Source of the DNA: Patescibacteria group bacterium
GTDB lineage: Bacteria > Patescibacteriota > Minisyncoccia > Phycocordibacterales > WO2-35-19
Assembly: GCA_038064735.1 (NCBI GenBank)
Contig: JBBTSI010000010.1
Span: forward strand, 1-63,131
Reading direction: 5' to 3'
DNA length: 63,131 bases
Shown here: one piece after another, positions 1-63,131 of the stretch
Layout of the letters: each line of letters opens with the position of its first letter
Numbering within the stretch: position 1 is the first letter of the stretch
Program-made: the position numbers and the translations under genes
Notes under the pieces: model-generated
Seen by the model: only the letters and a program-made list of their open reading frames with translations
Databases searched by the model: none
What the model was told of the DNA's origin: nothing

Positions 1-75
1 TGGTGCCGGGGGGCGGGCTTGAACCGCCGACTTCTTCCTCTTCAGGGAAGCACTCTACCACTGAGTTACCCCGGC
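1..75 (-). tRNA. tRNA-Phe (anticodon GAA), CCA encoded
   Basis: Reverse complement folds manually as a cloverleaf: acceptor GCCGGGG/CCCCGGC, D arm ACTC-AGTGGTA-GAGT, anticodon arm CTTCC-CTGAAGA-GGAAG, T arm GGCGG-TTCAAGC-CCGCC, then ACCA. Confidence 0.9.
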
Positions 76-170
76 AAACATACTTACTTACCCAACTATC
101 ATAGCAAAAATTATAACTTTATCAACATATTATATTTATACAGTATAACTTATAATGCTATACTGAAAGC

Positions 171-545
171 ATGGCAATCTGTAAATTATGCAGTAAAGAA
201 TTTAAAAATTACGAACACAGCAATAGGACAAGGTGTGGTTCTTGTAATACCAAAATTAGACGATTTAGGGCTAAAGCATCTGCAATTAAACTCTTGGGAG
301 GAAAATGCCAAAAATGTGGCTGGCACGGAGACCAAGCGGCATTACAATTTCACCATAAAAATTCTGACGAGAAAGATTTTATTATTGGTAACGTGGCAAA
401 CAAAAGCTGGGATTCTATAAAATTAGAAATGCAAAAATGTATTTTATTGTGTGCTAATTGTCATATGATTGAGCACAGCTCAAAAAACGACAAAAAATTT
501 ATGAAAGAAGCCCTTGATTATAAGGGCAGGGAGCTTAAATTTTAA
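171..545 (+). CDS. HNH-type endonuclease-like zinc-ribbon protein
   Basis: 124-aa ORF with CxxC...CxxC pairs and C-terminal CANCHMIEH, typical of HNH nucleases; adjacent to a tRNA gene. Confidence 0.55.
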   Translation: MAICKLCSKEFKNYEHSNRTRCGSCNTKIRRFRAKASAIKLLGGKCQKCGWHGDQAALQFHHKNSDEKDFIIGNVANKSWDSIKLEMQKCILLCANCHMIEHSSKNDKKFMKEALDYKGRELKF

Positions 546-557
546 AAATCAAAATAT

Positions 558-812
558 TTATTTGCTCAACTTAAACAAATCGGTAAAACTTTTTAAATCT
601 ACTTTAACATTGCCATAAGCATTAATCGCACTATCTATATAAGGCTGTATATAGTAATAAATACCAATAGCGGCACCTATAATAATCACCCAATAAACCG
701 TACTAGCTACCCTACCCCAAAACATAGAGCGCTTGATGTTATGCAACATCTTATTGTTCTCTTGAGCAAGCTCAAGAGTTTTTTTCAGCATTTCTCTTTC
801 TTCGGGTTCCAT
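558..812 (-). CDS. small membrane protein, unknown function
   Basis: 84-aa ORF with one clear hydrophobic helix (VYWVIIIGAAIGIYYYI); no recognisable motif. Confidence 0.4.
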   Translation of the reverse strand: MEPEEREMLKKTLELAQENNKMLHNIKRSMFWGRVASTVYWVIIIGAAIGIYYYIQPYIDSAINAYGNVKVDLKSFTDLFKLSK

Positions 813-827
813 GAGGATATTATATCA

Positions 828-1061
828 TTAAATCCCGAGCAACGAAGAAATCTCTGACTGATCAAAACCAACCATTATTTTGCCATCAATGGAAATAACC
901 GGCACACCCATCTGCCCACTTTTATCGAGCATCTCTTGTCTTTTTTCTAAGTCAGTTAAAACATTATAATCTGTAAACGGAATATTTTTTTCTTTGAAAA
1001 AATCTTTGGCCATATGACAATAATGGCAAGTTGGCGTTGAATAGACAATTACATTTTTCAT
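828..1061 (-). CDS. glutaredoxin/NrdH-like redoxin
   Basis: MKNVIVYSTPTCHYCHMAKDFF... has the CxxC thioredoxin-fold signature. The ORF track extends to 1157, but that overlaps the Nudix gene, so the ATG at 1061 is preferred. Confidence 0.75.
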   Translation of the reverse strand: MKNVIVYSTPTCHYCHMAKDFFKEKNIPFTDYNVLTDLEKRQEMLDKSGQMGVPVISIDGKIMVGFDQSEISSLLGI

Positions 1062-1141
1062 GTTTTTTAAATTATGAATAAGTCCGAATATTATATCATC
1101 ATGTGATACGTGGCACACTTGAAAAAAGTTTAATCTCTTGT

Positions 1142-1633
1142 TTAGTGTCTTTTCCACACATATTTCTCCCCTTTTCTGAGCGCATCTGCCATCATCAGTT
1201 CATCATAAATACCATCAAGAAGTTCATAATTTTTCGTTTCTTCCGCACTAACCCATTCAGCTTTGTCAGTTTCGCCTTCTTGCAACCGTACTTCTCCACT
1301 TTTATAATCAGCAAGACATGAGATAACTATAGAAGCAGCGCCGTCTTTGTGTTCAGTAGCTAATGAAGTCACATATCTTACGTTTTCTATCTCCAATCCG
1401 ACTTCTTCACTTATTTCGCGCGTCAAAGCTTTTTCCAAAACGTTATACCAATAATGTTCCGTTTCTTTAGGAGAATTCATAAAATCTTCCGGGTCTAAAT
1501 GACCTCCGGGCACCGTCCACATTCCAGGAAATCTTTTTTTGCTTAAAGAACGTTGAGTAATAAGATATTTACCCTCTTTATTTGCAATTATCGCAGTGAT
1601 GACCACTTCAAATGGCGTATATTCTTGTGCCAT
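1142..1633 (-). CDS. NUDIX hydrolase
   Basis: Nudix box GGHLDPED...LTREISEEVGLEI (GX5EX7REUXEEXGU pattern). Confidence 0.8.
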   Translation of the reverse strand: MAQEYTPFEVVITAIIANKEGKYLITQRSLSKKRFPGMWTVPGGHLDPEDFMNSPKETEHYWYNVLEKALTREISEEVGLEIENVRYVTSLATEHKDGAASIVISCLADYKSGEVRLQEGETDKAEWVSAEETKNYELLDGIYDELMMADALRKGEKYVWKRH

Positions 1634-1654
1634 AAATTATTCTTAAATAATAGT

Positions 1655-2212
1655 TTAAAATTGCACTTTGACCGGCTCTTTAGCGGCCTCATTGCCTTCC
1701 AAACCAAAGAATTCCATCTTGGCAAACTTAAAAATGTTGGCGATAAGATTTGAAGGGAAAGTGTCAATAGAGATATTAAGGTCGCGCACATTGCCATTAT
1801 AAAACCTCCTTGATGCCTGAATTTTGTTTTCCGTATCAGAAAGTTCTCTTTGAAGTTCTAGGAAGTTTTGGTTGGCTTTTAAATCTGGATAAGCTTCAGC
1901 TACCGCAAAAAGAGATTTAAGTGCTCCTGAAAGCATATTTTCGGCTCCAGCTTTTTCAGAGAGAGTACCAGCACCTATAGCCATCGCTCTAGCTTTGGTC
2001 ACATTTTCAAAAGCAGTTGATTCATGAGTAGCATAACCTTTGACTGTATTTACCAAATTTGGAATAAGGTCATATCGGCGCTTCATTTGCACTTCAATAT
2101 CGCTCCAAGCCTCCTTAGCACGAGTGATGAGCCTGACAAAACGATTGTAGGCGAAAATAAACCAAACGACTACCGCGGCTACTACGATCAAAATAATTGT
2201 TGAGATTCCCAT
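1655..2212 (-). CDS. lemA: LemA family membrane protein
   Basis: N-terminal TM helix followed by YNRFV...AWSDIEVQMKRRYDLIPNLV, characteristic of LemA. Confidence 0.8.
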   Translation of the reverse strand: MGISTIILIVVAAVVVWFIFAYNRFVRLITRAKEAWSDIEVQMKRRYDLIPNLVNTVKGYATHESTAFENVTKARAMAIGAGTLSEKAGAENMLSGALKSLFAVAEAYPDLKANQNFLELQRELSDTENKIQASRRFYNGNVRDLNISIDTFPSNLIANIFKFAKMEFFGLEGNEAAKEPVKVQF

Positions 2213-2270
2213 AAAATTTGAATTAATTATAATAGACTTAAACTGACACTATTATAGCATAAATTAAGAC

Positions 2271-2305
2271 CAATAAAAAAGGTGCTCAAACAATCTTGAG
2301 CACCT
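2271..2305 (-). terminator. Rho-independent terminator downstream of groEL
   Basis: 10-bp stem AGGTGCTCAA/TTGAGCACCT; on the minus strand it is followed by TTTTTTATTGG. Confidence 0.65.
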
Positions 2306-2376
2306 CTCTTTTTCAAAGGGAACAAAGTACAGTACGGTTGAACACCAACCGCTTCTCTATTATATCATATTCTGGA

Positions 2377-4026
<1,650 letters not shown>

Positions 4027-4031
4027 TCAGA

Positions 4032-4406
4032 TTAATTTTTAATTACAGCCAAAATATTTTCTTCTTTCAAAATATAATATTCGACTCCTTCATATTTTAC
4101 TTCTTCATATCCATATCTGGAAAAAACAACCTTATCGCCAACTTTTATATTCATCGGCACTCTTTTGCCATTTTCCCACCTACCTTCGCCGGCAGCTATA
4201 ACAGTACCTTGTTCGGGTTTTTCTTTACTAACCGTATCAGGAATAATTATGCCCGAAGCCGTAGTGTTCATTTCTTCTTGAGAAACTGGCTTGAGTAAAA
4301 TCCTATCTCCCAGTGGCATTATTTTAAAATCCGCTTTTGAAAAACTTTGCTTATTATTTGAAGATTTCTTGACTACCTTTTTTTGAGTTTTTGCTTTCTT
4401 TTTCAT
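4032..4406 (-). CDS. groES: co-chaperonin GroES with Lys-rich N-terminal extension
   Basis: IMPLGDRILLKPV...GIIIPDT...VGDKVVFSRYG, immediately upstream of groEL; about 25 extra basic residues at the N-terminus. Confidence 0.92.
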   Translation of the reverse strand: MKKKAKTQKKVVKKSSNNKQSFSKADFKIMPLGDRILLKPVSQEEMNTTASGIIIPDTVSKEKPEQGTVIAAGEGRWENGKRVPMNIKVGDKVVFSRYGYEEVKYEGVEYYILKEENILAVIKN

Positions 4407-4493
4407 ATGTTTTTTAAATTTATAATAGTCTACTAAAGCGTCCGCATTATATTACATTTGAGGTCTTTTGCAATATAAGCACATAAACAAAAT

Positions 4494-4521
4494 TTGCCGG
4501 TTTTTACAGATATGCTATACT
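4494..4521 (+). promoter_or_regulatory. possible sigma70-like promoter for secG
   Basis: TTGCCG, 16 nt, then TGcTATACT (extended -10), about 13 nt upstream of the secG ATG; sequence pattern only. Confidence 0.3.
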
Positions 4522-4534
4522 TCTCCTCAACGTT

Positions 4535-4747
4535 ATGTTGGCATACATTCAAATAATTTTGGCAGTCATATTAGGCGCCCTTATCCTCATTCAGCAATCT
4601 GAAGGTTCTCTGGGTAGCGCTTTTGGCGGTGGCAGTATGGACGGCGCTGTCAGGACCAGACGCGGTCCGGAACTTTGGATATTTCGCAGTACTATCATCA
4701 TCGCCTGCCTCTTTGTTGCATCAACAGTTTTAAATTTGCTATACTAA
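4535..4747 (+). CDS. secG: preprotein translocase subunit SecG
   Basis: 70 aa, two TM helices with a Gly-rich linker GSLGSAFGGGS, typical of SecG. Confidence 0.8.
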   Translation: MLAYIQIILAVILGALILIQQSEGSLGSAFGGGSMDGAVRTRRGPELWIFRSTIIIACLFVASTVLNLLY

Positions 4748-4772
4748 AGCTTCGTAAAATTTTCTAAAATAA

Positions 4773-4886
4773 ATGAATCCCGTTAGAAATTGCGGAAATT
4801 AAAAATGAGTAATTCGTATTATTATTTAATAATAAATAGAGAAAACATGCTTAGGTATGTAATTTCCTATTTCTAAACGGGATGAA
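4773..4886 (+). mobile_element. MITE-like inverted-repeat element, copy E1 (CCCGTTAGAAAT family) with ATGAA duplication
   Basis: ATGAA-T-CCCGTTAGAAAT-tgc-GGAAATT ... AATTTCC-t-ATTTCTAAACGGG-ATGAA. The second ATG is the start codon of the 4882 gene. About 85-90 percent identical by eye to copy E5. Confidence 0.75.
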
Positions 4887-6582
4887 ATCAAAAATTACAT
4901 CCTTTTTTAATGCTTTATTTGCAAAAATGAAGTATTCGGAAAAAATATTTTTTTATATTGTTTCCTTAATTGCTATCGTAAGCGGTATAACGCTTTTATT
5001 CCAAATCAATAATTTATTTTTAGTTGAAGTGCCAGTTTCCGGCGGTAGCTTCACAGAAGGTATTGTTGGTTCTCCCCGATTTATAAATCCGGTATTAGCT
5101 ATTTCAGATACTGACAAAGATTTGTCTTCCCTTATATATTCAGGACTTTTAAAAGTTTCTGGTAATGGCGGTTTTGAAGTAGACTTGGCAAAATCATACG
5201 AAATTCAAAATGACGGCACTGTTATAGATTGCGTAATAAAAGACAATGCTTATTTTCACGATGGCAAAGCGGTAACCACTGATGATGTTATTTTCACTAT
5301 TGAAAAAGTTTTAGATGGAGTGGTCAAAAGCCCCAAAAAAGCTAACTGGGATGGAGTTTTGGTAGAAAAATTAAGCGATAAAGAAATCAAATTCACTCTA
5401 AAGAAACCTTATGCTCCTTTCCTATCAGCTTTAACTTTAGGTATTTTGCCCAAACATGTATGGGAAAAAGTTTCTTCAGAAGAATTCCCTTTTAGCGAAT
5501 TTAATATAAACCCAATCGGTTCCGGCCCTTACAAAGTAGAAAAAATTGGCAGAAATTCTGGTGGTATACCAAACATAATTACTCTATCTTCGTGGAAAAA
5601 ATATGTTTCCGGCGAACCAAAAATAAGTTCAATTGTTTTTAAATTTTTTCAAAACGAAACTGAGCTCGCAAAAGCTTACGGAGACAAAAGTATAGAAAGT
5701 ACATCTGGCTTAAACCCAACTTCTTTGAAAAAAGTGAACCCAAACAAAGACAATATTAATGAAGTTACTTTGCCGAGAGTTTTCGGTGTATTCCTCAATC
5801 AAAACACCGATGCTGTATTTTTAAATAAAGAAATCCGCCAAGCCTTGGAAATATCCGCCCCCAAGAAAAAAATAGTAGATGAAGTGCTTTTTGGATTTGG
5901 TAAAATACTAAGTGGTCCAACACCTGCTGATATAGAAGAAGATCCTCAAAAATCGGAAGGTAACATAGAAGCCGCCAAAACATTACTCTTAAACAGTGGC
6001 TGGAAAGCAAATAGTGATGGAATATTAGAGAAAAAGACCAAAAAAGATACTGTTTCTTTCAACTTCTCCATTTCCACTTCCGATGCACCTGAACTCAAGG
6101 CCACCGCTGAAATTTTAGCGACTACATGGAGACAGTTGGGTGCCTCAGTGGCAGTAAAAGTGTTTGAGGCCGGAGATTTGAGCCAAAATGTCATTAAACC
6201 AAGAAAATATGATGCCTTGCTTTTCGGTGAGGTAGTTGGAGCCGAAAGCGACCTTTATCCTTTCTGGCATTCTTCAGAACGCAATGATCCTGGACTCAAT
6301 ATTTCACTTTACACCAATATCACCGTCGATAAAGCATTGGAAGATATGCGAAAAGAAACCGATATTCAAAAACAACTTGCCAGTAAAAAAATAATAGTTT
6401 CAGAAATTAAAAATGATGTGCCAGCTATTTTCTTGTTTTCGCCCGATCTTTTGTACATCAAATCACCTAATGTAAAAAACGTCACTCTAAAAAATATTTC
6501 CTCTTCAAATGAAAGGTTCCTTTTTATTGATAAATGGTTTATAGAAACCGACAAAGTTTGGAGTTTTTTCGTTAAAAACTAA
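4882..6582 (+). CDS. ABC transporter substrate-binding protein, family 5 (peptide/nickel type), membrane-anchored
   Basis: 566 aa; N-terminal TM anchor, then a region typical of SBP_bac_5 proteins (FTEGIVGSPRFINP...YFHDGKAVTTDDVIFT). Confidence 0.75.
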   Translation: MKSKITSFFNALFAKMKYSEKIFFYIVSLIAIVSGITLLFQINNLFLVEVPVSGGSFTEGIVGSPRFINPVLAISDTDKDLSSLIYSGLLKVSGNGGFEVDLAKSYEIQNDGTVIDCVIKDNAYFHDGKAVTTDDVIFTIEKVLDGVVKSPKKANWDGVLVEKLSDKEIKFTLKKPYAPFLSALTLGILPKHVWEKVSSEEFPFSEFNINPIGSGPYKVEKIGRNSGGIPNIITLSSWKKYVSGEPKISSIVFKFFQNETELAKAYGDKSIESTSGLNPTSLKKVNPNKDNINEVTLPRVFGVFLNQNTDAVFLNKEIRQALEISAPKKKIVDEVLFGFGKILSGPTPADIEEDPQKSEGNIEAAKTLLLNSGWKANSDGILEKKTKKDTVSFNFSISTSDAPELKATAEILATTWRQLGASVAVKVFEAGDLSQNVIKPRKYDALLFGEVVGAESDLYPFWHSSERNDPGLNISLYTNITVDKALEDMRKETDIQKQLASKKIIVSEIKNDVPAIFLFSPDLLYIKSPNVKNVTLKNISSSNERFLFIDKWFIETDKVWSFFVKN

Positions 6583-6605
6583 TTAATAGTCCATCATTTA
6601 TAAAT

Positions 6606-8570
6606 ATGCAAGAACAACGCAGAAATAAAATCAGAAGTTTTCATGCTCCGGAAAAACCGAGAGTCTTAAAACCTACTACTTCAACTCATACTTCTCACAC
6701 AAGCAATCATCTTTCAAGAAATGCAGGTGGGCACACAAGAAATACTATGAGTAACGCAGCTACAACTCCGAGAAGAAGCTCTCGTCCTTTCTCTTCACGC
6801 AACAAACGTTTCGTAAATCCAAATGCCAGATTCGGTCTTGAAGAAAATCACAAACCAGATGCCAATTCCAAATCAGCTCCAGAAACCCTTTCTCTACCAA
6901 AAGTCGGAGAAAATGTAAGGATTATCCCTCTTGGTGGTGCTGAAGAAATCGGCCGAAACATGACCGCGATAGAAATTGGTGATGATATCATCGTCGTAGA
7001 TGCCGGTTTTCAATTCAAAGACGAAGACTCTCCAGGTATTGATTATATTTTACCAAACACCAAATATTTGGAAGAAAGGAAAGATAAAATCCGCGGTATC
7101 TTCATCACTCACGGCCACCTCGACCATATCGGTGGTATCCCTTACATAGTAGACCGTATCGGCTACCCGACTATTTACGCGAGACAATTCAGCGCCATCA
7201 TGATCCAAAAGCGCCAAGAAGAATTTACCAGTCTAAAACCGCTAGATGTAAAAGTTATTGATGGTGACGAAACTATTACCTGTGGCAAAATGAAAATTAC
7301 CACCTTCCCTATCTCCCACACCATTCCTGATTCCATGGGTCTCATTATTCATACTCCTTATGGCAATATCGTATTCATTGAAGACGTGCGTGTAGACAAC
7401 GTCAAAGGTGTACCGACTGCAGAAGAAGATAGACAATACGAAAGATTCAAAGGTATGAACGTCTTGCTCTTGACTATGGACTCGACTTCAATCGAGAAAC
7501 CGGGTTTTTCTCTCGCGGAAAATGTAGTGACTGAAAACATAGAAAAATTTATCAAAGGTTCTCATGGCCGTCTCATTATCGGCACCTTCGCTTCTCAAGT
7601 CGAACGTATCATCGCCATTATCAAAACCGCCGAAAAATACAACAAAAAAATAGCTGTGGAAGGCAGAAGTATGAAAACCAACTTGGAAATTATCAAACTC
7701 CTGAAACTTTCCGACATCACCAACATTATCCCGGTAGAAGAAATTGAAAATTATCCGCCAGACAGGATAGTCATGCTCGTGACCGGCTCTCAAGGTGAAG
7801 AATTCGCCGCTCTCATGCGCATCGCCAACAAAACTCACAAATACGTCAAACTCCGCTCGAGCGATACCATCTTGCTTTCATCATCAATCATCCCAACTAA
7901 CTACAAATCAATCGTGAAGCTCAAAGATAACCTCTACCGTTCGGAAGCCAAAGTCATCACTTATCTTGATTCCGACATTCATGCTTCAGGACACGGCAAC
8001 AGAGAAGAATTAAAATGGATTCACCAGAGAATCAATTACAAATTCTTCATGCCGGTGCACGGCAACCATTATATGCTTTGCCAGCACGCCGAACTTGCTC
8101 AGTCCATTGGTGCTCCAAGAGAAAATGTCGTCATTCCTGATAACGGTTCCATTGTAGAAATTTACGACAAAGGCACCAAAATAAAAATTCTCAAAGAAAA
8201 AGCTCCATCTGACCTCGTTATGGTTGACGGTTTCGCGGTCGGCGATGTTCAAGAAGTAGTCATCAGGGACAGGAAAATGCTCTCAGACGACGGCATGTTC
8301 GTGGTCGTCGCCATTGTTGATCTCAAGACCGGTAAATTACGCAAATCGCCAGATCTCATCTCTCGTGGTTTCGTTTACTTGCGTGAATCTCAAGAACTCC
8401 TCGGCCACACCCGCCTCATCATCAAAAAATCTATTGAAGAGAGTACTCGTGGTACCAACCCTATCAACTTTGATCTCATCAAGAGCAACGTAGCCGACGC
8501 GGTCGCCCGCTTCCTCTTCCAAAAAACCGCCAAACACCCTATCGTTATTCCGGTAATTTTGGGGGTTTAA
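6606..8570 (+). CDS. rnj: ribonuclease J with about 100-aa low-complexity N-terminal extension
   Basis: Metallo-beta-lactamase motif ITHGHLDHIGG, beta-CASP region and C-terminal domain; overall RNase J layout. Confidence 0.9.
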   Translation: MQEQRRNKIRSFHAPEKPRVLKPTTSTHTSHTSNHLSRNAGGHTRNTMSNAATTPRRSSRPFSSRNKRFVNPNARFGLEENHKPDANSKSAPETLSLPKVGENVRIIPLGGAEEIGRNMTAIEIGDDIIVVDAGFQFKDEDSPGIDYILPNTKYLEERKDKIRGIFITHGHLDHIGGIPYIVDRIGYPTIYARQFSAIMIQKRQEEFTSLKPLDVKVIDGDETITCGKMKITTFPISHTIPDSMGLIIHTPYGNIVFIEDVRVDNVKGVPTAEEDRQYERFKGMNVLLLTMDSTSIEKPGFSLAENVVTENIEKFIKGSHGRLIIGTFASQVERIIAIIKTAEKYNKKIAVEGRSMKTNLEIIKLLKLSDITNIIPVEEIENYPPDRIVMLVTGSQGEEFAALMRIANKTHKYVKLRSSDTILLSSSIIPTNYKSIVKLKDNLYRSEAKVITYLDSDIHASGHGNREELKWIHQRINYKFFMPVHGNHYMLCQHAELAQSIGAPRENVVIPDNGSIVEIYDKGTKIKILKEKAPSDLVMVDGFAVGDVQEVVIRDRKMLSDDGMFVVVAIVDLKTGKLRKSPDLISRGFVYLRESQELLGHTRLIIKKSIEESTRGTNPINFDLIKSNVADAVARFLFQKTAKHPIVIPVILGV

Positions 8571-8602
8571 CGAAAAATAAAAGGCTTAAATACAGCCATT
8601 TT

Positions 8603-8638
8603 AGAACGGCTCAACGACAACTCTCGTTGAGCCGTTCT
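8603..8638 (+). terminator. terminator hairpin, conserved-stem family (GAACGGCTCAACGA)
   Basis: AGAACGGCTCAACGA-caactc-TCGTTGAGCCGTTCT followed by a T-rich tract, 33 nt after the rnj stop. Confidence 0.7.
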
Positions 8639-8661
8639 CTATTTTCAGGTAGAATAGAGGG

Positions 8662-9813
8662 ATGAATTCAAAAAGAAGATTGGGGTTGGTGTATTTTGCG
8701 GGGTTTTTGATGGCGGGGCATTTCGCTTTGATTTCTTACGTTAACTCTTCCCTAGTGGGACAGTTTGTTGGTTTAAGTACTTTAAATATTTTATATATAG
8801 TAGGTTCTTTGTTAGATATTGTTTTGCTTCTCTTGGCTCCGTTTTTACTCCGTCGTTATGGTAACATTTTATCCTTCCTATTTTTCATCGCTTTGGAAAC
8901 TTTGGTGATTCTCGGTATGGGATTTTTGGCTTCACCTTCCATGATTATTTTCCTTTTCATTATCCAGCTCGGGCTCGGTTCGGTGCTTTATTTTTGGCTT
9001 GACCTTTGTTTGGAACAAGAAACAAAATCGGAAAATACTACCGGCAATAAAAGAGGTGGTCTTCTAACTTTTGCAAATATAGCGTGGGTTTTATCACCAT
9101 TAACCTTAACTTTTTTAATAGTCCAAAATGATTTTAGCCGAGTTTACTTTTTAGCGGGATTAATTTTGATTATTTTGTTGCCGGTAGTCGGTTTTTCTTT
9201 TAAAAATATAAAAACCAGCACTGCTAAAATAAAAGTGTTTTCCGGGTTTAAATTGTTGTGGGAAGAGAAAGACCAGCTGAGGATTGCCTCTGTTCAATTT
9301 TTCCTGAACTTTTTTTATTCCTGCATGGTGATTTATCTGCCTCTGCTCCTCTCAAAAGAAATTGGTTTTAGTTGGGAGAAAATAGGATTAATGCTACCTA
9401 TCATGCTTTTGCCATTTTTGATTTTCCAGTGGCCGGCCGGTTTTTTGGCTGACAAAAAATTTGGTGAAAAAGAAATTTTAATTGCCGGTTTCCTCATCAT
9501 ATCTATCACCACATTTTGTATTCCTTTTATTTCTACACCCATATTTTGGATTTGGGCAGTTGTTCTTTTTGGTACCCGTATAGGCGCCAGCCTGGTGGAA
9601 ATAGCCAGCGAAAGTTACTTCTTCAAACACGTTAAAGAAAAAGATGTCAGCGAAATAAGTGCCTTCCGCATGATCCGTTCATTCTCCTATGTTTTAGCCC
9701 CTATTGTCGCTTTGCCGATAGTTTATTACTTTTCTTATTCTGCCGTTTTCTTTTTCTTGGCTTTCTTCATAATCTTCGGTATATTCTTCATACCGAAAGT
9801 TGATACCAAATAA
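8662..9813 (+). CDS. MFS-type transporter
   Basis: 383 aa, about 12 predicted hydrophobic helices in a 6+6 arrangement. Confidence 0.6.
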   Translation: MNSKRRLGLVYFAGFLMAGHFALISYVNSSLVGQFVGLSTLNILYIVGSLLDIVLLLLAPFLLRRYGNILSFLFFIALETLVILGMGFLASPSMIIFLFIIQLGLGSVLYFWLDLCLEQETKSENTTGNKRGGLLTFANIAWVLSPLTLTFLIVQNDFSRVYFLAGLILIILLPVVGFSFKNIKTSTAKIKVFSGFKLLWEEKDQLRIASVQFFLNFFYSCMVIYLPLLLSKEIGFSWEKIGLMLPIMLLPFLIFQWPAGFLADKKFGEKEILIAGFLIISITTFCIPFISTPIFWIWAVVLFGTRIGASLVEIASESYFFKHVKEKDVSEISAFRMIRSFSYVLAPIVALPIVYYFSYSAVFFFLAFFIIFGIFFIPKVDTK

Positions 9814-9823
9814 TTTAAAAGTT

Positions 9824-10480
9824 TTATTGACTCTTCAAAGCGTCGTTGATTATCACTCTAAAAGCATCAACGGAGGCGGGATTTTGGATTTGCTTACCGT
9901 TTACAAAGAATGACGGTGTGCCTTGCAGTTTCAATTTGATAGCGTCAGCTCTTTGAGATTTAACAAAGTCTGCAACTTCCTTGGATGCAATATCAGTTTT
10001 AAATTGAGGAATAGAAATACCCAAAAGAGTAACGTAAGATTCAAACAAAGACTCTGGATCTTTAGCGTTAGCCCACTCTTCTTGCTTCTCAAAAAGTAGG
10101 TTGTGCATTTCCCAAAACTTACCTTGTTTGCCCGCCGCTTGCGCCGCTCTAGCAGCAATATCAGCATTGGCATGTATTTCAGTTAAAGGAAAATAACGAT
10201 AAACAAAGGCTACTTTATCTCCAAACTCTACCATCAATTCTTTCATGACCAAGTAGTAATTACGACATGCTGGACATTGAAAATCACTGTATTCTACTAT
10301 CACAACTTTAGAGTCTTTTTTACCTTCTATATTATCAGACGAACTTATAACCCCTACATCAAAAGTGGGTTTGGGACTATTAGGACTTGCGCTTTTTACA
10401 GCCCAAAACATCAAGGTTATCAACACTAATATAATTCCACCCATCCAAATGTAACTTTTCATATTTGTATATGCTATCAT
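9824..10480 (-). CDS. DsbA-family thiol:disulfide oxidoreductase, membrane-anchored
   Basis: N-terminal TM, then VEYSDFQCPACRNY (CPxC active site) in DsbA-like context. Confidence 0.8.
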   Translation of the reverse strand: MIAYTNMKSYIWMGGIILVLITLMFWAVKSASPNSPKPTFDVGVISSSDNIEGKKDSKVVIVEYSDFQCPACRNYYLVMKELMVEFGDKVAFVYRYFPLTEIHANADIAARAAQAAGKQGKFWEMHNLLFEKQEEWANAKDPESLFESYVTLLGISIPQFKTDIASKEVADFVKSQRADAIKLKLQGTPSFFVNGKQIQNPASVDAFRVIINDALKSQ

Positions 10481-10508
10481 ATCTTTATTAAGAATAAAAA
10501 TTAATTAT

Positions 10509-10895
10509 ATGACATACATAAACAATATAGAAAAAGATACGCTGGAGAACGATAATTTTAGAAAAGTTTTAAATACCACCGACAAAAGCCAACTCGTAGT
10601 GATGTCACTTTTGCCAGGTGAAGAAATCGGTAACGAAGTGCATGAGGATATCGACCAGTTTATCAGAGTAGAACAAGGTTCGGGCAAAGCCGTTTTAAAT
10701 AACAATGAAGAATTTGAATTGGAAGACGGTTCCGCCGTTGTCGTCCCTGCCGGTACTTGGCACAACATCATAAACACCAGCGAAACCGCCAAAATGAAAC
10801 TCTACACTATTTACACTCCTCCAGAACACGCCGACGGCACCATCCACGAAACTAAAGCTGATGCTCTAGCTAGTGATGAACATTACGGGAAATAG
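10509..10895 (+). CDS. cupin domain protein
   Basis: GEEIGNEVHEDIDQFIRVEQG...VVVPAGTWHNIIN matches the two cupin motifs. Confidence 0.7.
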   Translation: MTYINNIEKDTLENDNFRKVLNTTDKSQLVVMSLLPGEEIGNEVHEDIDQFIRVEQGSGKAVLNNNEEFELEDGSAVVVPAGTWHNIINTSETAKMKLYTIYTPPEHADGTIHETKADALASDEHYGK

Positions 10896-10898
10896 ATT

Positions 10899-12053
10899 TT
10901 ATTTCAAATACTTTTTATTTTTTATTTTGTCGGGCAAGAGAGATTCTTCGGTGTATTTCTCGTAATCTTTACCATAGTCTAATTCTTTCATTAGTTTGGT
11001 GACTGGGTTGCGGATGGAAAGTGGGACCGGCAAATTACCAAACTTTTTAACGTCAGACATCGCTTGCAGGTATGCATCATAAGCTCGTCTGTCCTTTTTT
11101 GCTTGGGCCAAATAAACCACACCATGTGCCAAATTTTCGGCACATTCGGGCAATCCTATAGTCTCCACTGCGCGGAAAACTGCATTAGCCACGACGAGCG
11201 CCGTTGGCTGAGCTAGGCCAATATCTTCACTGGCAAAAACTACCATCCGGCGAGCGATAAATTTCGGATCTTCGCCACTATCAATCATCCTACACATATA
11301 ATAAAGCGCTGCGTCAGGCTGGCTGGCACGCATGCTTTTGATGAAAGCGCTGATGATGTTGTAATGTTCCTCCCCTTTTTTGTCATAACGCAAAAATTTA
11401 GATTGCAGAGTTTGCTTCAAATTTTCTACATTTATTTTGTTATAAAGATTTAGTGTTGATTCAATCATCGCTATAGCTTGGCGACCGTCACCATTAGCCA
11501 TCGCTATAAGCCAATCTTTGGATTTTTTATCAATCTTAACTTTCAACTCTTTGATAGCTCGCTCAATGATAAGATTCATTTCTTTGCTAGAGAGTTCATT
11601 CATCACAAAAACTCGACAACGTGAAAGTAAGGGTGAGATAACTTCAAAACTCGGATTTTCGGTTGTAGCGCCAATGAGCGTCAGCTCACCTGACTCAACG
11701 AACGGCAAAAGAAAATCTTGCTGAGATTTGTTGAAGCGGTGAATTTCATCCAAAAATAAAACTTTAGGTTTTCTTGTTATACCCCCTTCTTTTCTACCTT
11801 CATCTATTATTTTTTTTATATCATCTTTGCCAGCCGAAACTGCTGAGAGTTCATAAAAGTCAGCGTTCAGAGCATTAGCATAAATACGAGCCAGTGTTGT
11901 CTTGCCGACTCCTGGAGGGCCCCAAAACACAAATGAAAAAAGGTGCTTCTTTTCAATAGCTACTCTAAGTGGCTTGTCTTTGCCAACCAAATGTTCTTGG
12001 CCTATGAAATCTTTGAGATTTTTGGGCCTTATTTTTGATGCTAGAGGTTCCAT
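10899..12053 (-). CDS. rarA: replication-associated recombination protein A (AAA+ ATPase)
   Basis: LASKIRPKNLKDFIGQEHL...WGPPGVGKTTLA...LFLDEIHRFNKSQQD, plus a MgsA C-terminal region. Confidence 0.88.
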   Translation of the reverse strand: MEPLASKIRPKNLKDFIGQEHLVGKDKPLRVAIEKKHLFSFVFWGPPGVGKTTLARIYANALNADFYELSAVSAGKDDIKKIIDEGRKEGGITRKPKVLFLDEIHRFNKSQQDFLLPFVESGELTLIGATTENPSFEVISPLLSRCRVFVMNELSSKEMNLIIERAIKELKVKIDKKSKDWLIAMANGDGRQAIAMIESTLNLYNKINVENLKQTLQSKFLRYDKKGEEHYNIISAFIKSMRASQPDAALYYMCRMIDSGEDPKFIARRMVVFASEDIGLAQPTALVVANAVFRAVETIGLPECAENLAHGVVYLAQAKKDRRAYDAYLQAMSDVKKFGNLPVPLSIRNPVTKLMKELDYGKDYEKYTEESLLPDKIKNKKYLK

Positions 12054-12133
12054 ACGCCATTATACTAACACTTATCGCTTAATTGGAAAATATCCCCTTT
12101 TTCTGCTATTTTAGTGATATTGTTTGATAATAT

Positions 12134-12207
12134 TGCGAGATCGTCTAATGGTAGGACAATCGCCTCTGAAGCGATTTATCTTGGTTCGAATCCAAGTCTC
12201 GCAGCCA
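12134..12207 (+). tRNA. tRNA-Gln (anticodon CUG), CCA encoded
   Basis: Manual fold: acceptor TGCGAGA/TCTCGCA (U1-A72 as in bacterial tRNA-Gln), anticodon arm ATCGC-CTCTGAA-GCGAT, T arm CTTGG-TTCGAAT-CCAAG, then GCCA. Confidence 0.85.
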
Positions 12208-12210
12208 AAA

Positions 12211-12795
12211 TTATATTTCGGGGTTATTTAATGCGAGAAAATTCATATCTTTATTTTTATTGAAAGTATCTAAAATTTTCTTGTCTCTGCCCATATAGAA
12301 AACTACGAGATTGCCCTTCACATATACATGCATCACGTCTTTCCATTTGTTTAATGAATTGTCCACCAAAAACCTTTTCACAAAAGTGTTTCCATTTTCC
12401 AAAGCAATGTCATGATCGGGATATTCAAAAACTTGGATATTATCGTCACCTATACCAACCAAAACTCCTTCCGCCGAAAAAGAGGTCCTTTTCATTTTCA
12501 TAATTAGATTGGGTTCAAAACCGATATTTTTGAGTTCTTTGGTGAATTGCTCTACTACTGGCCCCAAAGTCATATCTGTTGGGTGAGTTGTAATAGCTAA
12601 AGTATTGGCAGCCAAAGCATACGAACTAGTGTCTGAAAAAACAATATATTTAAAAAAAACTAGAGTAGTAGCCATTTCCAACACTACCCCAAAAATTAAA
12701 AACTTCATTAACCACTCTCTCTTGTTTGAGGGAGGATAATCCAGAGGCTTCACAAACCCCTGAAAAAGGTGGTTTTTTAATTCCATTATTGACAT
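12211..12795 (-). CDS. hypothetical membrane-anchored protein
   Basis: 194-aa ORF with one TM helix near residue 30; no motif recognised. Confidence 0.45.
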   Translation of the reverse strand: MSIMELKNHLFQGFVKPLDYPPSNKREWLMKFLIFGVVLEMATTLVFFKYIVFSDTSSYALAANTLAITTHPTDMTLGPVVEQFTKELKNIGFEPNLIMKMKRTSFSAEGVLVGIGDDNIQVFEYPDHDIALENGNTFVKRFLVDNSLNKWKDVMHVYVKGNLVVFYMGRDKKILDTFNKNKDMNFLALNNPEI

Positions 12796-12892
12796 GTTCG
12801 GGCATTAGATTCATCTGTGTACAATCATAGAGCCGAGGTGTGCCTCAATATGTTACAAAACCAAGTTATCCACAATCAACAAAAACCCAAAC

Positions 12893-12920
12893 TTGACAAA
12901 AGTTTAACAGGGTGTATAAT
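12893..12920 (+). promoter_or_regulatory. near-consensus sigma70 promoter
   Basis: TTGACA, 16 nt, TATAAT. Followed at 12930 by a strong SD (AAAGGAGGA) and a 6-codon mini-ORF (ATG at 12946, MLFDSS stop). Confidence 0.55.
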
Positions 12921-13034
12921 TAATAGCAGAAAGGAGGATCATAAAATGTTATTTGATTCCTCTTGAGTTCTCCGCAACAACGCTCTCGAAACCACGCTTA
13001 ACCACCTCAAAATAGCTTCTCGAAAGGAAACAAA

Positions 13035-13262
13035 ATGAATGGTCCATGTTGTAGTGAATGTGCAAGTTGTAAAGTGAAGTTTGCTTTCAGTGAAAAAAAT
13101 CTGGTGATGTTTTCAAACGGCAAATGCACCCACCCAGGGGATTGTGCCAAGAAGTATCAGATTGATCACTCTTATATCAAAGTTTTATCCAGCGACAACA
13201 AAGCCTACCAAGGCTCAGTTGCAGTCGGACAACAACTTCAGCCAGTCAACGCTCTTGGCTAA
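13035..13262 (+). CDS. Cys-rich small protein, unknown function
   Basis: 75-aa ORF (MNGPCCSECASCKV...) in a locally GC-richer segment between the promoter at 12893 and the terminator at 13345. Confidence 0.4.
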   Translation: MNGPCCSECASCKVKFAFSEKNLVMFSNGKCTHPGDCAKKYQIDHSYIKVLSSDNKAYQGSVAVGQQLQPVNALG

Positions 13263-13344
13263 GGCCAATGGCTTGAACAACCAAGTGTTTTGACTTGGCC
13301 AGCAACAAAGTTGAGGCGGCCTTTGTTCAAGCGCCTTGACCTAA

Positions 13345-13391
13345 GGGCGGACTAAAGTTAGTTTTTCTAACTCAAGTCCGCCCGATTTTTT
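13345..13391 (+). terminator. Rho-independent terminator
   Basis: Long hairpin GGGCGGACT...AGTTAG-ttttt-CTAACT...AGTCCGCCC followed by GATTTTTT. Confidence 0.75.
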
Positions 13392-13404
13392 ATATAAAAC
13401 TTTT

Positions 13405-15057
13405 TTAAATTTTCTTATTTTTCAGACATGCTTCAATGAAAGCCGAGAAAAGAGGGTGCGGATGGAGCGGTCTGGCTTTTAATTCAGGATGAAATTGAGT
13501 ACCGAGGAAAAATGGATGTACTTCTTTGGGAAGCTCGGCAATTTCCATAAGCCGGCCGTCAGGTGAAGTACCGGAAAAAATAAGACCAGCTTTTTCTATT
13601 TCAGTTACATATTCCGGATTAACCTCATATCTATGTCTATGTCTCTCACAAACATTTTCTGATTGATAAGCATTAGAAGCGATAGTCCCATTCTTGAGAT
13701 TGGCTGGATAAGCTCCAAGACGCATCGTAGCGCCGTATTTGTTTTCGGCCAAAAGCTTTTTTTGCTCCGGCATTATGTCTATAACCACATGACTTGAATT
13801 TGGATTAATTTCAGCAGTGTTAGCGTCAAGCCAACCAATCATATTTCTGGCATATTCAATAACTGCCAGTTGCATACCATAACAGAGACCAAGATAAGGG
13901 ATTTTATTTTTCCTAGCATACTCTATAGCCATAATCACACCCTCTATACCAGATTCACCAAAACCGCCCGGTACAATGACACCGTCGTAATTTTTTAACT
14001 CTGTTATTTTTCTGTTTCCGGTTTCGTATTCTTTAGAATTTATCCAAGTCAATTTGGTCTTGGCATCTTTCCAGATAGAAGAAAACTTGATGGCTTCAAT
14101 CACCGAAACATAAGCATCGGAGAGAACGAAGTCTCCAGTATCAAAATATTTGCCGATGACTGCGATTTGTAATTCTTTTTTGGCCCGGCTTCTTTTATGA
14201 ACGAAATCTTTCCATTCTTTCATACTGTTACCGTTGGTCCTTGAACGCAGATGGAAAATTTTCAAAATAATACTACTGATTTTATCTTTTTCAAAATTAA
14301 GCGGTACATCATAAACACTTTCTATATCTGGTGCCGAAATTACATTTTCTGGAGCGAGAGCGCAAGCCATGGCAATCTTCTCTTTGCGTTTAAAATCCAG
14401 CGCTTGAGTGCCACGAGCAATAACTATATCAGGTTGAACACCATAAGAGTTGAGTTGTCTGACTGCATTTTGAGTTGGGCGGGTTTTCATTTCGCCAAGC
14501 GAGCCCGGTACCGGCAAATAACTCACCATCACAAAAATGACATCTTGAGGATATTTTATTTTGAGAGTACGGGCGGCTTCAATAAACAAAGTATTTTGAT
14601 AATCGCCTACCGTACCACCAATTTCAATGAGCGAAATATCAGACTCGTGAGAATCGGCCGCTTTTTTAATGCGTCTCAAAATTTCATCTGTGATGTGCGG
14701 AATAGCTTCTACGCATTTGCCTTTGTAGCCCAGATTGCGTTCCTTTTCAATGACATACTTATAAATCATCCCAGAGGTCATATAATCCTCACTATTGAGA
14801 TCCATTTCCAAAAAGCGCTCATAGTTGCCCAAATCTTGATCGGTCTCCAGACCCGAATCAAGCACGAAAACTTCGCCGTGTTCAGTCGGATTCATATTAC
14901 CAGCATCCACATTTAAATAAGGATCAATCTTGATAGGATTGACCTTGAAACCTTTGCTTTGAAGAATCTTACCTATTGATGATGACGCAATTCCCTTTCC
15001 CACTCCAGACATAACACCACCTATTACAAAAATATATTTGTGATTCTTTTTTTTCAT
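13405..15057 (-). CDS. pyrG: CTP synthase
   Basis: 550 aa; KYIFVIGGVMSGVGKG...; glutamine amidotransferase part with GLCYGMQ and HRHRYEVN. Confidence 0.96.
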   Translation of the reverse strand: MKKKNHKYIFVIGGVMSGVGKGIASSSIGKILQSKGFKVNPIKIDPYLNVDAGNMNPTEHGEVFVLDSGLETDQDLGNYERFLEMDLNSEDYMTSGMIYKYVIEKERNLGYKGKCVEAIPHITDEILRRIKKAADSHESDISLIEIGGTVGDYQNTLFIEAARTLKIKYPQDVIFVMVSYLPVPGSLGEMKTRPTQNAVRQLNSYGVQPDIVIARGTQALDFKRKEKIAMACALAPENVISAPDIESVYDVPLNFEKDKISSIILKIFHLRSRTNGNSMKEWKDFVHKRSRAKKELQIAVIGKYFDTGDFVLSDAYVSVIEAIKFSSIWKDAKTKLTWINSKEYETGNRKITELKNYDGVIVPGGFGESGIEGVIMAIEYARKNKIPYLGLCYGMQLAVIEYARNMIGWLDANTAEINPNSSHVVIDIMPEQKKLLAENKYGATMRLGAYPANLKNGTIASNAYQSENVCERHRHRYEVNPEYVTEIEKAGLIFSGTSPDGRLMEIAELPKEVHPFFLGTQFHPELKARPLHPHPLFSAFIEACLKNKKI

Positions 15058-15165
15058 CCCGTTAGAAGTAGGAAATTATTTACTCTGACATTCTCTCCCC
15101 ACTAAAATTAAGCTATTAAAGTAATTTCTCATATTTTGATTTCCGTGACTTCTAACGGGATTCAT
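15053..15165 (-). mobile_element. MITE-like inverted-repeat element, copy E2, with ATGAA duplication
   Basis: On the gene strand: ATGAA-T-CCCGTTAGAAGT-cac-GGAAAT ... ATTTCC-t-ACTTCTAACGGG-ATGAA. The proximal ATG is the pyrG start. Both arms carry the same G/C change. Confidence 0.75.
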
Positions 15166-15178
15166 CCCACTCATAATA

Positions 15179-16117
15179 CTATAACTTCAAATACTTGCGA
15201 ACTGCGAGGAAACTCGAAACCGCGCCAATAGCGACACCAGAACCGACAACCACCAAAATAATTTCAAAGAAATTACTAAGATAATAATCAAAAATATTGA
15301 AACCAATGAAGAAGTTTTGAGTGAGGTTGCCAAGCCAATAAGAAATAGGAAAGAAAATAATCATAGTGATAATACCGGAAAGCAGGCCGACGATCACACC
15401 GGTGACCACGAAAGGTCCTTTGATATAATTTTTACTGGCGCCGACGAGCTGCATAACAGAAATCTCTTCGCGCGAAACATAAATAGTCAGGCGGATAGTG
15501 TTGAAAGTTATAACAATAGAAACCAGGGCTAAAGCCAAGCAGATGATAAGCCCCAGACTTTCAGCCGAATCTATAATACGAGAAAGTTTTTCTATCGCAG
15601 TGCGATTTTCAAAAAAGTTTATGCTGTCTATAATCTTGGTACCATCACTTGATAAAATATTATCTTCATTCAAAAAATTGGCGATACCTTCATATTGAGA
15701 CGGCTGTTTGGCTTTGATATTGAGTGAGGCTCCGAGCGGATTGTCTCCTAATTCTTCAAGTGCCTGCAAAACAGTCTGTTCATTTTCGTGCTTCAGTTTA
15801 AAATTTGCCAAAGCTTGATCACGGCTGGTGTATTCTACATTATTTACTTCGGGCAGTGCCTGTATCTTTTTTTGTAAAGCTAAAATATCGCTTTCAGCGG
15901 CATTGGTAACAAAATAAACATTGATATCAACTTTGTCGCGCAATTCGTTCATGGTGATATTGAGTACTGCACTCACGAAAATGACCGAGCCGATAACCGA
16001 GAGGGTGATGACCATTACCAAAATTGACGCGAGTGACACGAAACCGCTCCTCCAAAAATTGAAAAATCCCGCTTTGAATATTCTTTTAAATTTTGTTTTG
16101 AATGCTTGTTTTTCCAT
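15179..16117 (-). CDS. ftsX: cell-division ABC transporter permease FtsX
   Basis: 312 aa; one TM, a large extracytoplasmic domain, three C-terminal TMs; directly downstream of ftsE. Confidence 0.85.
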   Translation of the reverse strand: MEKQAFKTKFKRIFKAGFFNFWRSGFVSLASILVMVITLSVIGSVIFVSAVLNITMNELRDKVDINVYFVTNAAESDILALQKKIQALPEVNNVEYTSRDQALANFKLKHENEQTVLQALEELGDNPLGASLNIKAKQPSQYEGIANFLNEDNILSSDGTKIIDSINFFENRTAIEKLSRIIDSAESLGLIICLALALVSIVITFNTIRLTIYVSREEISVMQLVGASKNYIKGPFVVTGVIVGLLSGIITMIIFFPISYWLGNLTQNFFIGFNIFDYYLSNFFEIILVVVGSGVAIGAVSSFLAVRKYLKL

Positions 16118-16120
16118 TTT

Positions 16121-16804
16121 TTATAAAATATATTTTCCTGTCGGATCATCGCGGATTATTTTACCATCTTGCATAGTGATGACTCGCCTGCCTATCGAAT
16201 CTATCACGCCTTTATTGTGAGTAGTCAAGACGACGGTCGTACCAAGGTCATTTATTTTTTTGAAAATCTGCACAATATCGTAAGTGTTGACCGGGTCAAG
16301 GTTGCCCGTCGGCTCATCTGCAATTATTATATCAGGTTGATTGACTATTGCTCTGGCGATAGCCACCCGCTGTTTTTCCCCGCCAGAAAGCTCACTTGGA
16401 AAGTTCCAAATCTTACTGCCCAAATCTACAAGTTCTAGGACATGCGGAACATCAGACTCTATCTCTTCATCGGGGCGACCAGCAGCCTCCATAGCAAAAG
16501 CGATGTTTTCATAAACATTTTTGTTTGGCAAAAGTCTGAAATCTTGAAAAACAGCACCAATTTTCCTCCTGACGAAATTCATATCTTCGCCCGATAAAGT
16601 GTGAATATCAATATCATGCAACAAAATTTTGCCCTCAGTCGGTTTTTCTTCCGCGAGGAGCATTTTGAGCAAAGTGGTCTTGCCAGCCCCTGATGGGCCA
16701 ACGATTGAAACAAATTCGTTTGGATTTACAATAAAGGAAACCTTGTCTAAAGCGACATAGTCGTTATTATACTTTTTTGAAACATTATCAAAGACAATAG
16801 GCAT
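16121..16804 (-). CDS. ftsE: cell-division ATP-binding protein FtsE
   Basis: Walker A GPSGAGKTT, ABC signature LSGGEKQR, Walker B IIIADEPTGNLD. Confidence 0.9.
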   Translation of the reverse strand: MPIVFDNVSKKYNNDYVALDKVSFIVNPNEFVSIVGPSGAGKTTLLKMLLAEEKPTEGKILLHDIDIHTLSGEDMNFVRRKIGAVFQDFRLLPNKNVYENIAFAMEAAGRPDEEIESDVPHVLELVDLGSKIWNFPSELSGGEKQRVAIARAIVNQPDIIIADEPTGNLDPVNTYDIVQIFKKINDLGTTVVLTTHNKGVIDSIGRRVITMQDGKIIRDDPTGKYIL

Positions 16805-16832
16805 GTCTGTATTATAACTCTTCAGCTAACTT

Positions 16833-17744
16833 TTACAAACTTTTTTCAGCTTCGATGAAGATATCGAGGTTACCATCAGAGAGGACAGATTCAACATCGG
16901 AGGTTTCGGCGCCAGTACGATGGTCTTTAACCATTTTGTAAGGGTGGAGGACGTAAGAGCGGATTTGGTTGCCCCATTCTATCTCGGTAGTTTTAGAGAT
17001 ATACATTTCCTCTTCTTTGGAAATCCTTTTTTCTTCCAGAGCTTTGTAAATTTTGCCCTTAAGTATTGCCATAGCTTTTTCTTTGTTTTGAGCTTGGCTT
17101 CTCTCACCATCAGCCTGAGCAGAAAGGTTGGTGGGAATGTGTACGATACGTACCGCCGTCTCCCTTTTATTTACATTTTGACCACCGGGACCAGACGAGC
17201 GCGAAAGTTCTACTCTCAAATCATCATCTTTAATATCAATATCATTTTCATTTTGTTTTTCAAATTTGGGAATAATTTCTACCATACTAAAACTAGTATG
17301 TCTTTTGGCATTGGCATTAAAAGGAGAAATCCTAACAAGCCTATGCACTCCCGACTCGCTCTTAAGAACTCCGTAAGGTCCTTCTTTGCCCGCCGAAGCT
17401 TTATGCGAAGGATGGGTTATCTCTACTGTAATATTCCGATAACCGCCATTTGGATTTTGATTTTCGTGCAATATTTCATAACCCCAACCTTTATTTTCAA
17501 AATATTTAAAATACATCCGTAAAAGCATCGCCGAAAAATCTTCAGAGTCATCACCCCCAGCACCGGAAAAAATGGTCATAAGCGCATCACCCTTGTCATA
17601 TTGACCTACTCCTTCCAATTCATCTTTAAGCTTTTGAATTTCTTTGATAGTCGCTTGAGCTTTTTCTTTATCACTCCAAAAATCCGGCTGAACCATTTCC
17701 TCTTCAAGTTCCTTTATTTTTTGTTCAATTTCTTGTTTATCCAT
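16833..17744 (-). CDS. prfB: peptide chain release factor 2 (short form, no programmed frameshift)
   Basis: SPF tripeptide (RISPFNANAKRHTSF) and GGQ (SGPGGQNVNK). Only 303 aa, and a single uninterrupted ORF. Confidence 0.88.
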   Translation of the reverse strand: MDKQEIEQKIKELEEEMVQPDFWSDKEKAQATIKEIQKLKDELEGVGQYDKGDALMTIFSGAGGDDSEDFSAMLLRMYFKYFENKGWGYEILHENQNPNGGYRNITVEITHPSHKASAGKEGPYGVLKSESGVHRLVRISPFNANAKRHTSFSMVEIIPKFEKQNENDIDIKDDDLRVELSRSSGPGGQNVNKRETAVRIVHIPTNLSAQADGERSQAQNKEKAMAILKGKIYKALEEKRISKEEEMYISKTTEIEWGNQIRSYVLHPYKMVKDHRTGAETSDVESVLSDGNLDIFIEAEKSL

Positions 17745-17751
17745 AAATAAT

Positions 17752-17827
17752 TGGAGCCAATGGTCGGACTTGAACCGACTACCTACCCCTTACGAAGGGG
17801 TTGCTCTACCAGGTGAGCTACATTGGC
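17752..17827 (-). tRNA. tRNA-Thr (anticodon CGU), CCA encoded
   Basis: Manual fold of the reverse complement: GCCAATG-TA-GCTC-ACCTGGTA-GAGC-A-ACCCC-TTCGTAA-GGGGT-AGGTA-GTCGG-TTCAAGT-CCGAC-CATTGGC-TCCA. Confidence 0.88.
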
Positions 17828-17856
17828 GCTATAATATTTATAGCATTTTTCCAAAA

Positions 17857-18774
17857 TTAATCATCGTCATCATCATCGCCTCTTGAGTTATTAGGGAGAA
17901 CAGGATTTGGAGCTGTTATAGTAGGTGCAGCAGAATTTGTAGTAGAAGTATTGGTTATAACATTTTGATTTAAATCACCAATATAATAAGCGGTTAAATC
18001 TACATTAGCAGAAGAAGAGTGAGCGCCAGTACCTCCCCTACTAGCATAAGCAGCTGTAGCATCAGTACCACAAGTTGGTAATATCTGGTTAGCGCCACCT
18101 GGATGCTGTCTAATGTAATTGGTCACATCATAAATCTTGCCGGAAATTAAAAGCCAACAACTACTTGCGGAATTATGTTTGGTAAGTTCGGTAGATGTGA
18201 GAGCGAGAGTAGTTTGGGTAACTTGAGGAGTTGTGACCACAGGGTTAGTGACAGTGGGTTTAACAACAGGAGTAGTTTTAGGAACTGGTACAGTTTTGGT
18301 TTGAGTAGTGGTATTAGTCTGTACTGAAGTAGTGTTTTTATCAGAACTAATTTTCAAAACCTGATTTAAATTTCCGATAAAATAATCTGCCAGCATTGCA
18401 TTGGCCGAAGAAGAATGAGTGCCGGTGTTGTCACGATTACCATAAATAACTGTCGCATCAGTACCACAAGTTTTTAATATTTCCGCTTCGCCTCCTGGAT
18501 GACTATTTAGATATGCAGTCACATCATAAATTTTCCCGGAAATTAAAAGCCAACAACTACTTGCAGAATTATGTTTGGTAAGTTCAGAGGGAGTAAGAGA
18601 GAGCTCAGTAAGATTAGCTGAGACCCCAGTAATAGAACCTATTTGACCGGCAGTATCCCCTGTTTTTGTGATAGCTTGATTGCTTTTGTTTGAAGCAATC
18701 AATCCAGCCACAAACACACCTACAATGACTACCCAAAAAATGAAAAGAGAAGCTGTTATTAAATGTTTTTTCAT
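17857..18774 (-). CDS. membrane-anchored/secreted protein with two cytochrome b5-like heme-binding domains and a poly-Asp tail
   Basis: Two copies of ELTKHNSASSCWLLISGKIYDVT.Y...HPGG (b5 HPGG motif). N-terminal TM. ATG at 18774 is preferred over the track start at 18825, which overlaps the upstream gene. Confidence 0.75.
   Translation of the reverse strand: MKKHLITASLFIFWVVIVGVFVAGLIASNKSNQAITKTGDTAGQIGSITGVSANLTELSLTPSELTKHNSASSCWLLISGKIYDVTAYLNSHPGGEAEILKTCGTDATVIYGNRDNTGTHSSSANAMLADYFIGNLNQVLKISSDKNTTSVQTNTTTQTKTVPVPKTTPVVKPTVTNPVVTTPQVTQTTLALTSTELTKHNSASSCWLLISGKIYDVTNYIRQHPGGANQILPTCGTDATAAYASRGGTGAHSSSANVDLTAYYIGDLNQNVITNTSTTNSAAPTITAPNPVLPNNSRGDDDDDD
17967..18600 (-). repeat. internal tandem duplication (two b5-domain units of about 235 bp)
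   Basis: Stretches such as TCACATCATAAAT.TT.CCGGAAATTAAAAGCCAACAACTACTTGC.GAATTATGTTTGGTAAGTTC occur twice (near 18125 and 18520), about 85 percent identical by eye. Confidence 0.7.
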
Positions 18775-18778
18775 AAAA

Positions 18779-20092
18779 TTAAAAATTAAATTCTTCTGAA
18801 TGAATTTTATTATTATTGAAACCAAGCTTTATAAATTGATCTCTCAAACTCTTCATAAAATCAGCCGGTCCACACAAAAAGATGTCTGCTTCCAAAATAT
18901 CTCCGCTTTTATTGAATACATATTCGGCTGAAATGTAACCTTCTTTGTCAGAAAAATGTTGATGAAATCTGAAGTTGTTGTTTTTGGCTGAGATTTGGCT
19001 CAATTCATCCTTGAATGCTGTTTCATTTTCATTTTTGACGGAATAAAATAAATCCACTTTATATTGGTTCATCTCGTTGCCACCAGTACCAATTTGTCTG
19101 GCCATACTAAGAAATGGCGTGATGCCTATGCCTCCAGCAATCCAGATTTGCTTTTTTGATTTTGCTTTCACGAAAGAGAAGACGCCAAAAGGACCCTCAA
19201 TCTTGCAAATCACCCCCGGCTTCGACAAATAAACCATTGAAGTATAGTCTCCCAACGTTTTTATACCCAAAGATAAATCCCCGTTACCCGGATGAGAAGT
19301 GATGGAAAACGGATGAGATTCGGAAAGTATTCCATCAATCTCCATTCTCAAAAAAACAAATTGGCCAGCTAAAAATTTTATTTTTTCCGATAAAGGAATC
19401 AGGGTTAGCTCCACTACACTATCATTTATTTTTACCACTTTTTCCAATTTATATTTATATTCTTTCTTTTTATAAATTTTCAAAACTGTCCCGTAAAAAT
19501 AAGAAATGACGCCAAGACCGGAAAGGCCGATCATATAATATTTCAAAAGAACATTATTGGAAATATCACTGGTAACAAAAACCATATGGAAAATACCGAG
19601 AACCAAAACAATACCTAAAAATTTGTGGGTATTTTTCCAATTTTGATATTTAAGTTTCCAATAAAAAGTAAAAACCATAAGTAGAATAAAAATAGTCAGA
19701 GCAATTTTGCCAAGATCAACATAAAGACTGTTAGGCAAAATAAACGCAAAAGCTGCAGCTAAAGAAATAAAAAGATACTGAATAATTAAAAATACAGGGT
19801 GAAAAAGCAAAAGACAAAAAGAAAATATTCCTATGAGATGATGTTTGACATAAACTCTATTTAACCCGTTAAATACTTTGTCTAAAAATTTAAAACGTGC
19901 TGACAAAATAAAATTCACGGAAAATAAAGCCATACCAAAAAGCCCTGTTATTTGGCCCAAACTGCGAAAAATATCCCCGGAAGAAACAAACCTACCAGAG
20001 AGTGGCTTTATGAAAAGCCAGATAACAATAGGTAAAATGGCCAAAAACCAAGCCAAAAAATAACCTAAATTATTTTTTAAAAATTTAAACAT
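18779..20092 (-). CDS. ferric-reductase/NADPH-oxidase-like flavocytochrome (FRD transmembrane domain + FAD/NAD(P)H domain)
   Basis: Two His pairs spaced 13 residues apart in TM helices (HLIGIFSFCLLLFH; HKFLGIVLVLGIFH), FAD motif HPFSITS, NAD(P)H motif GGIGITPF, C-terminal LCGP. Confidence 0.75.
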   Translation of the reverse strand: MFKFLKNNLGYFLAWFLAILPIVIWLFIKPLSGRFVSSGDIFRSLGQITGLFGMALFSVNFILSARFKFLDKVFNGLNRVYVKHHLIGIFSFCLLLFHPVFLIIQYLFISLAAAFAFILPNSLYVDLGKIALTIFILLMVFTFYWKLKYQNWKNTHKFLGIVLVLGIFHMVFVTSDISNNVLLKYYMIGLSGLGVISYFYGTVLKIYKKKEYKYKLEKVVKINDSVVELTLIPLSEKIKFLAGQFVFLRMEIDGILSESHPFSITSHPGNGDLSLGIKTLGDYTSMVYLSKPGVICKIEGPFGVFSFVKAKSKKQIWIAGGIGITPFLSMARQIGTGGNEMNQYKVDLFYSVKNENETAFKDELSQISAKNNNFRFHQHFSDKEGYISAEYVFNKSGDILEADIFLCGPADFMKSLRDQFIKLGFNNNKIHSEEFNF

Positions 20093-20114
20093 TAGTTAAT
20101 TATAACAGAAACTG

Positions 20115-20187
20115 AGCCGTTGAGCAGGATTGAACTGCTGACCTCGTCATTACCAATGACGTGCTCTACCAACTGAGCTACAACGGC
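20115..20187 (-). tRNA. tRNA-Thr (anticodon GGU), no encoded CCA
   Basis: Manual fold: GCCGTTG-TA-GCTC-AGTTGGTA-GAGC-A-CGTCA-TTGGTAA-TGACG-AGGTC-AGCAG-TTCAATC-CTGCT-CAACGGC-T. Confidence 0.88.
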
Positions 20188-20251
20188 GAACGAGGAACAC
20201 TAAAAATATTATTACATCGAAGCTATTTTTGCAATCTGAGAAAAAATCAGA

Positions 20252-21199
20252 TTATTTAATCTTGCATACCTTATTCAATTCAGCCAAATCTTCAGCTGTT
20301 GGAGTTGGAGAAGTCTCAGCGTTAACTCCGGTAAGAAAATACATTATCGATTTTGGATTTTCTACATGATCCATGCCCAAAGCGTGGCCGAGCTCATGAG
20401 TAAGAGCTAATACTAAATCTTCTTTATTACCAAATTGATAAACATTTATTTCCCCCGCTTGATCAAGTGAGTTGCCAGATTTATATTCAGCCTGATTAAA
20501 TTCCAATCCCCCATTATATTTAGAATTGTAAGCTTTCGCGACTCTGTTATACTCAGCGGCTTTAGTATTACGCTCTGCCAAAAGAGCATTCAGTTCTTTT
20601 GTTAATGTATTTATTGAGGAGGCTTCGTTATTCAAATTTTGAGCTTCAGAATTAAGATACTGCCTTTCCGCTTCCAAAGACTGGAACGTACTTTTAGACG
20701 CATAAGTGTCCGCTGACGCTCCCTTACCTTTTCTGTTCCAACTGGCAACTTCGGCATCATAAGCTGACTTCCTGCTTTTATAAATAGCCAAAGCTGACTC
20801 ATATGAAGAAACTTTTTGATTATATTGATTTTTAAAACGATTAAACTCCGAATCTAATTTTTTGAAAATATCTTCTACTGCCGAAAGACCCGATTCGGTT
20901 TTTTGCTTTTGCATAGTTTCCAATTGTCTTTCATCGTAAATCAAATTTATTTTGAAACTAGCGTTTGGATTATAAATAAATTGTTTTTTGTGCAAAACTT
21001 TTTCCCACACTGAACCAGATTGGATAATGTAAGATTTGAAATCTTCTTTCGATAATCCAAACTGAGTATCAAATCGGCCAATGCTGTATTCTAATTTTTT
21101 ATCACATGGACTCCTAGTACCTTGATACAAAAAGTAAGCCGATGCAATGATAAGCCCAATCAAAAAAACAGTAGAAACAAATTGCCTAAACTTTTTCAT
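20252..21199 (-). CDS. matrixin-like (metzincin) zinc metalloprotease with coiled-coil region
   Basis: C-terminal HELGHALGMDH (HExxHxxGxxH); N-terminal TM/signal. Confidence 0.75.
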   Translation of the reverse strand: MKKFRQFVSTVFLIGLIIASAYFLYQGTRSPCDKKLEYSIGRFDTQFGLSKEDFKSYIIQSGSVWEKVLHKKQFIYNPNASFKINLIYDERQLETMQKQKTESGLSAVEDIFKKLDSEFNRFKNQYNQKVSSYESALAIYKSRKSAYDAEVASWNRKGKGASADTYASKSTFQSLEAERQYLNSEAQNLNNEASSINTLTKELNALLAERNTKAAEYNRVAKAYNSKYNGGLEFNQAEYKSGNSLDQAGEINVYQFGNKEDLVLALTHELGHALGMDHVENPKSIMYFLTGVNAETSPTPTAEDLAELNKVCKIK

Positions 21200-21228
21200 A
21201 ATGTATAATAAATGTATAATTATAGTAT

Positions 21229-21675
21229 ATGATTTTTAGAAAAATTTACAGTTTAAGTGACAGATTTGAAGATAAAACGCGTGTTAAGCTTAGTCATTAT
21301 CCAATTATTTATGCTTTTATTGGTGGTACAGGTGTGATTATTTTTTGGCGTGGTATTTGGCATACTGCAGATTATCTCATGTCATTTTTTGCAATAGTCG
21401 ATAATGTTACTAGTGCTAGCAGTTCTCAATTACCTTGGTGGGATGGCCCATTATCTATTGCTGTTGGTGCTACACTTTTACTTATGGTGGGTTTATTTGT
21501 TACGAGTTTTATTGGAAATGAAATTATTCTTTCTGGTTTAAGACAAGAAAAAAAGATAGCAGAAAAAACTGAAGAAGAAGTAAAAAATGAGTTGTCAGAA
21601 GACCACAAAATAGAACAAAAAATTCACGAGATAGACGAAAGAACAAAACGAATCGAAGACATTTTAAAAAAATAG
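21229..21675 (+). CDS. hypothetical membrane protein
   Basis: 148 aa, three hydrophobic helices and a charged C-terminal tail. Confidence 0.45.
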   Translation: MIFRKIYSLSDRFEDKTRVKLSHYPIIYAFIGGTGVIIFWRGIWHTADYLMSFFAIVDNVTSASSSQLPWWDGPLSIAVGATLLLMVGLFVTSFIGNEIILSGLRQEKKIAEKTEEEVKNELSEDHKIEQKIHEIDERTKRIEDILKK

Positions 21676-21705
21676 AAGTACTCCTGTGGTGCGATGTTAG
21701 AACTG
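21670..21705. repeat. 36-bp repeat unit Ua (AAATAGAAGTACTC.TGT...CGATGTTAGAACTG), copy 1
   Basis: 32 of 36 positions identical to 23826-23861; contains the GATGTTAGAAC core shared with 24729 and 25124. Confidence 0.7.
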
Positions 21706-21803
21706 CTATTAAACGCCATAATGACTATATTTATAAACCAGATTTAAGGTCTTATATAGATTTTGAGTTAAAAAATTAAAATAACCTGTGTTAGAATTAA
21801 AAG

Positions 21804-23771
21804 ATGAATTATCGGTTTTTATTTTTTTGGATGAGTTTGTTTTTTTTGGCTTTTTTTAACAGAGTCTCTGCTATTACTGTATCAAACATAGACATAAATC
21901 CTGATTTGGATATTTCACTATTTTCTTCCTACACTATTACCGCTGATGTGGCTGATTATAATGTGAATGAGCCAGTTAGTTTAACTTTAAAAGGAGTAAA
22001 CGGGGATGGAAATGATTGCTGGCAATATTATGTAGACGGCACTTGTGCTTCAAGTATTCTTACTTTCAATATGACTTTTGATTCGGGTATTACTTGGAAA
22101 AAGACTTTCATACGCCCGGATTATATTTACCCTCAAATATTTTTTGCTCCTTCCGTAACTTCTTGGAATAATAGCCCATCCAATATAGATATCAGAAGAA
22201 ATCAATATCATTTATTACATTTTACCAATCTATTTACTATGGTTGATAATATGAGTTTTTGGATAGAGCTGAATACTACTCCGTTATCTGTGGTTAATTC
22301 TGCAGATTTACTTGTATATTTAGTAAATAAAGGTCATAATTCAAATTTTTTTAATTCTGATTGGCGCAATAGCGCAAATGTAGAGTTGGTCGGATCAATA
22401 AATCGCTCCACCGGTTTAGACCATATCCACAATTCTAATTCAGGACATTATTTAATTACTTTAGCTACAAATAGTGATGGAACAATCGGTAGTAAAAATT
22501 TAGATATAAATGATGATTTCTGGATCATTTTATACGCCAACTCCCCTAATACTAATAGAGGTTGGCACCTAAAATATCACGAATCAACTCTTTGTAATAA
22601 TTCTAATGGATGGTTTTTGGGAAATCAGATTGGTTGGGCCACTACTCCCAAATCAGGATGTCCTGATATTCATACTCATATGGCAAGAAGGTCAGAAAAA
22701 GCAGACGGACTTATAGCGACCACTACTGCGGGCTCTGTATCCAGTGCTCAAATTTTTTCTTTTGGAATTTTACCCAATTTGCCACCAAACCAAAGTTCTT
22801 TTATAACACCGACAATAGGAGGCACCTATGCTGGAAACCTACTTGTAAATTGGGCAACTTCAACCGATGCTAATATTGCCGATTCTATAACTTACGACCT
22901 TTACTTGGTCGATTCTAATGGCAATGATATTTTACCCATCCTTACTGCTTCAACTACTTTGACAACATACACTCTTGATACAACTGGTTTGAGTAATGGC
23001 AATTATAGTTTAAGAGGGTTAACTCATGACGGAGTAAACGCTGGAGTGGCCTTCAATTTGGTTGGTAACTTTACAATTGATAATACTAGCCCTATTCAGA
23101 CTTTAACCAATATAAATACCTCATCTGATAATTCAAATAACTCTGTTGGGAATACTGGAGATACCGTTACTATTTCATTTACATCTAGTGGATCTATTAA
23201 TACTCCAACTGTTTCTATTTATTCTGGGGGTATGGAGGTAGCAAACACTGTAACTGTTACAAATATCGGTAGTAACAGCTGGTCAGCTTCTTATATGGTC
23301 AGTAGTTCAGACACAGAAGGAGCTTTGACTTTCAGTATAAATTCAACCAGTTTAGATAGAGAATATTTTGAAACTACCGATGGTTCAACTGTCCTGATAG
23401 ACATAACTACCGCCAGTGCCCCTGTTCATACTCCGGGGAGTAATTTTATCCGCCGTCTATTAAATTTAAAATCAATTTTTGGTTCAAATATAGAAAAGAT
23501 TCAATCTATAACTTCAGTTAACAAAAAATATTTATTTGAAAAAAACTTAAAAATAAGAATCGTTCATAATGATGTAAAAGAGCTTCAAAGGTTTTTAAAC
23601 TCCCAAGGTTTTGTCCTTACTATTTCCGGCCTAGGTTCACCGGGTCAAGAGACCAATTTTTTCGGCGGATTGACTAGGAAAGCCTTGATTGAATTTCAAA
23701 AGAAAAACAATATCAAACCGTCTGTAGGATTTTTCGGTCCAATTACCAGACAATTTGTAAACTCACAATAA
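21804..23771 (+). CDS. large secreted protein with C-terminal peptidoglycan-binding domain
   Basis: 655 aa; signal/TM at the N-terminus; C-terminal VKELQRFLN...GLTRKALIEFQKKNNI resembles PG_binding_1. Confidence 0.6.
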   Translation: MNYRFLFFWMSLFFLAFFNRVSAITVSNIDINPDLDISLFSSYTITADVADYNVNEPVSLTLKGVNGDGNDCWQYYVDGTCASSILTFNMTFDSGITWKKTFIRPDYIYPQIFFAPSVTSWNNSPSNIDIRRNQYHLLHFTNLFTMVDNMSFWIELNTTPLSVVNSADLLVYLVNKGHNSNFFNSDWRNSANVELVGSINRSTGLDHIHNSNSGHYLITLATNSDGTIGSKNLDINDDFWIILYANSPNTNRGWHLKYHESTLCNNSNGWFLGNQIGWATTPKSGCPDIHTHMARRSEKADGLIATTTAGSVSSAQIFSFGILPNLPPNQSSFITPTIGGTYAGNLLVNWATSTDANIADSITYDLYLVDSNGNDILPILTASTTLTTYTLDTTGLSNGNYSLRGLTHDGVNAGVAFNLVGNFTIDNTSPIQTLTNINTSSDNSNNSVGNTGDTVTISFTSSGSINTPTVSIYSGGMEVANTVTVTNIGSNSWSASYMVSSSDTEGALTFSINSTSLDREYFETTDGSTVLIDITTASAPVHTPGSNFIRRLLNLKSIFGSNIEKIQSITSVNKKYLFEKNLKIRIVHNDVKELQRFLNSQGFVLTISGLGSPGQETNFFGGLTRKALIEFQKKNNIKPSVGFFGPITRQFVNSQ

Positions 23772-23825
23772 TTTTGCGCGGGCTAGTGGAAGACTTATTT
23801 TACTTACGAATATAATAAGTTAGAA

Positions 23826-23861
23826 AAATAGAAGTACTCTTGTAGGACGATGTTAGAACTG
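23826..23861. repeat. 36-bp repeat unit Ua, copy 2
   Basis: See 21670-21705. Confidence 0.7.
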
Positions 23862-23864
23862 AGA

Positions 23865-24641
23865 TTATTCGTTCAAGATTTTAAAGCTATCCATGATTTG
23901 ATTGAAAATGGTTGCACATTCTTCCCTGCCTTTAATACCTACAAAATCATCTCCTTCACAAAGTAAATCGAATGAAAAAAGATTTATATTCTCTCCACAA
24001 TCAAAATACAATTCAGAATAACCCTTGACAGTTTTAGGTTCAGAAACTTTTTGATTTTCATCTACACAAGCTACCATCCTCAGGGCATGTATCTTACCAA
24101 ATGTTCTACAGTCTTGGTCTTCAGGTTCAGAAGATATTTCTGATACAAGTTTTGTTCCCAAATAAGAAATCTCCTTGTCGTTCATACAACTAGCAAATGG
24201 GGGTGAAAATCTTGGGGACATTTCCCCCTTCATGTTGGTCATTATTATAAGTTCTAAATTACGATTCGTACTAGAAGCTTGAGCAATAAATGTTGCATTC
24301 TTTGACCTTTCAGATTTATCACGACTTTCTACAAACCCAGCCGACCATTCGTCAGTACCGGGGAATGTTAGCTGGTATGAAGGTATTGAATAATAGATAT
24401 CCATTGTCCTGCCAATATTTTTTTCTACTTTATCATTAATAACAATGGGTGCAGAAGTCGAGACAGATTGATTTTTACTTTCAACAGAAATAAGAATCTG
24501 TTTACTTTGATACCATAAATACCCAGCAACCAAAACACCAATCAAAATCGCGACTGAAACAAGAACAATTAGAAGAGTACTCTTTTTAGGAGATTCTTGA
24601 ATAACAGGTGAAATTGGGGGTTGTACTAAATTTTCATCCAT
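23865..24641 (-). CDS. membrane-anchored protein, paralogue family MDENL...
   Basis: 258 aa. The N-terminus MDENLVQPPISPVIQE plus TM helix parallels the 25153 gene. Confidence 0.55.
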   Translation of the reverse strand: MDENLVQPPISPVIQESPKKSTLLIVLVSVAILIGVLVAGYLWYQSKQILISVESKNQSVSTSAPIVINDKVEKNIGRTMDIYYSIPSYQLTFPGTDEWSAGFVESRDKSERSKNATFIAQASSTNRNLELIIMTNMKGEMSPRFSPPFASCMNDKEISYLGTKLVSEISSEPEDQDCRTFGKIHALRMVACVDENQKVSEPKTVKGYSELYFDCGENINLFSFDLLCEGDDFVGIKGREECATIFNQIMDSFKILNE

Positions 24642-24650
24642 ATCAAAATC

Positions 24651-24739
24651 ATACCACGGTTAGAACCAAAAAATCGCTGTGGTTAAGCGATTTAGTGGAT
24701 AAAATTTCATCAGCGCAACCTAGTGGACGATGTTAGAAC
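24651..24739 (-). repeat. about 89-bp intergenic repeat Uc, copy 1 (includes a minus-strand terminator hairpin)
   Basis: ATACCA.GGTTAGAACCAAAAAATCGCTGTGGTTAAGCGATTTAGTGGATAAAA...GCGC..CTAGTGGACGATGTTAGAA; about 90 percent identical to 25047-25134. Hairpin AAATCGCT/AGCGATTT is followed by TTTTGG on the minus strand. Confidence 0.75.
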
Positions 24740-25001
24740 TAGAATTTTCTTCTTTAGGACTAAAGATAGTTTTATAAAATAACCCTATTAATAATCCTAA
24801 AAGACCAAAAACAAAAACAAGAAATAATAATGGAAAAAAAATAAATGATGTATAATTTACTCCAAAAAAATTTATTATACTATCACTAATTGGAGTTTCT
24901 GGACCTCCGACATTTAATAAAAAATCGTAATCATATAACCAAACAAAAGCACCTACGATTCCACCCCACATCCCACATTTCCATAAAAATTTTTTGAGCA
25001 T
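24720..25001 (-). CDS. small membrane protein, unknown function
   Basis: 93 aa with two TM helices; the last about 8 codons run into repeat Uc. Confidence 0.4.
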   Translation of the reverse strand: MLKKFLWKCGMWGGIVGAFVWLYDYDFLLNVGGPETPISDSIINFFGVNYTSFIFFPLLFLVFVFGLLGLLIGLFYKTIFSPKEENSSSNIVH

Positions 25002-25046
25002 GATATTAAATTATTTTTCTAACATTGAGAATCTCATACCAAAATT

Positions 25047-25134
25047 ATACCAAGTTAGAACCAAAAAATCGCTGTGGTTAAGCGATTTAGTGGATAAAAC
25101 TTAATCTGCGCGGACTAGTGGACGATGTTAGAAA
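25047..25134 (-). repeat. about 88-bp intergenic repeat Uc, copy 2
   Basis: See 24651-24739. Confidence 0.75.
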
Positions 25135-25152
25135 TGAAATAATAAAAAATTA

Positions 25153-25965
25153 TTAAAGACTTTTTATTGATTTTATAAGAGCATCAATATCATCCTTGGA
25201 TATATTTTGATTTGCTGGAAACATAAACGTGTACCTCCAACCATTTTGATTCCAAAAATCTAATGAACTTGGAATATCAGCGTTTGTTTTTATGTACACA
25301 AATCCTTTCCCATTTTGGTTTGTAAACTGATATACAGTGTCTTGAGAAGAAGGAATGAGTAATGTATTTTTAATTACAAGAACTTTTGCATACCCGTCTT
25401 TATCTTGTTGTGTTGTAGCTTCATCCACCGTTTGTTGAGTGGTTTCCTCTAAAAATTTCAGATATTCATAGCTAGAATAATTTGAACCAATTTTGGAATC
25501 TATGAATTGAAAAAGTGAATCGTATTGTTTTTGTTCATCTGCAGAAAGATTCATTTGTTTTAGTTCATCTTGAGGATTAATTTTGTTTAAAGTTACGGTC
25601 ATTTTTATGCCATTAGTAAAAACATATTGACCCAAACTATCGGCATTACCTTTAAAACTTTTCTCTAAACCCCAAGGGGACTTCAAACTAATGGAATTAT
25701 GAGATAATTTAACATCTGTTAAAGTTTTTGGATAAGTGATGCTAAAAACATATTCCGGTATTATATTTTTTAGAACATTGGGCAAACTCGTATTCTGACT
25801 CTGAATATTTTCTGAAGAAACGCTTGAATTTTTATTGAGAAAAAAATATCCAGCCACAGTAATAATGACGAGTATTAATGTTGAAAGAAGAACAATAATC
25901 AAAAGATTGTTCCCCTTCGGTTCTTGAAGAACAGGTGGAGTTATTGGTGTTAAATTTTCATCCAT
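25153..25965 (-). CDS. membrane-anchored protein, paralogue family MDENL...
   Basis: 270 aa; N-terminus MDENLTPITPPVLQE plus TM helix. Confidence 0.55.
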   Translation of the reverse strand: MDENLTPITPPVLQEPKGNNLLIIVLLSTLILVIITVAGYFFLNKNSSVSSENIQSQNTSLPNVLKNIIPEYVFSITYPKTLTDVKLSHNSISLKSPWGLEKSFKGNADSLGQYVFTNGIKMTVTLNKINPQDELKQMNLSADEQKQYDSLFQFIDSKIGSNYSSYEYLKFLEETTQQTVDEATTQQDKDGYAKVLVIKNTLLIPSSQDTVYQFTNQNGKGFVYIKTNADIPSSLDFWNQNGWRYTFMFPANQNISKDDIDALIKSIKSL

Positions 25966-26026
25966 ATTTTTATATTATTTATAATAATAAAAATTATACC
26001 ACAATTCTAAAATCCCATCAGTATAC

Positions 26027-26058
26027 GAAAATAGAGCTATATTATTAGCTCTATTTTC
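26027..26058 (-). terminator. hairpin terminator downstream of tRNA-Asp
   Basis: GAAAATAGAGCT-atattatt-AGCTCTATTTTC; a T-run follows on the minus strand. Confidence 0.5.
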
Positions 26059-26063
26059 CAATG

Positions 26064-26137
26064 CGCGGACGATGGGATTTGAACCCACGACCTCTCCCGT
26101 GACAGGGGAGCGCTCTAACCAGCTGAGCTACGACCGC
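26064..26137 (-). tRNA. tRNA-Asp (anticodon GUC), no encoded CCA
   Basis: Manual fold: GCGGTCG-TA-GCTC-AGCTGGTTA-GAGC-G-CTCCC-CTGTCAC-GGGAG-AGGTC-GTGGG-TTCAAAT-CCCAT-CGTCCGC-G; one U-U mismatch in the acceptor stem. Confidence 0.82.
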
Positions 26138-26240
26138 ATTGTTGCCTATTGCAACAGGAGAAATTTACCATATTTCTTCTAACATTTCCACTGCTTTTCT
26201 TTAATGTTACAATTAGAATATTAATTACCTAATTTTTAAA

Positions 26241-26450
26241 ATGGATCAAGAAACACAAAATAAAATGGCGGGGCTGGAGAAGAAAATAGACGATATTTAC
26301 GCTTCGGTTGAAAAAACTAGGAAGATTCTCATGTGGACAGGCATCATCACGGTGGCGGTCATCGTCTTGCCACTTATTGCTATGATGTTCGTCATCCCCT
26401 CTTTTATCAGCAATTACACCAGTACACTAGATAGTTTGAGCGGACTATAG
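26241..26450 (+). CDS. small membrane protein
   Basis: 69 aa; coiled N-terminus and one TM helix. Confidence 0.4.
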   Translation: MDQETQNKMAGLEKKIDDIYASVEKTRKILMWTGIITVAVIVLPLIAMMFVIPSFISNYTSTLDSLSGL

Positions 26451-26452
26451 AA

Positions 26453-26648
26453 GTGGCCTGCCCCGTGACGAGCAAAGCGAGTTTTTCGGGGTGTCGGCGA
26501 GTGGAATCGGTCACAAATAAATTGCTTCGCAATTTTTCGCTACCCCGACTCGGCTACCTCACTTCGTTCGGTATGCCTCCGTCTTTCGATTCCACTACAC
26601 AAAGCAAAGCAGTTTGCTTTGTCCACCTAACAAAATAATGCTTATTTT
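26453..26648. other. GC-rich structured non-coding segment carrying a 19-nt copy of the 3' end of the adjacent tRNA(CAU)
   Basis: GTGTCGGCGAGTGGAATCG occurs at 26491-26509 and 26649-26667. Hairpins: CCCCG...CGGGG (26461-26490), AGTGGAATCG/CGATTCCACT (26500-26596), ACAAAGCAAA-gcag-TTTGCTTTGT (26599-26622). Confidence 0.5.
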
Positions 26649-26649
26649 G

Positions 26650-26723
26650 TGTCGGCGAGTGGAATCGAACCACTGACCTTGGGCTTATGAGTCCCACGCT
26701 CTAACCGACTGAGCTACGCCGAC
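26650..26723 (-). tRNA. tRNA with CAU anticodon (elongator Met or Ile2), canonical arms
   Basis: Manual fold: GTCGGCG-TA-GCTC-AGTCGGTTA-GAGC-G-TGGGA-CTCATAA-GCCCA-AGGTC-AGTGG-TTCGATT-CCACT-CGCCGAC-A. The G1-C72 pair argues against an initiator. Confidence 0.82.
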
Positions 26724-26747
26724 AATACGCTCAATTTATCATATTTT

Positions 26748-27455
26748 TTATTGATTTGCTATATATTCTATAGCTCCCAAAACCTTATTTTTTAGAGACA
26801 ATCCCCTCCTAACTTTAACTCTTAAAATACCTTTGTAAGTAGTGAGATTCCTCATGTTAGCTTTTTTAAGCTTCGTTTTTATAAAAGTTGTTTTAGAAAA
26901 TTGATTTTCTTGTATATTTAAATATTTTATCCAAAAATTTTTAATTTTTTTCTCTTGATTTATAAAAACTTCATTTATAGACAAGCGAAAAATAAGGTCT
27001 TCTTTTTTTATATTATTTTGTTTTAACCACTTCAGATAAAATTTGACCATTTGAGGATTGCTGTTTGTAAAACCCATTTCATCATTACTTTCTTTATATC
27101 CTTCACCCCAATATAGACCTAGCCCAATCATTAGAACATCTCTATCAGAAAGTTTAGAAACTGTTTGTGCACCAATTTGTTTTTGATCAAAAGTATTTTT
27201 TATCCTTTGATTTCTTTTTATTTCGGAATATTTGAGCAAACCTTTTACAGATTTCTCTTGTTTATTAAATTTCATTTTTTTAATCATTGCTTCAGATAGT
27301 TTTATATCTCGACACCAAAAACTAATAGTAGAAAAACTGATACCTAGTTTTTTGGCAATATCTCTTACGGTACCACCTTTAATACGCAATTTTTTAGCTT
27401 CTCTTTTTATATCTATATTGTGCACAAGGTTATTATAACATAATAGACTGTGCAA
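26748..27455 (-). CDS. HTH + LAGLIDADG-like homing endonuclease (free-standing)
   Basis: N-terminal HTH (GGTVRDIAKKLGISFSTISFW), then LMIGLGLYWGEGYK (LAGLIDADG-type motif) and FTNSNPQMVKFYLKWL. Start codon uncertain: TTG at 27455 or a GTG nearby. Confidence 0.55.
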   Translation of the reverse strand: MHSLLCYNNLVHNIDIKREAKKLRIKGGTVRDIAKKLGISFSTISFWCRDIKLSEAMIKKMKFNKQEKSVKGLLKYSEIKRNQRIKNTFDQKQIGAQTVSKLSDRDVLMIGLGLYWGEGYKESNDEMGFTNSNPQMVKFYLKWLKQNNIKKEDLIFRLSINEVFINQEKKIKNFWIKYLNIQENQFSKTTFIKTKLKKANMRNLTTYKGILRVKVRRGLSLKNKVLGAIEYIANQ

Positions 27456-27523
27456 TAATATTAATAACTGTTTATAACTTGATACATTGCAATAATTTAA
27501 GTATTTAGTTACAATAACTTTAT

Positions 27524-27833
27524 TGCGGGGTAGAGTAATAGTAACTCGCGAGGCTCAATAATGGTGGGCCCATGGTTGAGTAATCAATCATTGCAAATTT
27601 GCCAAATTCGGAGAACTCCTCTCTGTTTCATCAACAGAAAGACAATTCCGAGCTAAATTCAGTTTAATTTTTTAAATTCAACTGATAAATGTGTAGAGAC
27701 TAGATGGCGAAATTCCAAGTTTTTAATTTGGAAGATGGTATAGTCCAGACCCCAAACTCCGCCAAGCGGAGATGTTGAAAAACATAGTGGTAAGCATAAC
27801 CTTGAAATTTTGGTGCAAATCCAAACTCCGCAA
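27524..27833 (+). tRNA. intron-containing tRNA(CAU): exons 27524-27555 and 27795-27833
   Basis: Joined exons give TGCGGGG-TA-GAGT-AATAGTA-ACTC-G-CGAGG-CTCATAA-CCTTG-AAAT-TTTGG-TGCAAAT-CCAAA-CTCCGCA-A (71 nt). The D loop lacks GG and the T loop is TGC instead of TTC. Confidence 0.7.
27556..27794 (+). ncRNA. group I self-splicing intron (Azoarcus-like, IC3-type core)
   Basis: CAAATTCGGAGAACTCC...GACAATTCCGAGCTAAA (P4/P5/P6), GTGTAGAGACTAGATGGCGAAA (J6/7-P7-P3), P8 TTCCAA/TTGGAA, AAGATGGTATAGTCC (P7 3' strand), P9 hairpins CTCCG-ccaa-CGGAG and ATGTT-gaaa-AACAT, terminal G at 27794. Confidence 0.85.
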
Positions 27834-27849
27834 CACGAATGTGACTTGT

Positions 27850-28530
27850 TTAAATAATAGAAAATTCTTTGAAAACCGCCTCAAAAAGAGAGATGATGCG
27901 GCGGGTTTCGCGTTGATTTAAAAGGAAATCATTACCCTCATGAGCAATGTTATTACGCGCTTTGTGAGCTTCCCAAGCGCTCTCGATAGTCGTAAAGTCG
28001 CTTGACTCCACCGCTTTCAGTTTATCACCTATAGTGTCTCCTGGCAGTTGAAGTTTGGCTAAAAGATCATCAAGCATGATGTCAGCTTCTATGATAGCGA
28101 GACGCCAATCGGAAGGATTTTCGGATTCGGAAAGTTTGAGTATTTTTTCCCACTTCCCTGTCAAAGGATTTTGCATAGATTTTTGAGGATAAATCCCGAC
28201 ATTAACTTTTTCAAAATTAGTATCGAGATAAACTTTGGCTTTTTCTTCGCGCACAACAGCATCACCTTTTTTGGTATATATAAAAGTACCCACAGCCGCA
28301 ACACCAGCTATGATAAATCCCAATGCCCGCCAAAACCAAGCACTGGATTCAAAAAATCCAACAATTCCGGAAAGTTTAAAACCATAAAAAGAAAGTTCAC
28401 CGGAAGTAAAATATTTCAATATGGCTGGTATGCCCATTCCCAAAAGAGCAGCGAGAAAAATCAGCACAATAATGCCTTCAATCGGGTCAAAATTCCAACC
28501 AGATGGTTTTTCTATTTTTTTATCTGCCAT
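27850..28530 (-). CDS. hypothetical membrane protein
   Basis: 226 aa; three TM helices then a soluble C-terminal domain. Confidence 0.5.
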   Translation of the reverse strand: MADKKIEKPSGWNFDPIEGIIVLIFLAALLGMGIPAILKYFTSGELSFYGFKLSGIVGFFESSAWFWRALGFIIAGVAAVGTFIYTKKGDAVVREEKAKVYLDTNFEKVNVGIYPQKSMQNPLTGKWEKILKLSESENPSDWRLAIIEADIMLDDLLAKLQLPGDTIGDKLKAVESSDFTTIESAWEAHKARNNIAHEGNDFLLNQRETRRIISLFEAVFKEFSII

Positions 28531-28532
28531 GA

Positions 28533-29945
28533 CTACTCATTTAAAAATTTCTTACCAATCTCAAACAAAATATTTTCGTGTCCATGTGACGCCATTAATT
28601 GTACGCCAAGAGGTAAATCTTTGCCATCCACTCTGGAAAATCCTGACGGTAAAGATATAGCTGGGACACCGGTGATGTTGGCAGTCACAGTAAAAATATC
28701 AGCCAGATAATTTTGGAGTGGCGTAGTCTTCTCCCCTATTTTCCAAGCTGGAGCTGGAGTAGTCGGTGTGAGGATAGCATCTACTTCTTTAAAAGCTTGT
28801 TCAAATTCCTCACGAATTATTTTTCTGGCAAACATAGCTTTGCCATAATAAGCATCATAATATCCAGAAGAAAGAACATAGGTACCCAAAATAATTCTGC
28901 GTCGCACTTCACGACCAAAACCTTCACCTCTGCTTTTTTTGTAAACTTCCAAAAGATTATCACCATTTGCACTAAGCCCGTATTTTATACCATCATATCT
29001 AGACATATTTGAAGAAACTTCAGCCGGCATAATGATGTAATAAATAGCCAGAGATTTATCTATGTTTGGTAGTTTTATATCTACAATTTCAAAACCCAAA
29101 CTTTCCATTTTTTTTATTGACTCATCAAAATTTTTCCTGACATCATCTGATATTCCATCTTGTTCTAAAATATGATAAGGCACACCAACTTTAGCCCCGC
29201 GAAGCTTTTGCGAAGTGGGGTTTACATCTATACTTGTACTATCCATTTTATCTTTCCCTTTGATAGCATTAAAAATAATTTCGGCATCAGTCACCGTCTT
29301 GGTAATTGGCCCGATAACATCCAACGAAGAACCCATAGCCATAAGGCCAAAACGCGATACAAAGCCATAGGTAGGCTTAAGCCCCACCATTCCGCAGAAA
29401 GATGCCGGTTCCCTGACAGAACCGCCAGTATCCGAGCCTAGAGCCCCTAGAGCCATATTAGAGGCCACTGCGGCGCTAGAGCCGCCAGAAGAACCCCCAG
29501 CCACTCTAGAGGTATCTAGAGGGTTTTTGGTCACTCCAAAAGCAGAATTTTCAGTAGAACCACCCATAGCGAATTCGTCCATATTAGCCCTACCCAAAAA
29601 TACCACCCCCTGATCAATAAGTTTTTGAGCAGCGGTAGCAGTGTAAGTAGCAGTGTAATTTTCAAGTATTTTGGAAGCGGCGCTAGCCTTACGGCCTTTG
29701 ATTAAAATATTGTCTTTGATAGCAAACGGAATGCCGGTCAAAGCACCAGCTTTGCCGTCATTAATTATTTTTTGGGCTACTTCTGCTTGTTTCAAAACAT
29801 CATCATAAACTTCTAAATAAACATTGAGGTCTTGGTTTTTATCTTTAACATTTTTTAAATAGTTTTCAGCAAGCTCTTTGGCAGAAATTTCTTTCTTATC
29901 CAAAAGTTCACGCGCTTTTTTGATTGTGAGATTATTTAAATCCAT
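28533..29945 (-). CDS. gatA: Asp/Glu-tRNA amidotransferase subunit A
   Basis: Amidase signature GGSSGGSSAAVA...GSDTGGSVREPA; 470 aa; follows gatC. Confidence 0.95.
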   Translation of the reverse strand: MDLNNLTIKKARELLDKKEISAKELAENYLKNVKDKNQDLNVYLEVYDDVLKQAEVAQKIINDGKAGALTGIPFAIKDNILIKGRKASAASKILENYTATYTATAAQKLIDQGVVFLGRANMDEFAMGGSTENSAFGVTKNPLDTSRVAGGSSGGSSAAVASNMALGALGSDTGGSVREPASFCGMVGLKPTYGFVSRFGLMAMGSSLDVIGPITKTVTDAEIIFNAIKGKDKMDSTSIDVNPTSQKLRGAKVGVPYHILEQDGISDDVRKNFDESIKKMESLGFEIVDIKLPNIDKSLAIYYIIMPAEVSSNMSRYDGIKYGLSANGDNLLEVYKKSRGEGFGREVRRRIILGTYVLSSGYYDAYYGKAMFARKIIREEFEQAFKEVDAILTPTTPAPAWKIGEKTTPLQNYLADIFTVTANITGVPAISLPSGFSRVDGKDLPLGVQLMASHGHENILFEIGKKFLNE

Positions 29946-30250
29946 TACAGTATTTTTTTAACTTTTAAATAATTCTTATCACTTTTTGGAAATTCGGCAA
30001 TCAGTTCTTTACTGTAAGTTTCTGAATTTGTCGGATCTTGGTCTTCTCTCAAAACGTTGACAACCTCACCCCGCGCTAACGCGTCGCCCTTTCCTAGATT
30101 AGGAGAGGGTTCTTCAACCTGAAATTCGTTTACCATCTTCACATATTCCAAAATAGCGTCCATTTCACCACTTAGACTTTCAGCTTCCTTTTCTTCAATA
30201 TCTATCCTAGCCAAATCGGCCAATTTTTTTATTTCTTCTTTAGAAATCAT
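29945..30250 (-). CDS. gatC: Asp/Glu-tRNA amidotransferase subunit C
   Basis: 101 aa; MISKEEIKKLADLARIDIEEKE... typical of GatC; overlaps the gatA start by 1 nt. Confidence 0.88.
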   Translation of the reverse strand: MISKEEIKKLADLARIDIEEKEAESLSGEMDAILEYVKMVNEFQVEEPSPNLGKGDALARGEVVNVLREDQDPTNSETYSKELIAEFPKSDKNYLKVKKIL

Positions 30251-30270
30251 GGTTGAATAATAACACTTTT

Positions 30271-32343
<2,073 letters not shown>

Positions 32344-32359
32344 TTATATCACCCCCTAG

Positions 32360-32382
32360 CCCCCTCTTATATTAAGAGGGGG
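32360..32382. repeat. GC-rich perfect hairpin CCCCCTCTTA-tat-TAAGAGGGGG
   Basis: 10-bp stem with C5/G5 ends, between the ligA start and the stop of the upstream pilus gene; no adjacent T-run. Confidence 0.6.
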
Positions 32383-32390
32383 AGGAAAAA

Positions 32391-32921
32391 TTAATATGTC
32401 ACTTCAATACCTCTTTCTACCCTCCGAGGATGTGTAAGGTCGCAAGTGTTATAACCGCGAGATTTTATTTTTGTCATAAGAGGAGCATCAAGATTACCAT
32501 CACCAGTTGTATCAACATAATATTTGGTTACCGTCACAATAGCGCAATTGGTCGGATTAGATCCTTGATTCAAAACAAAACCAAATTTACTAGTTTGATC
32601 CGCATCAGTACCACCACCAATCAATGTAGCAACTGAGGTAGTACCAGAAATATTATCATTATTAGTCATAATTGAACCCCCACAATTTATAGGAGAACCA
32701 GAAGTAGAAGTTGCAAAAGCATCAAATTGAGAATCCCAATAAAAAGCACATTCAAGCCCGGCATCAGCGGCATAAAAAGCGTATTGAGAATCTCGGCCGG
32801 AACCGGCAAAAAGATTACTTTTGATGGCAATGTTGACTACGGCAAAACTTATGAAGAGTAAAATACTCATCACCACCACCGCTATAAACAATGTCATACC
32901 TTTATTTTTCATCATATCCAA
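32391..32921 (-). CDS. PilX-like pilus-associated protein
   Basis: 176 aa; N-terminal hydrophobic segment GMTLFIAVVVMSILLFISFAVV; last gene of the minor-pilin set. Confidence 0.5.
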   Translation of the reverse strand: MDMMKNKGMTLFIAVVVMSILLFISFAVVNIAIKSNLFAGSGRDSQYAFYAADAGLECAFYWDSQFDAFATSTSGSPINCGGSIMTNNDNISGTTSVATLIGGGTDADQTSKFGFVLNQGSNPTNCAIVTVTKYYVDTTGDGNLDAPLMTKIKSRGYNTCDLTHPRRVERGIEVTY

Positions 32922-33523
32922 TTTAATAAAAGAGTTTTAACTTCAAACTTATTATCTATAAGACCTTTGCTCCAAGTAATCCTCACTGTAATGGATATTT
33001 CATCTGGATTTATTGATTCAAACTGTATTTCTCTTTTGAAATTAGTGGCTACATTAGAAGCAGAAACAGCATCATGGTTATAGACAAATGTTGTTGTGTC
33101 TTGGTTTAAAACAGGACAACTATTATTATCAAAAGAAGCCCCACAATCAGTAATTGTAAAACCAGAAGTACCAGCACTCACAGAACACACTCTCCCGAAA
33201 GGACAAGCAGAAGTAATACCACTAAGCCAATCTCTTGTATTGTCACTATTTATTTTAACGATTTGATTAGTGTCTCTTATATTTCTAATCATTTCTACTG
33301 CCTCTTGAGCCAAATAAAAAGCTTTGACTTCATCTTTAGCTATAGTAGTTTGGGAAAGACTTTGTTGTACTGCAGAAAAAGCTCCCGATATAGAAAGAGA
33401 AAGCACAGCGATAGCCACGATGCTTTCAAGAATTGTAAACCCCCGCTTGCTTTGCAAGCTCACACCAAAATTTTTTGGTGTGGGGGTAAAACCTTTAATT
33501 TTTTTTAATTTTGTAAAAATCAT
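32912..33523 (-). CDS. minor (pseudo)pilin with prepilin-type N-terminal cleavage/methylation motif
   Basis: KRGFTILESIVAIAVLSL motif. Confidence 0.7.
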   Translation of the reverse strand: MIFTKLKKIKGFTPTPKNFGVSLQSKRGFTILESIVAIAVLSLSISGAFSAVQQSLSQTTIAKDEVKAFYLAQEAVEMIRNIRDTNQIVKINSDNTRDWLSGITSACPFGRVCSVSAGTSGFTITDCGASFDNNSCPVLNQDTTTFVYNHDAVSASNVATNFKREIQFESINPDEISITVRITWSKGLIDNKFEVKTLLLNWI

Positions 33524-34110
33524 AAATCTAATGCTCTTTGAGATATTAAGGTTTCTATGGAAAAGTCAGTCCTCTCGGTTGATTTGGTGCCCACATGGCC
33601 TTTGATGACAGCTTTAATATAAGGCTGAGCGTTATCAGCAGAACCAAGCCATGAATTAAAAACATAAAAATGCAAATAATCTATAGTTGTATCTGAAGAT
33701 GTAATATTGGTAGGGGTCCCGCCATTAATCGATATTTGAATAGCATTTTCCCCTAAACCATAAGTTATTTTATCACCTCCCTTGTCTTTAACAGATAAAT
33801 GATTTGCACCAGAAGGACAAGCATAAACACTATCCGGAACAGATGATGTCCCACACCAATAATGATCTCCGAAACGAATCGTCCTAGCCATATTTTCAAT
33901 ACTGAGGTTAAGGTTGTCTACCACAGTTTTGGATGCTTGAGCTTTTTTGTTGGCATCAAAAATACTAAGCACCGAACCAAGAGCAAAAACTGCAATCAAA
34001 GTAAACATAGCCACAGCTACAAGCATTTCCACCAATGTAAACCCGGACACCAAAGATTTTGGTGTGTGGGTAAACCCTTTATTATTTTTTATTTTAAAAT
34101 TAAAAATCAT
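33520..34110 (-). CDS. minor (pseudo)pilin with prepilin-type N-terminal motif
   Basis: SGFTLVEMLVAVAMFTLI motif. Confidence 0.7.
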   Translation of the reverse strand: MIFNFKIKNNKGFTHTPKSLVSGFTLVEMLVAVAMFTLIAVFALGSVLSIFDANKKAQASKTVVDNLNLSIENMARTIRFGDHYWCGTSSVPDSVYACPSGANHLSVKDKGGDKITYGLGENAIQISINGGTPTNITSSDTTIDYLHFYVFNSWLGSADNAQPYIKAVIKGHVGTKSTERTDFSIETLISQRALDL

Positions 34111-34775
34111 TATATTGATTGTATTGAAATTTGCCCGCTAGACTCTGCTGTTATTAGTACTTTTTTATTATCAGATGATTTGAGATATATGGTCAAGGGT
34201 GAAATAAGCTCATTACCACCAACTAAAACACTTCCGTCACTATCCCTAAAAGTTATATTGGCCTTAGGATCTGGTCTTAAAAAAACTATATCTACCGTCT
34301 TTGGAATGTTTCCTCCGCTCTCGTCTGAACATCTAGTGTTAGGAACATTATTAGCTCTTACCCCACAAATTTTTTCTATAGTCACTCCTCTTGTAAGAGA
34401 TTTGGTTTCAGTTCCTTCTCCTGTGTCATATTGTTTATTATTACTCCTATCTGCAAAATATATATAACTGTTAGTGGTTAAACTATCCAAATACACTCCA
34501 TAACCAGTACTAAATTTATCACCACTACCTCCGATATCTTCCCTCACTCCTAAACTATAAATCTGAGCTTGACGAATCATCAAAGCCAAATCATAAGCTT
34601 GAGTTTTGACAGCTAAAGCACTGTTCCAACTATTTTGTTGTATAACAATAGACGTCAAAATTATACTAGATATAGCCATCACCACGATGAGTTCAGTAAG
34701 AGTAAAACCCCCACTTCGCTTCGCTTCGCGGGGCAAGCCTTTGCTAATATTTTTAGAAAAATAATTCATTGACAT
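34110..34775 (-). CDS. minor (pseudo)pilin with prepilin-type N-terminal motif
   Basis: GGFTLTELIVVMAISSII motif. Confidence 0.7.
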   Translation of the reverse strand: MSMNYFSKNISKGLPREAKRSGGFTLTELIVVMAISSIILTSIVIQQNSWNSALAVKTQAYDLALMIRQAQIYSLGVREDIGGSGDKFSTGYGVYLDSLTTNSYIYFADRSNNKQYDTGEGTETKSLTRGVTIEKICGVRANNVPNTRCSDESGGNIPKTVDIVFLRPDPKANITFRDSDGSVLVGGNELISPLTIYLKSSDNKKVLITAESSGQISIQSI

Positions 34776-35565
34776 GAAAAAGATCCAAGTTCAAACAAAA
34801 ACTTATTATTATCCCCAGAGAAAGGAATGGCCCAAATGGAATCTCAGACTTAATTGTAAGATTATTTCGCAGTAGAGGCAAATTTATTCGGTGGGCAATT
34901 TTTTTTGCAATTAACATTGTGAGCGAAACGACTGCCCCTATCCAAAAAGATAAGACGATGGCCGAAAGACCAACACTAAACCCCAAAAGAAAACCCAAAA
35001 CCAAAATATATTTTACATCACCAAAGCCAAACCAAGTGCCTTTGGAGATTATGAAGATAAGGAGAAATGGTATGGTGAGAACAATACCCGAAGCAAGAGA
35101 CAAGAGGTACGAGGTAAAAGGAAGAGAATTAAGAATTATGAAGTATGAATTATGAATAAGAGACAGAACAAAAAGAGAAATTAGAAAAGAATCAGGAATA
35201 ATAAAGTGTTTGATATCATAAATAGATATTAAGAGAATAACCCCAAAAATTGCTGTGACCAAAACAAAATTTAAAAATAACCCAAATTTTAAAAAAGCTA
35301 CAACTGTCAAAACTCCCATCAAAATCTCTGTTATGAAAGTCTCTTTTGGGATTTTTGACCCACAATACCTGCATTTTCCTTTCAAAAAAAGAAAAGAAAA
35401 AATAGGAAACAAGTCTTTGTTTTTAAGTTCGGTGTTGCAAGAAAAACAAACTGAACGGCCTTTCATGAAAGACAAGCCCGTATTATAGCGGTTGGCAATA
35501 ACCGAAATAAAACTCCCCAAAGCTGTACCGATAAAAAATATTAAAACTAGAAAAAAATATTGCAT
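34753..35565 (-). CDS. pilD: prepilin peptidase (A24 family)
   Basis: 270 aa polytopic; N-terminal CFSC...CRYC zinc motif; GFGDVKY active-site region. Confidence 0.85.
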   Translation of the reverse strand: MQYFFLVLIFFIGTALGSFISVIANRYNTGLSFMKGRSVCFSCNTELKNKDLFPIFSFLFLKGKCRYCGSKIPKETFITEILMGVLTVVAFLKFGLFLNFVLVTAIFGVILLISIYDIKHFIIPDSFLISLFVLSLIHNSYFIILNSLPFTSYLLSLASGIVLTIPFLLIFIISKGTWFGFGDVKYILVLGFLLGFSVGLSAIVLSFWIGAVVSLTMLIAKKIAHRINLPLLRNNLTIKSEIPFGPFLSLGIIISFCLNLDLFHVNELFF

Positions 35566-35582
35566 TTGTATTTTATACAGAT

Positions 35583-36287
35583 TTATTTTTCATTTTCTAA
35601 AGCCAACCTGAGTGAAAATATGGTTTCAAACTTTAATCTTGCTTTCACCCATGATTTTTGTTTATCGGTCAGAAGTTCTCCCATACCATTAAGAATATCC
35701 AAATCATCAAATTTTTCCATAATTTCAATAGTTTTTCCCAAAAATTCTTTATACGGCATTAGCATACGTTCTTCTACAATTTTTTTATTAACCGGCCAAT
35801 CATGAGACAGGAAAAATTGCACATCAAATATATCTCTATTGGTTTTCCTTATTCGTTCATACATAGCACAAAGTTTATGAGCAGCCATATCTTCTCTTAT
35901 CATTACCTGCATTGAAATACCAAAAGATGATCTTATTTCATATCTTGAACCAAATTCTCGGCGATTTATTTCTACTTTAACATTTTGAGCATTTACGTCT
36001 TTTTTGTCATATGAAAGAATATAAAAAAGATTAAATCTTTTTTTTCTTGCTTCTTTTAATTTGCCATATTTTTCTAAAATTAATTTGACATGTTCAAATA
36101 CAAAATCCTCTTTTTCAGAATCAAGTAAATCAAAATCCAAATCAACCGAAAAGCGATCAAGTTCATAAAACAACATAGCAGCCGTTCCACCCTTAAAACC
36201 CAAAATAGGACTAATTGCGGTATCATTATAAATATCCTTAAGGATTTTCACAAGTATATTTTGATGTTTTGTGTTATCAAGGGTCAT
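35583..36287 (-). CDS. AbiEii-type nucleotidyltransferase toxin (type IV TA)
   Basis: FKGGTAAMLFYELDRFSVDLDFDL matches the AbiEii/DUF1814 NTase motif; overlaps the upstream partner by 4 nt. Confidence 0.75.
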   Translation of the reverse strand: MTLDNTKHQNILVKILKDIYNDTAISPILGFKGGTAAMLFYELDRFSVDLDFDLLDSEKEDFVFEHVKLILEKYGKLKEARKKRFNLFYILSYDKKDVNAQNVKVEINRREFGSRYEIRSSFGISMQVMIREDMAAHKLCAMYERIRKTNRDIFDVQFFLSHDWPVNKKIVEERMLMPYKEFLGKTIEIMEKFDDLDILNGMGELLTDKQKSWVKARLKFETIFSLRLALENEK

Positions 36288-36868
36288 AATTTATTATTTT
36301 TTAATTTTTGATACATCTTAACTATTTTAGCCATTCGTTTATTACCGCCATAAATAGGTAAAATTTCATTTACTTTTTCCCAATCCAAACTATTTAAATT
36401 ATCAAAATAATAATCCTTATGCAGATAAATAACATCCAAAAAAGCTCTTTCGGGCGAGGCAATATTATAATTTTCTCTTGATTCTATACCCGCTTGACTG
36501 GTAAGAATACTGTCTTTTATTTTATTATAAGAATACTTTTGCCCATCACATTCAATTTCTTTTGTCATATATGACATAACAAAAATACTTTTATAATACT
36601 GAAAAGTCATCCCAGCTGATCCAAAAACTGTTTCTAAACTTATATAAGAAGGAGTATAAATTTTTGTGGCAAGTTCATATTTATCATAATCTTTGTCCTT
36701 AGAATAAACACCTTTGCGTATAGAATTAATTTTGCCCGCTTTTACATAGCGATGAATTTTCTTTTTTATAAAATTCACATCAGATTCACTCCAAATCAAA
36801 ACCAGGTCTTTAAAAGTAAAGACTGTTTTTTTTGATCTCATCAGGTCTAATATATAGTCTTTCTCCAT
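36284..36868 (-). CDS. AbiEi-type antitoxin / transcriptional regulator
   Basis: FTFKDLVLIW...IHRYVKAGKINSIRKGVYS winged-helix N-terminus typical of AbiEi. ATG at 36868 is preferred over the track start at 36991. Confidence 0.65.
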   Translation of the reverse strand: MEKDYILDLMRSKKTVFTFKDLVLIWSESDVNFIKKKIHRYVKAGKINSIRKGVYSKDKDYDKYELATKIYTPSYISLETVFGSAGMTFQYYKSIFVMSYMTKEIECDGQKYSYNKIKDSILTSQAGIESRENYNIASPERAFLDVIYLHKDYYFDNLNSLDWEKVNEILPIYGGNKRMAKIVKMYQKLKNNKL

Positions 36869-37105
36869 AAAATTATGATTTTGTCTCCGCAAGTACCCAT
36901 ATTTGGGTACCTTTAGTATAAAAAACATCTTATAGAAATGCAATTTGCTATGTGGATAATTTTTATCATACAACCCCCCAAACCGTGCCAAAAAAGAATA
37001 TAAAAATTAAGAAAAAATATTGCATCCACTACATTATACCCCAAAAACATCCAAACTTCGCTATATACTTCGTATAAAGTTATGAGAAATCAAGAAAAAT
37101 ATTAA

Positions 37106-37379
37106 ATAAACAAACTTACAGAAGAATTACGATGCTGGACATGCATAAGTAGCAGCAGGAAGAACAGCGTTCAAGTGATTTGAGTGCCCAACACTATCAA
37201 CACACCATGAGTTAGTACCTCCTTCTCCAACAAGTAATGCTGACATAGCATAAGCAGCACCTGTAACAGGTGTGCTATTACATGTAGGAGCAGCAGCACC
37301 AGGATAACTTGCACCAGCTAAATAAGTAGCGAAAGGTGCAAGTGCAGTAGCACACAAACCTAGATAATTCTGATTTGTA
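37106..37379 (-). repeat. 274-bp exact duplicate (pilin 3' half plus 21 bp downstream), copy A
   Basis: Identical by eye to 37634-37907; identity falls to about 85-90 percent in the 5' halves of the two pilin genes. Confidence 0.85.
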
Positions 37380-37552
37380 GAAAAGAAGATCTCGGCAGCA
37401 GCTCTGGCTCCATTTAACGTAGCTTTTGTTTTTGCATCATTACCTTTGCCTCTAGCATTATTCAAGGAAGCTAAAACAATAGAGGAAAGAGTTCCGATAA
37501 TAGCAATGACTACCAAGAGTTCGATAAGTGTAAAACCTTTTTTATTTTTCAT
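37127..37552 (-). CDS. type IV major pilin paralogue 1
   Basis: KKGFTLIELLVVIAIIG prepilin motif; 141 aa; C-terminal Cys pairs. Confidence 0.88.
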   Translation of the reverse strand: MKNKKGFTLIELLVVIAIIGTLSSIVLASLNNARGKGNDAKTKATLNGARAAAEIFFSTNQNYLGLCATALAPFATYLAGASYPGAAAPTCNSTPVTGAAYAMSALLVGEGGTNSWCVDSVGHSNHLNAVLPAATYACPAS

Positions 37553-37606
37553 AACACAATTTTACTACATACTTTTTTAAAAAAAATACAAATCTGTTAA
37601 TAACAC

Positions 37607-37632
37607 AAAAGCGCCCCACTTGGGGCGCTTTT
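37607..37632 (-). terminator. bidirectional Rho-independent terminator between the pilin paralogues
   Basis: AAAAGCGCCCC-actt-GGGGCGCTTTT. Confidence 0.7.
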
Positions 37633-37633
37633 G

Positions 37634-37907
37634 ATAAACAAACTTACAGAAGAATTACGATGCTGGACATGCATAAGTAGCAGCAGGAAGAACAGCGTTC
37701 AAGTGATTTGAGTGCCCAACACTATCAACACACCATGAGTTAGTACCTCCTTCTCCAACAAGTAATGCTGACATAGCATAAGCAGCACCTGTAACAGGTG
37801 TGCTATTACATGTAGGAGCAGCAGCACCAGGATAACTTGCACCAGCTAAATAAGTAGCGAAAGGTGCAAGTGCAGTAGCACACAAACCTAGATAATTCTG
37901 ATTTGTA
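37634..37907 (-). repeat. 274-bp exact duplicate, copy B
   Basis: See 37106-37379. Confidence 0.85.
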
Positions 37908-38083
37908 TCATAGAAGATTTCAGCAGCAGCTCTGGCTCCAGCCAATGTAGCTTTTGTTTTTGCATCATTACCCTTACCTCTAGCTGAGTTAAGTGATGCC
38001 AAAACGACTGAAGACAAGATACCAATAATTGCGATAACCACTAAGAGTTCGATGAGTGTAAAACCTTTTTTATTTTTAAACAT
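37655..38083 (-). CDS. type IV major pilin paralogue 2
   Basis: KKGFTLIELLVVIAIIG; the C-terminal 83 aa are identical to paralogue 1. Confidence 0.88.
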   Translation of the reverse strand: MFKNKKGFTLIELLVVIAIIGILSSVVLASLNSARGKGNDAKTKATLAGARAAAEIFYDTNQNYLGLCATALAPFATYLAGASYPGAAAPTCNSTPVTGAAYAMSALLVGEGGTNSWCVDSVGHSNHLNAVLPAATYACPAS

Positions 38084-38107
38084 AATTTTTAATTGAAATT
38101 AACTAAT

Positions 38108-38125
38108 TTCTCTCTCGAGAGAGAA
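38108..38125. promoter_or_regulatory. perfect 18-bp palindrome TTCTCTCTCGAGAGAGAA upstream of pilin paralogue 2
   Basis: Seen directly; lies 25 nt upstream of the ATG at 38083; operator- or hairpin-like. Confidence 0.35.
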
Positions 38126-38227
38126 GCTTGATTACAATCGACCTTCTTTAATTTGTCCCTCAAGCTTTAATAATATTATATGTAATAACACGCTTTTTTG
38201 GTAAAAAATATGTGGATAACCCTAATT

Positions 38228-38677
38228 TTATGGACAAATAGTACTATCAGGATCAGGTGTTCCTGTAAGTTTCTCAGAAGCTCCTGTGTTGTCTACACAC
38301 CAATACTCGGTATCAGAATAAAGCGTAGCTTTAACAGCATAAGCTCTAGAAGTTGAATTACATGTTAAATCAGAAAAATCAGGTAATACCCCAGCTGCTA
38401 TAGTTGCGCCTGGACTACCATTTGAAGCATCAAAGTTATTAAACATACCTTCTCCACAACTACTTGCATCCCCATAACCACTATTAGATGAAAAATAAAT
38501 CTGTGCTGCTGTTCTAAACTGATTGAGTTGTTGAGTTATCTTTGAATCATAAGCTTTAGCTTGAGATTGAGAAAGACTGGTTAATACAACAGTAGCTAAT
38601 ATACCTATAATAGCAATGACCACCAAAAGTTCGATGAGTGTGAAGCCTTTTAAAAATTCTGCTTTATTTATTTTCAT
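38228..38677 (-). CDS. type IV pilin paralogue 3
   Basis: KGFTLIELLVVIAIIG motif; 149 aa; divergent C-terminal domain. Confidence 0.85.
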   Translation of the reverse strand: MKINKAEFLKGFTLIELLVVIAIIGILATVVLTSLSQSQAKAYDSKITQQLNQFRTAAQIYFSSNSGYGDASSCGEGMFNNFDASNGSPGATIAAGVLPDFSDLTCNSTSRAYAVKATLYSDTEYWCVDNTGASEKLTGTPDPDSTICP

Positions 38678-38703
38678 ATTATTATATTTTTATAAAAAGT
38701 TAA

Positions 38704-39915
38704 TTAAGAAACACCACCAGCTATATTGTATATAGGCATAAGGACGGAAGCAAGGAGAATACCAACACCAATACCGAGCGCCACTATCATAATAGGTTCT
38801 ATCATACCCACCAAAGTATCCACAGCATTCATCACTTCTCTTTGATAAAATTTGGACATAGTCTTGAGAATAGTCCCCAACTCTCCAGTTTCTTCTCCCA
38901 CCTTTACCATCTGAGTCAATATACTTGGTATTTCTTTCCTATCTCCAAGAGCTGCTGAAAGGGCTTGCCCAGCTTTAACTTTAACCAAAGCATCATCCAA
39001 AATACCTTTGTATGTTTGATTTTCTATGATTGAAGAAGTGACTTCAATCGCTTTGAGCATTGGTATGCCGGACACAATCATGGTACTCATATTGTCGGAA
39101 AAACGAGAAAGATAAAGTTTACGATAAAGATCACCAACAAAAGGGATATAAAGTCTAGCATTGGAAATCCATTTTGAACCTTCTTCGGTCCTCGAATACC
39201 AAATAAAACCGGCAACCAAACCAGCTAGCCCAATAAGCATCATTATCCAGTTATTGACAAACAAATCAGATACCCAAAAAACTATTTTGGTATAAAGAGG
39301 GATTTCCTGGCCGGATTCTTTGATTATCACTCCGATTTTCGGCACGATGACAGTAAACATAAGCACCATAACAGAAATAAAAGTAAAGATAACGAAAGCC
39401 GGATAGATAAGGGCGTTTTTGGCCTTGGAGGTTACTTCATAAGTACGATCCATATAATCAGCCAGATAAGCAAAAGTTTGATCTATGTGTCCAGACTCTT
39501 CTCCAGCTTTAACCATATTGACATAAAAATTGGAAAATATTTTGGGATGTTTAGAAAGAGCGGCTGAAATAAAAGCTCCACCTTGCAAATCATCTACCAC
39601 TTCAAGAAGACATTTCCTTAAAGTCGGATTTTCCGCTTCGGTACCGATAAGTTTGAAAATTTTGAGAGCAGAAACTTGCGCTTCAAAGAGAGTCGACATC
39701 TGTCTAGAAAGGATGACGATATCTTTGTTGCTGACTTTATTAAAAAACGGTATCTTTTTTAAAATATCACCATCATCTTCTTGTTTAGGTTTGACCGAAG
39801 AAACTACCAGTCCCCTTTTTTGTAAGTTAACAATGGCGGCATCCATACTGAAAGCTTCTACTTCTCCTTCTTCCCTTCTGCCTTCTTTGTTTATGGTTTT
39901 ATATGTAAAAAGCAT
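38704..39915 (-). CDS. pilC: type IV pilus platform protein PilC (GspF family)
   Basis: 403 aa; duplicated GspF-type domains; three TM segments. Confidence 0.88.
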   Translation of the reverse strand: MLFTYKTINKEGRREEGEVEAFSMDAAIVNLQKRGLVVSSVKPKQEDDGDILKKIPFFNKVSNKDIVILSRQMSTLFEAQVSALKIFKLIGTEAENPTLRKCLLEVVDDLQGGAFISAALSKHPKIFSNFYVNMVKAGEESGHIDQTFAYLADYMDRTYEVTSKAKNALIYPAFVIFTFISVMVLMFTVIVPKIGVIIKESGQEIPLYTKIVFWVSDLFVNNWIMMLIGLAGLVAGFIWYSRTEEGSKWISNARLYIPFVGDLYRKLYLSRFSDNMSTMIVSGIPMLKAIEVTSSIIENQTYKGILDDALVKVKAGQALSAALGDRKEIPSILTQMVKVGEETGELGTILKTMSKFYQREVMNAVDTLVGMIEPIMIVALGIGVGILLASVLMPIYNIAGGVS

Positions 39916-39917
39916 GG

Positions 39918-40967
39918 TTATAACATTTTTTCCAGAGACCTTGGATTGGTGGAATAAAGATAAGCATTTTCAATACTGATTTCGCCTTTATTTACCTTTT
40001 CAACCAAACATCTGTTGAAATCAATCATACCATCTCCAGAACTGGTTTCGATAATGGTGTTTAATTCGTGAGTACGTTTGTCGCGGATAAGATTGGAAAC
40101 AGCAGTGTTGTTTATCAAAAGTTCATAAGCCGGAGTAAGACCGCCTGATATTTTAGGGATAAGTCTTTGGGAAAAGATGCCGGAAAGTGAAGCCGCGAGT
40201 TGGATACGAATCTGATTTTGTTGAGTAGCATCAAATGAGTCTATGATACGATCGACAGTTTGAGCCGCATTGTTGGTGTGCAAAGTAGAAAATACCAAGT
40301 GACCGGTCTCGGCAGCAGATACGGCGGCAGACATAGTCTCGGCATCCCTCATCTCCCCTACCATAAGCACATTGATATCAGCCCTGAAAGCATCTCGGAG
40401 AGCCACTGCAAAACTCGGTGTGTCCATACCAACTTCCCTTTGGAAAATAATAGATTTTTTGGAATCAAATTGATATTCTATCGGGTCTTCAATGGTAATT
40501 ATGTTTTCTAACCTTTCTTCATTTATAGTCTGAACAAGAGAAGCTAAAGTAGTCGATTTGCCGTGACCAGTCGGGCCAACTACCAAAAAGAATCCCGATT
40601 TTAATCTGGCAAAATTATTCAAACTTTCCGGAAGATTTAATTCTTCAATGGTAGGTATATTTTTAGCAATATGCCTTAAAGTCAGACATATCTTGCGTTG
40701 TTCCAAAAACACATGAGCCCTAAACCTCTCCCCTTTGTGAGCATAAGCAAAATCGGCGCTTTGAGAAGTCTCGAAAGTATTTTGTTTCAAATCAGAAAGA
40801 GTTTTCTTTAAAATATCCTCCATATCCGCTTTGGTCGATTTTGAATATTTGGTAAGAGGCACCAACTGGCTGGCAATCCTGATGTAAGGAATCCTATCTT
40901 CAGAAAGATGCAAGTCCGAAGCACCTTCTTTAATTACAAGTTCTATGAGTGTATCTAAATCTTCCAT
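39918..40967 (-). CDS. pilT: twitching-motility retraction ATPase PilT
   Basis: 349 aa; Walker A GPTGHGKSTT; Asp box and His box typical of PilT. Confidence 0.88.
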   Translation of the reverse strand: MEDLDTLIELVIKEGASDLHLSEDRIPYIRIASQLVPLTKYSKSTKADMEDILKKTLSDLKQNTFETSQSADFAYAHKGERFRAHVFLEQRKICLTLRHIAKNIPTIEELNLPESLNNFARLKSGFFLVVGPTGHGKSTTLASLVQTINEERLENIITIEDPIEYQFDSKKSIIFQREVGMDTPSFAVALRDAFRADINVLMVGEMRDAETMSAAVSAAETGHLVFSTLHTNNAAQTVDRIIDSFDATQQNQIRIQLAASLSGIFSQRLIPKISGGLTPAYELLINNTAVSNLIRDKRTHELNTIIETSSGDGMIDFNRCLVEKVNKGEISIENAYLYSTNPRSLEKML

Positions 40968-41050
40968 CCCGTTAGAAATTAATTTGTTTGTTAATAATAT
41001 TTTTAATTTTTGTAAGCATAATATTTTTTGTTATTTCTAACGGGATCCAT
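40963..41050 (-). mobile_element. MITE-like inverted-repeat element, copy E3, with ATGGA duplication
   Basis: Gene strand: ATGGA-T-CCCGTTAGAAAT ... ATTTCTAACGGG-ATGGA. The proximal ATG is the pilT start. The distal ATG lies 1 nt after the stop of the response-regulator gene. Confidence 0.75.
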
Positions 41051-41051
41051 T

Positions 41052-41450
41052 TTATTTTCGAGAATCTTCAATAATTTTAATAATTTCACTCACTACTTCC
41101 GATGGTGTAGCGGCTGATTTGACGATATAACCAGAAATACCATATTGCTTGGCTTCGGTAATATCTTTTTCATCACTTTGGTTGGTAAGCATCACTACAG
41201 GCGTACCTTCAGCCAATTTGTCTTGACGGATCTGCTTGAGAGCTTCTAGACCTGTCATACCAGGCATCACAATATCCAAAAGAATAAGATCTGTTTTGGC
41301 TCCCGCTTGCAATTTTTCAATCAAAGCTCCTGCTGACTTGTAAGCTTCCACTGCCACATCACTACCACTAAACTTGGTCGCATACATATTGACCAAAAAA
41401 TCATCGTCATCAATCAACATTATTTTATATTTTTTTTCTTCTTCAGTCAT
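41052..41450 (-). CDS. single-domain response regulator (CheY/PilH-like receiver)
   Basis: KIMLIDDDDF...LILLDIVMPGMTGLE...MLTNQSD...KSA receiver motifs. Confidence 0.85.
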   Translation of the reverse strand: MTEEEKKYKIMLIDDDDFLVNMYATKFSGSDVAVEAYKSAGALIEKLQAGAKTDLILLDIVMPGMTGLEALKQIRQDKLAEGTPVVMLTNQSDEKDITEAKQYGISGYIVKSAATPSEVVSEIIKIIEDSRK

Positions 41451-41467
41451 ATTATTATAATTATTTA

Positions 41468-43228
41468 TTAAAAACTATTATATTCTTCATAAGGAATCAC
41501 TTTGTTGAAAGCTTTCACCAAAGCATCATCTTTCATAGTAAGCATACCATTGGTCCTAGCATATTTCCAAATTTCCTGTTCAGTCGCATTTTTAAGAATA
41601 ATACTTTCCAGTTCTTTGTTCATTTCGAGCACTTCCATAATAGCTACACGGCCTTTTATACCACTTGGGCAATCAGGTACCGGAGCGATCTCGTAAACTT
41701 CTTTACCAAATGGAATTTCTTTTTTATAGACTTCGGGTAAATCAGAAAGTTGCTTGTCAAACATCATTTTCATACTGGCATCAACTGGGATTGGTTTGCC
41801 GGCACCCGGGTAAAACGATCTGGCGAGTCTCTGAGCAATAGCCAAAATCAAAGTCGGAGCAATAAGGTAAGGATCTACGCCCATATCAATAAGGCGCGGG
41901 ATCACGCCAATAGCATTGTTGGTGTGGATAGTAGAAAATACCAAGTGACCAGTAAGAGCAGCCTGGATAGCCAATTGAGCAGTTTCTTTATCTCGAATCT
42001 CACCCACCATTATGATGTCAGGGTCCTGACGCAAAGTAGTACGAAGTCCTGAAGCAAAGGTATAACCGATTTCTGGCATCACCTGAGACTGGCTCATACC
42101 CTCCATGTTGTATTCAACTGGGTCTTCCAAAGAAAGAACGTTTTTGTGGTCTCTATCAACTTCATTCATCATTGAATACAAAGTAGTGGATTTACCGGAA
42201 CCAGTCGGACCAGAGATAAGTATAAGACCATAAGGCCTGTCTATGGCTCGCATAATCTGATCCAAATTTTTCTTAGAAAGCCCTAACTCGCTCAATTTTT
42301 TGATGCCTTTTTCTTGGTCTAAAATACGGATCACGACTTTTTCACCGAAAGTAGTGGGAAAAGTGGAAACACGGAAATCTACTTTCCTTTCGTTTAATTT
42401 GGCACTGAAACGTCCGTCTTGTGGCTTCCTTTTTTCGTCCAGCCTCATATTGGATATAATCTTTATCCTAGCGACCACAGCACTATGCACTCTGAAAGGC
42501 AAAACTATACTCGTATTCATAACACCATCAACTCTAAAACGGATTCTGACATTGGAAACAGTAGGCTCTATATGGATGTCTGAAGCTCTGCCGTCAATAG
42601 CATATCGGAGTATGGTAGCGACGATTTTGGTGACTGGTGCGTTATCGATAACTTTGGCACCTTTGCCTTCAACCGCAGATAAGTCGTTTTCACTCTCCTC
42701 TTCTGTTTTTTTAATTAATTTTTCTTTTGATTCTTCCTTTTCTCCTTTAGGCCCACCTACAAACTCTGTTTCCAGTTCTGTGAGAGCTTTGGTCACCTCG
42801 CCAGAGAGACCTTTATACAAATTTATAATTTTATTAAAATCATCTTGAGCTATGATGAATGTTTTAAAAGGTAAATTGATTTTTGAAGATATAAAATTCA
42901 ACGCATCGCGCGCCGCGATATCATCAGGATTAACAACACCAATATTCAAAACCCCATTTTCCATCCCTATGGGGACAAAACCGTAATACACCGCCGCTTC
43001 TTCCGGCACATAATCAAGTAATTTAGAATCAACTTGAGAAATATCGATTTTCTTTACGGGCATAGTGAAGTAGTCAGATTTAGCTCTTAAAATATCTTCT
43101 GCACTTACACCAAAAGACGATAGAGTCTCTTCAATATTTTCTCCAGAAGCTTCACTCTTCTCTTTTATTGAGGAGAGGTCTTTAGCTTCAATTATACCCT
43201 GTTTTACAAGAACATCTAAAAGACTCAT
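41468..43228 (-). CDS. pilB: type IV pilus assembly ATPase PilB (GspE family)
   Basis: 586 aa; N-terminal GSPII_E_N-like domain; Walker A GPTGSGKSTT. Confidence 0.9.
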   Translation of the reverse strand: MSLLDVLVKQGIIEAKDLSSIKEKSEASGENIEETLSSFGVSAEDILRAKSDYFTMPVKKIDISQVDSKLLDYVPEEAAVYYGFVPIGMENGVLNIGVVNPDDIAARDALNFISSKINLPFKTFIIAQDDFNKIINLYKGLSGEVTKALTELETEFVGGPKGEKEESKEKLIKKTEEESENDLSAVEGKGAKVIDNAPVTKIVATILRYAIDGRASDIHIEPTVSNVRIRFRVDGVMNTSIVLPFRVHSAVVARIKIISNMRLDEKRKPQDGRFSAKLNERKVDFRVSTFPTTFGEKVVIRILDQEKGIKKLSELGLSKKNLDQIMRAIDRPYGLILISGPTGSGKSTTLYSMMNEVDRDHKNVLSLEDPVEYNMEGMSQSQVMPEIGYTFASGLRTTLRQDPDIIMVGEIRDKETAQLAIQAALTGHLVFSTIHTNNAIGVIPRLIDMGVDPYLIAPTLILAIAQRLARSFYPGAGKPIPVDASMKMMFDKQLSDLPEVYKKEIPFGKEVYEIAPVPDCPSGIKGRVAIMEVLEMNKELESIILKNATEQEIWKYARTNGMLTMKDDALVKAFNKVIPYEEYNSF

Positions 43229-43251
43229 AATCTAAAAATATTTATTGAAAT

Positions 43252-43533
43252 TTAAATCTCCAAGAAAGGATTTTCCCTTCCAACAGGCAGAGATATCAAA
43301 GGAGTTTCAATACTCTTAAGAGATTTGAATTTTTGATCCTCTATTATACCTGTATCAAATTTTATATTTTCGACCTGTTGCAACAAAGCTTCCACTCTCG
43401 CGCTAGCTGTAGCATTTTCATCAATAGAAGAAGTATCACTTGGTGGTGCAAGCATAACTTTATAAGCTACAATCAAAAGCCCTACAAGTACTAGGCCCAA
43501 AATAATAGATCTTTTATTTTTTGAATCTTTCAT
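43252..43533 (-). CDS. small membrane-anchored protein in the pilus operon (PilP-like position)
   Basis: 93 aa, one TM helix; location only. Confidence 0.4.
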   Translation of the reverse strand: MKDSKNKRSIILGLVLVGLLIVAYKVMLAPPSDTSSIDENATASARVEALLQQVENIKFDTGIIEDQKFKSLKSIETPLISLPVGRENPFLEI

Positions 43534-43600
43534 CCCGTTAGAAATTTATTATATTTTAACATTTTTTTAAATTTCCCATTAGATTTCTAACGGGATTCAT
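43529..43600 (-). mobile_element. MITE-like inverted-repeat element, copy E4 (shortest), with ATGAA duplication
   Basis: Gene strand: ATGAA-T-CCCGTTAGAAAT ... ATTTCTAACGGG-ATGAA. The proximal ATG is the start of the 93-aa gene. Confidence 0.75.
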
Positions 43601-43602
43601 GT

Positions 43603-44145
43603 TTATTTAAGCCAATAAGTTACAAATTTCACCTCATACTTATAAATATTACCTTTTTGAGCACTCAAACTCATAGACTTTATATCCAAAATTCTCATAC
43701 TTTTTTCCAAATCGTCCATAAAAGAGTTGAAATTATCATATGAAGCTTCGAAAGAAAATCCGACAGTGGCTGAATTAAGAGAATTTGAAGTTTTGGCTTC
43801 TGTATTTGCATCTCCAGATGGGGAATTTAAGTTTTCTGAAGATATATTACTTATCGATATACCATGATTTGCCGCTACTGCATCAATTTGAGAAACCAAT
43901 CTCACGAAATCAAAAGAACTTGGTAAAAGAGTATCAATCTCTTTTTTTTCTTCAACAGATATGTTATTAAACTTAGTTAACAATTCTTTTTTGGTATTTT
44001 CAATGTTGTTTATCGTTTCTAGAGAATCATTGTATTGCTGTTTCTTATCCATAAGAGCTGTCAAATCTCCCATTGGGGAATAAATAAAAGCATACCCTAT
44101 GGAGAGTGAAAGTATTACGTATGCAAGTATTGAAATTGAGCTCAT
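43603..44145 (-). CDS. pilO: PilO-like pilus assembly protein
   Basis: 180 aa; N-terminal TM, coiled coil, C-terminal globular part; gene order pilM-N-O. Confidence 0.5.
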   Translation of the reverse strand: MSSISILAYVILSLSIGYAFIYSPMGDLTALMDKKQQYNDSLETINNIENTKKELLTKFNNISVEEKKEIDTLLPSSFDFVRLVSQIDAVAANHGISISNISSENLNSPSGDANTEAKTSNSLNSATVGFSFEASYDNFNSFMDDLEKSMRILDIKSMSLSAQKGNIYKYEVKFVTYWLK

Positions 44146-44158
44146 TTTATAAAATAAA

Positions 44159-44731
44159 TTATGGATTATATGTCGCTATCTGAGGGTCAACAGAAATATT
44201 AAAATCAAAAGAAACCATACCTTTATCATCCAAAGACAAACCTGAAACAACTACTGATTTAAAATCTTTATTCTGAAAAAGTACGTTTTCTTGCAAAGCG
44301 ATACTGGCATAATTTGCAGCTTTACCTTTTAAATTTACGGTAAGGCTATTATTTTTAATATCACCGTAATTAAAATTGGAAAATTGAACCGTACTAACAG
44401 TTGAGGAAGATAAAGCACCCAAAAAGTTTGAAACCACTTGGTGTTTCAAAACTATAGATTTGGCCATTTGCAGTTTTTGAGCAAATTGAACCATCTCACC
44501 AATGGTTTTTTTATCAATACTTTTTTCTGCCTCTGAAAGTTGAGATTCTAGGGCCTGAATCTCATTTTTTAATATCCCTTTATAAACATAGACACCGACA
44601 GAAACGATTATTGATGTGACAAACAAAGAAACAGCCAAAATACCGACAAAACCAGTCTTTTTGGTTTTGAACATTTTTTCATCGGTCATTGGCTCTTTCG
44701 GAATAAATGATGATTGGAAATTTGGTGCCAT
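44159..44731 (-). CDS. pilN: PilN-like pilus assembly protein
   Basis: 190 aa; short cytoplasmic N-terminus, one TM, periplasmic-type domain; position after pilM. Confidence 0.5.
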   Translation of the reverse strand: MAPNFQSSFIPKEPMTDEKMFKTKKTGFVGILAVSLFVTSIIVSVGVYVYKGILKNEIQALESQLSEAEKSIDKKTIGEMVQFAQKLQMAKSIVLKHQVVSNFLGALSSSTVSTVQFSNFNYGDIKNNSLTVNLKGKAANYASIALQENVLFQNKDFKSVVVSGLSLDDKGMVSFDFNISVDPQIATYNP

Positions 44732-44794
44732 AATTTAAAAGTAATTATACCTTAAAATTATTTGCAAGTGTAAGAAAAATTGTTAATTACTTTT

Positions 44795-44823
44795 AAAAAA
44801 CCTCCCCCCCACCCCACCTTCCC
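44795..44823. repeat. C-rich terminal repeat (AAAAAACCTCCCCCCCACCCCACCTTCCC), left end of the pilM/pilN cassette
   Basis: Imperfect inverted match to 45320-45345 (AAAAACCTCCC...CACCCC); a four-tract G-run motif on the minus strand. Confidence 0.5.
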
Positions 44824-44835
44824 ATTGTTCAAGTG

Positions 44836-44879
44836 AGAAAAAACAAAAAACGCCGTACTCTTGCGAGTCGTGCGTTTTG
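44836..44879 (-). terminator. Rho-independent terminator after the 105-aa cassette ORF
   Basis: Minus strand AACGCACGACTC-GCAA-GAGTACGGCGTT (GNRA loop, two bulges) followed by TTTTTGTTTTTT. Confidence 0.65.
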
Positions 44880-44902
44880 TTGAAAGTTTTTGCAGTCTCT
44901 CG

Positions 44903-45220
44903 TTATTTTGAAGGAAGTAGTCTTTTGGTAATTTCCGGATCTTTTTTGTTTATTTCTTCTTGCTTTGCAAAGACTGGAAATGCTCCTGGCCAGCGGTTTC
45001 CTAGAGGTTTACCCTCAATGTCGTATGCCACTTTTCCTTTACGTTTAGTTTTCCAGCCGACATTGTCCCATGAACTCCCCGTAATAAACAGAAAATCTCG
45101 TGGGCCCCCAATCATTGAGTCTGATTGATCGACATTATCAGCATTAGTTATAAAAACCTCATCGGACTGTCTTTCAGGGTGATTCCGATTGAAATCACCT
45201 TTTTTGTTTGAAGTGTTCAT
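44903..45220 (-). CDS. hypothetical protein in a GC-richer cassette between pilM and pilN
   Basis: 105-aa ORF with its own terminator; a competing plus-strand ORF (44877-45128) has no such signals. Confidence 0.45.
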   Translation of the reverse strand: MNTSNKKGDFNRNHPERQSDEVFITNADNVDQSDSMIGGPRDFLFITGSSWDNVGWKTKRKGKVAYDIEGKPLGNRWPGAFPVFAKQEEINKKDPEITKRLLPSK

Positions 45221-45295
45221 CTTTTAATCCTCCCTTTTTATTAGAACAACCTCTTTACATTATACACCCAAACGATATAAAAGTCAACTTTTTTG

Positions 45296-45361
45296 TTCCT
45301 GTCTTCCCCCTCCTGAGCAAGGAGGGGGTGGCCGAAGGCCGAGGGAGGTTTTTCTAATCAA
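45296..45361. repeat. GC-rich hairpin / G-tract element (right end of the cassette)
   Basis: CCCCCTCC-tgagcaa-GGAGGGGG, GGCC-gaa-GGCC, GAGGGAGGTTTTT, GGGGTGGG. Confidence 0.6.
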
Positions 45362-45373
45362 ATGGGGTGGGTT

Positions 45374-46483
45374 TTACAACTCCTGCAAACAACGGAGGGC
45401 AGCACCAACAGCGACGGTGAATTCGGGGCCGGTTTCTTTGAGAACATTTTCGAGAAAAGCTGGTACTTCTACTTTTTCAAATGGATTACCAGCGATAACT
45501 TCAACTTTAAAATTTTGAGCAGCCAAATCACGGAAACCTTTGAGAGCTGATCCACCACCGGTCAAAAATACCGATTTGATATTTTCGTTCGTCTTTTTTT
45601 GGAAATCAAAAAGGAACCTATTGGCTTCAGAAAATACGTTGGAAGCAATGACAGAAACCGCTTCGGATAGATCGATCCCCTCTTTGGTCACACCCATACC
45701 AATAGATCTTTTCATTACTTCTGCATCTTCCACAGAAACATTCAAAATCCTAGCAATATTGGCGGTAATTTCTTGAGAACCGGTGTTTATCGTATGTGAT
45801 TTATAAATAAGCCCACGGTCTATGATGTAAAGTTTGGTGGTAGAAGCTCCCATATCAAAAATCATAACCGGACCTTGTACTCCTTCCAAAACCGCACGGA
45901 TGGTACTGAAAACCTCTATTTCAAAAAATCTGGTGGACAAACCGGTTCTTTCGGTTATGTCTTTATATTGTTTAATGATGTTGTTATGAATAGCAACCAA
46001 GAGGATATCAACGGTTTTTATTTTGCTTTCATTTTTACCACTCCCAACAACAATTTCATTATTATCTCTTTTAGGAACAATAGACCAGTCAATCGTCACG
46101 TCGGAAATCGGCACTGGGATATATTTGCGGGCTTCAATATTTACCATAGTACCCATTTCTTTCTCCCCCACATCGGGCATTTGTATAATAGATAAGAGTG
46201 ACGCTTTGAAAGGAATAGCAAAACCGCAAGTTTTGGTCGTCAAAGCCACTTCCTTTTCGGAAAGCAAATCACCAACTGCCTGCGCTATTTTATCGGTAGA
46301 CAAATTAGTAGATTGACCGATAGAAACGCCACCATAAGAACCCAAAGAAAGTTCACCATAAGTTTCGAGTATAGCTTTATCACCTTTCTTTTTAAGCTGA
46401 ACTACTTTGATAGAAGAGGAGCCGATATCGATGCCCAAAGCACTAATAGTCTTCTTTTTAAAAATATCGGAAAAGAAACTCAT
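45374..46483 (-). CDS. pilM: type IV pilus assembly protein PilM (actin-like ATPase fold)
   Basis: 369 aa; ALGIDIGSSSIKVVQL... and FDMGASTT... phosphate motifs. Confidence 0.85.
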   Translation of the reverse strand: MSFFSDIFKKKTISALGIDIGSSSIKVVQLKKKGDKAILETYGELSLGSYGGVSIGQSTNLSTDKIAQAVGDLLSEKEVALTTKTCGFAIPFKASLLSIIQMPDVGEKEMGTMVNIEARKYIPVPISDVTIDWSIVPKRDNNEIVVGSGKNESKIKTVDILLVAIHNNIIKQYKDITERTGLSTRFFEIEVFSTIRAVLEGVQGPVMIFDMGASTTKLYIIDRGLIYKSHTINTGSQEITANIARILNVSVEDAEVMKRSIGMGVTKEGIDLSEAVSVIASNVFSEANRFLFDFQKKTNENIKSVFLTGGGSALKGFRDLAAQNFKVEVIAGNPFEKVEVPAFLENVLKETGPEFTVAVGAALRCLQEL

Positions 46484-46592
46484 CCCGTTAGAAATAGGAA
46501 ATTACATGCTCTATGCATGCTTTTCCTATTGTGATTAAATAATAATATAAATTACTCATTTTTTAATTTCCGCTATTTCTAACGGGACTCAT
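46479..46592 (-). mobile_element. MITE-like inverted-repeat element, copy E5, with ATGAG(T) duplication
   Basis: Gene strand: ATGAGT-CCCGTTAGAAAT-agc-GGAAATT ... AATTTCC-t-ATTTCTAACGGG-ATGAGT. The proximal ATG is the pilM start. Confidence 0.78.
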
Positions 46593-46611
46593 AAGGTATT
46601 ATTATAGCATA

Positions 46612-47268
46612 ATGATTTTATCTGGGATAATCAAGAAAATTTTAGAAATTGTGCAAAACGTTTTGGTGCCGGAAAATACCCAAATCCAAAAGCTTTTAAA
46701 TATGCCAACTGGAACATTGCGCGAACTTTTGCCCAAATCACCGGTATATTCAAAAGATATTTTCGTGCTTTTTGACTATCAAAACAAAATCGTCCGCAAT
46801 TTAGTCAAATCAATAAAATATAAAAATAATACAAATTTGCGAAAACTCTTGGCCAAATTTTTGTATGAAGAAATATTAGATATCTCGATGGAAGTGGCAC
46901 TTTTTGAAGGTAGGATGCCACTGCTCGTGCCTATGCCGATGAGTAGACTGGAAAAAAAGAAAAGAGGTTTTAACCAATGCGAAGAACTTTGCCAAGAAAT
47001 CAAAAAACTGGGCGGTGAAAATATCACTGTTTCTTACAACACCCTCAAAAAAATCCGCGAAACCGAAAGACAAGCGACTCTTGACCGAAAACAAAGAGAA
47101 CAAAATGTGAAAAATTCAATGTCAGTCCAATGTCCAACGATGGGTAAAATTAAAACTGTAATAGTTTTAGATGATGTTTTCACTACCGGTGCTACTCTCG
47201 CTGAAGCCCGCCGAGCTCTCCTCTCTGCCGGCGCCCGCCGTGTCATCGGCGTTTTCATCGCACATTGA
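46612..47268 (+). CDS. comF: ComF-family phosphoribosyltransferase-domain protein
   Basis: C-terminal VIVLDDVFTTGATLAEA PRTase motif; ComFC-like length. Confidence 0.75.
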   Translation: MILSGIIKKILEIVQNVLVPENTQIQKLLNMPTGTLRELLPKSPVYSKDIFVLFDYQNKIVRNLVKSIKYKNNTNLRKLLAKFLYEEILDISMEVALFEGRMPLLVPMPMSRLEKKKRGFNQCEELCQEIKKLGGENITVSYNTLKKIRETERQATLDRKQREQNVKNSMSVQCPTMGKIKTVIVLDDVFTTGATLAEARRALLSAGARRVIGVFIAH

Positions 47269-47414
47269 CCCCACCCGGACTTCGTCTCGACCTCCCCCTG
47301 TTCGGGGGAGGCAAAACACTACACTCTAGAGTTCTTGCGTTCCCTCCTCGTTCCGTTTGAGTGTTCCCTCACCTGATCAAGGGGAGGGTGACTTGCAAAG
47401 CAAGCGGGGTGGGG
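47269..47414. repeat. 146-bp GC-rich composite element bounded by CCCCACCCG / CGGGGTGGGG
   Basis: Internal hairpins CCTCCCCC-tgttc-GGGGGAGG (47291-47311) and CCCTCACC-tgatcaa-GGGGAGGG (47366-47388); palindrome ACTCTAGAGT. Confidence 0.65.
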
Positions 47415-48527
47415 TTACTTAAAATTCAAAACGACAATTTCAGATTTGGTGCCGACACGTAGAGGCGGACCCCAAGTACCGACACCATCAGAAACAATTA
47501 TCTGCATATTGCCGTACTGTTTTTGACCATAGTCATAACCTCTGTAAATAAGTTTAGTAACCAAAGAGAGTGGATACATTTGCGCTCGATGAGTATGGCC
47601 GGAAATTTGCAAACTGACACCAAACTTTTCAGCTATATCAAGTTGGAAAGGTTGATGTTTAAGTAAAATGGTCGGAGCACCTTTTTGAATTTTTAAACCA
47701 ATCAAAATATTTTCAAAAATATCTTTCTGAGTAGAATCCCTATCATCAACACCAATAATGTTGAGTCCTTCCAAATTTATCATTTCATTATTCAAAATTC
47801 GAATACCGGCCGCTTTGACAGCATCTACATAATGAGCGTTATCGCCAAACTCTTCATGATTACCAGTGATAAAATAAACACCAAGCGATGGGTGCAATTC
47901 TTTAAATGGCGCAATGGCAGCCGCCTCATCTATTTTGACACCATCATAAAGATCACCACCAATAAAAACAATATCTGGATTTTCTTTTTTTATAGCGAGG
48001 GCTATCCGGCTTGAATATTCTACATTGTGGACTTGATCAAGGTGTACGTCACTAATCCAAATCGCTTTTTTACCCAGCCAACTTGACGACAGATTTGGGA
48101 TGGAAACATCATATCTGGTGAAGCTCAAATGTCCTGCATTCCAAAGACCGTAGACACTTACAACTAATGCAAAAACAACAAGACTTTTGCCTAATATTGA
48201 AATGGAAGTCGGTAAAAGATTGCCAAATATGGCAGACAAAATCGCATAAATAGCCACCGCCAAAAGCAAATAAAAAAGAATGCCATACCAAGAAGCGGAA
48301 ATTGTATAAAATATTCTGGTAAAAAAATTGTTGTACTTGGAAGCAAGTAGCATAGCAAATACAAAAGCCACACCAAAAACAATAAGGAAAATTTTGAGTG
48401 AAAGAAGTGTCGTTTGTGAAGACAAAGCAAATATGGTGACAAGGCTTTTATAAACAGCCAAATGCGCCAAAAATAAAATAACAAGAGAAACAAAAATAAT
48501 AATGAAAAATACCGCTGACATGCGCAT
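47415..48527 (-). CDS. membrane-anchored metallophosphoesterase
   Basis: Several N-terminal TM helices; calcineurin-like motifs ISDVHLD, GGDLYDG, GNHE, GHTH. Confidence 0.8.
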   Translation of the reverse strand: MRMSAVFFIIIFVSLVILFLAHLAVYKSLVTIFALSSQTTLLSLKIFLIVFGVAFVFAMLLASKYNNFFTRIFYTISASWYGILFYLLLAVAIYAILSAIFGNLLPTSISILGKSLVVFALVVSVYGLWNAGHLSFTRYDVSIPNLSSSWLGKKAIWISDVHLDQVHNVEYSSRIALAIKKENPDIVFIGGDLYDGVKIDEAAAIAPFKELHPSLGVYFITGNHEEFGDNAHYVDAVKAAGIRILNNEMINLEGLNIIGVDDRDSTQKDIFENILIGLKIQKGAPTILLKHQPFQLDIAEKFGVSLQISGHTHRAQMYPLSLVTKLIYRGYDYGQKQYGNMQIIVSDGVGTWGPPLRVGTKSEIVVLNFK

Positions 48528-48538
48528 ATTATATCACT

Positions 48539-49093
48539 TTATTTTTTGACAGCGATTTTCTTGAAAGGAAAGTCTAGAGCTTTGAAAAATTCCAAAGTAT
48601 CGGCTTTATTTTTGAGATTAGTGACGATGGTAGCGCTAAAACCGAAAACATCTTTGAGATCTTCATCGGCAGTTTCAGGGAAAACGGTGTGCTCTTTGAT
48701 TGAAAGTGTGTAATTACCCATTTCATCAACAGCAGTCGGCGAAATACCTCTGAAGTCTTTGGTGCGAGGAAGCGCCACATTGAAAAGTCTGTCTAGGAAG
48801 CTCCACATTTTTTCACCACGCAGAGTGATTTGGACGCCGACAATATCACCCTCTCTAGATTTGAAAGAAGCGATAGATTTTTTGGCTCCCCTTTTTATAG
48901 GTTTTTGGCCAGTTATTTTGGCAAGTCTGTCAGTAACGATATCAATTTTCTTTTTATCATTCAAAGAGCCGACACCGGAATTAACCACGACTTTCACGAT
49001 TTTTGGAGCCTGCATAATATTTTTCAGACCCAATTTTTCTTTGAGTTCTTTGAATGCGTCTTTGGTTTTTGCTTTCATTAATTTGGTTGCCAT
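48539..49093 (-). CDS. rplE: 50S ribosomal protein L5
   Basis: MATKLMKAKT...APKIVKVVVNSGVG... The track ORF runs on to 49147 across the GC-rich element, so the ATG at 49093 is preferred. Confidence 0.9.
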   Translation of the reverse strand: MATKLMKAKTKDAFKELKEKLGLKNIMQAPKIVKVVVNSGVGSLNDKKKIDIVTDRLAKITGQKPIKRGAKKSIASFKSREGDIVGVQITLRGEKMWSFLDRLFNVALPRTKDFRGISPTAVDEMGNYTLSIKEHTVFPETADEDLKDVFGFSATIVTNLKNKADTLEFFKALDFPFKKIAVKK

Positions 49094-49132
49094 ATTGTTT
49101 TTTATTATTTTTTTCTTTTTCCTTTCCCTTTT

Positions 49133-49165
49133 CCCTCCCCTGATCAAGGGGAGGGTTAGGGTGGG
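49133..49165. repeat. GC-rich hairpin / G-tract element inside the r-protein operon
   Basis: CCCTCCCC-tgatcaa-GGGGAGGG then TTAGGGTGGGG; same architecture as 47366-47414. Confidence 0.65.
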
Positions 49166-49169
49166 GTTT

Positions 49170-49388
49170 TTATTTTTCTTTCCTTACATTAGAAACGTGA
49201 ACTGGCGTAGCTTGCTCTATTATTTTGCCTTTTTCACCGCTCTTTTTTGGTCTCTTATGTAATTTCTTTTTATTTATACCTTCAACCAAAACTTGTGAGG
49301 TTTTTGGGAAAGCTCTTATAACCACACCGGATTTGCTTTTATCCTTGCCTGTTATGATTGTTACTTTGTCTCCTTTTTTTATTTTCAT
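49170..49388 (-). CDS. rplX: 50S ribosomal protein L24
   Basis: MKIKKGDKVTIITGKDKSKSGVV (KOW motif). Confidence 0.9.
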   Translation of the reverse strand: MKIKKGDKVTIITGKDKSKSGVVIRAFPKTSQVLVEGINKKKLHKRPKKSGEKGKIIEQATPVHVSNVRKEK

Positions 49389-49393
49389 GATAT

Positions 49394-49771
49394 TTATATT
49401 ACTTCCGGTGCCAAAGTCACTATCGCTTGCATGCCTAATTCAGCGATTTCTCTAGGAATAGGACCAAAGATTCTACCGGCTTTAGGGACAATTTCACCTT
49501 TTTTCTGTTCTACGACGACGACAGCATTTTCATCAAAACGAATATAAGAACCATCTTTCCTGCGCAATGGCGCTTTTTGGCGGACTACCAATCCCAAAAG
49601 TACCGCTTTCTTTTTTATTTCTTTACGAGGTTCAGCTTTTTGCACGGAAAAAATAACCAACTCACCTATTCTGGCGTATCTCTTTTTGGAACTGCCTAGC
49701 ACTTTGAAAACGCGTCCTATTTTGGCGCCAGAGTTGTCGGCTACTTTTACTATTGATCTTGGTTGAATCAT
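49394..49771 (-). CDS. rplN: 50S ribosomal protein L14
   Basis: MIQPRSIVKVADNSGAK... Confidence 0.95.
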   Translation of the reverse strand: MIQPRSIVKVADNSGAKIGRVFKVLGSSKKRYARIGELVIFSVQKAEPRKEIKKKAVLLGLVVRQKAPLRRKDGSYIRFDENAVVVVEQKKGEIVPKAGRIFGPIPREIAELGMQAIVTLAPEVI

Positions 49772-49775
49772 GTTA

Positions 49776-50051
49776 TTAGTTTACTACAATGAAATGCTTA
49801 TCTTTTGATATCGGTCTGGTTTCTTTTATTTCCACTTTGTCTCCTATTTTTTTGGTATTACCAACATCATGAGCTTTAAATTTCTTGCTGACCTTATAAT
49901 ATTTTTTGTATTTTTGATGCTTCACGAATCTGGTTACCGAAACGGTGCAAGTGTCTTTCATTTTGTCAGACACGACTACTCCGCTCAAAGTTTTGCTGGA
50001 CTTTAAAGCTACCTTTTCTTCTGTATTCTTTTTTACTTCTTTTTTTGCCAT
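49776..50051 (-). CDS. rpsQ: 30S ribosomal protein S17
   Basis: [18 protein letters not shown]...KKFKAHD...[11 protein letters not shown]. Confidence 0.9.
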
Positions 50052-50053
50052 TT

Positions 50054-50236
50054 TTATTTGTTATTTAAAGCTGTCATTATTCTTGCAATATCTTTCTTTA
50101 TGTTTTTTTGCTCTTTTACGTTTTTGCTTTTACTTCCACTGGCACCAAATCTGATATCACGAAGTTGCAAGCGTTTTTCACTAAACTCTTTTATCAAATC
50201 AACTTCACTTTTTTTGGTTTTGATTTCTTTTTTCAT
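50054..50236 (-). CDS. rpmC: 50S ribosomal protein L29
   Basis: 60 aa; [11 protein letters not shown]...[10 protein letters not shown]. Confidence 0.85.
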
Positions 50237-50248
50237 CTCATTTATATA

Positions 50249-50668
50249 TTATGCTCTTTCCACTATTTTGGTCTTAATAGGCATTTTGGTACCGCCTTTG
50301 CGGAGCGACTCAACAGCTATCGGAGAAAGTGCTCCATCTACTTCAAACATCACTTGTCCAGCCAAAACTCTGGCGCAGTATCCTTCGATATCTCCTTTAC
50401 CTTTACCCATTTTTACTTCAGCTGGTTTTTTGGTGAAAGGCATATCAGGGAAAATACGGATCCAAACTCTGCCGGTTTTGCCCAAACTTCGGGTTATAGC
50501 TTTTCTGGCTGATTCAATCTGATTGGAAGTAATCCTGCCCGGAGCCATCGCTTTAAGTCCGTGAGAACCAAAGGCCACAGTAATACCACGAGTAGCTGGC
50601 CCAACTTTGTTTGGGTTTTCACGCATAGTTTGCCACTTTCTGTATTTAACTTTTTTAGGGAATAACAT
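50249..50668 (-). CDS. rplP: 50S ribosomal protein L16
   Basis: MLFPKKVKYRKWQ...IESARKAITR...MGKGKGDIEGY. Confidence 0.95.
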   Translation of the reverse strand: MLFPKKVKYRKWQTMRENPNKVGPATRGITVAFGSHGLKAMAPGRITSNQIESARKAITRSLGKTGRVWIRIFPDMPFTKKPAEVKMGKGKGDIEGYCARVLAGQVMFEVDGALSPIAVESLRKGGTKMPIKTKIVERA

Positions 50669-50683
50669 GGTAGTAATTTAAAA

Positions 50684-51343
50684 TTATTTCTTAGCAAATA
50701 TGTCTCCCTTATAAATCCAAACTTTGATGCCAATTTTTCCAAGCGGAAGATAAGCTTCATAAAGCGCATAATCAATGTCAGCGCGCAAAGTCTGAAGCGG
50801 TATACGGCCGACTTTTTTGCTTTCTACTCTAGCCATGTTGGAACCGCCCATGATACCAGAAAGAGTAATTTTGACCCCCTTCACATCACGGTTAGCAAAA
50901 GCTTTTTCAATCATAGTTTTCATCACTCTGCGGAAAGGCATTCTCTTTTCCAGACCTTCAGCCACCATTTGAGCAGCGATCATAGCGCTTGATTCCGGAG
51001 ATTTCACCTCTTTTACATCAATTTTCAATTCTTCTTTGATATTCAATTTTCTACGGGTCATAAATCGGATAACATCGTCTCTGAGTTTAATCATACCCTC
51101 ACCACTGCGACCAATAATGAAGCCCGGGCGGGATGATTCAATGATGATTCTGAAAGTTTTAACCCCCCTTTCAATTTCAATAGAGTTAACGAAAGCGCCT
51201 TTCAAACGTTTTTTCAAATATTCATATATCAAAACATCACCTTTCAAATTTTCTTTGTATTTGGCTTTCACACCAAACCAACGTGACCTCCAGTCGCGGA
51301 TAATACCAAGTCTATGTGCATATGGATGTACAGTGTGTGTCAT
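50684..51343 (-). CDS. rpsC: 30S ribosomal protein S3
   Basis: HTVHPYAHRLGIIRDWRSRWF...; KH domain. Confidence 0.95.
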   Translation of the reverse strand: MTHTVHPYAHRLGIIRDWRSRWFGVKAKYKENLKGDVLIYEYLKKRLKGAFVNSIEIERGVKTFRIIIESSRPGFIIGRSGEGMIKLRDDVIRFMTRRKLNIKEELKIDVKEVKSPESSAMIAAQMVAEGLEKRMPFRRVMKTMIEKAFANRDVKGVKITLSGIMGGSNMARVESKKVGRIPLQTLRADIDYALYEAYLPLGKIGIKVWIYKGDIFAKK

Positions 51344-51344
51344 G

Positions 51345-51683
51345 TTATTTCAATTTTTCAACTAAAGAAATTTTAATATGTGAAGTTCTTTTATGAATAG
51401 TGTGAGCTGAACCGTGAGCTGCCGGTCTGCGTCGATAAAGTATTTTACCACCATCAACAGTGATAGCTTTGACGAAAAGGTTGTCAACGCTTGCACCTAG
51501 GTCTTTGGCATTGGCAATAGCGGAATTGAGAAGTTTGTGCAAAGGGCCAGTGGCTCTCTTGGTAATAAAATCCAATCTGTTCTTGGCTTCCTTGACCGAT
51601 TTGCCACGGATAGCACCTGCAACAAGTCTCACCTTCCTAGGCGATTGTCTGTAATTATTCAGTTGTGCAGTGATTTCGTTCAT
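51345..51683 (-). CDS. rplV: 50S ribosomal protein L22
   Basis: QSPRKVRLVAGAIRGKSV... Confidence 0.92.
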   Translation of the reverse strand: MNEITAQLNNYRQSPRKVRLVAGAIRGKSVKEAKNRLDFITKRATGPLHKLLNSAIANAKDLGASVDNLFVKAITVDGGKILYRRRPAAHGSAHTIHKRTSHIKISLVEKLK

Positions 51684-51692
51684 GATTTAAAA

Positions 51693-52034
51693 TTATTTTT
51701 TAGCTGCAGCAGCTTCTTTAGCACCCTTTACTGCGGTTATTTCATCTTGTTTTTTCTTGGCTTCAAGGTCTTTTTGCATCTTACCACCGTGTTTGATGAA
51801 TTTGCGAGTCAATGAAAATTCGCCCAATCTGTGACCTACCATATCTTCACTCACCAAAACTTCTACATGATCTCTGCCATTGTGCACTCCAAAAATGAAA
51901 CCCACCATCTCGGGAGAGATGACACAAGCTCTAGACCACGTCTTAATCACCCCAGTTTCCTGTGGCTTTTTGCCTTCTATTTTTTTGAGAACCCTCGGAT
52001 CAACGTAAGGTCCTTTTTTGAGCGATCGTGACAT
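51693..52034 (-). CDS. rpsS: 30S ribosomal protein S19 with Lys/Ala-rich C-terminal extension
   Basis: [12 protein letters not shown]...[14 protein letters not shown]...HNGRDHV...MVGHRLGEF. Confidence 0.93.
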
Positions 52035-52126
52035 AAAAACAGATAATATTAATCCCGCTTAGCGGGACTACAATATACTACCAAATAAGGATTTATTGTC
52101 AAACCCTGTGAAATTCTGTATAGCAG

Positions 52127-52145
52127 AAAACGGCAAAGCCGTTTT
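52127..52145 (-). terminator. weak or bidirectional hairpin terminator after the exonuclease gene
   Basis: AAAACGGC-aaa-GCCGTTTT nested inside a longer CCCTGTGAAA...TTTCACAGGG inverted repeat (52104-52154). Confidence 0.4.
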
Positions 52146-52187
52146 TTCACAGGGTCAAACCCTATAAAACCCTCGAAAAATGGCCAT

Positions 52188-52898
52188 TTACACTTTCAAA
52201 TAGTATTTCAGCGTATAAATCCAATCCTCGTCATCTGGGTCATCTTGTAATTTAGTCCGCAGGAACCATTCCAAATACCCTCGGTCAGCCGCCAAAACTT
52301 CTTCAATCTTTTTATCTTTGTGTTTACCAAAACTAAATTTCACAAATATAGAAGGTGTTTTTGAAATCTCAATCATCTCTTTTATAGCCTTCTCTTCGCT
52401 TCCAGCTGTTGTTTTGATTTTAGAAAATAATCTTTCAAACAAAGCCTCTAAAACATTTACATCTCCTTCGGCATCATGGGCATTACCTTCTATTTCCAAA
52501 CCGAGATAATACCTCAAATATTGTAAATTATGTTCAGGAATAACCCCCTCTTTATCCAAATACCGAGCCACTCGCAAAGTACAAATAAACTTCGAAACCT
52601 TGAGCCCTTCTGCTTCAAGCATCGCGATATCAAACTTGGCATTGTGTGCCACCAAGACTCCATCTTTAAGTAAAACTTCCAAATCTTTTTTCATTTGGCT
52701 TCCTTCAAAAGCTAGCTTGTCTACAAGTATCTTGTCAGTGATATGAGTGATACTCATTGATTTGACTGTCATCGGTACAGGAGGTTTAAAATATTCAGTC
52801 CTTGGCTCTCCTTTGCCTACCTTATAGCAAACCTGACAAAGCCTATCTTTGTCTGCTTCAACCCCCGTCGTCTCGGTATCTAAAAATATAAGATTCAT
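52188..52898 (-). CDS. DEDDh 3'-5' exonuclease (DnaQ/epsilon-like) with extra C-terminal domain
   Basis: Exo motifs FLDTETTG, HNAKFDIAML, HDAEGDV. Confidence 0.8.
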   Translation of the reverse strand: MNLIFLDTETTGVEADKDRLCQVCYKVGKGEPRTEYFKPPVPMTVKSMSITHITDKILVDKLAFEGSQMKKDLEVLLKDGVLVAHNAKFDIAMLEAEGLKVSKFICTLRVARYLDKEGVIPEHNLQYLRYYLGLEIEGNAHDAEGDVNVLEALFERLFSKIKTTAGSEEKAIKEMIEISKTPSIFVKFSFGKHKDKKIEEVLAADRGYLEWFLRTKLQDDPDDEDWIYTLKYYLKV

Positions 52899-52913
52899 TT
52901 AATTATTTATGTT

Positions 52914-53489
52914 TTATTTTTCAATCAAAACCGGTATCTCCAAAGCATCATCATGTTCAGGTAAACCAGAAGGATTATCTTTGCGCAGTATGAGAGCTCC
53001 TCTATTACTATAAACATTTTCATCGGGTGTGAATTCCAAAATTGCAGTAAACGGTACAAAATTTTCTGTCATCCAATCTTCCTCTGCTGTAGCGATACCT
53101 TGAGCGATAATACGTCCATCCCAATCAACCAGAAAAACTGGAAAGCTCGCTTCAAAAAACCAAACTCCTCGAGCTTGACCGGAGATAGTGAGCGGACTTT
53201 TCACCACTTGATTTGGTCGCGGAGTATCTAGTCGTATCAAATCAGATTTATCCAATTCATTGCCGATATTTTCAGTGAAATTATTATCTCCGTCCCGACA
53301 TTGCCTTGGATAGCTCTCCATCACCGGATTGCCAGCAGCCACACATTCTTCAAAATTTGTAACAGTAGCAGTCTGCTTAGTTTTCCCCATCCTCGAAAAC
53401 CACACTACCAAACCCGCAATAATCACTATCAAAAGCACTATGAGCCCTATGGCCATGACCACAGTCTTTTTGTTGGAAGGATTATCCAT
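52914..53489 (-). CDS. membrane-anchored Gmad2-like immunoglobulin-fold protein
   Basis: VKSPLTISGQARGVWFFEASFPVFLVDWDGRIIAQG resembles Gmad2 domains. The track ORF begins at 53510; the internal ATG at 53489 avoids overlap with the small Cys-rich ORF. Confidence 0.55.
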   Translation of the reverse strand: MDNPSNKKTVVMAIGLIVLLIVIIAGLVVWFSRMGKTKQTATVTNFEECVAAGNPVMESYPRQCRDGDNNFTENIGNELDKSDLIRLDTPRPNQVVKSPLTISGQARGVWFFEASFPVFLVDWDGRIIAQGIATAEEDWMTENFVPFTAILEFTPDENVYSNRGALILRKDNPSGLPEHDDALEIPVLIEK

Positions 53490-53494
53490 AAACT

Positions 53495-53644
53495 TTATTT
53501 TTTGTGGCATTCACAATCGCAATCAGGACCACATTCACCTTCGATGCATTCACATTTCCCTTCTTCGCATTTGCAATCTCCTTCACAGTCACACTTACTT
53601 TCTTCATTATTTTTTTCTACATTTTCTATATTTTCTTCTTCCAT
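53495..53644 (-). CDS. unlisted 49-aa Cys-rich, metallothionein-like small protein
   Basis: Manual translation: MEEENIENVEKNNEESKCDCEGDCKCEEGKCECIEGECGPDCDCECHKK. 10 Cys (five CxC pairs) plus 1 His in the last 32 residues. Below the 60-aa track cutoff. Confidence 0.55.
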   Translation of the reverse strand: MEEENIENVEKNNEESKCDCEGDCKCEEGKCECIEGECGPDCDCECHKK

Positions 53645-53691
53645 ATTATTTAATATTAACTAATAACCTATAACAAATCAGTATAACATTT

Positions 53692-54090
53692 TCATTTTAA
53701 CCTGACCTCTTTCAATGCCAACCTCAACTTTTTATAATCCGGCATAGCTAAGCCTACCAAATCCCAAAATCGGCTAGAATGATTAAATTCTTTGAGATGA
53801 CAAAGCTCATGTACGATGAGATAATCCGCCAATCGAGAAGGCAAAAACACAATCCGATAATTGAAATTCAAGTTATGTTTAGTAGAACAGCTCCCCCACC
53901 GGCTCTTAGTGTTTCTGATGAAAATTTTGTTGGGAGAAACCCCATAAACCCCAGCAAAAAATTCCACCCGAGCTTGCACCAACTCACGAGCTCGCTCTTT
54001 ATTTTCCAAATAATTTTTCCGCGACGAAATACTCACTACTCTCCTCCGCCTTCTTATCTTCCTCCTTTTAAATATATAAAACAGATTCAT
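53692..54090 (-). CDS. YgjP/DUF45-type (M48-like) zinc metallopeptidase
   Basis: HELCHLKEFNHSSRFW motif. Confidence 0.75.
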   Translation of the reverse strand: MNLFYIFKRRKIRRRRRVVSISSRKNYLENKERARELVQARVEFFAGVYGVSPNKIFIRNTKSRWGSCSTKHNLNFNYRIVFLPSRLADYLIVHELCHLKEFNHSSRFWDLVGLAMPDYKKLRLALKEVRLK

Positions 54091-54116
54091 CCTTCAAATC
54101 ATACCTTATTACCAAA

Positions 54117-54146
54117 ACGGCTCAACGACCTGTGCCGTTGAGCCAT
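54117..54146 (-). terminator. terminator hairpin, conserved-stem family
   Basis: ACGGCTCAACG-acctgtgc-CGTTGAGCC; a T-run on both sides (bidirectional). Confidence 0.6.
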
Positions 54147-54170
54147 TCTTTTATTTTAAAAATCAATAAT

Positions 54171-54506
54171 TTATCCTATCGAAAGAAGTACTATTGCCAC
54201 CATTGCTGTAATAACTCCTATGATCCCCAAAGTGCTAAGTTTTTCACCAAATATCAGCACACCTATAAGTACAGTAGCCACAAGACTCATCACTGACCAG
54301 ATGGTCCCAGCGATGGAAAGCGAGTTTTTCTGCAATATAGCCGGCAACCAGGCCAGCGTCCCCAAAGCATATATGCAAACAATTAAAATCACATAAGGCA
54401 GTTTTGGCGAAAGCGCAAACTTTTTTGAAAGAAATTCACCCCCTGCAAAAAACAAAGCCGACACTACCAGCCAAACAATATAATTTATAGACAAAATAAA
54501 TTTCAT
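54171..54506 (-). CDS. small 4-TM DMT/SMR-like membrane protein
   Basis: 111 aa, four hydrophobic helices, EamA-half-like. Confidence 0.5.
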   Translation of the reverse strand: MKFILSINYIVWLVVSALFFAGGEFLSKKFALSPKLPYVILIVCIYALGTLAWLPAILQKNSLSIAGTIWSVMSLVATVLIGVLIFGEKLSTLGIIGVITAMVAIVLLSIG

Positions 54507-54510
54507 AAAT

Positions 54511-54828
54511 TTATTTCAAATCTTCATCTTTTGGAATTCCCCACTGCCAGCGTGGCTTCTCACCTTTTTTGTAGCAAATAAGAATTAACAATATTACCGC
54601 CACCGCTATTTTTACGAAAAACCATGTCAGTGTAGTGTCTGTTGGCTCAGATCCCAGACTAAGCCCGTTCCAAACCAAAAAAGCAACGAAAGCTAAGATA
54701 ACCAGCCACCCCTGCCACTTGACCGGCGTCCAGCCCCAGCCATAAAGCTTCCTCTTGAACCAAAACCCTTCCGGATTATTTTTATAATATTCTTTGTATT
54801 TTTCAAACATATTTATCCCCACGACCAA
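54511..54828 (-). CDS. hypothetical membrane protein (YGWGWTP motif)
   Basis: 105 aa, two TM helices; the start may be the internal ATG at 54810. Confidence 0.45.
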   Translation of the reverse strand: MVVGINMFEKYKEYYKNNPEGFWFKRKLYGWGWTPVKWQGWLVILAFVAFLVWNGLSLGSEPTDTTLTWFFVKIAVAVILLILICYKKGEKPRWQWGIPKDEDLK

Positions 54829-54829
54829 C

Positions 54830-55090
54830 TTAGCTTATAAAAATACTTTCTTTTATCCTAACTTTAAGTTGAGCTAATGCTCTGCCATCTAATTTTAGAT
54901 TATGCTCCCTTTTTCTAGCATCACTCTCTGAAGTGTATGATTCATAGTATACAAGATTAAATGGGGCTCTGCTTTTTGTTGAACGCGCTTTTCCTGAATT
55001 ATGTTCTTGAAAGCGTCTCTTTAAGTCATTAGTTGAACCCACGTAAAGATTGTTATCTTTTTTACTTTTCAAAACATATACGTAGAACAT
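54830..55090 (-). CDS. GIY-YIG nuclease superfamily protein (stand-alone domain)
   Basis: FYVYVLKSKKDNNLYVGSTNDLKRRFQEHN. Confidence 0.8.
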   Translation of the reverse strand: MFYVYVLKSKKDNNLYVGSTNDLKRRFQEHNSGKARSTKSRAPFNLVYYESYTSESDARKREHNLKLDGRALAQLKVRIKESIFIS

Positions 55091-55118
55091 AATTCTTAAG
55101 CTAAGTTGGTGTGGGGAT

Positions 55119-55517
55119 TTACCTATTTATAAAAGTAATAGTAAGTTGGAGGATAGTGGCAAAGGCAACCCAAAGCAAATACGGAGCTTGAGCATAAGCG
55201 ACGAAGCGTTGATGCGGCCAGATGGCGATTATTGCCCAGACCAGTGTCCCGAGGACGAGCAAGATATCGACGGCCGCGAGCAAATTATTTTGTAGCCCAA
55301 ACTGGATAGGTGTGAAAGCAAGATTGAAAACCAAATTCAAAATGAAAGGCAATAAAACAACGAAAGGAATCTGTTTTTTAAAAAACATAATGAAAACTTT
55401 GCCGAATGAAATAGCAATGAGGCAATAAAGGAAAGTCCATACCGGTCCAAAGAGCCACCCTGGTGGCGCCCAGCTTGGTTTGATTAATTGCGAATACCAA
55501 TTGTATGTGTTGTTCAT
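55119..55517 (-). CDS. tspO: TspO/MBR family tryptophan-rich sensory protein (short)
   Basis: KPSWAPPGWLFGPVWTFLY motif; 4-5 TM helices. Confidence 0.75.
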   Translation of the reverse strand: MNNTYNWYSQLIKPSWAPPGWLFGPVWTFLYCLIAISFGKVFIMFFKKQIPFVVLLPFILNLVFNLAFTPIQFGLQNNLLAAVDILLVLGTLVWAIIAIWPHQRFVAYAQAPYLLWVAFATILQLTITFINR

Positions 55518-55585
55518 ATTATTAGAAATTTAAAACTTAATAAATTGTTTAAGATATTGTCCCCGTGATTTCTAACGGGATTCAT
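55513..55585 (-). mobile_element. MITE-like inverted-repeat element, copy E6 (proximal arm decayed), with ATGAA duplication
   Basis: Gene strand: ATGAA-T-CCCGTTAGAAAT-cac-GGGGAC ... ATTTCTAATAAT-ATGAA. The mini-ORF stop TGA overlaps the tspO ATG (ATATGA). Confidence 0.65.
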
Positions 55586-55628
55586 AGTTTAATTATACTC
55601 CTTTTTAAATAAATTTTGGATAAATAAC

Positions 55629-55664
55629 CGAACGGCTCAACGACTGGTGTCGTTGAGCCGTTCG
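55629..55664 (-). terminator. terminator hairpin, conserved-stem family
   Basis: CGAACGGCTCAACGAC-tggt-GTCGTTGAGCCGTTCG, 15 nt after the stop at 55679. Confidence 0.65.
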
Positions 55665-55678
55665 AGCAAAAAACCCAA

Positions 55679-56068
55679 TTAGACCTTCGTATAGTATACT
55701 TTGGAACCAGTTTTGCCCATCTGAACTATCTTCCCTTCCTTTTCCAATTGGTCCAAATAATTCTCCGTCGTAGCATCAGAGACTCCTAACAAACTCTGCA
55801 CTTCATCATTAGTCACTTTCTCCCGTCCATTAAAATAATTTAAAATTTTCCCCAAATTATCAGCTTTCTCTTTCGCTTGTTTCTCCATCAAAGTCTGTTT
55901 ACCCTCCTTGTCCGACGAAGTAGAAGCTTCATCATTAGGAATAAAAAAGTAAATAAACCAAACAAACCATACTACCCAAATCGCCTGCACCCAATCACCA
56001 CTCATTATCCCAGGTATACCCTGAAATCCCATGAACCCCATAAATCCAAATAATTTTTTATTTAGCAT
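55679..56068 (-). CDS. membrane-anchored winged-helix (DeoR-like HTH) protein
   Basis: N-terminal TM segments; C-terminal VTNDEVQSLLGVSDATTENYLDQLEKEGKI. Confidence 0.55.
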   Translation of the reverse strand: MLNKKLFGFMGFMGFQGIPGIMSGDWVQAIWVVWFVWFIYFFIPNDEASTSSDKEGKQTLMEKQAKEKADNLGKILNYFNGREKVTNDEVQSLLGVSDATTENYLDQLEKEGKIVQMGKTGSKVYYTKV

Positions 56069-56082
56069 ATATTATAAATTTA

Positions 56083-56586
56083 TTACAATTGAATCCCTTT
56101 ATTAACTATATACCTCTGGACTGCTTCAATATCGATGAGCTGATGTTCCCCATTTAATTCTTTTTTGTAAGCCACCAAATCTCTTGGATCAATGAAAGAA
56201 ACATCAGTACCATCAACATTTACAGAAACACTAGGAAAGTTTCTGAATTTATCTTTAGTTTGAAACCATTCAGTTTCTTCTTTATTACTCATTCGCAATG
56301 TATCTATATCAGTTATATCTATTTCCTGCCCTTCATATTCAAGCGTGAGTCCATCACAATCCCATTTTTCATCAGAATAATGTTTGAGTTCGTAAGTTAT
56401 GTAATCAGAAATTTCGGGCAGAATATCGGGAAAGTATTTTCCCGGAAAAGTAATATCAATATCGTTAATTGGGCGATTGGCACCATAAATGTGTGCCGCA
56501 AAACCTCCGCCAATTCTATACGGAACATTATGTTTTGTGAGAATGTCTACAATCCAATGTAGTGCGTTTAATGTCTTCCCTTCCAT
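56083..56586 (-). CDS. nucleotidyltransferase-fold protein (aminoglycoside/lincosamide NTase-like)
   Basis: NVPYRIGGGFAAHIYGANRPINDIDI (G[GS]x9-13DxD pattern). Confidence 0.5.
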   Translation of the reverse strand: MEGKTLNALHWIVDILTKHNVPYRIGGGFAAHIYGANRPINDIDITFPGKYFPDILPEISDYITYELKHYSDEKWDCDGLTLEYEGQEIDITDIDTLRMSNKEETEWFQTKDKFRNFPSVSVNVDGTDVSFIDPRDLVAYKKELNGEHQLIDIEAVQRYIVNKGIQL

Positions 56587-56668
56587 ATATTTATCTAAAC
56601 ATTTTATTTTCGACTATCTTACCAAACCCAAATCTGTTTAAAGTAAGCTCAATATCTATGACCACAAT

Positions 56669-56908
56669 TTAAGCAGCTAGATATTCAAGATGTTTCTTAA
56701 ATTTGTTTTCTAGTTCTTCTTTAGAAAAGTGACCTTTCCCCAACTTTTCCTCAAAAACATCAATTTCTTCCTTCGCTTGTTCAGGACTAATATAGGACAG
56801 ATAATCCTCCATTTCCATACTGTCATAACTGTCACCCATCAAGGATTCTAATCTTTTATTATTTTCCAAGCTTAACTGCACACGATTATCCATATTTTCC
56901 ATTCCCAT
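56669..56908 (-). CDS. small acidic hypothetical protein
   Basis: 79-aa ORF; no motif. Confidence 0.35.
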   Translation of the reverse strand: MGMENMDNRVQLSLENNKRLESLMGDSYDSMEMEDYLSYISPEQAKEEIDVFEEKLGKGHFSKEELENKFKKHLEYLAA

Positions 56909-57035
56909 AAAATTTAAGTTAATTCTAATAAACTAAATCGTACCTTTATTTTACTTGTCCCGCCGACTTTGTCCATCGAAGCTCGAACGCAAGGAGATGC
57001 GAAGTTGGGAGCTATGCAATAGCGAAGGAGGACCA

Positions 57036-57076
57036 TTTTTTAAAAAGAAAATGGCGGATCTTGGAAGACCCGCCAT
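57036..57076 (-). terminator. Rho-independent terminator after the 57141 gene
   Basis: Minus strand ATGGCGGGTCTT-cc-AAGATCCGCCAT followed by TTTCTTTTT. Confidence 0.6.
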
Positions 57077-57140
57077 TGCTATAACGGAAATAACCCGTTT
57101 TTGTAAAACTATTTGTAGAAACCGAAGCCGGCCGGATTTT

Positions 57141-57737
57141 TTAGTATTGTCCTAAACCGGGGCCAGTAATTTTGTCCACAAAATGTATACGTCCACCGTA
57201 TTCGCCAAAACCGTCATTTTGAACTTCCTCAATAATGGCATACTGACCCCAAATGCGAGTCACTGCCCATGGATCAATTCCACCAAAAGGAACAGGTCCA
57301 ACATAGGCAATTTTTACGAAATACGTGTAATGATGAAGTTCACCATCGCTTCCTTCATAATCACCTTCAAAATGATTCGTAACCCAGCCCATCGACGTAC
57401 CGGTCGAAACTCCAGTTTTGGGATTCAATCCACGATCCAATTTATTGTCGCCATTGCAATCCATGTTAGCAATCCAATCGTCGCTCCACTTCATGACCAG
57501 ATTTTCGGTCCCTTCCGTTACTACCACTGCCGGGCGGCTGTAATTTTCGTATAACCCGTTGAAGATATGCGCTTGGTAGTTGTAACCGTACTTGTCGTAA
57601 CCCACTGTAATCTGGTTACCCTTCACATCGGTGATACCGCCGGACTGAATTTTGACACACTGCTGAGCGTAAGACATGCTTCCGAACAATAAAAAAACCG
57701 TCAGGACGGTGAATACTACAAGAAACTTCGTTTTCAT
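57141..57737 (-). CDS. secreted hypothetical protein in a GC-richer segment
   Basis: 198 aa; signal peptide MKTKFLVVFTVLTVFLLFGSMSYAQ; strong SD AAGGAGGGAG 8-10 nt upstream, unlike most genes here. Confidence 0.6.
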   Translation of the reverse strand: MKTKFLVVFTVLTVFLLFGSMSYAQQCVKIQSGGITDVKGNQITVGYDKYGYNYQAHIFNGLYENYSRPAVVVTEGTENLVMKWSDDWIANMDCNGDNKLDRGLNPKTGVSTGTSMGWVTNHFEGDYEGSDGELHHYTYFVKIAYVGPVPFGGIDPWAVTRIWGQYAIIEEVQNDGFGEYGGRIHFVDKITGPGLGQY

Positions 57738-57888
57738 ATGTTCGCTCCCTCCTTGGAAGCTGAAAAGTTATTTTTCTTCAATAGTTTGTGTAAGGTGCTC
57801 TAACTTCCTACACACTAACATATCGTTTGATTCGTGTCAACATTCGTATAACAAAGGAAATCAAATCTTAAAGAGTTATAATTACAAT

Positions 57889-58527
57889 ATGAAAAAAAGA
57901 AAACCTCCAAAAGACATCAACAGATTATTTAACCTTGGTTTAATCAAACTTGAAGCTGATTTTGAATCTTTACCGAAAGAAACTATAGAACTCTTTATAA
58001 ACAAAAAATATAAGAAATGTTTAGTGTACTTAAATAAAGTTTTGGATGAAAATCCATACAATATAGGTGCTTTACTTTATAAATCGATAATCCTGAAATA
58101 TCGCGAAAAATACCAAGAATCTAACAATTGTTTAGATTTATTTATAAACCAATTTCAATATTTTTCTTATGCCCATCAATATCAAGCTGAAAATTATTTA
58201 AAACTTGGTAAATATGAAGAAGCCATGGAAGCCTGCAAAGGATGCCTCTTTATAAATAAGGATAATCCATACATATGGGGTCTCGTCAGTTTGAGTTGTT
58301 TTTTAAGAGATAAAAAATCGCTCGCTTATGCTTTCTTAGAAGAAGCCGAAAAATATGTCAAAAAAGACAAAGGCCAATTGTATCTTATCAGAGGATTTCT
58401 AGAAAAAACCGAAGGGAGAAAAGAGGATGCGCTGATTAGTTTTATGCAATCAAGAGAGCTAATAAAAGAAAACGATGGTTTTTTTGCTTCAGAAATATAC
58501 AATTTATTAAAAAATGAAAACATATAA
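57889..58527 (+). CDS. TPR-repeat protein
   Basis: Repeated 34-residue helical pattern (AENYLKLGKYEEAMEACKGCL...). The ATG at 57889 is preferred; the track ORF from 57676 overlaps the divergent gene. Confidence 0.6.
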   Translation: MKKRKPPKDINRLFNLGLIKLEADFESLPKETIELFINKKYKKCLVYLNKVLDENPYNIGALLYKSIILKYREKYQESNNCLDLFINQFQYFSYAHQYQAENYLKLGKYEEAMEACKGCLFINKDNPYIWGLVSLSCFLRDKKSLAYAFLEEAEKYVKKDKGQLYLIRGFLEKTEGRKEDALISFMQSRELIKENDGFFASEIYNLLKNENI

Positions 58528-58609
58528 AATCCTGATACTTGAAGATGATTTAGAAACTTTCACCAAAAATCTCTCCGCAGAAATCAAAGATTTTTTGATT
58601 CAAAAATAA
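58514..58609 (+). pseudogene. possible remnant of a response-regulator receiver N-terminus
   Basis: 31-codon ORF MKTYKILILEDDLETFTKNLSAEIKDFLIQK stop. KILILEDD resembles the first receiver strand. Confidence 0.25.
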
Positions 58610-58675
58610 TTTAAAAACTACCTCTCCGACAAAATTGGTGAAAAAGTAGAGGTGTGTTGGTATTAGAAATTATTT

Positions 58676-59242
58676 TTAAATTTTAGATTGGAGAATTATT
58701 GGCAGAACCTCTAAAAATAAGTCCTTACTAAAATTCAGAATCCAAATAAGAATAGATTTTATTATTTCCCAATTTTTGTTAGGTTTATTCAATTCATCTC
58801 TAAGTTCTCTAAGTTTTGTTTTTTGTTCTTCATCATCAGCCTTATCAATCAGATTATTTATTGTATAGTCTATATTTATAGAAAGTTCATTCTGATTTTT
58901 ATTAAAGATTGCAATATTTGGTGAAGATTGATTATTAATGCTACCAAACCCATACTCTTCTTCTAATCTTCCTATTGTTCTACCAATTTGTGGCCTTACT
59001 GAGGCACTATAATAGAAAGGTTCTACTGTGTGGTTATGGGTCGGGACAATAGCTTCGTGAGTAACTTTATTCCTAGAATAATCCGTACCTGTTACATCCG
59101 ACAATTCATCAATTGATGAATTAAATTGCTTTACAATAAAAGAAGAAATGTAAGAATCTTGGTTAGGTAAAGGTATTTGACTAAGTAGACCCTTAATATC
59201 CCCATATATTGATTTGATTTTTGTAAGTTGTATTTCTGCCAT
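58676..59242 (-). CDS. hypothetical protein, third gene of the MazG / DUF2075-S24 operon
   Basis: 188 aa from the ATG at 59242 (track start 59326 overlaps the upstream gene); 25-nt gap to the upstream stop; C-terminal amphipathic/hydrophobic helix IIKSILIWILNFSKDLFLEVLPIIL. Confidence 0.5.
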   Translation of the reverse strand: MAEIQLTKIKSIYGDIKGLLSQIPLPNQDSYISSFIVKQFNSSIDELSDVTGTDYSRNKVTHEAIVPTHNHTVEPFYYSASVRPQIGRTIGRLEEEYGFGSINNQSSPNIAIFNKNQNELSINIDYTINNLIDKADDEEQKTKLRELRDELNKPNKNWEIIKSILIWILNFSKDLFLEVLPIILQSKI

Positions 59243-59267
59243 TATACGATTTTTTAAATTTATAAAA

Positions 59268-61616
59268 CTATTTTTTACTAGAATCATTATCCAATACTTC
59301 CTGTACAACTCCCTGAACACTATCACCTTCTTCTGGTATTATTGGTTTGTGATTTTTGTTTGTACTTTTGGGAAGCAGGATTCTACGTCCTTCTTTTTTG
59401 TCATACATTTTTATAGTGACATTATCACCAAGGAGAGCAACTACTTTATCACCTGTTTCTGCTTTTAATTGTTGGCGGCAAAGAACAAGATCGCCATCAT
59501 TAATACCAGCAAGGTTCATTGAGTCACCAACTGCCCGTAAAACATAATATGAATAACCTTTCTTAATTTTACTTTTTTCTACATCAATATACTCTTCAAT
59601 ATTTTCTTGTCCCAAAAAAGGATTACCACATGGAGCCATACCAAGCAAAGGTAGACTAATCATTTCTGGTGTATATGGAGAAACAATTTCTTTTGCGATA
59701 AATTTATCGATGGAAACCATGTTTTCAATTCTGCTTTTGAAAAATTTCTCTGTTTCTTTATCTACAAAATAAACATAGCAACCTTTCATGCCTCTAGTCA
59801 TCAAGACGCGATAAATATTTTTTACATGTTTTTCAAAATTTTCTCTATTTCTTTTTAACATAGGGTCGGCTGTTGCTAAAATATTGCCTTCAAGCCGATT
59901 TGTTTTTGGATTATAAATAAGATCATCCCCAACAATAACGCCAATATAATCAAATTCAAAACCTTGTGCAGTATAAATACATCCAACTTGTTTTATTCCT
60001 TCATTTTTATATGCCCATTCATACCATTTAGCATATCCCTTGGGTGGTTTAATTTTGTCGTGTGTTTCCCAAGGCATAGAAAAGTCACCTATAACAACAT
60101 CCCTAACAAGTTCTCCATTTGAATCTAATTTTTGAGACCAAGGCCAACAAAAACCAGCTACTAAACGTGCAAAATTTCCTTTTCCGGGATTTTCTTTTTT
60201 TCCTTGTTCTTCTTTTTTAAGAAGCGCATCATAAAGTTCCTTTGGAGAATTGAAAATTTTAAAATCAAATTTTTCTGTCTCTGAAAGAATTTTTTCTTCT
60301 TGATCATAACCGAGTGTCGATTCTAACCATTTTAAATAATCGTTGGATCCCATACAACGAAATTGAGTTTCTAGAGTTATTTCATCAATTGAACATCCAA
60401 ACATTTTAGCTGTTTCTCTAATAAGATCTGCACTTCCAATTTCCAATGATCGTATATTTTGCATATCATCAATAAAAAATACAGAAGTTTTTGCAAAACG
60501 AATAATCTGATCAATCTGTGGCATATCTGTTCTATCATCTTTTTTTGTAAATTGATTATTACTAGTTTTTCCAATCCTATGGGCTTCATCAATTAAAACA
60601 ATATCTCCTTCATTCTCTTTGACTTTTGATGGAATAAATCTATTCAGATTAGAAATTAGTTTTTCTGCTTCTTTTCCAACCAAATTAGTTAGCCCACTTA
60701 CAAATGGCTTAGATTTACAAGCATAAAAAGCTTTTAATCTTCTTTTTGCTGATTCTGCTAAAATATTTAAAGCTATAACAGATTTTCCTGTTCCAGGACC
60801 ACCATGTACGATAATAACTGCTTTTTTATCTCCTTTTTGGGTTTTATTTATTTTTGACCAAATTATATTTTTAGCAACCAACTGTTCATTTAATAAAGAA
60901 AAAACTGCTTCATTAGAAATTATTTTCGATACACTTTCCAAAAGTTTTTTTGAAGGAGTTATCGGGCTTTGCATAAAACGATTAAAGACTTCAAAGCCAT
61001 CACCTTTAGCCAATAATTTTTTTATTTTTTCAGCTAAAAATACAGTATCATTTTCAGTATATATTGGATAATCTTTTATTAATTCCTCATAAATTGGAGC
61101 AAAAAGACCCTCATTGCCCGTCTTTAGATAATTGTGACAATATGCGCAACTAAATAGGAATAAGGGTTCTTTATTTTCAAATTCCGCAACAAAACTTTTT
61201 AAGTATCCCTCGTAACCCTTAATTTGTTGTGATGGGTGAGAAACAATTCTTGTGTTTCCACCAGTGTAAGTTTCAACAAAATTTCCTTCATCTTCAAGAT
61301 CTTTCACACTTGTCCATTGTTTTAATTCAATAAGAACTATATTATCAATATTTTTCTCATCTTTTCCAAAAAGAAGACAATCTATTCTGCCAGTATTATA
61401 TGGAACTTCATATTCAAGAGCTATATTTATATTTTCAATATCGGCTATTTCAATTAAATCTTTGATTTTTGGCAAAGAATTTCGCCAAGAATTTATTTCT
61501 GGTTGACCTGGTTCTCTTCCAAAAGAAGACTTAAAGGAATCTACCATTAATCCTGTTAGTTTATTTTCTCTAACATTATTTATAAAAGTAGTCCCGTCAG
61601 ATTTATAGATCAGCAT
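59268..61616 (-). CDS. DUF2075 (Schlafen-type) ATPase/helicase with N-terminal PD-(D/E)xK-like module, fused to a C-terminal LexA/UmuD-type S24 peptidase domain
   Basis: GRIDCLLFG...IVLIELKQW; Walker A HGGPGTGKS; Walker B VLIDEAHRI; CIYTAQGFEFDYIGVIVG. C-terminus: MAPCGNPF (UmuD-like Cys-Gly site, codons at 59625-59630), GDSM (Ser at 59520-59522), VTIKMY (Lys). Confidence 0.75.
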   Translation of the reverse strand: MLIYKSDGTTFINNVRENKLTGLMVDSFKSSFGREPGQPEINSWRNSLPKIKDLIEIADIENINIALEYEVPYNTGRIDCLLFGKDEKNIDNIVLIELKQWTSVKDLEDEGNFVETYTGGNTRIVSHPSQQIKGYEGYLKSFVAEFENKEPLFLFSCAYCHNYLKTGNEGLFAPIYEELIKDYPIYTENDTVFLAEKIKKLLAKGDGFEVFNRFMQSPITPSKKLLESVSKIISNEAVFSLLNEQLVAKNIIWSKINKTQKGDKKAVIIVHGGPGTGKSVIALNILAESAKRRLKAFYACKSKPFVSGLTNLVGKEAEKLISNLNRFIPSKVKENEGDIVLIDEAHRIGKTSNNQFTKKDDRTDMPQIDQIIRFAKTSVFFIDDMQNIRSLEIGSADLIRETAKMFGCSIDEITLETQFRCMGSNDYLKWLESTLGYDQEEKILSETEKFDFKIFNSPKELYDALLKKEEQGKKENPGKGNFARLVAGFCWPWSQKLDSNGELVRDVVIGDFSMPWETHDKIKPPKGYAKWYEWAYKNEGIKQVGCIYTAQGFEFDYIGVIVGDDLIYNPKTNRLEGNILATADPMLKRNRENFEKHVKNIYRVLMTRGMKGCYVYFVDKETEKFFKSRIENMVSIDKFIAKEIVSPYTPEMISLPLLGMAPCGNPFLGQENIEEYIDVEKSKIKKGYSYYVLRAVGDSMNLAGINDGDLVLCRQQLKAETGDKVVALLGDNVTIKMYDKKEGRRILLPKSTNKNHKPIIPEEGDSVQGVVQEVLDNDSSKK

Positions 61617-61621
61617 ATGAT

Positions 61622-61978
61622 TTACAACTTATTATATTTCGTATGTTTACCTTTAGCTTTTGCGACTGGATATTTCTTTTTGTTGCCCTCTATCTTTTTG
61701 TTCGAAGCTTTTACTATGTCTATGCCAATATCATGACTCATTATCAAAACCCAATTAAATACATCAGCCAGTTCTTCTCCTATATCGTCTTTGTTTGATT
61801 TAACATATTTTTCTATCTCCTCTTTAGACTTCCACTGAAAATGCTCTAGAACTTCTGCCGCCTCAAGAGTAAGAGAAAGTGCAAGGTCTTTAGGATTGTG
61901 AAATTGCTTCCAATCTCGAGCATTTCTAAAATCAATCAAGCTCTTTGTTATCTTTTTTATAGGGTCCATAATACTCAA
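61622..61978 (-). CDS. MazG-like nucleoside triphosphate pyrophosphohydrolase (small all-alpha type)
   Basis: FRNARDWKQFHNPKDLALSLTLEAAEVLEHFQW...IGEELADVF (EExxE...EExxD). TTG start at 61978 has GGAGG 6 nt upstream; alternative ATG at 61969. Stop is 5 nt before the next gene. Confidence 0.75.
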   Translation of the reverse strand: MSIMDPIKKITKSLIDFRNARDWKQFHNPKDLALSLTLEAAEVLEHFQWKSKEEIEKYVKSNKDDIGEELADVFNWVLIMSHDIGIDIVKASNKKIEGNKKKYPVAKAKGKHTKYNKL

Positions 61979-62003
61979 ACTATACCTCCAAAACCTTCAT
62001 TTT

Positions 62004-62087
62004 TCAATCCCGTTAGAGATAATCTGCCTAGGGCAGGTGCCGAAACATAAGTTTCGGATCTTTAACGGGATCAATCCCGTTAAAGAT
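62004..62087 (-). mobile_element. divergent copy E7 of the inverted-repeat element (AGAGAT/AAAGAT arms), flanked by ATTGA, plus an extra third arm
   Basis: Plus strand: TCAAT-CCCGTTAGAGAT...ATCTTTAACGGGA-TCAAT-CCCGTTAAAGAT. Internal hairpins CTGCC/GGCAG and CCGAAAC-ataa-GTTTCGG. Confidence 0.6.
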
Positions 62088-62130
62088 AAAGAAAAGAACA
62101 CCTAAACGACCCCAGTCGTTTAGGTGTTCT
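62085..62130 (-). terminator. strong Rho-independent terminator after the Fic gene (stem related to the GAACGGCTCAACGAC family)
   Basis: AGAACACCTAAACGAC-ccca-GTCGTTTAGGTGTTCT; on the minus strand it is followed by TTTCTTTATC. Confidence 0.75.
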
Positions 62131-62212
62131 CCTATTCCCCCCTCTTTTCTATTTCCCCTCTCTTCCCTTTTCCTTTTCCTCCCAATCATTCTCTCTTTTT
62201 GGAGAATGATTT

Positions 62213-63097
62213 TCATCCAACAAAATTTTCACTTATTTTCCAAATACCTTTCTCAAGGAAAGCTTCAATAGTTTGTCTAGTTGCTTTATTAATAAGATTA
62301 GAATGAGAGAGTTTATTTTCCTTTGCGTATTCTCTTAAAGTAACAATCTTTCCTCCTTCCAAATATGCAAGCCGTTTATGATAACTGTTGGTAAGTGCTC
62401 TTCCTACTATTTCCTCCATAATAGCCGTCCTCCCTTTTTCATCAAATTCCTTAAAAGCTTCGTAATATTTGCTTCTATCAATGAATTTAATATTAATAGG
62501 AACAAAACCTTCTCGTATTAATAAGTAGTTATTAATAACTCTCCCAATACGGCCGTTCCCATCTATAAATGGATGGGTATATTCAAAAGATAAATGCAAT
62601 CTTGCAATTCGTTTAATAATATTTTCATGGCTACTTGCGTTGTAATCTCCAAGCATTTTTCCTAATCTCTCTAAAATTTCTTTCGGAGCAGGGGCAATAT
62701 AACTGCCAACTCTGACAAATTCATTATCTTGCCTGAACCTCCCGGCAACATCATCACGAATATTTGAAATCAACATTTTATGAAGCGACAAAATAACATC
62801 GAGATTGAGTTCTTGTTCTTTAGCCTTTTTGTCTATATAAGAAACGACTCGGGCAAGATTTTTGGCTTCAAAAATTTCTCTATCGGTAATATACCTATCC
62901 AAATCTATTTGAAGAAGTATTTTTTCCGTTTCTTCTAGAGTAAGTGTGCTATTTTCAATAGCATTAGAGTTGTATACTTGTTCAGCGACTTCTGCCTCAC
63001 TTATGAGTTTAATGAGCGCCTCTTTCCCTGGTAACGTTTTATAGTACCTTTCTCTTAATGAATTGATTTTATTGAACACGGCGGATGTTTTAGCCAT
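62213..63097 (-). CDS. fic: Fic/DOC family protein (class II, intramolecular inhibitory motif)
   Basis: Active site HPFIDGNGRIGR; N-terminal SNAIEN fits the [ST]xxxE[GN] inhibitory helix motif. Confidence 0.85.
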   Translation of the reverse strand: MAKTSAVFNKINSLRERYYKTLPGKEALIKLISEAEVAEQVYNSNAIENSTLTLEETEKILLQIDLDRYITDREIFEAKNLARVVSYIDKKAKEQELNLDVILSLHKMLISNIRDDVAGRFRQDNEFVRVGSYIAPAPKEILERLGKMLGDYNASSHENIIKRIARLHLSFEYTHPFIDGNGRIGRVINNYLLIREGFVPINIKFIDRSKYYEAFKEFDEKGRTAIMEEIVGRALTNSYHKRLAYLEGGKIVTLREYAKENKLSHSNLINKATRQTIEAFLEKGIWKISENFVG

Positions 63098-63131
63098 ATA
63101 TTAAGTATAGTCATTTTAACGCTTTTGTCAA

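Follow-up and report, generated by a model that had tools for sequence, protein, structure and literature searches.

The closest described system to the elements analysed here is Ssn/NTS (dRS3/NTS of Neisseria), in which Ssn proteins cut single-stranded DNA beside hairpins (Chenal et al. 2025, Nat Commun, PMC11893778). Its authors likened the NTS-ssnA-NTS layout to an insertion sequence and proposed that Ssn is a domesticated regulator of transformation (PMC11893778). Here we analysed a 63-kb stretch of DNA from a Zambryskibacteria-like CPR bacterium, hereafter the window, which contains seven gene-less hairpin copies of 61-104 bp. Our results suggest that these hairpins are probably non-autonomous MITE-type copies of a family of ~276-bp elements, widespread in the ultra-small Patescibacteria (CPR), whose complete members enclose a GIY-YIG nuclease gene.

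The two systems have in common a single-domain GIY-YIG protein of ~90 aa (84 aa here), a gene bracketed by hairpin-forming inverted repeats that are also scattered as many gene-less copies, and stems with a TCCCG core and a conserved orienting 5' flank. By sequence comparison, the CPR nuclease is homologous to the Ssn-type hairpin nucleases: it shares 38% identity (E = 4e-12) with the product of a single-domain GIY-YIG gene immediately after an NTS hairpin, which was found by tblastn, while a regular-expression search for Ssn-like ORFs near NTS returned none. In the CPR element the two repeats pair with each other into a single hairpin around the gene, whereas each Ssn flank has its own small hairpin. 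The repeat sequences also differ, and the SRM consensus HGTCWYN(0-2)YYVSBRHN(0-5)WNVSBRGN(0-2)RNCYNB is not matched; its one hit in the window lies in an unrelated place, and shuffled sequences give 0-1. The insertion polymorphism, 4-bp duplication and start-codon placement reported here find no mention in PMC11893778, nor does CPR.

Like the MITEs Correia/NEMIS, RUP and Nezha, the CPR hairpins are 60-120 bp long, end in inverted repeats, duplicate their target, exist in many copies, derive by internal deletion from a longer coding element and are co-transcribed with neighbouring genes. Unlike those of MITEs, the parent element is ~276 bp long and its product is an 84-aa nuclease instead of a transposase of the DDE or serine type, and the target is the start codon itself, which the terminal base of the element joins. 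The smallest classical insertion sequences are ~600-700 bp. The HUH-Y1 elements IS200/IS605 and REP/RAYT are likewise very small, use short sequence-specific targets and have many gene-less palindromic derivatives, and their hairpins are recognised as single-stranded DNA, as we infer for the CPR hairpins; in contrast, the CPR elements have no HUH/Y1 protein and their short copies occur in both orientations. Moreover, IS200/IS605 elements make no duplication and carry separate subterminal hairpins, whereas the termini here pair with each other and a 4-bp duplication is formed. Rickettsia palindromic elements (RPE) are also ~100-bp palindromes in gene space that spare the gene, but they are translated in frame inside ORFs, while the CPR elements occupy the start codon, which they restore. 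Unlike the I-TevI and Seg homing endonucleases, the nuclease has no linked DNA-binding domain. The literature on MITEs and GIY-YIG proteins in CPR and on GIY-YIG transposases yielded no description of this element, and the sole full-text match to the repeat sequence was an unrelated carrot paper. A preliminary description, made from the sequence alone, did not recognise the hairpins as a described element class; a related system of a protein and hairpin repeats, Ssn/NTS, was described in 2025.

All seven copies listed in the preliminary description are present in the window, where the half-site CCCGTTAGAAAT occurs 11 times with at most one mismatch (shuffle mean 0.40; 0/100 shuffles reach 11). 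Six copies have identical 5-nt flanks (ATGAA in four, ATGGA in one and ATGAG in one), and the proximal ATG is the start of the host gene in each, as had been claimed. Copy 1 (4773-4886, plus strand) is a short gene-less MITE-type copy at the start of an SBP_bac_5 gene. Its left flank is A+TGAA (4773-4777), the element runs from T to A (4778-4882), the right TGAA occupies 4883-4886, and the regenerated ATG at 4882 opens the host gene (4882-6582; ORF list and Pfam). The other copies lie on the minus strand. Copy 2 (15053-15165) is at the start codon of pyrG (CTP synthase, 13405-15057) with ATGAA/ATGAA flanks, copy 3 (40963-41050) at that of pilT (PilT-type ATPase, 39918-40967) with ATGGA/ATGGA, and copy 4 (43529-43600), the shortest with 72 nt, at that of a 93-aa ORF (43252-43533) with ATGAA/ATGAA. 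Copy 5 (46479-46592) occupies the start codon of pilM (45374-46483) between ATGAG/ATGAG, and the decayed copy 6 (55513-55585) that of tspO (55119-55517) between ATGAA/ATGAA. The pyrG and pilM orthologues without the element start at the same ATG. A response-regulator gene ends 1 nt before the upstream ATG of copy 3, which places this copy at a junction inside an operon, and a PilO-like gene ends 2 nt upstream of copy 4, another within-operon junction. Copy 5 has a TATAAT box 8 nt before its upstream ATG, a position that indicates a leaderless promoter. Copy 7 (62004-62087) is composite, intergenic and off start codons, ~26 nt upstream of a MazG-like gene. It consists of a solo right end ATCTTTAACGGGA, TTGA, a 61-nt copy TCCCGTTAAAGAT…ATCTCTAACGGGA and TTGA; its flanks are (A)TTGA, and it is one of 7 family members without an A before the 4-bp duplication.

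Folding as single-stranded DNA gives a 14-bp terminal stem in five copies, with z-scores from -3.6 to -6.7 (copy 1, -4.45; copy 4, -6.07; copy 5, -6.72). Copies 1, 2 and 5 form one subfamily, and the right arm of copy 1 contains a 1-nt bulge. The preliminary description gave all seven copies the same termini. The terminal repeat of copy 2 is a compensated variant, AGAAGT/ACTTCT, in which both arms are altered and pairing is kept, and copy 6 has lost its right CGGG (arm mutated, …ATTTCTAATAAT) and has no terminal stem (z = -0.72). The second inner stem, GGAAAT/ATTTCC, which had been ascribed to most copies, is present in only three of the seven. An Rfam search of the whole window at gathering thresholds matched tRNAs and a group I intron only, leaving the hairpins unmatched.

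The element reads T-CCCGTTAGARAT…ATYTCTAACGGG-A, with a 13-bp terminal inverted repeat. Across 157 members, the terminal repeat is 93-100% paired at positions -1 to 12, position -1 not having been used to find them. The base before CCCG pairs with the base after CGGG in 146 of the 157 members (T..A in 134, C..G in 12), and these outer bases are therefore part of the element. Thus, the flanks do represent a target-site duplication as suggested, with a single copy held at empty sites, but its real length is 4 bp (TGRR), preceded by A, rather than 5 bp. The 4-bp duplication is found in 83 of the 134 T..A members. Counted with the A, its length is 5 nt in 67 copies, 4 nt in 7 and 6 nt in 5; a non-A precedes the left TGRR in 7 cases, which demonstrates that the terminal A belongs to the element. 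The same host gene carries T..A ends with an ATG start in one locus (L211) and C..G ends with a GTG start in another (L240). Variants of the repeat are AGAAAT, AGAGAT, AGAGTTTT and GTAGTAG. Short copies without an upstream ATG, solo ends and footprints also occur. The inverted termini, the duplication with empty sites, the dispersed non-coding copies and a longer coding element, by which MITEs are recognised, are all found here, with the reservation that the enzyme of the longer element is not a recognised transposase.

Comparison of filled and empty orthologous sites demonstrates that the element is mobile. At pilM, two loci (L401 and L402) share the left flank of the window copy and have one ATGAG directly after it, 18 further loci are empty, and another subfamily has inserted independently in L408 and L409. 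At pyrG, where the window has its copy 2, L130, L126, L121 and L122 are empty; L150 has the empty counterpart of the insertion in L151, and other subfamilies fill the pyrG start codon in L123, L127, L137, L151 and L184. At ftsX, 8 loci are empty and 3 are filled. The pilM, pyrG and ftsX sites thus collapse to a single ATGRR when empty, as predicted. One host gene exists in empty, short-copy and complete-copy states in different genomes. Genes occupied recurrently across genomes are pyrG, ftsX, pilM and the MQFKVPQ gene, and the same start codons have been struck independently by different subfamilies. Copies in relatives behave alike, 67 of the 74 with duplicated ATG flanks adjoining an ORF start. 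The earlier idea of a transposon-derived hairpin whose surviving insertions regenerate the start codon is supported by these data, with the refinement that the last A of the element completes the ATG.

The longer element with the same terminal repeats that had been envisaged does exist, and it carries a GIY-YIG gene, not a classical transposase. The complete element is ~276 bp long, and its terminal repeats enclose an 84-codon gene for a single-domain GIY-YIG nuclease (Pfam PF01541, residues 3-69, E = 2e-15 for the protein of a 275-bp copy), which is the sole ORF inside complete copies. Homologous genes lie between these repeats in 69 of 80 loci from GTDB species genomes. The short copies share their ends with this gene, their right ends matching its 3' end (…TTCCTATYTCTAACGGG), and the right repeat encodes the invariant C-terminus …GASYL and the stop codon, which is 4 nt before the host ATG. 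The proteins form at least 1493 clusters at 90% identity, and the nuclease gene is under purifying selection (median dN/dS 0.11). Up to three copies are present per genome, at different genes, and are 85-92% identical to each other; this within-genome divergence of 8-15% means that no very recent burst is seen. The AF2 model (pLDDT 91) shows one compact GIY-YIG domain whose fold is matched best by UPF0213 proteins and by the nuclease domain of Slx1. The nuclease is 38% identical to the UPF0213 protein BH0048 and matches the fold of the I-TevI catalytic domain weakly (E ~0.7).

The window itself contains no nuclease gene with the repeats of the hairpin family, in agreement with the earlier statement that no transposase with matching ends is present. 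However, a complete element of a sister family, the sole GIY-YIG element of the window and one with different repeats, is found at 54815-55118 on the minus strand, between the tspO stop codon and the ATG of the next gene (54810). Its 86-aa GIY-YIG gene (54830-55090) encodes a protein 47% identical (E = 2e-21, tblastn) to the nuclease of the CCCGTTAGA family. The terminal repeats of the sister element are ATCCCCACACCAACTTAGCT and AGCTAAGTTGGTCGTGGGGAT, with flanks gTAAA-T…A-TAAAt, and have no second copy in the window.

Start codons are occupied well beyond the window, with 60 short copies at ORF starts in other loci. ATGRR is found at 90 of 111 occupied starts compared with 31 of 79 window gene starts (p = 4e-9), and 6 of the 79 window genes carry a start-codon copy. 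Part of the bias towards start codons is due to this preference for ATGRR targets, given that 90% of the genome is coding. With target preference alone and coding insertions purged by selection, 0.6 of copies are expected at starts, and the six window start copies have p = 0.047 under this preference-only expectation, which counts against the model proposed below. Short copies have no preferred orientation with respect to the host gene (29 one way, 26 the other); only complete copies are co-oriented, in 50 of 50 nuclease-gene copies at ORF starts. Targeting of leaderless transcription start sites was likewise rejected, since a strong -10 box 5-9 nt before the upstream ATG is found at 26 of 79 occupied genes and at 17 of 63 unoccupied window genes and is thus not enriched. 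Copies 3 and 4, as noted above, lie within operons. Replication-strand bias was discarded, as there is no change in the sign of GC skew in the window, yet copy 1 is on the opposite strand. An integron attC-like site, which GTTAGAA/TTCTAAC resembles in its core sites, was rejected because the motif order is inverted relative to attC.

The upstream reading frames are open in many copies: starting at the upstream ATG, 18 of 46 short copies can be read without a stop as far as the right repeat, compared with 4 of 92 control frames (p = 5e-7), and across the right end all three frames either stop at the host ATG or enter it in frame. In the six start-codon copies of the window, the upstream frames all stop early in the loop, and the re-initiation model therefore fails to explain the expression of these genes. 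A Shine-Dalgarno-like motif precedes 3 of 63 window genes. The anti-SD motif is missing in many Parcubacteria (PMC9297842). The right end, read for an outward promoter or ribosome site, contains no consistent -10 or Shine-Dalgarno-like motif. Since the lineage hardly uses Shine-Dalgarno sites, an insertion would disrupt no site-to-ATG spacing. Ribosomes starting at the old ATG would read through the element; frame one would stop at the TAA of the right repeat, 4 nt before the new ATG, frame two at the overlapping ATGA, and frame three would continue in frame. Ribosomes would then re-initiate on the host ORF and keep it expressed, and complete copies would borrow the host promoter and start context for their nuclease gene.

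We propose the following model for the movement of these elements. The element inserts between the A and the TGRR of an ATGRR target and duplicates TGRR. Its terminal A gives a right junction …CGGG-A-TGRR, which rebuilds the host ATG and the start of codon 2, and the original ATGRR stays on the left of the element. With 90% of the genome coding, the surviving copies are those on start codons. The nuclease, the presumed mobilising enzyme, may bind single-stranded DNA at the folded repeat hairpin and its 5' ATGR flank, cut beside the hairpin and act in trans on gene-less copies, and joining could be carried out by host enzymes. The family may represent an unrecognised autonomous DNA transposon class, with an 84-residue GIY-YIG nuclease as its sole protein, that evolved to parasitise start codons; this reading is slightly less likely than not. 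Several observations count against the proposed model, among them the early stops in the upstream frames of the six start-codon copies of the window and the lack of a nuclease gene with matching repeats in its 63 kb. To our knowledge, no GIY-YIG enzyme performs strand transfer, and a fixed 4-bp duplication is the classic mark of DDE transposases. About 10 start-codon copies have the left flank ACYTG without a duplication, the duplication at one orthologous target varies between 4, 5 and 6-7 nt, and the divergence between copies of one genome, which speaks against a very recent burst, belongs here too.

One alternative is that the hairpins are true MITEs moved by a conventional DDE or HUH transposase, whose gene would lie within TCCCGTTAGA…TCTAACGGGA, the GIY-YIG gene being a passenger or homing coloniser. 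The regular 4-bp duplication with 13-bp terminal repeats is textbook DDE behaviour, the two orientations of short copies are those of symmetric cut-and-paste, and GIY-YIG nucleases hydrolyse DNA, with no joining activity that we know of. However, repeat pairs 330-7000 bp apart (200 loci) enclose only separate neighbouring copies, and no other candidate gene is found in ~2 Mb of loci, CPR genomes being ~1 Mb. The GIY-YIG genes, in contrast, lie exactly between the repeats at the 69 of 80 loci, with stop codon and C-terminus built into the right repeat, and are under strong purifying selection across copies, and we consider a conventional transposase unlikely. It is also quite unlikely that the element is a homing-endonuclease cassette that breaks start-codon regions and is copied in by repair from a filled copy, the apparent duplication being repair microhomology. 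I-TevI has the same fold, many genomes are occupied at the same genes (pyrG, ftsX, pilM and the MQFKVPQ gene), and the variable duplication length at one target, some mismatched left flanks, the solo ends and the footprints would all suit such a cassette. Against it, the modal duplication is very uniform, the 84-aa single-domain protein has no homing-type DNA-binding domain, and gene-less copies of many subfamilies have spread to unrelated genes of one genome, which indicates ectopic insertion and not allelic homing.

The near-invariance of the terminal 13 bp in CPR lineages that are very far apart, where a change on one side is matched on the other, the exact placement relative to the start codon and the over-representation of type IV pilus genes (pilT, pilM and the 93-aa ORF) among the window targets could also mean that the hairpin serves the host in regulation, for example as a 5' stabiliser, as a translational operator or as a tag of a regulon to which a conserved protein binds, and is kept at chosen genes rather than being selfish. 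This is very unlikely, given that close relatives lack the hairpin at the same genes and are otherwise unchanged, that different subfamilies share sites, that copies decay (copy 6, footprints) and occur in both orientations, that the full-length form encodes a nuclease, and that no Rfam family matches. Matched, co-varying 5-nt sequences around a stable hairpin are reminiscent of translational bypass, as in T4 gene 60 and the yeast mitochondrial byp elements, in which ribosomes would hop from the first AUGRR to the second. Yet the target duplication seen in filled/empty pairs fully explains the matching flanks, there is no coding upstream of the first AUG and thus nothing to bypass, and element-free orthologues start at the same ATG. 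In addition, some copies have no upstream ATG, and the 18 of 46 copies with a frame open through the hairpin favour read-through over hopping, making bypass extremely improbable.

If the 84-aa nuclease moves the element, GIY-YIG would be added to the DDE, HUH, serine and tyrosine enzymes among the catalysts of DNA transposition, and the size floor for autonomous elements would drop about threefold. Ssn-type nucleases gain evolutionary evidence of mobility, in the form of filled and empty sites and a duplication; in the 2025 paper, mobility was a hypothesis only. A small nuclease with a hairpin-plus-ATGR site may also be a candidate single-stranded-DNA tool. For genome annotation, the upstream duplicated ATGs lead to false N-terminal extensions and spurious small ORFs, such as MNPVRN… peptides and 92-aa nuclease variants starting MNPVRD.

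Selfish DNA weighs heavily on CPR genomes, which are regarded as streamlined, and it is placed at the base where a gene is most sensitive. This load bears on how translation starts in CPR, where it is leaderless and without Shine-Dalgarno sites. Were the transposon-class reading true, no other self-sufficient mobile element known from cells would be as small as this one of ~276 bp. It would target ATGRR between A and TGRR, contribute the A of the new ATG (or the G of GTG), borrow the host promoter and start context for its own gene, and be arranged so that each of the three frames either ends at the host start or leads into it. Together with its gene-less derivatives, it would occupy several per cent of CPR gene starts (6 of 79 here), a lifestyle that may be possible only through initiation without Shine-Dalgarno pairing.

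The hairpins of the window are members of a CPR-wide family, the presumed autonomous form of which is a 276-bp GIY-YIG cassette living on start codons. All seven copies listed in the preliminary description were found, at 4773-4886 on the plus strand (copy 1) and at 15053-15165, 40963-41050, 43529-43600, 46479-46592, 55513-55585 and 62004-62087 on the minus strand (copies 2-7). The half-site CCCGTTAGAAAT occurs 11 times in the window at ≤1 mismatch, compared with a mean of 0.40 in shuffled sequence, and none of 100 shuffles reached 11. Six copies are indeed bracketed by identical 5-nt sequences (ATGAA, ATGGA or ATGAG), and the proximal ATG of each opens a real gene, encoding an SBP_bac_5 protein, CTP synthase, PilT ATPase, a 93-aa ORF, PilM and TspO. 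Five copies form a 14-bp terminal stem as single strands (z-scores -3.6 to -6.7), and the right arm of copy 6 is decayed. The inner GGAAAT stem is real, but it is confined to one subfamily (copies 1, 2 and 5) and not present in most copies as had been stated. Copy 7 consists of a solo end (62075-62087) plus a copy, has TTGA flanks and lies in an intergenic spacer. A terminator-like hairpin at ~62088-62127 on the minus strand (acacctaaacgac…gtcgtttaggtgt, then a T-run) adjoins its 5' side, where the upstream gene ends.

The preliminary description had interpreted the flanks as the target-site duplication of a transposon-derived element, and filled and empty orthologous pairs at pyrG, ftsX and pilM agree with this. 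The window pyrG reads …tagtattatgagtggg ATGAA[element]ATGAAaaaaaag, while pyrG of another genome (L130) lacks the element and reads …tagtatgctgaaaggg ATGAAAAAAAAG; in a second pair, L150 (empty) and L151 (filled) differ solely by the element and one ATGAA. The ftsX start is filled in 3 genomes and empty in 8. The left flank of the window's pilM insertion (gattatcccagataaaatcattatgctataataataca/cctt) recurs in two groundwater contigs, L401 and L402, where just one ATGAG comes after it, and 18 more relatives are empty at this gene. Empty sites at pyrG and pilM thus collapse to one ATGRR, as had been predicted. The pilM start of L408 and L409 bears an independent insertion of another subfamily (TCCCGTAGTAGAAAATGGC…) with ATGAG on each side, and the pyrG start has received insertions of at least 4 subfamilies. 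As judged from these pairs and from the repeated hits by different subfamilies, the element is mobile and the flank repeat is its target duplication.

Some copies contain a gene. A 275-bp copy in another genome (L086, the same as L201) has the same repeats and ATGGG flanks and contains an ORF, MFYYTYVLKSRKDGKLYTGST…, which encodes a GIY-YIG domain (Pfam E = 2e-15). Homologues of this protein are 80-88% identical and 83-92 aa long and fall into no fewer than 1493 clusters at 90% identity, every named source of which is CPR. The gene lies between CCCGTTAGAGAT and ATCTCTAACGGG in 69/80 loci from species genomes, with a complete element size of 273-283 bp. The right repeat adjoins the ATG of the host ORF, and the nuclease gene points in the same direction as the host gene in 50/50 cases. 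The invariant C-terminal residues of the nuclease (…NRLGASYL) are also encoded by this repeat, as is its stop codon, which precedes the host ATG by 4 nt. At the other end, annotated 92-aa variants start with MNPVRD, MDPVRD or MGPVRD; such N-termini are the duplicated host ATG and the left repeat read in frame. A genome may hold up to 3 complete copies at separate genes. Their mutual identity is 85-92%, compared with a mean of 74% between random pairs, and the median dN/dS is 0.11 (413 pairs).

In short copies, the right-end similarity extends into the 3'-terminal part of the nuclease gene (…TTCCTATYTCTAACGGG), and some still encode its C-terminal residues (…GASASYF-stop). Across genomes, one host gene is found in all three states: empty, carrying a short copy, or carrying a complete one. 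Five short copies of 110-118 bp (L045, L094, L114, L068 and L095) keep an ORF of 38-44 codons (MNPVRNRG…RIGFGR…ASYF-stop), the end of which is a remnant of the nuclease C-terminus; these peptides differ between genomes yet stay open. The window also holds a complete element of a sister family (54815-55118, minus strand), with 20-bp repeats ATCCCCACACCAACTTAGCT that differ from those of the copies and an 86-aa GIY-YIG protein 47% identical to their family's nuclease. It is flanked by gTAAA|T…A|TAAA, sits between the tspO stop codon and the ATG of the next gene, and has no short copies in the window. Elsewhere, at 27524-27842 (+), a group I intron (Rfam RF00028, 66.5 bits, 27546-27771) splits a class II tRNA-like sequence (5' half GCGGGGTAGAGTAATAGTAACTCGCGAGGCTCAA; 3' half ending …GGTGCAAATCCAAACTCCGCA), probably tRNA-Leu by its sequence, for which ARAGORN made no call.

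The element ends were defined with a catalogue of 157 family members drawn from all loci. The base before CCCG is complementary to the base after CGGG in 146/157 (T..A in 134, C..G in 12), a position that played no part in finding the members, and arm positions 10-12 show paired changes on both sides. Thus, a 13-bp repeat bounds the element, which reads TCCCG…CGGGA. In 76 of the 83 T..A members whose 4-bp duplication is exact, A lies 5' of the left duplication copy. The other seven (G-TAAA, C-TGAA, T-TCAA and the like) nevertheless have A-TGAA, A-TAAA and so forth on the right side, which proves that the A there belongs to the element. C..G variants lead to GTG starts, and one host gene carries a T..A copy with ATG in L211 and a C..G copy with GTG in L240. 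Insertion thus splits the start codon between its A and its TG, and the regenerated codon takes its first base from the element. TGAA is duplicated in 48 members, TGGA in 18 and TGAG in 6, and the duplication length is not constant at one target.

About ten start-codon copies, L211 and L240 among them, have a left flank of ACYTG(T), ACTGG or ATCTG without a duplicate of the host ATGNN, with a -10-like box 3-9 nt upstream; decay of a duplication does not account for these flanks. Solo right ends (…AACGGG or …AACGGA) stand directly upstream of ATGAA with the rest of the element missing (L129 and L143, both at the pyrG start, L109, L274, L095 and window 62075-62087). Imprecise loss could have left them as footprints, or they may be tandem or abortive insertions. 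Head-to-tail tandem copies sharing one duplication occur in L025 and L213.

The window is 90% coding, and its ATGRR sites comprise 33 at gene starts (6 occupied), 508 inside coding sequence and 22 elsewhere. Random insertion over all these sites would place six of six copies at starts with p = 4e-8; if all coding-sequence hits are lethal, a copy lands at a start with a chance of 0.6, and p rises to 0.047. Across all loci, 67/74 copies with duplicated ATG flanks adjoin an ORF start (p = 5e-9 against 0.6; p = 7e-4 against 0.75). The target is narrower than ATG, with ATGRR at 90/111 occupied starts versus 31/79 gene starts generally (p = 4e-9), and TGAA without a preceding A, including harmless TGA-A stop codons, is almost never used (7/83). 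These data are best read as a 5-nt target preference, A|TGRR, which matches the commonest start context, together with purifying selection.

How might the host gene still be translated? A Shine-Dalgarno-like motif precedes 3/63 window ATG genes, so insertion breaks no Shine-Dalgarno-to-ATG spacing; the anti-SD motif is missing in many Parcubacteria (PMC9297842). A near-consensus TATAAT lies 5-9 nt before the ATG in 17/63 window genes (27%), implying that many of the mRNAs would be leaderless, and occupied genes do not differ from others in having a strong -10 box near the ATG. At pilM, TATAAT-N8-ATG is kept in 20 relatives. The sequence across the right end is TAA-CGGG-ATG-A. Depending on frame, a ribosome that began at the old ATG would halt at the TAA, 4 nt short of the new ATG, halt at the overlapping ATGA, or already be in the host ORF frame; all three outcomes are present (10, 5 and 3 copies, respectively). 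The old-ATG frame is open across the entire short copy in 18/46 cases, versus 4/92 in the other two frames (p = 5e-7), an excess that points to selection for read-through and then re-initiation on the host ORF. In complete copies, the nuclease ORF itself terminates at the right-end TAA. In the six window start-codon copies, the old-ATG frame stops early in the loop, and their host genes would have to be initiated internally.

The window CTP synthase shares 80-91% identity with its counterparts in metagenome-assembled genomes of Candidatus Zambryskibacteria and other Parcubacteria. In an exact scan of one genome per species, ATCCCGTTAGAAAT inverted pairs 50-130 bp apart are almost confined to CPR lineages, including Nomura-, Taylor-, Jorgensen-, Kaiser- and Doudnabacteria, Paceibacterota and 'Saccharibacteria'-labelled assemblies, and these pairs have ATGRR flanks as well. 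The family, complete copies included, also occurs at 13 loci of assemblies labelled Planctomycetota, Omnitrophota, WOR-3, Scalinduaceae and Syntrophales, with several copies lying away from ORF starts. These occurrences may reflect horizontal transfer or binning error.

The AlphaFold model of the nuclease (pLDDT 91) shows one β-β-α-β-α-α domain. Among solved structures, it best matches UPF0213 protein BH0048 and the nuclease domain of the structure-specific endonuclease Slx1, and I-TevI is a weak match. The closest system in the literature is Ssn/NTS, in which Ssn proteins, each consisting of a single GIY-YIG domain, bind to hairpin repeats (NTS/SRM) and cleave single-stranded DNA immediately on the 5' side of the repeat (Chenal et al. 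2025, PMC11893778). The ssn genes are bracketed by NTS/SRM repeats in a layout 'identical to' an insertion sequence, and the 5' flank of the hairpin sets orientation and is required for cutting; CPR, start codons and target sites are not mentioned (PMC11893778). The published SRM consensus has no match in the window repeats. A single-domain GIY-YIG protein of a gammaproteobacterial assembly is 38% identical to the CPR nuclease (E = 4e-12), and the exact NTS next to its gene ends 5 nt before the ATG (L363:947-1184). The window hairpins belong to this recently described kind of GIY-YIG nuclease with hairpin repeats, as a variant. The exact Neisseria NTS motif was found in >120 loci (L281-L400) of many phyla, including Proteobacteria, Dehalococcoidia and Planctomycetes.

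Together, the observation and interpretation of the preliminary description hold, and the finding is larger in extent than described there. Short copies occur in both orientations (29 versus 26), so insertion is symmetric, and we infer that complete copies are strictly co-oriented with the host gene because selection favours their expression from its promoter. By analogy with Ssn, the nuclease is the candidate mover. Like Ssn with NTS, it would recognise the folded repeat in single-stranded DNA together with the 5' ATGR flank and cut at the element boundary, and host enzymes would complete the joining. Against this proposal, GIY-YIG enzymes are not known to have any joining activity, and the regular duplication resembles that of a DDE transposase. 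If the nuclease proposed here is shown to be the transposase, the family would represent a new class of transposon.

Follow-up and report, generated by a model that had tools for sequence, protein, structure and literature searches.

The stretch of DNA analysed here (63,131 nt, hereafter the window) very probably contains a CPR initiator tRNA-fMet gene that is split between U33 and C34 by a 239-nt group I intron of the IC3 lineage and the fMet.2Ug type, which carries no ORF. This reading is carried by the sequence itself, its membership in a covariance model, a fold supported by covariation, an exon junction matched by intronless orthologues, and the initiator-type features of the exons. The host of the locus is an uncultured, ultra-small CPR/Patescibacteria bacterium of a Paceibacteria-like class, and the intron is an ordinary added member of the classical, long-known and widespread fMet.2Ug family.

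Identification of the intron and its splice boundaries

The initial annotation had described a tRNA(CAU) gene whose anticodon loop is interrupted by a group I intron, named a covariance-model search as a check, and predicted that automated finders might miss the gene. In a whole-window Rfam scan, RF00028 (group I catalytic intron) was the sole non-tRNA match, at 27546-27771 on the + strand, with a score of 66.5 bits where the gathering score is 50; E was 1.1e-14 over the whole window and 8.1e-17 when just the local stretch was searched. The local alignment ran through the model from end to end (model positions 1-253). With introns allowed, ARAGORN called a tRNA(cat) spanning 27524-27834 and put a 239-nt intron at 27556-27794, i(33,239), and together these two results bear out the proposed intron. 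As anticipated, ARAGORN in default mode and the Rfam tRNA model found six other tRNAs in the window and none at 27524. After in-silico removal of 27556-27794, ARAGORN drew a regular 72-nt cloverleaf with the anticodon loop CUCAUAA. The boundaries proposed at the outset (U27555 and G27794, 239 nt, this same loop) are exact, as judged by ARAGORN and by the intronless orthologues described below. The locus has the following parts:

27487-27515, + strand: promoter-like site TTGCAA-17-TACAAT, whose end lies 9 nt ahead of the tRNA start; a possible promoter of the pre-tRNA, on weak evidence
27524-27555, + strand: 5' exon, tRNA positions 1-33 (ARAGORN, the relative L003, intronless syntenic genes)
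27556-27794, + strand: group I intron, 239 nt, without ORF, with the terminal G27794 (RF00028, ARAGORN, ORF list)
27795-27833, + strand: 3' exon, tRNA positions 34-73 (ARAGORN, relatives)

The 5' exon comprises the acceptor strand UGCGGGG, the D arm GAGU-AAUAGUA-ACUC, the anticodon stem strand CGAGG, and C32 and U33. The 3' exon starts with the anticodon CAU, A37 and A38 and continues with the stem strand CCUUG, the variable loop AAAU, the T arm UUUGG-UGCAAAU-CCAAA, the acceptor strand CUCCGCA and the discriminator A; the CCA end is not encoded. The intron is inserted between nucleotides 33 and 34 of the anticodon loop (CU/CAUAA, the slash marking the insertion point). CA stands at the start of both the intron and the 3' exon, which leaves three possible splice points by sequence alone. 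Registers shifted by 1-2 nt in the 3' direction were rejected, since they would give an identical product but lack the U at -1 and the terminal G of the intron; U27555/C27556 ... G27794/C27795 is the only register with both.

The promoter-like site is listed on account of its position: two promoter sites were found in the region versus 2.5 expected from shuffles, which is not above chance. A terminator scan of the region also gave nothing above chance. No + strand ORF of at least 50 aa, and thus no candidate for an intron-encoded endonuclease, was found inside 27556-27794; the sole overlapping ORF (27723-27884, minus strand, 53 aa, TTG start) leaves the intron and crosses the 3' exon. The 11-nt sequence CCAAACUCCGC stands at 27752-27762 within the intron and again at 27821-27831 within the 3' exon. 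A duplication footprint was rejected as the origin of this apparent direct repeat, because its ACCACAAAC part is a family-conserved P9/J9 motif and the rest is short enough for chance.

Syntenic relatives and distribution

The tRNA gene at 27524 lies beside genes for GatA, GatC and LigA. The nearest relatives of this GatA were found in CPR/Patescibacteria MAGs, the best being Candidatus Zambryskibacteria RIFOXYC1_FULL_39_10 with 77% identity, which agrees with the earlier impression of a CPR-like genome. Uninterrupted tRNA(CAU) genes occupy the syntenic site, downstream of gatA and on the opposite strand, in L001, L002, L004, L006, L009 and L058. These intronless orthologues read ...GGCTCATAACC... 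straight over the proposed junction. The tRNA of the window, once spliced, is nearly identical to them, with only a few positions changed relative to the L001 copy.

The relative L003 has the same gene with a 250-nt intron at the same insertion point, between exons that are 100% identical to those of the window. Its intron has an altered sequence in several helices, with an A-U pair of P2 replaced by C-G, CUG/CAG of P5 by CCA/UGG, and AUGUU/AACAU of P9b by GCAUU/AAUGC (window to L003); its P6a is also shortened, and 33 nt are inserted in its P9a. Among close relatives, L003 (GatA 71%) and L110 share the intron with the window, while it is missing from closer ones such as L001 (GatA 77%), and from L002 (GatA 77%) and L058 (GatA 75%). 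A neighbouring tRNA-Asp gene of another relative (L005) also carries a group I intron.

A search with the junction-spanning pattern AGTCCAGACC-N30-60-GGTAAGCATAACC recovered at least 120 genome loci with the same intron/exon junction, and an intron of 193-1478 nt at CU/CAUAA could be delimited in 87 of them (the 5' boundary of L120 was set by hand and L129 was left out of the intron set). The matches listed include Cyanobacteria, Nitrospirae, Bacteroidota, Planctomycetes and many Patescibacteria, the last with at least 10 MAGs among the first eighty loci listed. The patchy distribution among close relatives and the spread over many phyla are consistent with a mobile ribozyme that was gained and lost repeatedly.

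The initial annotation had regarded an intron of this kind in a CPR-like genome as notable, a view that does not hold. Metagenomic assemblies of unnamed phyla have 0.49 intron-split tRNA genes per genome (Williams 2020, 10.1101/2020.01.27.920355), and tRNAs with group I introns hampered tRNA detection in circularised genomes (Lui et al. 2021, PMC8172020). Given these reports and the Patescibacteria MAGs with the same type, the occurrence in CPR is not new. For the biology of group I introns, the window adds one more data point to the patchy fMet.2Ug pattern and raises no new question. Its practical weight lies in gene calling: without intron-aware tRNA calling the genome would seem to have no initiator tRNA, which would distort completeness estimates for CPR genomes.

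Structure and conservation of the intron

Forty non-redundant short copies, the window intron and the L003 intron were aligned with MAFFT. The intron has a conserved group I core, with P3-P8, the P3/P7 pseudoknot and the G-binding pair next to the bulged A27697. All the core elements that had been picked out by eye were found in the sequence at their places: the stretch of J3/4, P4, P5 and P6, CAAAUUCGGAGAA...GACAAUUCCGAGCUAAA, at 27604-27657; J6/7, the P7 5' strand and the P3 3' strand, GUGUAGAGACUAGAUGGCGAAA, at 27691-27712; and J8/7 with the P7 3' strand, AAGAUGGUAUAGUCC, at 27732-27746. The helices are as follows, with the share of paired cells in the homologue alignment where given:

27552-27557 with 27565-27570, + strand: P1, GGCUCA with UGGGCC, read from the sequence, with the wobble U27555·G27567 at the 5' splice site
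27564-27570 with 27795-27797, + strand: P10, potential pairing of the guide GUGGGCC with C27795, A27796 and U27797 of the 3' exon
27572-27591, + strand: P2 hairpin, AUGGUUGA/UCAAUCAU, with a GUAA tetraloop (L2) at 27580-27583 (MFE fold)
27598-27604 with 27705-27711, + strand: P3, UUUGCCA with UGGCGAA (MFE fold, homologues)
27608-27613 with 27646-27651, + strand: P4, UCGGAG with UUCCGA, enclosing P5 (Rfam alignment)
27618-27627 with 27633-27642, + strand: extended P5 (register from L003 and the homologue alignment)
27652-27653 with 27691-27692, + strand: P6, GC with GU, 95.8% paired
27659-27664 with 27680-27685, + strand: P6a hairpin (Rfam alignment, MFE fold)
27696-27702, + strand: P7 5' strand, G27696, bulged A27697 and GACUA at 27698-27702
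27713-27733, + strand: P8 hairpin, UUCCAAG/UUUGGAA (MFE fold)
27741-27746, + strand: P7 3' strand, UAGUCC, forming the P3/P7 pseudoknot
27749-27753 with 27787-27791, + strand: P9, ACCCC with GUGGU, 97% paired
27757-27761 with 27767-27771, + strand: P9a, CUCCG with CGGAG, 85.7% paired, compensatory changes in 5/5 pairs (MFE fold)
27772-27776 with 27781-27785, + strand: P9b, AUGUU with AACAU, 98% paired, compensatory changes in 4/5 pairs (MFE fold)

The pair G27698-C27745 of P7 is taken by us to be the guanosine-binding pair, by homology with the established Azoarcus structure. P5 contains two C·A mismatches that are common to L003 and L110; a bulged register (UCU/AGA with two bulged A) was rejected, as the in-register helix with the mismatches fits L003, L110 and L177 better. 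P6 lacks its third pair (U27654/U27690). The family alignment of P6a is poor, and a shorter hairpin takes its place in L003. The GNRA loops named in the initial annotation, GUAA and GAAA, are both present, the latter closing P9b (L9b, 27777-27780), but the P9 region is not the single hairpin of Azoarcus: P9, P9a and P9b form a three-way junction at 27749-27791 with AAG behind it. When the intron was folded by itself, the MFE structure recovered P2, P3, P4, P5, P6a, P8, P9a and P9b (z = -2.8).

On the 40 homologues, 86.7% of the cells of the P1-P9 model form a standard pair versus 31-43% with the 3' partners slid, a gap that is inflated by the use of the window's own sequence to draw the structure. 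Double-sided changes numbered 423, compared with 161±13 in shuffles, and 0/500 shuffles reached 423. Compensatory changes affect 8/8 pairs of P2, 5/7 pairs of P3 (93.9% paired) and 7/7 pairs of P8 (75.6% paired). The unvarying helices are P4, P7 and the centre of P1 including its U·G pair: P4 and P7 are 100% paired in the 40 sequences, the last pair of P7 covarying as GC/AU/UA, and the P1 pairs G-C, C-G, U·G and C-G are the same in 40/40. The low values for P6a (46.5% paired) and P5 (63%) belong to variable hairpins, in which MAFFT is not structure-aware.

The core aligns well, and all 72 invariant columns are kept in the window. At the columns that are at least 80% conserved, the window agrees in 99/111; 11 of the 12 deviating columns are common to CPR relatives (L003, L110, L177, L119), and at the twelfth, A27772, an A-U pair replaces G·U. 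Nothing here suggests decay of the intron. The 3' end GGUAAG/CAUAACC occurs in all homologues, though it was part of the search pattern; it also occurs in L003, which was found independently via gatA synteny.

Identity of the host tRNA

The acceptor stem reads U1-A72, G2-C71, C3-G70, G4-C69, G5-C68, G6·U67 and G7-C66, and the exons further have A11:U24, A73, G30-C40 and G31-C39. The marks of bacterial initiator tRNA are G2-C71, C3-G70, G4-C69, A11:U24, A73 and G30-C40/G31-C39. The window exons depart from the canonical initiator in a weak U1-A72 pair instead of the C1xA72 mismatch and in A29-U41 for the third G-C pair; the D-loop is without G18G19, and position 55 of the T-loop is a G. The initiator marks point to a host of the tRNA-fMet type, and by homology the tRNA is probably used as an initiator. 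The exons of the delimited homologues are nearly all textbook initiators (CGCGGGGTGGAGCAGCCTGGTAGCTCGTCGGGCT/CATAACCCGAAGG...).

In global alignment, the spliced tRNA matched E. coli tRNA-fMet at 55/72 positions and the canonical initiator exons of L083 at 57, compared with 43 for tRNA-Ile2 and 43 for the other CAU tRNA of the window, and it gave no meaningful alignment with elongator Met; the E. coli sequences in this comparison were entered by hand. The other CAU tRNA (26649-26723, minus strand) is elongator-type, because it has G1-C72 and C11:G24, and its partner in every syntenic relative is a GCGGGG-type gene. This evidence makes it very unlikely that a real intron sits here in a tRNA-Ile2 (CAU, lysidine-modified) or an elongator tRNA-Met; such a host is implied by the Azoarcus parallel of the initial annotation and would make the type Ile2.2Ug or Met.2Ug. 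In favour of it, the C1xA72 mismatch and one of the three G-C pairs are missing, the Ile2.2Ug and Met.2Ug seeds have the same P1 (GGCUCA...UGGGCC/U) (Williams 2020, 10.1101/2020.01.27.920355), and two homologues (L121, L159) have the same junction in non-initiator exons. However, the GCGGGG/C(U/C)CCGC acceptor, A11:U24, A73 and G30G31/C39C40 of the window fit initiators, in line with the identities above and with an elongator-type CAU tRNA already present.

It is hardly credible that the intron is a decayed, non-splicing remnant in a tRNA pseudogene, with a functional initiator elsewhere in a genome of which the window covers only part: the P5 mismatches, the two-pair P6 and the non-canonical D- and T-loops could be read in this way, but 72/72 invariant and 99/111 conserved columns are kept with deviations common to the clade, the divergence from L003 and L110 consists of helix-preserving compensatory changes while the exons stay identical, the odd loop combination is conserved in 15 CPR initiator genes, some of them intronless, and is therefore a lineage trait rather than decay, and CPR genomes usually hold a single copy of each tRNA.

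Comparison with known tRNA introns

Four intron-split bacterial tRNA types are classical (Leu.3Ug, Arg.5Ug, fMet.2Ug and Ile2.5Ug, all IC3), and 17 further types, including Ile2.2Ug, Met.2Ug and Asp.4Ug, have been added; fMet.2Ug was first described in cyanobacteria (Williams 2020, 10.1101/2020.01.27.920355). We assigned the intron in the initiator gene of the window to fMet.2Ug because it lies two nt into the loop (CU/CAUAA) and its host has initiator features. Through this type, it would belong to the IC3 subgroup as stated in the same study. The typing relies on insertion site, exons and P9 architecture, since pairwise identity to six published seeds (56-63% of query positions) separates the types poorly.

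The closest likeness is to tRNA-fMet introns of cyanobacteria (Synechocystis PCC 6803, Scytonema, Dermocarpa; fMet.2Ug), which share the initiator host, the CU/CAUAA site, the P1 (GCUCA.../...UGGGC with the U·G wobble), the 3' end ...UGGUAAG/CAUAACC and the junction of P9, P9a and P9b(GAAA). Copies from Scytonema, Nostoc and Trichodesmium (L084, L087, L091) align with the window intron over its whole length. The seed Tpc1.fMet.2Ug is identical at 63% of positions and agrees in insertion point and P1, in ending with ...UGGUAAG and in having a three-way junction at P9. In contrast to the cyanobacterial copies, the window intron has a CPR host and is AT-rich, as are its exons. It has no P1 extension hairpin, whereas most cyanobacterial copies have a 40-60 nt insertion in the P1 loop; its P5 is extended and has C·A mismatches, and its P6 has two pairs (GC/GU) rather than GCC/GGU.

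The window copy also differs from cyanobacterial fMet introns in having no ORF for a homing endonuclease; in Synechocystis, the intron is 655 nt long and encodes I-Ssp6803I (PMC1995217). Many long copies (~650 nt) in other phyla encode a 150-aa PD-(D/E)XK protein (PF11645, E = 1.5e-50), which is the I-Ssp6803I family of the Synechocystis tRNA-fMet intron. Three long CPR copies (L105, L125, L167) instead have an unrelated antisense ORF of ~155 aa, and a Pfam scan of the one in L167 gave no match.

The initial annotation had drawn a close parallel with the tRNA-Ile(CAU) intron of Azoarcus sp. BH72, which is 205 nt long (PMC13168695). This parallel is sound at the level of the subgroup and fails at the level of the type. 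The Azoarcus intron (Ile2.5Ug) likewise belongs to the bacterial tRNA (IC3) lineage and interrupts the anticodon loop of a CAU tRNA. Its J3/4-P4, J6/7-P7 (GUAGAGACUAGA) and P7 3' strand (AUAGUCC) are nearly identical to those of the window, and in both introns P2 is capped by a GNRA loop and the P9 region contains a GAAA loop. However, the insertion point in Azoarcus lies behind the anticodon (CAU/, loop position 5, after nucleotide 36), with CAU as the final exon bases in P1, whereas the intron of the window follows U33 at position 2, so that its 5' exon ends in ...GGCU and its 3' exon starts with CAU. From this difference in site follow a different P1 and a different guide sequence. The hosts differ as well, tRNA-Ile2 in Azoarcus and an initiator-type tRNA in the window. 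The Azoarcus P9 is a single hairpin with P9.0, while that of the window is a three-way junction ending in UGGUAAG, as in fMet and Leu introns. Azoarcus also had the lowest alignment score of the six seeds (115 versus 151-162).

Other candidate-phylum tRNA introns (Asp.4Ug, Ile2.2Ug, Met.2Ug) have the general architecture and the AT-rich style in common with the window intron, and the P6 form of the seed Wba81.Asp.4Ug, 'GC-UAAA...UAAAU-GU-GUAGAGACUA', matches that of the window. Their host tRNA and/or insertion position differ.

Proposed splicing course

Homology and conservation suggest that the intron is catalytic and undergoes guanosine-dependent self-splicing. The gene would be transcribed as a ~310-nt pre-tRNA, in which the intron would fold into its P1-P9 core with the P3/P7 pseudoknot. 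The guide GUGGGCC (27564-27570) would pair with the 5'-exon end GGCU and place U27555·G27567 at the cleavage site, where a free guanosine held in the P7 pocket (G27698-C27745) would attack after U27555. The 3'-exon CAU would then displace the intron CA on the same guide (P10) as the terminal G27794 enters the pocket, so that the GGCU-CAU to be ligated would lie on one continuous guide. Attack of the 3'-OH of the 5' exon after G27794 would ligate the exons into the loop CUCAUAA, and the mature tRNA would gain its non-encoded CCA and work in translation initiation.

The elbow of the initiator tRNA

In this lineage, the D-loop and T-loop of the initiator tRNA show an unusual pairing. A D-loop without G18G19 and a T-loop with G55 strictly co-occur in the 15 CPR genes. 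A literature search on unusual CPR initiator T-loops found nothing relevant. If the elbow is a true swap of the tertiary pair (G18·U55 to A18·G55), bacterial initiator tRNA would have a structural variant not yet described, with possible consequences for the enzymes that modify the T-loop (TruB, TrmA) and for ribosome or IF2 contacts in CPR bacteria. We consider it rather doubtful that the initiator tRNA gene of this Paceibacteria-like lineage, probably a single one, combines an obligatory ribozyme-dependent maturation with a re-wired elbow. In such a combination, the intron could act as a folding or quality checkpoint for the re-wired initiator tRNA.

Initiator tRNA elbow

The arms that form the elbow of the intron-split initiator tRNA lie at the following positions of the window:
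27533-27547, plus strand, D arm
27808-27824, plus strand, T arm

In this lineage, the D-loop of the initiator tRNA (AAUAGUA) is short and lacks G18G19, and the T-loop (UGCAAAU) carries G rather than U at position 55. We surveyed 98 initiator-like genes, of which 82 combined a GG D-loop with a UUC T-loop and one combined a GG D-loop with AUC. The remaining 15 genes, all from CPR-type loci, paired a GG-less D-loop with a UGC T-loop (the window gene and those of loci L001, L002, L004, L005, L006, L013, L015, L029, L058, L110, L119, L167, L177, and L190 in other genomes). Neither mixed combination (GG-less D-loop with UUC, or GG with UGC) occurred among the 98 genes. The co-occurrence of the two loops suggests covariation at the tertiary pair of the elbow, in which G18·U55 would be replaced by A18·G55 with G19-C56 retained. 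No account of such an altered initiator tRNA elbow turned up in a literature search.

tRNA gene order and 3' end

Three tRNA genes adjoin gatCA-ligA in the window, in the order fMet(CAU), Met/Ile2(CAU), Asp(GUC):
27524-27833, plus strand, tRNA-fMet(CAU), split by the intron
26649-26723, minus strand, tRNA-Met/Ile2(CAU)
26063-26137, minus strand, tRNA-Asp(GUC)

This order and its adjacency to gatCA-ligA are kept in many Paceibacteria-like MAGs (L001, L004, L006, L007, L009, L010, and L058). The intronless orthologues of the initiator gene in L001 and L058 encode the 3' CCA (…GCAACCACG), whereas the window gene does not, its discriminator A being followed by CACG (27833-27837).

Introns in related loci

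In the related Parcubacteria MAG L005, the neighbouring tRNA gene is split:
L005 9075-9383, plus strand, tRNA-Asp(GUC) with a 229-nt insert, ARAGORN i(37,229)

The insert scored 42.5 bits with the group I model, under the gathering score of 50 (E = 1.5e-9), and is probably of the Asp.4Ug type. The window's own tRNA-Asp orthologue (26063-26137, minus strand) carries no insert.

The tRNA-fMet introns of L105 and L167 (Patescibacteria-type hosts) and L125 (labelled Gammaproteobacteria) are of the same type as that of the window and span 705-738 nt. Long copies in other phyla carry a sense-strand I-Ssp6803I-like PD-(D/E)XK endonuclease, whereas these three instead share a conserved ORF of ~155 aa on the antisense strand, with the conserved stretches …GLVLWATEGDKTQLSLSNGN…KAVIHCHD…YPYGI(L/I)RI…. 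A Pfam scan of the L167 ORF, the one scanned of the three, returned no hit. The antisense ORF may encode an uncharacterised homing endonuclease.

An 11-nt direct repeat, CCAAACUCCGC, occurs in both the intron and the 3' exon of the window gene:
27752-27762, intron P9/P9a
27821-27831, T-stem/acceptor end of the 3' exon

Its CCACAAAC-like portion is a conserved intron motif, and the rest of the repeat is probably due to chance.

Follow-up and report, generated by a model that had tools for sequence, protein, structure and literature searches.

A MazG-like pyrophosphohydrolase gene paired with a nuclease-like, Schlafen-type helicase gene carrying a LexA-type S24 domain: a candidate anti-phage module in a Patescibacteria contig

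Three closely spaced genes on the minus strand of a Patescibacteria contig raise the question of whether they form a single system, and of what a nuclease-like helicase fused to a LexA-type autoprotease domain might do next to a nucleotide-degrading enzyme. A preliminary description of the window (the whole stretch of 63,131 nucleotides that was analyzed) had proposed a three-gene operon acting in defense or triggered by DNA damage. Our main reading, to which we give a probability of about 0.5, is that genes 1 and 2 constitute a two-gene, horizontally mobile module directed against phages or other mobile genetic elements, switched in this case by its S24 domain, with gene 3 as a passenger.

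Organization of the locus and conservation of its genes

The open reading frames at the locus (61622-61978; 59268-61616, 782 aa; and 58676-59242, 188 aa from its ATG) are separated by 5 nt (genes 1 and 2) and 25 nt (genes 2 and 3), in agreement with the spacing first described, and all three are considered real genes because each has many homologues. Gene 1 most likely starts at the ATG at 61969 (115 aa) rather than at the TTG at 61978, since its homologues are 115 to 116 aa long. With a GC content of 30.9%, compared with 36.6% for the window, the locus ranks among the most AT-rich 3.3-kb stretches, which is consistent with the GC-atypical surroundings noted earlier. Sigma-70-like sites were no more numerous in the region than in shuffled sequence, and no terminator-like site was seen between genes 2 and 3; gene 3 is probably cotranscribed with genes 1 and 2. 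A MITE copy had also been proposed here, but the spacer between the Fic gene and gene 1, including its hairpin, has no second copy within the window. The coordinates of all features are collected in Table 1.

Table 1. Features of the locus, with positions in the window and the evidence for each.
Feature	Position	Strand	Evidence or remark
Gene 3, 188-aa all-helical protein, function unassigned	58676..59242	-	
Gene 2, 782-aa nuclease-like::DUF2075 helicase::S24 fusion protein	59268..61616	-	
LexA-type S24 autoprotease domain, residues 652-775	59292..59663	-	Pfam, TIGR00498, PDB, Foldseek
S24 sites	putative scissile Cys663-Gly664 59625-59630; Ser699 59520-59522; Lys736 59409-59411	-	
Probable linker joining the helicase core to S24, residues 633-651	59664..59720	-	AF2 low confidence
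SLFN-g3/DUF2075 SF1B helicase core, residues 265-632	59721..60824	-	Pfam, Foldseek
Helicase motifs	Walker A 60780-60803; DEAH 60579-60590	-	Within helicase core
PD-(D/E)xK-like (NERD-like) N-terminal module, residues 1-250	60867..61616	-	Invariant residues, weak NERD/PDDEXK_9, PADLOC PDC-S41
Nuclease-motif residues	D79 61380-61382; E97-L-K99 61320-61328	-	
Gene 1, MazG-like, DCTPP1/RS21-C6-type NTP pyrophosphohydrolase, 115 aa from ATG	61622..61969	-	Pfam, PDB, conserved residues
Best sigma-70-like promoter match, TTGAAA-17-TATAGT, directly 5' of gene 1	61979..62007	-	Consensus match only
Terminator-like hairpin (19-bp stem, then T-run) between Fic gene and gene 1	62092..62133	-	
SoFic-like Fic gene, upstream neighbor	62213..63097	-	Pfam Fic 3e-22; PADLOC PDC-S04 3.7e-33, SoFic 3e-28

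The conserved unit is the pair formed by the MazG-like and helicase genes rather than the gene trio. In 42 of 51 related loci, distributed over many bacterial and archaeal phyla, the gene directly 5' of the helicase gene is a MazG-like gene in the same orientation. It likewise precedes the DUF2075 gene in L062, L063, L070, L071, and L072, and the pairing is kept with DUF2075 genes only 27 to 34% identical to gene 2 (L079 and L080) and with a GIY-YIG::DUF2075::S24 protein in L089. The MazG-like gene is displaced or absent next to the DUF2075 gene in L007, L012, L016, L039, and L078.

An obligate three-gene system, with the 188-aa gene 3 product as functional partner of the proteins encoded by genes 1 and 2, could draw on the 25-nt gap, the common strand, and the uninterrupted junction between genes 2 and 3. 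However, the family HMM of gene 3 found no member in 53 genome loci and five further loci encoding gene 2 relatives (0 of 58), the closest S24-fused relatives (L001 and L042) included. Gene 3 belongs to a separate family of ~185 aa whose members sit just 3' of many different defense genes (hsdM, type III res, Mrr, and SIR2) or follow a JAB or an integrase gene. Among 32 further gene 3 loci, a DUF2075 gene was present in L089 only; there, gene 3 lies about 2.2 kb downstream of the MazG-like and GIY-YIG::DUF2075::S24 pair, with another gene between, which speaks for the trio in that single instance. These observations make an obligate three-gene system highly improbable, and the trio was not conserved in the way first supposed. 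Judged by its neighborhoods, gene 3 is an unrelated passenger of defense loci and no conserved part of the two-gene module.

Predicted activities of the paired products

The product of gene 1 matches the Pfam MazG-like family (PF12643; 2.2e-16, 60.3 bits with the cutoff at 27) and, among PDB sequences, 4qgp (2e-18) and DCTPP1 (1.7e-15, near full length). Residues R18, W20, Q22, H24, E36, E39, E66, and D69 are conserved among 50 such neighbors of DUF2075 genes, and the metal ligands ExxE...ExxD correspond to E36, E39, E66, and D69. The identification of gene 1 as a small MazG-type NTP pyrophosphohydrolase is upheld by both the profile and the ligands.

The central part of gene 2 had been described as a DUF2075 P-loop ATPase, and it matches the full length of the corresponding Pfam profile (SLFN-g3_helicase, PF09848, formerly DUF2075; 1.5e-83, residues 265 to 619, 281.5 bits with the cutoff at 24, profile positions 1-354/354), with GGPGTGKS at residues 272 to 279 and DEAH at residues 343 to 346 of the translation. 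Foldseek matches of the helicase domain comprise SLFN11, SLFN14, RecD2, Dna2, Dda, and Upf1, with human SLFN11 at the top (7zel, 6e-11). The family is represented by 587 clusters at 50% identity (E<=1e-30) and is found in bacteria, archaea, plasmids, and one giant-virus-binned contig; the gene 2 orthologue in L042 is frameshifted.

For the N-terminal module, the evidence is of two kinds. Residues E68, D79, and E97-x-K99 are, like Walker A and DEAH, invariant in 60 gene 2 homologues and remain unchanged even in homologues at 28% identity, and the strands predicted for the module (AF2 model) are compatible with a PD-(D/E)xK fold. Matches to the NERD and PDDEXK_9 profiles were sub-threshold (E 0.002 to 0.01), the NERD profile matched 6 of 16 diverse family members, and a profile search of PDB sequences with the module returned no match. 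Thus, the motif residues of the proposed PD-(D/E)xK-like N terminus held up, whereas the profiles fell short, and it is mainly the invariant E68, D79, and E97-x-K99 that weakly suggest a nuclease.

The C-terminal domain is complete and LexA/UmuD-like, as originally proposed. It matches Pfam Peptidase_S24 (PF00717; 1.8e-20, 73 bits, residues 656 to 768), PDB LexA sequences at about 1e-12, and the LexA C-terminal domain by Foldseek (TM 0.8, rmsd 2.6 Å), and it is 50 to 57% identical to genuine LexA C-terminal domains. By translation, Ser699 lies within GDSM and Lys736 within TIKMY, and Cys663-Gly664 aligns with Ala84-Gly85 of Escherichia coli LexA and with the Cys-Gly of Nitrospirota LexA. TIGR00498 (lexA) matches at 6e-22 with a score of 78 against a cutoff of 111, over profile positions 79-199 only; gene 2 was rejected as a LexA repressor, its N terminus being the nuclease-helicase and the winged-helix DNA-binding domain being absent. 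The segment preceding the S24 domain (residues 633 to 651) is probably a flexible linker, with an AF2 pLDDT of <50 across residues 634 to 649. No recA or lexA gene was found in the window. S24 is present in 28 of the 120 closest gene 2 homologues. Among 150 representatives at 50% identity, 14 carry it, some of them with cores only 34 to 41% identical, and the fusions are scattered over the tree of the gene 2 core. S24 thus recurs as a facultative extension of a two-gene module that is otherwise very conserved, and since most family members lack it, the module does not depend on the switch.

A candidate immune role and its alternatives

The Fic gene upstream of the module, set apart from it by the terminator-like hairpin, is 83% identical to the Fic gene at the equivalent position in L003. 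Profile searches of the window also recovered a GIY-YIG gene and a weak NTase match, and the accessory character first attributed to this stretch is retained; the surroundings resemble a defense island. Related loci contain SIR2, SIR2-HerA, PIN-Phd and MNT-HepT toxin-antitoxin pairs, and HNH together with a second DUF2075 gene, and in some of them, restriction-modification (R-M) genes and McrB_N(-HNH) type IV-like enzymes adjoin the pair. Family members are also fused to TIR, PNP, N6-methylase, and Type_ISP_C domains. The module is also carried by plasmids, and its patchy distribution looks like horizontal transfer. Together, the neighboring genes, the fusions, and the low GC point to a role in immunity; against this, the core shows more conservation than is usual for immune genes (55 to 86% identity among homologues across phyla).

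In such a module, the PD-(D/E)xK-like domain and the SF1B DUF2075 motor would unwind and degrade foreign DNA or replication intermediates, as in Nhi. The DCTPP1-like partner would act on the (d)NTP pool by hydrolyzing dCTP or 5-modified dCTP, which would either starve modified-cytosine phages or keep modified nucleotides out of host DNA. RecA-ssDNA filaments, resulting from DNA damage or phage replication, would stimulate self-cleavage at Cys663-Gly664 and free a 663-residue enzyme from its dimerizing S24 tail, with a change in activity or localization; gene 3 would merely ride on the same transcript as a separate passenger. An SOS-type trigger with release by S24 cleavage is plausible. More tentative is the specific form in which a (modified) dCTP pyrophosphatase and a Schlafen-helicase-type nuclease make up the immune module and S24 variants are cleaved and activated posttranslationally by RecA-ssDNA from phage replication, without a transcriptional step.

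The same components might instead serve SOS-coupled genome maintenance, with the MazG-like enzyme cleaning non-canonical dNTPs, the nuclease-helicase processing stalled or damaged forks, and S24 tying the enzyme to RecA as in UmuD. The LexA/UmuD-like domain, the high conservation of the core between phyla, and the fold resemblance to two proteins that work at replication forks, Dna2 and SLFN11, would suit this role, and DCTPP1 relatives are house-cleaning enzymes. However, the patchy, seemingly horizontal distribution, the low GC, the occurrence on plasmids, and the TIR, PNP, methylase, and Type ISP restriction fusions make it unlikely, as do adjoining genes of the toxin-antitoxin, R-M, SIR2-HerA, and SoFic-like kinds rather than repair genes. 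It is similarly doubtful that S24 serves permanently to dimerize the protein or to target it to RecA filaments, so that the nuclease-helicase would be led to RecA-coated ssDNA but never released. LexA C-terminal domains dimerize and dock on RecA filaments (fold matches 8trg, 8gms, and 8s7g), and Ala-Thr replaces Ala-Gly at the aligned cleavage position in several type-B S24 fusions; yet the Ser/Lys dyad is intact in 28 of 28 S24-fused homologues, and the clade of the window protein has preserved a UmuD/LexA-type Cys-Gly site that does not differ from the one in the genuine LexA proteins nearest to it, a retention that argues for selection on catalysis. A toxin-antitoxin-like form of abortive infection, where the nuclease-helicase would be self-toxic and the MazG-like enzyme its antidote or regulator (e.g., by destroying an activating nucleotide), would agree with the tight coupling, with the small gene coming first in the typical antitoxin-toxin order, and with the toxin-antitoxin pairs that often adjoin the module. 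This option is quite improbable, as the catalytic residues of the MazG-like enzyme are conserved as in a genuine dNTP pyrophosphatase and its gene is not always in place next to DUF2075.

If the anti-phage reading is correct, a two-component, nucleotide-pool-linked version would join the Nhi-type nuclease-helicase defenses, a function would be assigned to the very conserved DUF2075 family, and the LexA-type self-cleaving domain would be a portable switch on an enzyme, not a repressor. In the more tentative form, with posttranslational activation by RecA-ssDNA, it would also represent a new wiring of the SOS signal into immunity and a prokaryotic parallel to SLFN11 activation by ssDNA or replication stress. 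[quoted passage not shown] Furthermore, the recurring DCTPP1-like link, sometimes with McrB_N/HNH readers, suggests the testable idea of a defense against cytosine-modified phage DNA.

Relation to described systems

PADLOC returned only partial matches, to PDC-S41, Nhi, and AbiO, those to Nhi and AbiO being confined to the P-loop region of gene 2; no named system fits the architecture, as the preliminary description had anticipated. The best of these, PDC-S41 (PDLC05014, 1e-18), spans the N-terminal module and Walker A, and its profile length of 657 is close to that of unfused family members; since the alignment covers profile positions 5-284/657 only, the gene 2 family is related but distinct. 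Our literature search found no paper describing this PADLOC candidate.

Nhi of Staphylococcus epidermidis (SERP2475) and Nhi-like (Millman et al. 2022) are single-gene nuclease-helicases with experimentally demonstrated anti-phage activity (bioRxiv 10.1101/776245; 10.1101/2022.05.11.491447). Gene 2 shares with Nhi an N-terminal nuclease(-like) module followed by a DUF2075/SF1B helicase and the location in defense islands, and phage DNA or replication intermediates are the presumed target of both. The Nhi profile (PDLC02372) matches gene 2 at 3.6e-9 over residues 241 to 393, not at full length (profile positions 183-306/470). Nhi is a stand-alone gene, whereas the gene 2 family has a conserved DCTPP1-like partner, and neither this partner nor a C-terminal LexA-type S24 domain is described for Nhi. 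The pair is apparently an undescribed variant of Nhi-like nuclease-helicase defense, whose mechanism we infer from sequence.

DUF2075 NTPases also adjoin modification-dependent restriction enzymes of the McaZI group (Lutz et al. 2019, PMC6765204). A comparable setting occurs in L071 and L079, with an McrB_N(-HNH) type IV-like gene directly 5' of the MazG-DUF2075 pair, and in L080, L063, and L019, where an HNH gene adjoins it. In contrast, the window contains no modified-DNA reader, and MazG or S24 components are not described in PMC6765204.

With SLFN11 and the group III Schlafens, gene 2 shares the helicase domain but not the Schlafen RNase (AlbA_2) domain. SLFN11 is an effector that responds to ssDNA and replication stress, and we infer a parallel between this response and a RecA-ssDNA-sensing S24 module. 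Published work on bacterial Schlafen defense concerns the RNase domain and not the helicase family of gene 2 (PMC13056530). Gene 1 has in common with DCTPP1/RS21-C6 the RDWxQFH motif, the ExxE...ExxD ligands, and the C-terminal YP...KY; it differs in coming from a prokaryote, in its length of 115 aa, and in sharing an operon with a helicase-nuclease gene, and its activity is predicted. Finally, gene 2 shares with LexA, UmuD, and lambda CI the S24 fold, the Ser-Lys dyad, and a Cys/Ala-Gly cleavage loop. The partner of S24 is a DNA-binding HTH domain in LexA and CI and a short arm in UmuD, whereas in gene 2 it is a nuclease-helicase of ~650 residues; thus, cleavage would regulate an enzyme directly, and not transcription or Pol V.

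Organization of the locus

The preliminary description had proposed an operon of three minus-strand genes, and these ORFs were recovered as described, with intergenic gaps of 5 nt and 25 nt. They encode a MazG-like pyrophosphatase of the DCTPP1/RS21-C6 type (gene 1), a nuclease-like::DUF2075 helicase::S24 fusion (gene 2), and a small protein (gene 3). Comparison with homologues places the gene 1 start most likely at the ATG at position 61969, which gives a product of 115 aa. No terminator-like site was seen between genes 1, 2, and 3; the top promoter-like match lies immediately 5' of gene 1, and sequence inspection revealed a short hairpin with a T-run after the gene 3 stop codon. The locus is AT-rich, with a GC content of 30.9% versus 36.6% for the window.

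Directly upstream of the module lies a Fic gene whose product is 83% identical to an equally placed Fic protein in a Paceibacterota MAG (comparison locus L003), the order Fic-MazG-DUF2075 being common to both. In that MAG, an unfused helicase gene precedes a RadC-like JAB gene. In L003, L004, and L005, which belong to the clade nearest the window, the JAB gene (about 7957-8659) lies ~70 nt 3' of the unfused DUF2075 gene and holds the position taken in the window by the S24 domain and gene 3. The MITE copy named in the preliminary description could not be verified because the spacer between the Fic and MazG-like genes has no other copy in the window. Smaller inverted repeats, e.g., taacgggattgatcccgtta, occur within this spacer (62020-62090). 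Neither recA nor lexA was found in the window. A group I intron match (Rfam, 66.5 bits; gathering threshold, 50) was located at 27546-27771 on the plus strand, between protein-coding ORFs and near several tRNA genes.

Features of the window and of the comparison loci (L-numbers, from other genomes)
Feature	Location	Strand	Basis or remark
Gene 1, MazG-like ORF	window 61622-61978	-	ORF call
Gene 2, 782-aa protein	window 59268-61616	-	ORF call
Gene 2 C80 and C157-H161	residues 80, 157-161; window about 61134-61379	-	Alignment of 60 homologues
Gene 3, 188-aa protein	window 58676-59242	-	ORF call; family recurs behind unrelated defence genes in L054-L061, L065-L069, L081-L112
19-bp perfect hairpin and T-run, between Fic and MazG-like genes	window 62092-62133	-	Follows Fic
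Fic gene	window 62213-63097	-	PADLOC PDC-S04 3.7e-33, SoFic 3e-28
MazG-like gene, then GIY-YIG::DUF2075::S24 protein	L089 368-2765		Pair with other nuclease domain
McrB_N (DUF3578) directly before MazG-DUF2075 pair	L071 4698-7878		Desulfopila inferna; also mREase_IV and HNH matches
McrB_N (DUF3578) directly before MazG-DUF2075 pair	L079 2548-5866		Priestia plasmid
McrB_N homologue ~1 kb 3' of DUF2075 gene	L049 8876-9817		Woesearchaeota MAG
126-aa S24 gene and 26-aa DUF2075 relic	L073 5821-6381		Decayed fusion
S24 fusion, closest genome-resolved	L042 6001-8329		Doudnabacteria MAG; frameshift just before Walker A

The MazG-helicase pair and gene 3

The co-occurrence survey upheld one part of the proposed trio, the MazG-helicase pair, and removed gene 3 from it. 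The core of gene 2 (about 625 aa) gave 2737 matches below 1e-10, with 55-86% identity across very different lineages, and an exhaustive search over representatives at 50% identity returned 587 clusters at E<=1e-30. Among species representatives of bacteria and archaea, a MazG-like gene was present in 46/53 genome loci. Clustering of the flanking ORFs identified it as the sole widely conserved neighbour (44 of 51 loci), lying directly upstream on the same strand in 42, and exact-protein look-up or a viral scan added the pair in 5 further loci. The pairing is also kept on plasmids whose DUF2075 genes share only 27-34% identity with gene 2, and in Bacillus thuringiensis pBMB400 the order is pyrophosphohydrolase, HNH, helicase. 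In L089, where the nuclease domain is a different one, the MazG-like protein and the S24 domain are 68% and 74% identical to those of the window, but the helicase only 27%. Since the pairing persists across these loci, the distant plasmid genes, and L089, the combination of a MazG-like enzyme, a nuclease-DUF2075 helicase, and an optional S24 domain is a robust, modular link. Phage records and one viral contig yielded distant matches only (27-32% identity).

Gene 1 matched the Pfam MazG-like family (PF12643) at 2.2e-16, and its closest solved structures, matched over nearly the full length, were the pyrophosphatase 4qgp (2e-18) and mammalian DCTPP1/RS21-C6 (1.7e-15). Fifty MazG-like neighbours of DUF2075 genes keep R18, W20, Q22, H24, E36, E39, E66, D69, and a C-terminal YP...KY, a set which we take to be the DCTPP1 signature. 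DCTPP1 itself prefers dCTP and 5-modified dCTPs.

The surroundings of the pair resemble a defence island. Other pair loci adjoin SIR2, PIN-Phd and MNT-HepT toxin-antitoxin pairs, HNH_2 with a second DUF2075 gene, SIR2-HerA, restriction-modification genes, and McrB_N(-HNH) type IV-like enzymes, and distant nuclease-DUF2075 family members are fused to TIR_2, PNP_UDP_1, N6_Mtase, Type_ISP_C, or PIF1 (comparison proteins P0425, P0415, P0388, P0427, P0473). The presence of McrB_N proteins just before the pair in L071 and L079 and near the DUF2075 gene in L049, with the order DUF3578/McrB_N, pyrophosphohydrolase, DUF2075 in Priestia, suggests that the pair is linked to modification-dependent restriction.

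Gene 3, which the preliminary description had included as a member of the system, was absent from 58/58 loci with gene 2 relatives by tblastn and a family HMM. It belongs to a family of about 185 aa and roughly 100 clusters that had no matches in Pfam, NCBIfam, PADLOC, or PHROGs. The AlphaFold2 model is confident (pLDDT 82) and all-helical, with a strongly conserved hydrophobic C-terminal helix (WxxIKxxLIWILNFSKDLFLEVLPIILQKK), and a Foldseek search of the PDB returned nothing below E=3. Elsewhere, the homologues lay 4-150 nt 3' of other genes: hsdM (inside type I restriction-modification operons), type III res, Mrr, SIR2_2, JAB, HATPase_c_3, and integrase. Among 32 further loci surveyed for gene 3, L089 alone repeats gene 3 near a MazG/DUF2075::S24 pair, 2.2 kb downstream with a HATPase_c_3 gene between. 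Rather than a defining member of the module, gene 3 is best regarded as a promiscuous accessory or passenger gene of defence operons. A variable partner usually comes next after gene 3, and these partners, which include HEPN-like and PD-(D/E)xK proteins, are mutually unrelated; the family and its partner may form an undescribed two-gene defence-associated cassette. A lost partner 3' of gene 3 in the window was also considered and rejected, as the neighbours usual at this position, HEPN_AbiU2-like proteins among them, have no relationship to one another and have left no trace there.

Domain architecture of gene 2 and origin of its S24 domain

Profile searches bore out the MazG-like, SLFN-g3_helicase/DUF2075, and Peptidase_S24 names given from the sequence, the N-terminal PD-(D/E)xK assignment being weaker. 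The Pfam helicase profile matched residues 265-619 (1.5e-83) and Peptidase_S24 residues 656-768 (1.8e-20); the NCBIfam lexA and UmuD models matched the C-terminus only, and PDB LexA chains matched at about 1e-12. Translation verified Ser699, Lys736, GGPGTGKS (272-279), and DEAH (343-346). For the nuclease-like module, E68, D79, and E97-x-K99 do not vary even among homologues with as little as 28% identity, but NERD and PDDEXK_9 matches in gene 2 itself were sub-threshold; NERD was matched in 6/16 diverse family members (best E 6.8e-5), and the domain profile found only spurious matches, to designed armadillo repeats, among PDB sequences. In and after the nuclease-like core, 60 close homologues all keep C157, C160, and H161, and nearly all keep C80. 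In an alignment of 16 more divergent sequences, H161 is almost but not fully invariant, and the cysteines vary more. By analogy with Dna2/AddB-type nucleases, these residues are possible ligands of a metal or Fe-S centre.

An AlphaFold2 model built from the 60-sequence alignment (pLDDT 74) comprises an N-terminal alpha/beta module and a two-lobed helicase, after which residues 634-649 form a disordered linker to a beta-rich C-terminal domain. Foldseek matched it to human SLFN11 (6e-11) and SLFN14, and then to the SF1B helicases RecD2, Dna2, Dda, and Upf1. The tail matched LexA C-terminal domains (target-normalised TM about 0.8, rmsd 2.6 A), including RecA-filament-bound LexA structures.

A C-terminal tail of 140-190 aa occurs in 28 of the 120 closest gene 2 homologues, with the Ser and Lys kept in 28/28, and S24 tails were found in 14/150 top representatives (50% identity), including cores just 34-41% identical to gene 2. 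Type A, that of the window clade, has a Cys-Gly site, and type B is distinguished by an insertion and by an Ala-Ala-Gly site, replaced in some members by Ala-Ala-Thr. Window gene 2 shares 86% identity with an unfused 632-aa protein but 54-60% with type-B fusions. Because fused and unfused cores are intermixed on a neighbour-joining tree, albeit a crude one, the comparison indicates that S24 was apparently gained or lost repeatedly. Searching with the S24 segment returned fusion fragments first and then genuine LexA (LexA_DNA_bind plus S24) at 50-57% identity, which has the Cys-Gly site in common with the window domain. Capture from a stand-alone CPR UmuD was rejected: the 126-aa candidate P0249 (L073) is a decayed fusion and not a donor, since a relic of the DUF2075 C-terminus stands immediately upstream. 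Downstream in L073 are an HNH_5 gene, DUF4238, and a Y-family polymerase gene. The frameshift in L042, which affects the orthologue of the window fusion, points to a pseudogene or else to a misassembly.

Proposed mechanism and comparison with known systems

The anti-phage protein Nhi requires both nuclease and helicase activities and restricts phage DNA accumulation, and because of this analogy the gene 2 product would be a DNA-degrading effector. Its DCTPP1-like partner would act on the nucleotide pool; removal of modified dCTP is suggested because the partner recurs with readers of modified cytosine, and it could either deny modified dCTP to the phage or exclude it from host DNA so that the host is not targeted. 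The LexA-derived S24 domain, with its flexible linker and intact dyad and putative scissile site, would most likely couple the effector to RecA-ssDNA, and cleavage at Cys663-Gly664 would separate the enzyme, then 663 residues long, from its dimerising tail.

The absence of a named counterpart in the preliminary description agrees with the PADLOC check, which gave partial profile matches only, and assignment of gene 2 to Nhi, AbiO, or PDC-S41 was rejected on this ground. The match to the PADLOC candidate PDC-S41 is confined to the N-terminal third. Literature on bacterial Schlafen proteins deals with their RNase domain, with no mention of S24 or MazG (PMC13056530), and no description of the MazG-DUF2075 pair or of the S24 fusion was found in a search whose coverage of subscription journals was incomplete. 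Although their profile match to gene 2 is partial and they come without the partner gene and without S24, Nhi and Nhi-like proteins (bioRxiv 10.1101/776245; 10.1101/2022.05.11.491447) are the closest described systems and have the same domain order as gene 2.
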